From the NCBI RefSeq assembly GCF_003334305.1, contig NZ_QOWS01000019.1: DNA of 64,000 nucleotides. One strand, given 5' to 3'. The notes below the pieces were generated by a model. The model was not told the DNA's origin. It did no database searches and saw only the letters and a program-made list of their open reading frames with translations. A program made the position numbers and the translations under genes. Below, piece by piece: positions 1 through 64,000 of this stretch. Within the stretch, counting starts at the first letter, position 1, and each line of letters begins with the position of its first letter. The DNA is from Escherichia coli (lineage in GTDB: Bacteria; Pseudomonadota; Gammaproteobacteria; Enterobacterales; Enterobacteriaceae).

Positions 1-22849: not shown

Positions 22850-23170
22850 ATGAATAACGTCATCTTTGATTGGTATTTATCTAGGCAAAAATTCATTCAA
22901 CGTCCACTGCCAAGATGCAACAGGCAGAGTCCTTAACTGTCAGAATCCAAGTGCTCGAAATTATTCGAATTCCTTACTAATTCCTCCTACACAACTATTG
23001 TTATGGAAGCTTGCGAAGATGCTCACTATATGGCACGGAAATTTTCGGAAATGCGTCATAAAACAAAGCTAATACCTCCTCATTTTGTCCAACCCTTCGT
23101 TAAAATTAATAAAAATGATTTCTTTGAGGCTGAAACCATATGTGAAGTTACATCAAGCCATCAATGAGAT
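22850..23170 (+). pseudogene. IS110-family transposase N-terminal remnant (frameshifted), truncated by IS2
   Basis: Begins MNNVIF... and continues in shifted frames as ...IGIYLGKNSFNVHCQDATGRVL...; classic IS110 N-terminus pattern. Confidence 0.5.
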
Positions 23171-23337
23171 TTGTAGCATTAGGAGCTGAATCCCAGCAGA
23201 GGATTCCACTTTTCATCCGTCGTTGACAATGGCCTTGAAAAACGCCGTTACTCACCGTTCTCCTTCACGGTAATACGCAGTTATAGTTGCAGAGCAATGT
23301 AATGGATCTTTTATATTAAGAAATTGTGGATTTGCCC

Positions 23338-24243
23338 CTATATTTCCAGACATCTGTTATCACTTAACCCATTACAAGCCCGCTGCCGCAGATATTCCCG
23401 TGGCGAGCGATAACCCAGCGCACTATGCGGATGCCATTCGTTATAATGCTCGAACGCCTCTGCAAGGTTCTTTGCTGCCGTTAACCCGTCTGGTTTGGGC
23501 ATGATACTGATGTAGTCACGCTTTATCGTTTTCACGAAGCTCTCTGCTATGCCGTTACTCTCCGGACTCCGCATCGCCGTGTTCTTCGGTTCAAGCCCCA
23601 ACATCCGGGCAAACTGCCGTGTTTCATTAGCCCGGTAGCATGAACCATTATCCGTCAGCCACTCTACTGGAGACGCCGGAAGCTCGTTGCCGAAGCGGCG
23701 TTCCACCGCTCCCAGCATGACGTCCTGTACTGTTTCACTGTTGAAGCCGCCCGTAGTAACCGCCCAGTGCAGTGCCTCACGGTCACAGCAGTCCAGCGCG
23801 AACGTGACTCGCAGTTTTTCTCCGTTATCACAGCGGAACTCGAACCCGTCAGAGCACCATCGCTGATTACTTTCTTTCACAGCCACTCTGCCTGTATGTG
23901 CCCGTTTCGATGGCGGTACAGCAGGTTTTCGCTCAAGCAACAGCGCATTCTGGCGCATGATCCGGTAAACACGTTTGGCATTGATCGCAGGCATACCATC
24001 AAGTTCTGCCTGTCTGCGAAGCAGCGCCCATACCCGACGATAACCATACGTGGGCAGCTCTCCGATAACATGGTGTATACGGAGAAGCACATCCGTATCA
24101 TCAGTGTGACGACTGCGGCGGCCATCCATCCAGTCATCGGTTCGTCTGAGAATGACGTGCAACTGCGCACGCGACACCCGGAGACAACGGCTGACTAAGC
24201 TTACTCCCCATCCCCGGGCAATAAGGGCGCGTGCGCTATCCAC
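23338..24243 (-). CDS. insD: IS2 transposase OrfB (InsD)
   Basis: 301-aa ORF recognised as IS2 OrfB. Confidence 0.85.
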
Positions 24244-24566
24244 TTTTTTGCCCGTCCATATTCAACGGCTTCTTTGAGGAGTTCATTTTCCATCGTTTTC
24301 TTGCCGAGCAGGCGCTGGAGTTCTTTAATCTGCTTCATGGCGGCAGCAAGTTCAGAGGCAGGAACAACCTGTTCTCCGGCGGCGACAGCAGTAAGACTTC
24401 CTTCCTGGTATTGCTTACACCAGAGAAATAACTGGCTGGCTGCTACACCATGTTGCCGGGCAACGAGGGAGACCGTCATCCCCGGTTCAAAGCTCTGCTG
24501 AACAATTGCGATCTTTTCCTGTGTGGTACGCCGTCTGCGTTTCTCCGGCCCTAAGACATCAATCAT
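24201..24566 (-). CDS. insC: IS2 transposase OrfA (InsC)
   Basis: ORF containing [47 protein letters not shown]...; start set at MIDVL. Confidence 0.8.
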
Positions 24567-25177
24567 CTGTTCTCCAATGACTAGTCTAAAAACTAGTATT
24601 AAGACTATCACTTATTTAAGTGATACTGGTTGTCTGGAGATTCAGGGGGCCAGTCTAAGGTGCACGAATCCTAGAGGCAGAATGTTTCTCCACATGCTTG
24701 TGGAGAAACCGCCGCATTTTGCCCGTTCTGTACGATACACCGTAGCCAGAGATAAGATATTCTGTTGCTGTATGCTACATACATTACACTATACGAAATC
24801 AGGTCTGTTCAATCAGTAAGGAAATAAACGGACAAACGTTATGTAACCCAGACAGAGATATATTGTCTGGGAAAATAGTGGCTTTTGTGGCGAAAACTAG
24901 TAAAACAGCAACCCGAACCACTTGATGTGCATCGTTTTTGATTATTCCCGTATACTCTTGCAGAAGGAGTTCTCCGTCGGGCTACTGTCATGGTTAATGC
25001 GGGGAATATGGCGACAATACAACACACCTAAAAGAGTAATGGACAGATGAAGCGGTTTATTCATTTCCCATGATTCTGAGTACCTACCAAGTCTGAGTAA
25101 CCACTTTTATACTTTTAATTTTCGTTCATTTAGCTATCGTTTAATTATTATCACATAGGATTCTGCCGTTTTTAACA

Positions 25178-25486
25178 ATGCAGGATAATAAGATGAAAAA
25201 AATGTTATTTTCTGCCGCTCTGGCAATGCTTATTACAGGATGTGCTCAACAAACGTTTACTGTTGGAAACAAACCGACAGCAGTAACACCAAAGGAAACC
25301 ATCACTCATCATTTCTTCGTTTCGGGAATTGGACAAGAGAAAACTGTTGATGCAGCCAAAATTTGTGGCGGTGCAGAAAATGTTGTTAAAACAGAAACTC
25401 AGCAAACATTCGTAAATGGATTGCTCGGTTTTATCACTTTTGGCATCTATACTCCGCTGGAAGCCCGGGTATATTGCTCACAATAG
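25178..25486 (+). CDS. iss: Iss (increased serum survival) lipoprotein, Bor family
   Basis: 102-aa ORF with lipoprotein signal (LITGCAQ), recognised as Iss/Bor. Confidence 0.9.
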   Translation: MQDNKMKKMLFSAALAMLITGCAQQTFTVGNKPTAVTPKETITHHFFVSGIGQEKTVDAAKICGGAENVVKTETQQTFVNGLLGFITFGIYTPLEARVYCSQ

Positions 25487-25523
25487 TTGCCCATCGATAT
25501 GGGGAGCTCATCTGCACTGTTCA

Positions 25524-25782
25524 TTAATATACTTCTGGGCTCCCTACAGTTGTTTTTGCATAGTGATAAGCCTCTCTCTGAGGGAGGAAATAATCCTGTT
25601 CAGCGATGTCTGCCAGTCGGGGGGGCTGCATTATCCACGCCCGAGGCGGTGGTGGCTTCACGCGGGGATGGGCAGATTGATCTGATATGCAACCGACGAC
25701 GACCAGCGGCAACATCATCACGCAGAGCTTCATTTTCAGATTTGGGCCACCTTTTGATTTCTCGTTTAACTTTTGCAGTCAC
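25524..25782 (-). pseudogene. Lambdoid phage spanin remnants (Rz1-like lipoprotein and Rz C-terminal fragment)
   Basis: MKLCVMMLPLVVVGCISDQ...KPPPPRAWIMQPP is Rz1-like; the overlapping frame gives ...DDVAAGRRRLHIRSICPSPREATTASGVDNAA, Rz-like. Convergent with iss as in phage lambda. Confidence 0.6.
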
Positions 25783-26345
25783 CAGACTGTGATTTATTTT
25801 AACAAATCAATAGCTTTCATAAAATTCTCGAAGCTGAAAGCTTAACTGAACCAACCAGCCTGGCTGGTGTTTTCTAAAGACAAAAAGGCCATCAGCAAAA
25901 CACTGATAGTCTGAATCACCTTTATCAATCATGTATGAAGAAAATATGCGCAATTAGTTGACAGTGATTATCATTTTCATTAAAAAGAGCGCGTAGCATT
26001 CTTATTTCATGAGGAAATTTACCCGCCAACAACCTGAGTAGCGAAAGCTGTTCATCCCCAATATTTTTGCTGGCGGGTTCTTTTTTCTACTGTCCTCCTC
26101 CCCAGAGGAAGCATTCCCATTAATCATTACTGGCGAGGAGGCAAGAGAAAAAGTCGGTTCTTTGTCCCTAAATAACAGCATCATTTCAGTCCATGCAAAA
26201 TCTGATTTACCAGCTCACATAATAACCTGATGATACACAGTGTAAGTTCACAGAGATATTGCAATTGCCTCCGGATAAGTAAGGGGAGATTGCACTATGC
26301 AAATGCAGCACCTGAGGTTGGCTATCCTAAGCAGCCGATTATGCG

Positions 26346-27396
26346 TTGAGGCTTTCAGTGATGGCTGATATAGCAACAATGAGAATGAAGGCTCTGCACT
26401 TCTGGGATAAACACGGTATTTCTGCAGCTTCTGAAGCCTTTGGCGTATCCTGCCGCACGCTTTACTGGTGGCGTCAGTTACTGATCAAGGGAGGACCTGA
26501 GGGGCTAATCCCGCACAGTAAGGCACCTCTGGTGCGACGAAAAAAGCACTGGCATCCCGATGTGCTGAAAGAGATTCGACGCCTCAGGACAGAGCTGCCG
26601 AACCTCGGTAAAGAGCAGATTTTTGTTCGCCTGAAGCCCTGGTGCGCATAACGCCATCAGACCTGCCCGAGTGTTTCCACCATCGGCAGAATGATCGCCA
26701 CCGCACACGATAAAATGCGGATGATACCAGTACGTCTGAGCTCGCGGGGTAAGGCTCTGCTTGTCAAAAAGCGAACCACCACCCCCCCGCAGGCCAAAGC
26801 ACTACCGTCCGGTAAAGACAGGAGAGCTCATTGGGATGGACGCCATTGAGCTCAGAATGGGTGAAATGCGTCGCTATATCATTACCATGATCGACGAACA
26901 CAGCGATTATGTACTGGCGCTGGCTGTGCCGTCGCTCAACAGTGATATCGTCAATCACTTTTTCAGCCGTGCAGCCCGGCTGTTCCCTGTCGGTATCAGC
27001 CAGATCATCACAGATAACGGGAAAGAGTTCCTGGGAAGCTTTGACAAAACGCTGCAGGAAGCCGCCATCAAACACCTCTGGACCTATCCCTACACGCCAA
27101 AAATGAACGCTATCTGTGAACGTTTTAACCGGGCATTAAGAGAGCAATTCATTGAATTTAATGAAATTTTACTCTTTGAGGATCTGGCGTTGTTTAACCT
27201 GAAACTGGCGGAATATCTGGCGCTGTATAACAGCAAAAGACTCCACAAGGCGCTCGCACTAACGACGCCCGTGGAATATATTTTAAAAGAGAACAAAAAT
27301 TGCAATATGTGGTGGACCCATACACAGCAAACGCACAGGCCGCCCCGGTTGGGTAGATATGTGGGATGGCTGGTTCAGACTTCAGGATATGGTTGA
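26346..27396 (+). pseudogene. Transposase with helix-turn-helix and rve integrase core, split by frameshift
   Basis: 101-aa helix-turn-helix ORF followed in another frame by a 211-aa integrase-core ORF (...ITDNGKEFLGSFDKTLQEAAIKHLWTYPYTPKMNAICERFNRALREQF...). Confidence 0.6.
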
Positions 27397-28631
27397 GGCT
27401 GGTGATGAAGTCTCTTTATCAGGAGATCTGATCAAGAGACAGCCGCGCAGGGGGATTCACTATGCTGGATTCTTTTAACAAATTCTCCGCTAACCAAAAA
27501 ATAGACTTTTTGCATTCGTAAATGCGTTAAGAGATAATTTTTAAAGTTCCATCAATCTCCCGGCCAGTTCGTCTCGCGGCATTACTCACTATCCGCACAA
27601 CTTCAGTAAGATCATGACTTTTTCAATCGTTATCTGTTGACCAAGCTTTGAAACCACTAGCGTCCCGTCAACCTGACCTGGAATCGTCGAGAACCGCCCA
27701 TAGTTGTGAATTGGCTAGAGTGTGATGGAAAGCAACGCTAAACGACCTAGTCACACATTCTCTTTTCCCTAACAATGACCATTTAGTGAAATAACGTATC
27801 CAAAATGATGACGTGAAAGCCTGATACTGGCAGCGAAAAGCCGAAAAAACTCACCTGGTCAGGAGCAAAAATCGGATTATTCGCCAACAGCGTAATATCA
27901 GCAGTAGTTCTCGACACGCTTGCGCTATAGACAGAGGATGAAACGCTGCTGGTCGGAGTTCTCTATACATTTTTGGCGACGGCAGAACCGCTCACCAATG
28001 CCTTAACGTCTATCAGCCTTCCGGTGAGTTGGAACAGCATGCTCAGCGTTTGCAAGATATTCTCCACGGTCTGTAGCAGCGTAGGTTTCAATTTAAATAT
28101 CCCCAGATAGCCCTCTGGGAGCTTCCCTTTTTATTAAGTTTTAATTACCGTTGCAATAGTTAAATGATATTGGTAATTATTATCATTAGCATTTGTGTCT
28201 GTGTTGTTTCTGGTAAGGCTGAAAGGGAACAAACATCGCCTGTACAACGGCGTTTTTACTTACAGACCAGCGAAGGCGAGACTATCAGGATGATGCATCG
28301 TGTGTCTAAGAAATCACGGTTCTTTCCAGATTCGTTGTTCGGTCTAACACTGCACAAATGCGTCAGAACATCCCGGCGTAGCTGTCCGACGCCATTTGGG
28401 CTGTTCAACAGGACAATGGCGCGTAAGCGTTAATGGAAGTGGGGATACGGAGTTCCCTGTTCACCTGTGTATGTCACGGAAAAGTCTCTGACTGAGCTGT
28501 CCATAACGCTGGTGAAGCACAAATGGCGCAGCATCTGGTAAAGCAGGTTTAACGAAAAGTCGTGTCCTGCTGCTGGCATATGAGTGCGTCGACTGCCTGA
28601 TTTAGATCGTCAAGCGGAGAGGGATTTTCTC

Positions 28632-29747
28632 ATGCGTATTTTGTTTGTAGGCCCGCCTCTCTATGGGCTGTTGTATCCTGTGCTGTCTCTGGCGCAGGCA
28701 TTTCGCGTTAACGGTCATGAAGTGCTGATCGCCAGTGGAGGACAATTCGCACAAAAAGCGGCAGAGGCCGGGTTGGTGGTGTTTGACGCCGCACCCGGTC
28801 TGGATTCCGAAGCTGGTTACCGCCACCATGAGGCACAGCGGAAAAAAAGTAATATCGGAACCCAAATGGGCAACTTCTCATTCTTCAGCGAAGAAATGGC
28901 CGACCATCTGGTGGAGTTTGCCGGACACTGGCGGCCTGACCTCATCATCTACCCTCCGCTCGGAGTCATCGGGCCGCTGATTGCCGCCAAATATGATATA
29001 CCGGTCGTGATGCAAACCGTAGGCTTCGGCCATACCCCCTGGCATATCAAGGGTGTAACGCGTTCGCTCACGGACGCCTATCGTCGCCACAATGTGGGGG
29101 CCACACCACGTGATATGGCCTGGATCGACGTAACACCGCCGAGTATGAGCATTCTGGAAAACGACGGTGAACCCATTATTCCGATGCAGTACGTCCCGTA
29201 TAACGGTGGCGCGGTGTGGGAACCATGGTGGGAGAGAAGGCCCGAGCGTAAACGTCTGCTGGTGAGTCTCGGCACTGTCAAACCGATGGTTGACGGCCTT
29301 GATCTAATCGCCTGGGTTATGGATTCTGCCAGTGAGGTCGATGCCGAGATCATCCTGCATATTTCAGCCAATGCGCGGTCCGATTTGCGCTCGCTGCCGT
29401 CAAATGTTCGCCTGGTTGACTGGATACCCATGGGTGTCTTCCTCAACGGCGCAGATGGTTTCATTCATCATGGCGGAGCAGGCAATACCCTGACAGCGCT
29501 ACACGCTGGTATTCCACAAATCGTCTTCGGCCAGGGAGCCGATCGCCCGGTAAATGCCCGCGTTGTTGCCGAACGCGGCTGCGGGATTATCCCTGGCGAC
29601 GTCGGCCTGTCGAGTAACATGATCAATGCTTTCCTCAACAATCGCTCACTTCGCAAAGCCTCTGAAGAGGTAGCAGCGGAAATGGCGGCGCAACCCTGCC
29701 CAGGTGAAGTGGCGAAAAGCCTGATCACAATGGTACAGAAAGGGTAA
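28632..29747 (+). CDS. iroB: IroB, enterobactin C-glucosyltransferase (salmochelin synthesis)
   Basis: Glycosyltransferase-family ORF; start set at MRILFVGPPL, preceded by a GGAGAGGG ribosome-binding site (371 aa). Confidence 0.9.
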   Translation: MRILFVGPPLYGLLYPVLSLAQAFRVNGHEVLIASGGQFAQKAAEAGLVVFDAAPGLDSEAGYRHHEAQRKKSNIGTQMGNFSFFSEEMADHLVEFAGHWRPDLIIYPPLGVIGPLIAAKYDIPVVMQTVGFGHTPWHIKGVTRSLTDAYRRHNVGATPRDMAWIDVTPPSMSILENDGEPIIPMQYVPYNGGAVWEPWWERRPERKRLLVSLGTVKPMVDGLDLIAWVMDSASEVDAEIILHISANARSDLRSLPSNVRLVDWIPMGVFLNGADGFIHHGGAGNTLTALHAGIPQIVFGQGADRPVNARVVAERGCGIIPGDVGLSSNMINAFLNNRSLRKASEEVAAEMAAQPCPGEVAKSLITMVQKG

Positions 29748-29886
29748 CCACTACACCTTCATGATAATCATATGCCAGCACCCATCCAGGAGTCATGCAT
29801 CCATAACAATGCGGGACCGGAGCGTGCTGGCTTTTTTGCGGAACGATCCGGCCAGTGGATCGTATTTTACAGACGGAGGAGGCTTA

Positions 29887-32800
29887 ATGCCTGCGAATCA
29901 CACTCCCACACCGGCTCAGTCATGGATAGTTCGCCTAGCGCGCGTGTGCTGGGAACGTAAGAAACTTAGTGTCATCGTGGTGGTAGCGTCAGTATCGACT
30001 ATTTTGCTGGCTGCGCTGACGCCACTGCTGACAAGACAGGCTGTGAATGACGCACTGGCGGGCAATCCGGCCCGCCTGCCGTGGCTGGCCTGCGGGTTAC
30101 TGTTGATCGCTTTTTTTGATTTCATCGGTAACTATGTGCGCCGTGGTTATGCCGGGATGCTCTCACTCTGGGTGCAGCATACCCTCAGAGGACGGGTATT
30201 CGACAGTATTCAGAAACTTGACGGCGCAGGCCAGGATGCGCTGCGCACCGGGCAGGTGATTTCACGGACCAACAGCGATCTGCAGCAGGTGCATACCCTG
30301 CTGCAGATGTGCCCGGTGCCGCTGGCAGTGTTCACTTATTACATTGCCGGCATTGCCGTGATGCTGTGGATGTCCCCTGCCATGACGCTTATCGTCGTGT
30401 GCGTACTGGTATGCCTGGCGATCACCGCGCTTCGTGCGCGTCGTAGGGTCTTCGCGCAAACCGGGCTGGCCTCGGACCAACTGGCGAATCTCACCGAACA
30501 TATACGCGAGGTGCTGGCACAGATCTCAGTGGTAAAATCCTGTGTGGCAGAGATGCGTGAAACGCACTGGCTCGATAGGCAGTCGCGGCAGATTGTGCGT
30601 GTACGCATCGGTGCGGTTATCTCGCAGGCGATGCCTGGGGCCACCATGCTGGCGCTACCGGTGCTCGGGCAAATCGTCCTGCTGTGCTACGGCGGGTGGT
30701 CGGTCATGCACGGGCGGATCGATCTCGGTACCTTCGTTGCATTCGCCAGCTTCCTCGCGATGCTGACCGGGCCAACCCGCGTACTGGCATCGTTTCTGGT
30801 TATCGCACAGCGCACTCAGGCGTCCGTGGAGCGGGTGTTTGCACTGATCGACACCCGTTCACAGATGGAGGACGGGACGGAGTCGATTAACAGTCAGGTT
30901 GTCGGACTGGAACTGGAGAATATGAGCTTTGACTACCACCATGGCGACAGACATATCCTCAGCAATATCTCCTTTTCCCTGCGCGCCGGTGAAACCGTGG
31001 CGGTGGTGGGCGCATCGGGTTCAGGAAAATCGACCCTGTTGATGCTACTGGCGCGTTTTTATGATCCCTGCTCCGGAAAGATATGGCTCAACACCAGCGA
31101 AGGCCGACAAAATCTTCGCGATATCAGACTGGAGGCGCTTCGTCGCCGGGTAGGCATCGTATTTGAAGATGCTTTTCTGTTTGCCGGTACGGTGGCGGAA
31201 AATATCGCCTATGGCCACCCTCAGGCAACGGCGGACGACATTCGCCGTGCGGCAGCTGCTGCAGGAGCCAGCGATTTTATTAACGCCCTGCCGAAAGGCT
31301 TCGATAGCCTGTTAACCGAACGGGGTACGAATCTTTCCGGCGGGCAGAGGCAGCGAATAGCGCTGGCGCGGGCGCTCATTACTGCACCGGACGTGTTAAT
31401 CCTGGATGATACTACCTCAGCGGTTGATGCTGTTACGGAAGCGGAGATTAATACCGCGCTGGGTCGCTATGCTGACGAAGGGCATATGCTGCTGGTGATT
31501 GCCCGACGGCGTTCAACACTTCAGCTAGCCAGCCGGGTTGTGGTGCTGGATAAGGGCCGTATGGTGGATACCGGAACCCCGGCAGAACTTGAAGCGCGCT
31601 GTCCGGCGTTCCGCGCACTGATGACCGGCGACAGCGATTTTCTGGCCACGTCCCACAATAGCCACAACGAATTGTGGCCGGCTGAACCAGCGACACAAGA
31701 CGATGTAACGGATACGGGGGATAAAGGTTTTGTCGCCCGTATGACCCGCGTACCGGAAAATGCAGTACAGCAGGCGCTGGCCGGTAAAGGTCGCAAAGTC
31801 ACGTCACTACTGAAGCCTGTGGCGTGGATGTTCGTCATCGCCGCTCTGCTGATCGCACTCGATTCTGCGGCAGGCGTAGGGGTACTGATACTGTTGCAGC
31901 ACGGCATTGACTCCGGTGTCGCCGCAGGCGATATGTCGATCATCGGCCTCTGTGCCCTGCTCGCCCTGTGCCTGGTCATTGTGGGCTGGTGCAGTTATTC
32001 TCTGCAGACGGTCTTCGCCGCCAGAGCGGCGGAATCAGTTCAGCATTCGGTGCGCTTGCGCAGCTTCGGCCATATGCTGCGTCTTGGACTCCCCTGGCAT
32101 GAAAAGCATGCCGATTCGCGTCTTACCCGCATGACCGTTGATGTGGACTCTCTCGCCCGCTTTCTGCAAAACGGCCTTGCCGGTGCGGCCACCAGTCTGG
32201 TGACGATGTTCGCAATCGCCGCCACCATGTTCTGGCTCGACCCGTTCCTGGCGCTGACGGCATTAAGCGCAGTGCCAGTGGCCGCACTGGCAACCATGAT
32301 TTATCGCCGCCTCAGTACCCCTGCTTATGCACAGGCACGGCTGGAAATAGGCAAAGTCAACAGCACCCTGCAGGAAAAAGTCTCTGGCCTGCGTGTCGTG
32401 CAATCGCATGGTCAGCAGGAACTGGAGGGCGCCCGGCTGCGCGCGTTATCGGAGCGTTTCCGCGCAACCCGTGTGCGAGCACAAAAATACCTTGCAGTCT
32501 ATTTTCCGTTCCTGACATTCTGCACCGAGGCCTCCTATGCCGCTGTTCTGTTAGTGGGAGCTTCGCAGGTCGCCGCTGGAGAAATGACTGCCGGGGTACT
32601 GGCGGCTTTCTTCCTGTTGCTGGGGCAATTCTATGGGCCAGTGCAGCAGTTATCAGGGATTGTCGACGCCTGGCAGCAGGCGACAGCCAGCGGCAAACAT
32701 ATTGATGAACTACTGGCGACAGAAGGCACTGAGAACCTCGGGTCCTCTTCGGTCCTCCCTGTCACCGGTGCACTGCATCTTGATGAGGTCACGTTCAGTT

Positions 32801-33546
32801 ATCCCGACAGTCACGAGCCAGCTCTGAACAAACTTACCCTGACGATCCCAGAGGGAATGGTTGTCGCGGTCGTCGGTCGCAGCGGTGCGGGTAAGTCGAC
32901 GCTGATTAAGCTGATTGCCGGGTTGTATTTCCCCACGCACGGCAACATCAGAATCGGTGTGCAAATGCTCGATGATGCCTCGCTCACTGAGTATCGTCGC
33001 CAGATTGGGCTTGTCGATCAGGATGTAGCACTGTTTAGTAGTGATATTGCAGAAAACATTCGTTATTCACGGCCATCCGCCACCAATGAAGACGTTGAAA
33101 TTGCCTCACAGCGGGCAGGGCTGTATGAGATGGTGTGCAATCTGCCGCAGGGATTCCGGACACCGGTGAATAACGGCGGAGCCGATCTGCCCGCAGGTCA
33201 GCGCCAGTTGATTGCGCTGGCCCGCGCGCAACTGGCGAATGCCCACATCCTGCTGCTCGACGAAGCCACGTCATGTCTGGATCGCACATCCGAAGAACGA
33301 CTGATGTCATCGTTAACAGATGTCGTGCATGCCGGGAAGCACTCGGCGCTGATTGTTGCACATCGTCTGACCACCGCGCAACGCTGCGATCTGATTGCCG
33401 TTATTGATAAGGGGTTACTTGCGGAATACGGAACCCACGAACAGCTGTTATCTGCGGGCGGCCTCTATACCCGCTTATGGCATGACAGCGTCAGCAGTAC
33501 TGCTCTCCATCGCCAGCACAACATGAAGGAGGAAACCCCGGGATAG
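29887..33546 (+). CDS. iroC: IroC, fused double ABC exporter for salmochelin/enterobactin
   Basis: Two transmembrane plus ATPase halves (Walker A GASGSGKSTLL and GRSGAGKSTLI; LSGGQRQR signature). Start set at MPANHT behind GGAGGAGG; the ORF is open from 29761. Confidence 0.85.
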   Translation: MPANHTPTPAQSWIVRLARVCWERKKLSVIVVVASVSTILLAALTPLLTRQAVNDALAGNPARLPWLACGLLLIAFFDFIGNYVRRGYAGMLSLWVQHTLRGRVFDSIQKLDGAGQDALRTGQVISRTNSDLQQVHTLLQMCPVPLAVFTYYIAGIAVMLWMSPAMTLIVVCVLVCLAITALRARRRVFAQTGLASDQLANLTEHIREVLAQISVVKSCVAEMRETHWLDRQSRQIVRVRIGAVISQAMPGATMLALPVLGQIVLLCYGGWSVMHGRIDLGTFVAFASFLAMLTGPTRVLASFLVIAQRTQASVERVFALIDTRSQMEDGTESINSQVVGLELENMSFDYHHGDRHILSNISFSLRAGETVAVVGASGSGKSTLLMLLARFYDPCSGKIWLNTSEGRQNLRDIRLEALRRRVGIVFEDAFLFAGTVAENIAYGHPQATADDIRRAAAAAGASDFINALPKGFDSLLTERGTNLSGGQRQRIALARALITAPDVLILDDTTSAVDAVTEAEINTALGRYADEGHMLLVIARRRSTLQLASRVVVLDKGRMVDTGTPAELEARCPAFRALMTGDSDFLATSHNSHNELWPAEPATQDDVTDTGDKGFVARMTRVPENAVQQALAGKGRKVTSLLKPVAWMFVIAALLIALDSAAGVGVLILLQHGIDSGVAAGDMSIIGLCALLALCLVIVGWCSYSLQTVFAARAAESVQHSVRLRSFGHMLRLGLPWHEKHADSRLTRMTVDVDSLARFLQNGLAGAATSLVTMFAIAATMFWLDPFLALTALSAVPVAALATMIYRRLSTPAYAQARLEIGKVNSTLQEKVSGLRVVQSHGQQELEGARLRALSERFRATRVRAQKYLAVYFPFLTFCTEASYAAVLLVGASQVAAGEMTAGVLAAFFLLLGQFYGPVQQLSGIVDAWQQATASGKHIDELLATEGTENLGSSSVLPVTGALHLDEVTFSYPDSHEPALNKLTLTIPEGMVVAVVGRSGAGKSTLIKLIAGLYFPTHGNIRIGVQMLDDASLTEYRRQIGLVDQDVALFSSDIAENIRYSRPSATNEDVEIASQRAGLYEMVCNLPQGFRTPVNNGGADLPAGQRQLIALARAQLANAHILLLDEATSCLDRTSEERLMSSLTDVVHAGKHSALIVAHRLTTAQRCDLIAVIDKGLLAEYGTHEQLLSAGGLYTRLWHDSVSSTALHRQHNMKEETPG

Positions 33547-33649
33547 TTACTGGACACGTAATGTATTAAAAACACAGTCAGAAGCGGCGGTACCGTGAAT
33601 AGCCGCTTTAATTATTTATACTGACATCCTTAATTTTTAAAGAGTATGA

Positions 33650-64000: not shown

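Follow-up and report, generated by a model that had tools for sequence, protein, structure and literature searches.

The IS2 copy and its surroundings

We analyzed an insertion sequence and its flanks within the window, that is, the whole stretch of 64,000 nucleotides of Escherichia coli DNA under study (contig NZ_QOWS01000019.1). The plasmid type is a ColV/ColBM-type IncFIB virulence plasmid of E. coli, and positions 18000–29326 of the window were 100% identical to pECOS88 (NC_011747.1) over the 11.3 kb compared. The local gene order in pECOS88 is etsC (outer-membrane efflux subunit), a gene for a GTP-binding protein, IS2, iss and iroB, and the IS2 copy carries the PGAP label 'IS3-like element IS2 family transposase'. 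The features around the insertion are as follows.

22787..23205, plus strand: decayed IS110-family remnant, with ~63 bp of the left end followed by codons 1–119 of a ~334-aa transposase (ATG at 22850) and at least two frameshifts
23233..23279, plus strand: 47-bp end of another IS3-family element, ending ...ACGGTAATACGCA, between the IS110 remnant and IS2
23280..23326, no strand: left target flank, 47 bp of plasmid backbone whose last bases are AATTG; sister plasmids run straight into TGTGAGTGGAG-AGGTGCACG
23327..24657, minus strand: intact IS2 (IS3 family), 1331 bp, 98.5% identity to K-12 IS2A, no indels
23327–23367: IS2 right inverted repeat (IRR, TGGATTTGCC...)
23338..24243, minus strand: IS2 orfB (InsD/TnpB, 301 aa), NF006918, 719 bits (cut-off 597), residues 1–301 of 301
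24201..24566, minus strand: IS2 orfA (InsC/TnpA, 121 aa), NF006928, 274 bits (cut-off 229), residues 1–121 of 121
24616–24657: IS2 left inverted repeat (IRL, ...GGCCAGTCTA)
24658..24925, no strand: right target flank, beginning AGGTGCACGAATCC, ColV-plasmid-specific backbone upstream of iss; the preceding 11 bp of the empty site, TGTGAGTGGAG, are missing

We placed the ends of IS2 by alignment to K-12 IS2A (NC_000913.3, 381260–382590, 1331 bp), a copy with ATTAC as its flanking 5-bp repeat. The termini were identical, with 20 substitutions and no indels between the two copies, and the same termini were obtained from two IS2 copies of sister plasmids that have clean 5-bp duplications (GTCGG in L009 and GTGCA in L010). 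The terminal inverted repeats (41/42 bp) are imperfect, and their arms were detected at 23335–23367 and 24616–24648. Full-length matches to the NCBIfam IS2 models, with scores above the curated cut-offs, were obtained for both orfA and orfB; the two frames overlap, and the A6G frameshift motif AAAAAAG lies at 24243–24249, which corresponds to IS2 position 409. The element is a bona fide, ordinary intact IS2, and it resembles K-12 IS2A in its length, its termini, its orfA and orfB with the A6G site and the IS2 models that it passes.

The left junction (23326/23327) reads gaaattg-TGGATTTGCCCC..., and the right junction (24657/24658) reads ...GGGGGCCAGTCTA-aggtgcacg. The flanking 5-mers are AATTG (23322–23326) and AGGTG (24658–24662), and no 5-bp direct repeat is present. 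Such a target-site duplication marks a simple insertion event and not the IS2 element itself. Junction reading and the alignment to K-12 IS2A thus confirmed the sequence-only reading, which had reported an intact IS2 ending at 23327 and 24657 between the unlike 5-mers AATTG and AGGTG; it had also named, as a finding that would refute it, a 5-bp direct repeat emerging once the ends were set by alignment to reference IS2 copies, and none did. Unlike K-12 IS2A with its ATTAC duplication of 5 bp, the window's IS2 lacks a duplication and also 11 bp of its target.

Left of IS2, positions 22787–23199 showed 81% DNA identity to an intact IS110-family element of pYK16-mcr-10, and the homology stopped at 23199. 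The transposase of that element (WP_114502738.1, 334 aa) scored 337 bits on NF033542 (cut-off 140); when used in a tblastn search, its residues 5–29, 36–102 and 103–119 aligned in three different frames within window positions 22863–23205. The fragment at 23003–23164 matched NF033542 positions 54–106 (E = 1.9e-9), which places it in the IS110-type N-terminal catalytic domain. A complete transposase of this family would be an uninterrupted frame of ~330–400 aa, and the remnant has residues 1–119 only, spread over three frames; up to position 25200, WP_114502738.1 had no match to the right of IS2, and its C-terminal two thirds had none at all. At the protein level, codons 1–119 show 66–80% identity to the pYK16-mcr-10 element; unlike that element, the window's copy has lost codons 120–334, has at least two frameshifts and cannot be active. 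The fragment is a dead remnant, and the earlier description of the left flank as a frameshifted IS110-family N-terminus that does not continue on the right was borne out. Directly before the start of the IS110 homology at 22787, we observed a hairpin with a 7-bp stem (22770–22786, ATCCAGT TAT ACTGGAT), which may be the site originally targeted by the IS110-family element.

The remnant had also been described as abutting IS2, which is not the case: its DNA homology stops at 23199, and ~120 bp of other sequence, including the 47-bp IS3-family end, separate the two. Positions 23233–23279 showed 97.7% identity to the last ~45 bp of this IS3-family element in CP063740.1 (3009–3052); a C-terminal fragment of an IS3-family transposase lies ~100 bp upstream of them there, and the homology ends at the terminal CA in the window and in CP063740.1 alike. 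IS2 begins 47 bp to the right of this tip. Plasmids that have no IS2 at the site show the IS110 fragment with an identical end; IS2 therefore did not truncate the IS110 element, and the truncation was an earlier and unrelated event. Most probably the IS110 element was cut after codon ~119 by another IS3-family element, itself later reduced to the 47-bp tip, before the arrival of IS2.

On the right, the 270 bp from IS2 to ~24926 were found in ColV-type plasmids only. Homology to lambdoid prophages of E. coli chromosomes begins at ~24926, upstream of iss (25193–25483), a bor homologue, and an Rz1 remnant follows iss in sister plasmids. A near-perfect hairpin (24684–24709, GTTTCTCCACA TGCT TGTGGAGAAAC) is located in this backbone upstream of iss, 27 bp to the right of IS2. 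An Rfam scan of 22200–25300 gave no match, and promoter and terminator scans gave sites no more numerous than in shuffled sequence. In addition, a 146-bp fragment at 20593–20738, just downstream of the gene for the GTP-binding protein, showed 90% identity to part of IS2 orfB (23493–23638). This fragment is also present in IS2-free plasmids and is therefore an older IS2-like scar.

We further determined how widely this arrangement is distributed. The left flank (21800–23326) and the right flank (24658–26200) were each found in more than 560 PLSDB plasmids at ≥99% identity, and the spacing between them was exactly 1331 bp in the plasmids examined; it follows that the window's IS2 is an old, inherited trait of a large plasmid lineage. 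IS2 occupies the identical site in hundreds of plasmids, and by subtraction ~335 PLSDB plasmids are of this window type.

The empty site and other IS2 insertions at the locus

Comparison with related plasmids, which had been named as the way to check the sequence-only reading, revealed the uninterrupted site. In 13 PLSDB plasmids, the IS110 remnant, the next 127 bp, TGTGAGTGGAG and the right flank form one unbroken stretch, with the IS110 fragment truncated as in the window. The two flanks of these IS2-free sisters are contiguous apart from 11 bp (...AATTG TGTGAGTGGAG AGGTGCA...). In CP056585.1, for example, a short extra segment separates the matches to window positions 20395–23328 and 24658–29997, and the site reads ...ttatattaagaaattg TGTGAGTGGAG aggtgcacgaatcc.... 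The IS2-free plasmids vary among themselves by SNPs and 1–2-bp indels and are therefore not a single recent derivative or clone.

The 11 bp were kept in 8/8 sister loci examined, which span four structural types: the IS2-free L005–L008, L009 with an IS2 further to the left, L003 of the pAPEC-O2-ColV type and L010–L012 of the pAPEC-1 type. Among the loci examined, they were absent only in the window type, exactly where IS2 sits. From these comparisons, the ancestral site was ...TTAAGAAATTG-TGTGAGTGGAG-AGGTGCACGAAT..., and most simply IS2 took the place of 11 bp of its target locally, with no inversion and no large deletion. The flanks AATTG and AGGTG differ because IS2 stands where the 11 bp used to be. 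The first two of these bases (TG) are also the first two bases of IS2, and the left breakpoint is accordingly ambiguous by 2 bp. Outside ColV plasmids no outgroup was found for the 11 bp, as E. coli chromosomes match only from ~24926 (lambdoid, near bor/iss); the direction of the change therefore rests on parsimony across the four structural types. An origin of the 11-mer as an excision scar was considered and rejected, since IS2 contains no stretch of it longer than 6 bp.

IS2 has entered this stretch on other occasions. In NZ_CP023384.1 (L009; IS2 at 1116–2446), the element lies at the equivalent of window positions 22553–22557 with a clean duplication (gatGTCGG-IS2-GTCGGgcacc). Plasmids of the pAPEC-O2-ColV type (NC_007675 and L003, NZ_CP043952.1, IS2 at 2670–4000; ~90 PLSDB plasmids by subtraction) share this left junction, and the IRL end is fused to 23258 (ttctccttcacgg); a 705-bp deletion (the equivalent of 22553–23257), which starts exactly at the IRL end of IS2, has removed the IS110 remnant. 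In the pAPEC-1 type (NZ_CP022166.1, NZ_CP006635.1 and NC_011980.1, L010–L012; 3119–5710; ~123 PLSDB plasmids), IS2 sits 18 bp further right than the left junction in the window, its duplication again clean (aggtGCA..., GTGCA-IS2-GTGCA), and is split by an IS3 that itself has a CTC duplication. The IRR tip of this pAPEC-1-type copy reads TAGATTT instead of TGGATTT.

Three independent IS2 insertions have thus occurred within ~800 bp in one orientation, with the IRR end toward the upstream gene for the GTP-binding protein (20921–22228, minus strand). Either a regional hot spot or selection on expression could account for this pattern; for three insertions, a shared orientation has a probability of 1/4 by chance alone. 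The IS2 copies compared (window, L003, L009, L010 and L011) differ from each other by 16–35 SNPs in mosaic patterns; the window copy is identical to the L003 copy at positions 1–221 and, beyond position 681, to the pAPEC-1-type copy except for one SNP. These mosaics suggest gene conversion or recombination among IS2 copies.

Loss of the target duplication

The sequence-only reading had suggested, for the unmatched flanks, an IS2-adjacent deletion or recombination between two IS2 copies. It correctly ruled out a simple insertion that still has its duplication and correctly saw that target DNA beside IS2 has been lost; the empty sites show that the loss comprises the 11 bp and not the rest of the IS110 element. 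The state of the locus is that left by an IS-adjacent deletion: both IS2 termini are exact and intact, and a contiguous flanking block is missing relative to the uninterrupted site.

We consider it probable that IS2 was inserted normally with a 5-bp duplication and that a 16-bp IS2-adjacent deletion followed. IS-adjacent deletions are typical of the IS3 family, and loss of the duplication by a short deletion of this kind is textbook behaviour. IS2 normally transposes by a copy-out-paste-in route with a minicircle intermediate, and its insertions produce direct repeats of 5 bp (PMC3299598). In the first step, a copied-out IS2 minicircle would have been pasted in, its two ends attacking the target 5 bp apart, so that either AATTG or AGGTG was duplicated. 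In the second step, a later deletion starting precisely at one end of IS2 would have taken out 16 bp, made up of a single copy of the duplication and the 11 bp. The precursor would then have had the junctions CCAGTCTA+AATTGTGTGAGTGGAG on the IRL side or GAGTGGAGAGGTG+TGGATTTGCC on the IRR side. The deletion may have lain on either side (IRL or IRR), and by junction inspection the microhomology at the putative deletion ends is only 1–2 bp, which points to no particular mechanism.

The locus itself provides an analogue of this course. The GTCGG duplication in L009 represents the precursor state, and the 705-bp deletion next to a matching copy in L003 represents the later state. The clean GTGCA duplication in the pAPEC-1 type indicates, in turn, that a 5-bp duplication is normal for IS2 in this region. 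The pAPEC-O2-ColV-type IS2 (NC_007675, NZ_CP043952) and the window's IS2 are alike in locus, element, orientation and loss of the duplication, by deletion from the exact IS2 end under the preferred reading. They differ in that the former lies at 22553–22557, is 28 SNPs away from the window copy, has lost 705 bp including the IS110 remnant, and has a surviving precursor with GTCGG (NZ_CP023384.1).

A comparable case is provided by IS150, also of the IS3 family, for which copies without a target duplication lack a short stretch of target exactly at the IS end, as the window's IS2 does. Among the IS150 deletions, which were often small at first, the shortest measured 14 bp (PMC11708052); the loss in the window amounts to 11 bp net, or to 16 bp if one copy of a duplication is counted. 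Frozen time points revealed the preceding simple insertion in the case of IS150 (PMC11708052), whereas no precursor was found for the window's IS2.

We searched for such a precursor in several collections. In PLSDB and in 5,426 complete E. coli genomes, designed junction queries detected no IS2 at the site that had either duplication (AATTG or AGGTG) along with all of the 11 bp. In metagenome contigs, variable-gap junction patterns matched 10 junctions, seven in the window state and three in the pAPEC-1 state, with no precursor among them; the same patterns gave one pAPEC-1-type match in species-representative genomes and none in viral contigs. A contig with the pAPEC-1-type junction (SFGN01000100.1, 997–1046) is deposited within a metagenome-assembled genome of a 'Lachnospiraceae bacterium', and this assignment is very likely a binning error. 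A precursor is thus at hand for the neighbouring IS2 (L009 to L003) and not for the window's IS2; because no intermediate was found for the latter, the order of the two steps is proposed by analogy.

The same missing intermediate in PLSDB, complete E. coli genomes and metagenome contigs would be expected if IS2 had been inserted aberrantly in one step, either with its ends joined 11 bp apart in the wrong polarity (a reversed stagger) or by capture at a double-strand break, so that the 11 bp were lost at insertion and a duplication never existed. De novo movements of IS5 and IS481 without duplications have been reported, and insertion at DNA breaks was proposed (PMC11708052). However, the only systematic data set for the IS3 family has a prior simple insertion in every duplication-less case (PMC11708052), both other IS2 insertions at this locus made normal 5-bp duplications, and the missing intermediate is weak evidence if the window type has a single founder. 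We therefore regard a one-step origin as unlikely; if true, the duplication-less route that was put forward on the basis of laboratory evolution would have a fixed natural example in a widespread plasmid lineage, at an IS2 hot spot with three independent insertions of the same orientation.

It is still less probable, and in our judgement distinctly so, that two IS2 copies were inserted in the same orientation 16 bp apart, with AATTG and AGGTG duplications, and that homologous recombination between them left one hybrid IS2 and removed 16 bp. The hot spot fits this course, in that one of the three independent same-orientation insertions within ~800 bp lies 2 bp from the required AGGTG site, and so does the mosaic window copy, with its L003-like first 221 positions and its pAPEC-1-like part beyond 681; but all IS2 copies compared are mosaic, so gene conversion explains the pattern equally well. 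Moreover, two rare events would be needed at almost one place, the right flank would read GTGCA instead of the AGGTGCA observed had the existing pAPEC-1-type copy been the partner, and no tandem arrangement was seen in PLSDB or complete E. coli genomes. We also considered whether the pAPEC-1 type could have given rise to the window type through a deletion or IS2-IS2 recombination, and rejected this because the right flanks differ by the dinucleotide AG.

Finally, a large IS2-adjacent deletion that took the rest of the IS110 element, or an inversion or deletion between distant IS2 copies, agrees with the raw pattern of unmatched flanks and a gene truncated on one side, but it is refuted by the empty-site plasmids, in which the flanks are already neighbours and the IS110 fragment stops where it does in the window, and is made still more implausible by the ~120 bp with a foreign 47-bp IS end between the IS110 fragment and IS2 and by the lack of a second IS2 in the window, where only the 146-bp IS2-like fragment was found. 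Of the earlier proposal of recombination between two IS2 copies, the version with distant copies is thereby excluded, and what survives is the special case of two same-orientation insertions 16 bp apart.

Implications for ColV plasmids

Much of this is already known biology: the plasmid is fully sequenced, and IS2 is already annotated in pECOS88. In the papers on ColV plasmids that we read (pAPEC-1, S. Kentucky ColV), the junction itself goes without comment. Our analysis adds the exact loss of 11 bp, the independence of the IS110 truncation and the recognition that this stretch is a repeated target of IS2. Behind the missing duplication lies a local loss of 11 bp rather than any major rearrangement of the virulence plasmid, and the IS110 pseudogene is an older scar; the importance of these points is small beyond bookkeeping. 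The four arrangements of the locus, namely IS2-free, window, pAPEC-1 and pAPEC-O2-ColV with its rare precursor plasmid, could nevertheless mark lineages of ColV/ColBM plasmids, and the locus could serve as a natural target for the study of IS2 site preference and of adjacent deletions in the IS3 family.

Follow-up and report, generated by a model that had tools for sequence, protein, structure and literature searches.

Gene content and plasmid context of the iss locus

The DNA analyzed in this work, referred to as the window, is a stretch of 64,000 nucleotides from Escherichia coli contig NZ_QOWS01000019.1 (assembly GCF_003334305.1), and all positions given below are those of the window. At the locus of interest, the lipoprotein gene iss converges with remnants of the spanin genes Rz and Rz1 of lambdoid phages, which are in turn joined to the left end of an IS200-type element. 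The following features were identified:

24926 to 25192, plus strand: intergenic region upstream of bor/iss in lambdoid phages, matching phage DNA in one 818-bp block together with iss
25193 to 25486, plus strand: iss, encoding a Bor-family lipoprotein of 97 amino acids, followed by a TAG stop (RefSeq WP_000738422.1; AMRFinder 100%)
25487 to 25508, no strand assigned: remnant of the Rz-bor intergenic spacer (alignment and folding)
25509 to 25743, minus strand: Rz (i-spanin) pseudogene, a 3' remnant corresponding to lambda codons 76 to 153 (PHROG 13, positions 68 to 117 of 154; alignment to lambda)
25567 to 25743, minus strand: Rz1 (o-spanin) pseudogene in the +1 frame of Rz (PF06085, PHROG 3198)
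25744 to 25875, minus strand: orphan IS200-type left end (5'UTR region) of 132 bp (Rfam RF01405)
17263 to 17386, plus strand: second transposase-less or truncated IS200-type copy on the plasmid

The order along the plasmid is a GTP-binding protein (GTPase), IS2, iss, a degenerate IS481-like integrase-core pseudogene, and iroBCDE. Positions 20000 to 32000 were found to share 100% nucleotide identity over 12 kb with pECOS88 of E. coli S88 (NC_011747), and the same identity was observed for the plasmid carried by the type strain of E. coli (NZ_CP033091) and for 13 more plasmids among the matches listed. The plasmids matching this segment are IncFIB conjugative virulence plasmids of the ColV type.

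The iss gene and its product

The plus-strand open reading frame from 25178 to 25486 is present and reads MQDNK-MKKMLFSAALAMLITGC..., but the placement of the iss start at 25178 by the first-pass annotation was not upheld. The start codon homologous to that of Bor is the second ATG (25193), which gives a protein of 97 amino acids and agrees with both RefSeq and AMRFinder, and an AGGA Shine-Dalgarno sequence (25182 to 25185) lies inside the supposed 5-codon extension. The in-frame ATG at 25178 accounts for the historical 102-amino-acid reading of Iss, which is an artefact. Iss matched the Pfam family PF06291 (Lambda_Bor) over model positions 1 to 75 of 75 (E = 4.4e-31) and PHROG 260 ("Bor-like outer membrane protein") over positions 1 to 97 of 97 (E = 8e-59); searches of Iss and of the two remnants with the NCBIfam HMMs returned sub-threshold lipoprotein noise and no relevant family. 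A signal peptide with the lipobox LITGC (MKKMLFSAALAMLITG, followed by the cysteine) can be read from the sequence, and this motif is identical in lambda Bor.

At the protein level, 88 of the 97 residues are identical to lambda Bor and 96 of 97 to the Iss of an O26 prophage, from which it differs at a single position. At the nucleotide level, identity to the alleles of phage 434 and the O26 prophage is 95.6%, versus 90.5% to lambda bor, and the donor allele thus appears to have been of the 434/21/"prophage iss" type, not lambda bor itself. Comparison with the 434 and O26 prophage alleles revealed 11 to 12 synonymous versus 1 to 2 non-synonymous codon differences, which indicates that iss is under purifying selection. 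The TAG stop of iss arose through a 9-bp deletion immediately behind the coding sequence. A sigma-70 consensus scan detected no plus-strand promoter upstream of iss, and the location of the promoter is for this reason inferred from homology; the native iss promoter presumably lies between 24926 and 25192.

When iss was first sequenced in 1989, lambda homology downstream of the gene was reportedly already remarked. In the literature, the homology of iss to lambda bor, the associated serum resistance and the prophage-encoded nature of iss/bor are stated with reference to Barondess & Beckwith 1995 and Johnson et al. The plasmid-borne iss was reported to be required for serum survival of O78-9 (PMC4313913), and a further source on iss and increased serum survival is available (PMC4723317).

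Extent of the lambdoid DNA

A BLAST search of positions 24600 to 26350 against a phage database of 50,697 records identified a single lambdoid block of 818 bp at 24926 to 25743 (about 88.5% identity, E = 0). It was matched by at least 250 phage records, including phages 434, 21, ev207, Turner and many Stx phages, and falls beneath the Bor and Rz annotations of the matched phages; the E values of this block and of the Rz remnant (1e-93) led us to reject chance similarity to lambdoid phages. The block consists of a bor-type upstream intergenic region, iss, and the convergent 3' third of Rz with the embedded Rz1. This is the arrangement annotated in lambda, where S, R and Rz (45966 to 46427), with Rz1 (46186 to 46368) inside it, are followed by bor on the opposite strand. 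The derivation of iss from the bor locus of a lambdoid prophage, as had been proposed, is hence supported by nucleotide similarity, by the lambda gene order and by the convergent orientation.

The block is longer on its left side than had been assumed: phage-derived DNA does not begin at 25178 and continues upstream to a left breakpoint at about 24926. The segment from 24926 to 25192 shows 87% identity with both 434 and the O26 prophage and only 66% with lambda, and its equivalent in phage 434 is intergenic and located downstream of a DUF3950 gene. Against lambda, positions 25139 to 25743 show 86% identity and the sequence further upstream is only weakly similar, because the bor-upstream segment of lambda differs. 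On the right side, the interval initially assigned to the lysis-cassette debris (25178 to 25800) is lambda-like up to 25743, and its last 57 bases (25744 to 25800) are of the IS200 type.

Beyond these limits, no phage match was obtained for positions 24659 to 24925 in the 50,697 phage records, and the search of positions 25744 to 26345 yielded nothing beyond the IS200-type piece and an IS481-type end. Both flanks of the block were found essentially only in the same ColV-type plasmids. The description of iss as embedded in lysis-cassette debris consequently holds for its 3' side, which carries 235 bp of Rz/Rz1; there is no such debris on the other side and no holin (S) or endolysin (R) remnant at the locus, so that the statement is true on one side only. 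A structure in which lysis debris flanks iss on both sides was rejected, given that neither flank is phage lysis DNA.

Remnants of Rz and Rz1

The minus strand from 25743 to 25485 aligns to lambda 46191 to 46451 with 23 substitutions and three indel events. This alignment confirms the convergent Rz1/Rz fragments recognized by the first-pass annotation, and the lack of nucleotide similarity to lambdoid Rz/Rz1 that would have spoken against them was not observed, since the remnant shares 90 to 91% identity with the Rz/Rz1 genes of lambda, 434 and 21 and of hundreds of prophages (257 bp in the comparison with phage records; E = 1e-93). The descent of the fragment from Rz is established by its nucleotide homology and by its synteny with Rz1 and bor, which have the order and orientation seen in lambda. 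For comparison, lambda and 434 share 99.6% identity over the same Rz bases, versus 91% between the plasmid remnant and phage Rz. Only the 3' 235 bp of Rz, the last third of the gene, survive. As homology starts at lambda 46191, which corresponds to Rz codon 76 and to the sixth nucleotide of Rz1 (5 nt into the gene), the membrane anchor of Rz and the start codon and ribosome binding site of Rz1 have been lost; in the annotation of phage 434, the latter site is located just upstream of the Rz1 start.

The surviving part of Rz carries a 2-bp deletion in a run of G residues (25619 to 25625), a 1-bp insertion at 25587 and an in-frame GAA to TAG change (25544 to 25546), and its stop codon was destroyed by a 1-bp deletion at 25509/25510. 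The stop codon of Rz1 was also lost, its native TGA having become TTA at 25568. Ten of the 23 substitutions are clustered within 24 nt (25664 to 25687), and this cluster includes the replacement of Rz1 Cys29 by Arg. Cys29 and the C-terminal Rz-binding end of Rz1 are important for spanin function in lambda. Peptide markers of the plasmid-type patch are ISDQSAHPRVKPPPP and, in Rz1, the motif ISDQSAHPR. In the spacer between Rz and iss, the Rz-bor hairpin of the phages was found by folding to be weakened by the 9-bp deletion and a substitution (-20.6 kcal/mol in lambda versus -10.8 kcal/mol on the plasmid).

Two overlapping minus-strand open reading frames with recognizable spanin sequence remain. 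One, of 60 amino acids (...SENEALRDDVAAGRRRLHIRSICPSPREATTASGVDNAAPP...), matches the Rz family PHROG 13 over the profile positions given above; the N-terminal transmembrane anchor and the uninterrupted frame of about 153 amino acids that characterize an Rz i-spanin are missing. The other, of 69 amino acids (MKLCVMMLPLVVVGC...KPPPPRAWIMQPP...), runs from the internal Met6 codon at 25733 to a stop at 25524 to 25526; it keeps, in the +1 frame, the Rz1 signal peptide and the lipobox LPLVVVGC (MKLCVMMLPLVVVGC) and leaves the Rz1 frame for that of Rz after about 38 amino acids. Matches to the Rz1 families are partial, covering only model positions 1 to 24 of 41 in PF06085 and positions 6 to 45 of 68 in PHROG 3198. 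Thus, the embedding of an o-spanin in the +1 frame with its signal peptide and lipobox is preserved, and the native start, the ribosome binding site and an intact mature region of 40 amino acids are gone. In other plasmids, RefSeq (PGAP) annotates beside iss a "Rz1 family lipoprotein" as a frameshifted, incomplete pseudogene and a "lysis system i-spanin subunit Rz" as pseudo and incomplete.

The Rz and Rz1 fragments are accordingly predicted to be non-functional pseudogenes. The 5' truncation, the frameshifts and the stop codon support the earlier proposal that the lysis genes have been inactivated, and these lesions, together with the absence of holin and endolysin, would make a function in lysis impossible.

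The IS200-type left end and its junction with Rz

The segment adjoining Rz matched the Rfam family RF01405 (STnc490) on the minus strand (25751 to 25872) over model positions 1 to 124 of 124, with 90.8 bits versus a gathering score of 56. It contains both elements expected of an IS200 left end, namely, a bidirectional terminator hairpin (25854 to 25868) and a structured tnpA 5'UTR with its stem-loop. The Y1 transposase gene tnpA and the right end are absent, and no tnpA frame is found among the listed open reading frames. In phage Lambda_ev058, an intact IS200-type tnpA of 152 amino acids is directly preceded by a sequence that shares 76% identity with positions 25744 to 25875; the alignment between the two ends at the tnpA ATG, where Rz sequence takes over in the plasmid. 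The junction at 25743/25744 reads ...AAAAGGTGGCCCAAAT/CTGAAAATGAAG... and shows 2 to 3 nt (AAA) of microhomology with both parents.

In Salmonella, the 5'UTR of IS200 tnpA and the antisense art200 are Hfq-binding regulatory RNAs. That the IS200-type 5'UTR beside iss might likewise be regulatory, either as an art200-like antisense segment in the 3'UTR of iss, with its end at the IS200 terminator, or as a 5'tnpA-like small RNA running antisense into iss, is very doubtful; were it the case, the expression of iss or of other virulence genes would be tied to a transposon-derived RNA. In IS200, a terminator hairpin at nt 12 to 34, which is a bidirectional rho-independent terminator, a 5'UTR stem-loop at nt 69 to 138 and the art200 antisense RNA have been described (PMC4513863), and this terminator hairpin corresponds to the terminator-like site at 25854 to 25868.

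Distribution of the module and search for a donor

Across 5,426 complete E. coli genomes, identity to the Rz segment is bimodal: 650 records showed at least 99%, about 4,018 showed about 88%, and five fell between. The class with at least 99% identity is the plasmid-type module, present at 678 places on plasmids, and the class around 88% is the intact prophage type. The identities of iss and Rz, taken together with this bimodal distribution, suggest that iss is conserved and that the spanin segment either evolves without constraint or derives from an unsampled lineage.

The phage records, E. coli genomes, GTDB representatives and IMG/VR contigs yielded no intact Rz with the 10-substitution patch of the plasmid. 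The closest of the 50,697 phage records to the remnant shares 90.4% identity, and an exact 24-mer of the divergent patch was absent from the GTDB species representatives and from IMG/VR, a search that a donor differing by one base would escape. The diagnostic 24-mer was detected in 20 metagenome contigs. In all of them (20 of 20), the sequence is colinear with that of the plasmid module on both sides of the junction of Rz and IS200, and none of these 20 contains S, R or the 5' part of Rz. The IS2 upstream of iss is missing from at least 10 of the metagenome contigs and is therefore a later insertion. Between copies, only this insertion and the length of the G-run at 25619 to 25625 vary, with G7 in 18 copies, G6 in two and G8 in one; since G6 restores the Rz1 frame for a stretch, one RefSeq record calls an "rz1" coding sequence of 38 amino acids here. 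In a single metagenome contig (SKFA01001465.1; L012), the left flank and the iss allele are of the prophage type and the remnant is that of the plasmids, which reflects either recombination between plasmid and prophage or a chimeric assembly. Because the copies on plasmids are almost clonal, their conservation cannot serve as a test of remnant function.

Origin of the locus and alternative explanations

The best explanation, to which we assign a probability of about 0.93, is that this is the well-known iss locus of ColV/ColBM-type plasmids, a scrap of prophage in which iss has been kept by selection and Rz and Rz1 are dead. The plasmid copy ends inside Rz, at codon 76, and the phage copies are complete, which indicates that transfer proceeded from phage to plasmid. 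A lambdoid prophage would have contributed 818 bp of its right end, which became fixed in the IncF virulence region with plasmid DNA to the left and an IS200-type remnant to the right, and a deletion or illegitimate recombination may have joined the start of the IS200-type tnpA to Rz codon 76. Iss would be exported by its signal peptide and lipidated at the cysteine of LITGC, yielding a small outer-membrane lipoprotein that, according to the phenotype described in the literature, raises serum survival by interfering with complement. The Rz/Rz1 segment would meanwhile be decaying neutrally, and the iss transcript probably crosses this debris and ends at the bidirectional terminator hairpin of the IS200 remnant near 25854 to 25875.

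Nothing was found to contradict the core reading of the locus.

Several alternatives deserve consideration. Transfer in the reverse direction, in which phage bor would derive from plasmid iss, draws on the homology itself and on nothing further. It was rejected, as Rz is truncated at the plasmid breakpoint: the 818-bp plasmid block ends inside Rz, whereas in phages the equivalent DNA runs on uninterrupted into complete Rz, R and S and the sequence near cos, and the prophage form occurs in about 4,100 of the 5,426 E. coli genomes versus about 650 records with the plasmid form; the probability of this direction is negligible. A less extreme question is whether the substitutions in Rz/Rz1, and especially the patch at 25664 to 25687, arose on the plasmid or were already present in a diverged lambdoid donor that has not been sampled and may have belonged to another enterobacterial species, so that the truncation, the indels and the stop codon would be the only lesions of the plasmid era. 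The substitutions are strongly clustered, in the manner of mosaic alleles of phages, and the unconstrained parts of the fragment are equally diverged (87% identity upstream and about 12 synonymous differences in the 97 iss codons), which suggests that the whole fragment is old or foreign with respect to the sampled prophages. However, the searches described above yielded no such allele in the phage records (best match, 90.4%) or the E. coli genomes, the exact 24-mer scans of GTDB representatives and IMG/VR, which miss one-base variants, were empty, and all 20 metagenome matches proved to be the plasmid module itself. A divergent donor of this kind is thus a tentative option that we consider somewhat unlikely, and the segment appears to evolve without constraint or to derive from such an unsampled lineage.

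Two further proposals ascribe a function to the debris, departing from the view of a neutrally decaying scrap. According to one, the remnants have been co-opted as 3'UTR and terminator of iss, with a transcript from the iss promoter that would cross the Rz remnant and the IS200 5'UTR in antisense direction, yield an art200-like antisense segment and terminate at the bidirectional IS200 hairpin; this would stabilize or regulate the iss mRNA. The weakened hairpin just 3' of iss lacks a U-run, the next plus-strand terminator-like sites are located at 25773 to 25792 and at 25854 to 25868, the latter followed by GTTTTCT, and the IS200 left-end hairpin has been described as a bidirectional rho-independent terminator (PMC4513863). 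The arrangement from iss to the IS200 remnant is also invariant in all copies examined, but recent common descent explains this invariance equally well, matches to a terminator consensus carry little weight, and Rho-dependent termination in untranslated debris is equally possible; co-option is on balance unlikely. According to the other, the 69-amino-acid frame (25733 to 25527) encodes a functional new small lipoprotein that combines the Rz1 signal and lipobox with out-of-frame sequence. The frame is open, begins with ATG and retains both the lipobox LVVVGC and a hydrophobic signal sequence, and one RefSeq record has its short "rz1" call here. Yet the native start codon and ribosome binding site have been deleted, and the nearest Shine-Dalgarno-like sequence, AGGTGG, lies 13 nt upstream of the ATG and is sequestered in a stem-loop in IS200 (PMC4513863). 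Moreover, the C-terminal half hinges on the variable G-run (G6, G7 or G8), which changes the reading frame, only 24 of the 41 Pfam Rz1 positions are matched, and RefSeq usually marks a pseudogene at this place, making such a protein highly improbable.

Relevance of the locus

The iss gene is a clinically used virulence marker and belongs to the genes by which the ColV plasmids of APEC and ExPEC are defined. The locus illustrates how this marker would have reached plasmids, namely, as a sub-kilobase scrap of prophage whose adjoining lysis genes were left to decay. The plasmid iss locus is a textbook case of a stranded lysogenic-conversion gene that has been known for decades; as this story was published long ago and the pseudogenes are already annotated in RefSeq, its understanding is unchanged by the present analysis. 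A full-text literature search found no paper that treats iss, Rz1, bor and serum together. As far as could be found, the IS200 junction and the possible supply of the iss 3' end by this element are undescribed, but they are minor details. Of practical use may be that the Rz remnant and its junction with IS200 (25743/25744) form a specific marker that distinguishes plasmid-type iss from the common prophage iss/bor (about 88% identity). In addition, the G-run at 25619 to 25625 makes automatic annotation inconsistent, the same segment being called either a pseudogene or an "rz1" coding sequence.

Comparison with known systems

The IS200-type piece resembles the left end of IS200/IS605-family elements (art200/STnc490), with the terminator hairpin and the 5'UTR stem-loop in the expected order, but differs from a complete IS200 in that it is devoid of tnpA, of the right end and of the art200 promoter, which lies within tnpA. 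With respect to the phage genes, the Rz-Rz1-bor regions of lambda, 434 and 21 contain the same genes in the same convergent arrangement as the plasmid locus. In lambda-type phages, however, intact Rz (153 amino acids) and Rz1 (60 amino acids) follow the holin and endolysin genes, whereas the plasmid locus has lost Rz codons 1 to 75, the Rz1 start codon, S and R, and what remains is frameshifted.

Chromosomal parallels are provided by DLP12 (essD-rrrD-rzpD/rzoD-borD) and the O26 prophage of RM8426, in which bor/iss is also located beside Rz/Rz1 homologues and which, like the plasmid locus, are non-inducible; the Rz of the O26 prophage is even frameshifted in the same G-run as the plasmid remnant. 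These chromosomal cassettes keep full-length Rz, endolysin and holin, whereas on the plasmid only the last 235 bp of Rz are left, fused to one end of an IS200. The closest counterpart is the iss locus of ColV/ColBM-type IncF plasmids such as pECOS88 and NZ_CP033091, which agrees in gene order and in the RefSeq annotation of Rz/Rz1 as pseudogenes and is identical to the locus described here.

Possible recombination and mobility of the iss module

The plasmid-type module, an 818-bp lambdoid block comprising the serum-resistance gene iss and the truncated spanin pseudogenes of the Rz/Rz1 remnant, is also present at 100% identity on the chromosome of E. coli strain N68 (NZ_CM165878.1, 2996020-2996837). 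The plasmid-specific left flank was found at 14 chromosomal places, and the N68 copy and the 14 flanks suggest that the ColV virulence region occasionally integrates into the chromosome.

A 9-bp deletion directly 3' of the iss coding sequence (25484-25508) creates a TAG stop, whereas phages have TAA at the corresponding site. Together with one substitution, this deletion halves the stability of a conserved hairpin between Rz and bor. Among the 20 metagenome contigs that contain a diagnostic 24-mer of the Rz remnant, one, L012, has a hybrid arrangement:

SKFA01001465.1, 12320-13619: hybrid iss arrangement of L012

The left flank of this contig matches, at 100% identity, E. coli prophage DNA that bears the annotation "homing endonuclease." Each of the 13 prophage-type SNPs is present in its iss coding sequence, but everything to the right, beginning with the 9-bp deletion, is of the plasmid type, with the decayed Rz, the IS200 end, and the IS481-like pseudogene. 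Either an assembly chimera or an event at iss, whether homologous recombination or cointegration, could explain this arrangement, which is found in no PLSDB plasmid.

Within the Rz/Rz1 remnant, a homopolymeric G-run (25619-25625) varies in length among 21 copies (G7 in 18, G6 in 2, and G8 in 1), which switches the Rz1 reading frame and accounts for the inconsistent RefSeq annotation, namely, a pseudogene in some records and a 38-aa "rz1" CDS in another. The variation may reflect real slippage or assembly error; Rz of an O26 chromosomal prophage is frameshifted in the same G-run.

Insertion sequences and plasmid backbone

Two transposase-related features flank the module:

~23328-24657, minus: IS2 upstream of iss (transposase ORFs 23338-24611)
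26346-27396, plus: degenerate transposase pseudogene, a relative of IS481-family ISKpn28 with an integrase core domain

The IS2 is polymorphic, being missing from at least 10 of the 20 metagenome contigs that carry the iss module and located ~70 bp further left in one; the contigs without IS2 show 9 nt (TGAGTGGAG) at the empty site and no simple target duplication. The pseudogene, situated between the module and iroB, carries a frameshift as well as an internal stop.

Further Rfam matches exceeded the gathering score, and all of them fit the backbone of an IncF conjugative plasmid:

10038-10154: ALIL pseudoknot (IS3-family frameshift element)
55362-55453: CopA-like antisense RNA (IncF replication control)
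56440-56622: AS-pc02 antisense RNA
60595-60671: AS-traI antisense RNA

Defective IS200-type elements

Rz is joined to an orphan IS200-type left end precisely at the expected position of the transposase ATG, and a second element lies elsewhere in the window:

25744-25875, minus: orphan left end of IS200 type, matching the full Rfam STnc490 model at 90.8 bits and without annotation in the RefSeq records examined
17263-17623, plus: second IS200-type element (left end, 146 bits to STnc490)

In the latter, a transposase ORF comes after the left end, and approximately its first 65 codons match the IS200-type TnpA of phage Lambda_ev058 before the sequences diverge; this ORF is thus truncated, and the plasmid carries two defective IS200-type copies. 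A terminator-like hairpin with a T-run is present at 25909-25889 (minus), with the outer IS200-type end a few bases downstream. The intact IS200-type copy of Lambda_ev058, like the orphan end of the plasmid, also directly follows a terminator-like hairpin.

Follow-up and report, generated by a model that had tools for sequence, protein, structure and literature searches.

Salmochelin enables pathogenic E. coli and Klebsiella to evade host lipocalin-2. The gene iroB widely serves as a marker of virulence and is commonly described, as far as its regulation goes, simply as "Fur-repressed". For Salmonella enterica, a Fur box in the iroB promoter is attributed to Baumler et al. (1996, Gene 183:207, as cited in PMC6071977). 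In E. coli CFT073, Fur occupancy was mapped by ChIP-seq, and the peak assigned to iroB (height 1125) has its centre at NC_004431.1:1208113 and is centred on the motif GCTAATGATAATAATTACC (Banerjee et al. 2020, mBio, PMC7157518). The RNA levels of iroB, iroC, iroD, and iroE rose 512-, 194-, 28-, and 20-fold, respectively, in the fur mutant of this strain. Deletion of ryhB in the fur mutant left iroB RNA and protein unchanged, the increase in iroB RNA being 416-fold in the fur ryhB double mutant vs 512-fold in the fur mutant (PMC7157518). For the neighbouring gene iroN, activation of the 5' UTR by RyhB is credited to Balbontin et al. (2016, as cited in PMC7157518). Furthermore, the iron-uptake genes shuA (chuA) and shuT of Shigella/E. 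coli are Fur-repressed and carry an RNA thermometer in their 5' UTR (PMC5458455 and references therein).

The locus discussed here lies in a stretch of 64,000 nucleotides (hereafter the window), which belongs to a ColV-type E. coli virulence plasmid. The salmochelin C-glycosyltransferase gene iroB is the first gene of iroBCDE and occupies positions 28632-29747 on the plus strand, with its start codon at 28632-28634 according to the PGAP annotation of 100%-identical plasmids. As outlined below, iroB is very probably transcribed from a Fur-controlled promoter that overlaps positions 28166-28190 and is followed by a conserved, structured, and untranslated leader of ~440 nt.

The Fur operator upstream of iroB

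A Fur operator is recognised by a 19-bp site resembling GATAATGATAATCATTATC or by at least three phased GATAAT-like hexamers. The AT-rich element at 28166-28190 (not assigned to a strand) is made up of two overlapping 19-mers (28166-28184 and 28172-28190) that each match the consensus GATAATGATAATCATTATC at 16/19 positions and are phased by 6 bp, as is typical of hexamer arrays. Matches with three or fewer mismatches are expected 0.02 times per window by chance (100 dinucleotide shuffles); the window holds 13 such strand-matches at nine places, eight of which adjoin iron- or colicin-related genes, the remaining one (25960) having no obvious target. An earlier note on this DNA had quoted the 22-mer GATATTGGTAATTATTATCATT as the best Fur-like sequence upstream of iroB and placed it at about 28175-28196. 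The 22-mer is real and occurs once in the window, on the plus strand; its actual position is 28166-28187, nine bases to the left of the one given. The distance of roughly 440 bp to the iroB start codon was estimated correctly, as the box ends 442 bp and begins 466 bp upstream of the ATG.

The motif under the iroB peak of CFT073 is the reverse complement of window positions 28172-28190. The reported peak region (1208004-1208237) translates to approximately 28063-28296 in the window and leaves the iroB start outside, in data that have a resolution of ~100-200 bp and stem from the chromosomal allele of CFT073, not from the plasmid copy of the window. The 19-mer at 28172-28190 is, moreover, almost invariant across genera, and no credible weaker site is present nearer to iroB in 28191-28660, where the top consensus match is 11/19 at 28444. 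This element (28166-28190) is very probably the Fur operator that controls iroBCDE, the salmochelin operon. The suggestion that the distal box serves iroB through a long leader, unless a weaker nearer site is used, is supported by the lack of such a site, by the position of the only sigma-70 candidates of the iroB strand at the box, by the ChIP-seq data from CFT073, and by the conservation of both operator and spacing, with three short-leader variants that fuse the operator to the iroB ribosome-binding site. The Fur site itself is ordinary and already known from the earlier mapping in CFT073; term searches of the main text of that paper (PMC7157518) returned no remark on the distance between operator and iroB or on a leader.

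The iroN operator had been described in the earlier note as well placed, which it is. It is found at 38236-38260 on the minus strand, ~95-118 bp upstream of the iroN ATG (38142, minus strand), and contains matches of 15/19 (38236-38254) and 14/19 (38242-38260) to the consensus. In CFT073, the motif beneath the iroN ChIP-seq peak has the same sequence as the 19-mer at 38236, AAGAATGATAATTAATATC (PMC7157518).

A conserved, probable leader with a structured RNA domain

The putative untranslated 5' leader of iroBCDE covers positions 28188-28631 of the plus strand (~440 nt) and is supported by unconserved ORFs, the lack of an Rfam match, and homologous leaders in other bacteria. The operator together with a leader of 370-510 nt is kept in at least 10 iro lineages, including the plasmid and the chromosome of E. 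coli, Citrobacter, Klebsiella, an E. hormaechei plasmid, Raoultella, Mangrovibacter, and further lineages. The 5' part of the leader (28197-28330, plus strand) is variable, being poorly conserved and largely deleted in loci L015 and L028 and in Mangrovibacter. In Salmonella, K. pneumoniae ATCC 13883, and the metagenome contig L044, the homologous operator lies just 62-78 bp from the ATG. These three short forms are without ~390 nt of the leader and fuse the operator to the iroB ribosome-binding site. The stretch retained from the 5' end of the leader differs in length among them, and they would seem to have arisen by separate internal deletions. Because these natural variants have lost ~390 nt, the leader appears dispensable for basic Fur-controlled expression. 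An origin from a mobile element was considered and dropped, since no extra copies of the leader beyond one weak 73-nt match were found in a search that covered plasmids and, in chromosomes, the iro locus alone.

Within the leader, a multi-hairpin RNA domain of ~115 nt was delimited at 28403-28515 (plus strand) by RNAalifold and covariation. The RNAalifold consensus comprises three hairpins (28403-06/28411-14, 28418-22/28427-31, and 28439-44/28455-60, the last with the loop AUACGGAGUU) and a long irregular stem (28461-73/28502-15) that encloses the helices 28477-79/28497-99 and 28483-86/28490-93. In column shuffles, the consensus energy of -22.7 kcal/mol compares with -5.4±2.1 kcal/mol (z=-8.3), and it remains well apart from the shuffles (z=-5.9) when eight non-redundant sequences are used. 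The domain shows 16 compensatory pairs vs 2.0 expected from column shuffles and 20 pairs changed on both sides vs 9.8±2.3 in shuffles and 4-7 in slid controls, counts that are somewhat inflated as the consensus structure was drawn from the same alignments. The signal favours the sense strand (-22.7 vs -10.6 kcal/mol for the antisense strand). A covariance model locates the domain in 24 loci with 93% of the cells paired, and a search with this model yielded no extra copies in the window or in iroB loci without the long leader. From the alignments, compensatory substitutions thus appear to have preserved the sense-strand secondary structure of 28403-28515.

An alternative is that the leader is a neutral relic with no function of its own, left over, for example, from an older gene or insertion, and that the long spacing is a historical accident. 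Such a relic would fit the absence of ~390 nt from Salmonella, K. pneumoniae, and L044; Salmonella and hypervirulent K. pneumoniae are established producers of salmochelin. It would likewise fit the 5' third, which is variable or deleted in some lineages, the minimum free energy computed for the window's sequence alone, which is unremarkable (z=-0.93), and the 3' part of the leader, where no excess of consensus structure is seen (z=-0.16). However, the pairs of the central domain are kept by compensatory changes on the sense strand only, and the same arrangement is retained in genera with IroB proteins that diverge by as much as ~20%, so that we regard a neutral relic as unlikely.

Predicted promoter and coding capacity

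The predicted iroB promoter consists of a conserved -35 hexamer TTGCAA (28151-28156, plus strand) found in a relaxed sigma-70 scan and a -10 hexamer within 28175-28186 (plus strand), which is either AATTAT (28175-28180, 18-bp spacer from TTGCAA) or the adjoining TATCAT (28181-28186). Both candidate -10 hexamers fall inside the Fur operator. TTGCAA is kept in all long-leader homologues but Mangrovibacter (TTGTTA) and is also present in the short-leader loci of K. pneumoniae ATCC 13883 and L044, while Salmonella is without it. An AATnAT at 17-18 bp from the -35 hexamer is retained in every homologue with this promoter, and TATCAT is nearly invariant. The relaxed scan of the iroB strand (28100-28630) returned only four candidates, all clustered at 28151-28192 and overlapping the box. 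With 4/6 matches each, the -35 and -10 hexamers predicted here are weak, and they lie under the threshold of a stricter sigma-70 scan, which gave no candidates on the iroB strand. From this arrangement we infer a transcription start at ~28187-28194. As no mapped iroB start in E. coli was found in the open-access literature, the leader is deduced from DNA evidence only. The sequence shared with other genera starts shortly before the -35 hexamer (~28123-28150), so that the promoter marks the left boundary of the conserved iro module.

The remnant of a divergent hypothetical ORF of 99 aa (WP_000805228.1 in CFT073) lies at 27799-28095 on the minus strand; in the window, a stop codon disrupts it. 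It falls outside the conserved iro module because cross-genus homology stops at ~28123-28150. This remnant may correspond to c1255, which shares a Fur ChIP peak with iroB and rises 8.6-fold in the fur mutant of CFT073 (PMC7157518). The behaviour of c1255, together with the weakness of the distal hexamers and the unmapped start, would suit an arrangement in which the real iroB promoter is internal to the 440-bp stretch and the distal box controls something else, either a divergent transcript of the c1255 type or an independent non-coding RNA. Yet the plus strand of 28193-28630 contains neither a Fur-like site of at least 12/19 nor a sigma-70-like pair of at least 8/12, and it would then be hard to account for a 512-fold effect of Fur on iroB when the single peak sits at the distal box (PMC7157518). 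Moreover, the three natural variants join the operator straight to the iroB ribosome-binding site, and the divergent ORF is neither intact in the window nor conserved outside E. coli. An internal promoter consequently has only a small chance of being correct, and the promoter that overlaps the operator is preferred.

The leader looks non-coding from its sequence. The plasmid and CFT073 alleles of the leader have no conserved ORF in common and differ by indels that are not multiples of three, and a small protein or pseudogene was rejected as frames are broken by indels, ORFs are unconserved, and nothing is annotated. In particular, it is scarcely credible that an ATG-initiated ORF of 89 codons (28164-28433) that starts inside the Fur box, and would turn the box into a normal short-range operator, encodes a small protein, since this ORF, although present in the window with a hydrophobic N-terminus, stops after 42 codons in CFT073 where the sequence shifts frame, is disrupted by 1-, 2-, and many-base indels throughout in other genera, has its ATG upstream of the predicted transcription start, and corresponds to no gene annotated by PGAP or in the 40 plasmid records listed of 588 matching, none of which has any annotated gene in the leader. 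A search of 27700-28800 against Rfam 15 (cmscan, both strands, E<=1) gave no match, and no description of a conserved folded iroB leader RNA was found in the literature.

Ribosome-binding region and candidate regulators

The ribosome-binding region (28614-28635, plus strand) with the Shine-Dalgarno (SD) sequence GGAGAGGGA (28616-28624) is invariant in all long-leader homologues. A hairpin predicted between 28614-21 and 28627-31 plus 28633-35 would cover both the SD sequence and the AUG. Its energy of -6.8 kcal/mol at 37 C does not stand out from shuffles (z=-0.56), and the invariance of the region means that covariation is absent. When considered as a possible thermometer, the hairpin GCGGAGAG / UUCUC.AUGC proved invariant in the long-leader forms and absent from the short-leader forms. 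The Rfam cmscan returned no match to the FourU or ROSE families in the leader, and no reports on an E. coli iroB UTR or thermometer were found in the open-access literature.

Candidate motifs of the CsrA type, which typically include one GGA in a hairpin loop and one that overlaps the SD sequence, are a conserved A(N)GGA located in a loop (28447-28451) and the GGAs of the SD region at 28616 and 28622. Further conserved GGAs of the leader lie at 28411, 28435, and 28478, and the total of nine GGAs is at chance level (8.5 expected). A search of the open-access literature found no link between iroB and CsrA.

Several other regulators were considered and rejected. Pairing of RyhB with the iroB leader has a duplex energy that is matched by 36% of shuffles, and the CFT073 data are without a RyhB effect. 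A leader of the RfaH/ops (JUMPStart) type was discarded because GGCGGTAGnnTG does not occur with one or fewer mismatches in 28100-28650; the rest of the window holds three ops matches, as many as expected by chance. A rut-like, C-rich and G-poor tract is not apparent, as G equals or exceeds C in 12 of the 15 scanned 78-nt windows, and C exceeds G by at most 6 points at ~28292-28420. No intrinsic terminator or attenuator was detected by scanning the leader; a weak terminator-like hairpin followed by T5 at 28237-28257 is not conserved. Finally, the Klebsiella iro locus encodes a small protein under Fur control, IroP; its gene lies downstream of iroN and is unrelated to the leader region.

Proposed mechanism and significance

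In the presence of iron, Fur-Fe2+ would occupy the -10/start region and thereby block RNA polymerase. When iron is lacking, transcription would proceed from ~28187-28194 through the untranslated leader of ~440 nt to the iroB ribosome-binding site. The leader has been co-inherited with the operator across many Enterobacterales and does not look like junk spacing. Its RNA could modulate expression after initiation, i.e., at the level of translation, stability, or premature termination. Such post-transcriptional tuning is our best guess for the function of the leader and is favoured over an essential role because natural deletions indicate that basic Fur-controlled expression can do without the leader. 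A more specific proposal, which we put forward tentatively and consider possible but less than probable, is that the leader carries a hitherto undescribed, conserved cis-regulatory RNA (28403-28515 plus the invariant SD region) that adds a second, post-transcriptional input to the Fur control of salmochelin synthesis in E. coli, Klebsiella, Citrobacter, and Enterobacter and was lost by deletion in Salmonella and K. pneumoniae virulence lineages. Possible inputs would include a global RNA-binding protein such as CsrA acting at the loop and the SD GGAs, temperature, or a metabolite.

What is new here is the conserved, structured, and non-coding leader between operator and iroB in most iro lineages and its lack in the Salmonella locus that has been studied experimentally. 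Regulatory conclusions drawn from Salmonella may thus not transfer to ExPEC, APEC, or ColV plasmids. The finding also matters for the design of reporters, as a fragment of just 200 bp upstream of iroB would hold no promoter. The leader is a defined RNA element for which the natural deletion variants provide ready controls, so that a second input into siderophore production is testable. We consider the leader RNA a modest, testable novelty.

Comparison with known systems

The chromosomal island of CFT073 and the ColV plasmid of the window share the 19-mer GGTAATTATTATCATTAGC in identical form and at the same distance from the iroB ATG (-456 to -462). The leaders that flank it are ~91% identical over the region. 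In Salmonella enterica, the operator (ATATGGTAATAAGTATCATTATCATTT) and the ribosome-binding site (GAGAGGGATTTTC) are homologous to those of the window. In the Salmonella loci examined, which have a YadA-like gene as neighbour and are perhaps not representative of serovars Typhimurium and Typhi, the box lies 62 bp from the ATG, the leader of ~400 nt and the structured domain are absent, and the -35 hexamer TTGCAA is not conserved.

iroN and iroB belong to a common gene cluster and are both Fur-repressed, and iroN is additionally under post-transcriptional control through its leader. The complementarity of the iroN UTR to RyhB is better than chance (1.3% of shuffles are as good), whereas that of the iroB leader is not (36%). 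Like shuA and shuT, iroB is a horizontally acquired iron-acquisition gene with Fur control at the promoter. The 5' UTRs of shuA and shuT act in cis as RNA thermometers, and for iroB, too, a hairpin is predicted over the SD sequence and AUG. This iroB hairpin is no stronger than chance, and the shuT UTR measures 42 nt as compared with ~440 nt for the iroB leader.

Fur box and predicted promoter upstream of iroB

The 1-kb stretch around the Fur-like box is found at 100% identity in hundreds of ColV-type E. coli virulence plasmids, and the chromosomal iro island of CFT073 and similar strains is ~91% identical to it. According to the annotation of an identical plasmid, the window contains iss, IS and phage remnants, iroBCDE, iroN, a DAHP synthase gene, colicin V genes, and colicin Ia, with the iroB start codon (ATG) at 28632 on the plus strand. 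The box comprises two overlapping 16/19 matches to the Fur consensus (28166-28184 and 28172-28190), starting 466 bp and ending 442 bp from the ATG. This bears out both the Fur-like identity and the distance of ~440 bp proposed in the earlier note, whose 22-mer occurs once, at 28166-28187, nine bases to the left of the position given there (about 28175-28196). A weaker site nearer to iroB, which the note had allowed for, was not found at 12/19 or better between box and gene, while its comparison box at iroN is real (15/19 at 38236, ~95 bp from the iroN ATG). Matches of 16/19 grade are expected 0.02 times per window; 13 strand-matches were found at nine places, eight of which adjoin iron- or colicin-related genes and the ninth (25960) being without an obvious target.

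A standard promoter scan of the iroB strand gave no candidate. When the threshold was lowered to at least 8/12, with A2 and T6 required in the -10, candidates appeared solely at 28151-28192 on the plus strand, overlapping the box; these predicted pairs are TTGCAA-18-AATTAT and two that use TATCAT. It was reported for CFT073 that Fur ChIP-seq yields a single iroB peak (height 1125, centre NC_004431.1:1208113) above the motif GCTAATGATAATAATTACC (PMC7157518 supplements), which is the reverse complement of window positions 28172-28190; the peak region projects onto ~28063-28296, far from the iroB start. The same supplements list RNA increases in the fur mutant of 512-fold for iroB, 194-fold for iroC, 28-fold for iroD, and 20-fold for iroE. 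A Fur box at the Salmonella iroB promoter has been in the literature since 1996, and no mapped iroB start site was found in the searchable, largely open-access literature. Four independent lines of evidence (the promoter scans, the published CFT073 data, and, as set out below, the conserved operator distance and the natural short-leader variants) agree in supporting 28166-28190 as the controlling site of iroB, and with it the note's main reading of a distal Fur site followed by a long leader. The Fur site as such is ordinary and already mapped for the CFT073 allele.

Divergent from iroB and upstream of the box, 27799-28095 (minus strand) is homologous to a 99-aa hypothetical protein of CFT073 (WP_000805228.1), the window copy being interrupted by a stop codon and conservation limited to E. 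coli. The CFT073 ORF c1255, which may correspond to this ORF, is reported to share a Fur ChIP peak with iroB and to rise 8.6-fold in the fur mutant (PMC7157518). E. coli plasmid NZ_AP022088.1 has a segment, annotated as an amino acid adenylation domain protein, that is 76% identical to 27804-28073 (match H84), a possible clue to where the DNA flanking the iro module on its upstream side came from.

Other Fur-like sites in the window

Three strong Fur boxes score 17/19 and lie upstream of genes on the minus strand: 40081-40099 before the DAHP synthase gene of the plasmid (38997-40031), 46163-46181 before cvi/cvaC (45589-46114), and 51988-52006 before the gene for colicin Ia (49997-51877). In CFT073, c1220, the chromosomal isozyme of DAHP synthase, is described as Fur-regulated (PMC7157518). 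Another 17/19 box (41736-41754) lies ~300 bp upstream of the start of cvaA (colicin V export, 42056), so that the iroB site is not alone in the window in being remote from its presumed gene. The 19-mer GTTATTGATTATTATTATC (16/19) is present twice (40981-40999 and 49555-49573), and each copy is followed after ~45-100 bp by a small minus-strand gene of the DUF6404 family (40591-40884 and 49254-49511), which suggests a duplicated Fur-controlled gene of this family on the plasmid. The surroundings of the 16/19 site at 25960-25978, downstream of iss, consist of an integrase pseudogene and what remains of phage lysis genes.

Conservation and probable natural deletions of the leader

The operator is found at -462 in CFT073, -499 in Citrobacter, -500 in chromosomal Klebsiella, -487 in Raoultella, -453 in Mangrovibacter, -509 at locus L024, and, for an Enterobacter-type lineage to which an E. 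hormaechei plasmid belongs, -372 to -390; identical spacing classes recur in 52 metagenome contigs. Cross-genus homology starts just ~15-40 bp upstream of the -35, so the promoter forms the left edge of the conserved module.

In three natural variants, namely Salmonella (L012-14), K. pneumoniae ATCC 13883 (L005), and metagenome contig L044, the homologous operator lies 62-78 bp from the ATG, which places the promoter within the operator segment common to all forms. L044 shares TTGCAA...GATATTGGTAATTATTATCATT with the window; of the leader it retains ~30 nt at the 5' end and ~10 nt at the 3' end, the ~390 nt between them being missing; the retained 5' piece is slightly longer in K. pneumoniae and shorter in Salmonella. 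These differing junctions point to independent internal deletions from a long ancestral leader. More distant iroB homologues (L009, L010, L011, L023, L025, and L026, among them Enterobacter sp. BIGb0383, K. spallanzanii, Shimwellia, Pantoea, and Kalamiella) have long intergenic regions upstream of iroB, some divergent from an enterochelin-esterase gene, with no Fur-consensus match above 13/19 within 1 kb and no leader domain.

A structured RNA domain

The stretch between box and iroB is not a gene. An 89-codon ORF beginning within the box was rejected, as it spans only 42 codons in CFT073; leader indels between genera measure 1, 2, and many bases, and no gene is annotated there among 40 listed of 588 matching plasmid records or by PGAP, nor does Rfam match. 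Positions 28330-28402 have a 73-nt match (78% identity) at 2501-2573 of L027, from S. Muenchen plasmid CP075049.1, in non-coding DNA adjoining a YadA-like adhesin gene; the Salmonella chromosomal iroB loci are also next to a YadA-like gene. Further weak plasmid matches (60-80% identity) were counted as well.

In its 5' third (~28197-28330) the leader varies, and some lineages lack parts of this segment; conservation sets in at ~28400, and the final 25 nt are invariant. For 28403-28515, the RNAalifold prediction from ten sequences comprises three short hairpins followed or accompanied by a single long, irregular stem-loop. In this structure 20 pairs are changed on both sides, versus 9.8±2.3 in shuffles (0/500 reaching that count) and 4-7 with displaced 3' partners, covariation statistics that rest on few lineages. 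Because the structure was derived from the same alignment as these counts, a column-shuffle control preserving gap and conservation classes was added. For alignment columns 131-300 the consensus energy is -22.7 versus -5.4±2.1 kcal/mol (z=-8.3; z=-5.9 for the eight sequences left after near-duplicate removal), with 16 compensatory pairs versus 2.0. The reverse complement reaches only -10.6, and at numerous pairs G-U alternates with G-C or A-U, which assigns the structure to the iroB-sense RNA. A covariance model of the domain matched 24 loci (93% of cells paired), with no other match in the window and none in iroB loci lacking the long leader. The single-sequence folding energy of the window leader is ordinary (z=-0.93), and its 3' part has no excess consensus structure (z=-0.16).

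Mechanism and possible leader function

With iron, Fur-Fe2+ would occupy 28166-28190 and occlude the -10 and start region; upon iron depletion, RNA polymerase would start near 28190 and transcribe a structured leader of ~440 nt ahead of iroB. Sequence, conservation, and the published ChIP- and RNA-seq make this the most likely course. Compensatory evolution speaks for selection on the leader fold, and the natural deletions speak against its being indispensable; the favoured reading is therefore that the leader would modulate translation, stability, or read-through.

Control by an SD/AUG hairpin or by CsrA may be considered as hypotheses. A hairpin is predicted over the SD and AUG (-6.8 kcal/mol), its stability not above chance. 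CsrA targets carry GGA in a hairpin loop and in the SD, an arrangement also seen in the iroB leader, where both motifs are conserved (loop at 28449); GGA is not enriched overall, and no literature link between CsrA and iroB was found. Regulation by RyhB is unlikely, since complementarity to the iroB leader is no better than chance while the iroN UTR control is significant; ryhB is also reported to leave iroB RNA and protein unaffected in CFT073 (PMC7157518). The leader scan revealed no intrinsic terminator and no clear C-rich stretch of the Rho rut type. RfaH action is dismissed as the ops element is absent from the leader.

Comparison with known systems

No description of an iroB leader RNA was found in the searchable, largely open-access literature. 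As a putative cis-acting RNA in the leader of an iron-uptake operon, it has its nearest analogues in kind in shuA and shuT, where Fur control is combined with a 5'-UTR RNA thermometer (PMC5458455), and in the RyhB-activated iroN leader (Balbontin et al. 2016, cited in PMC7157518). Judged by the results above, the iroB leader matches neither kind. What is gained beyond the known Fur site is a conserved, structured, and facultative leader, a modest but concrete lead.
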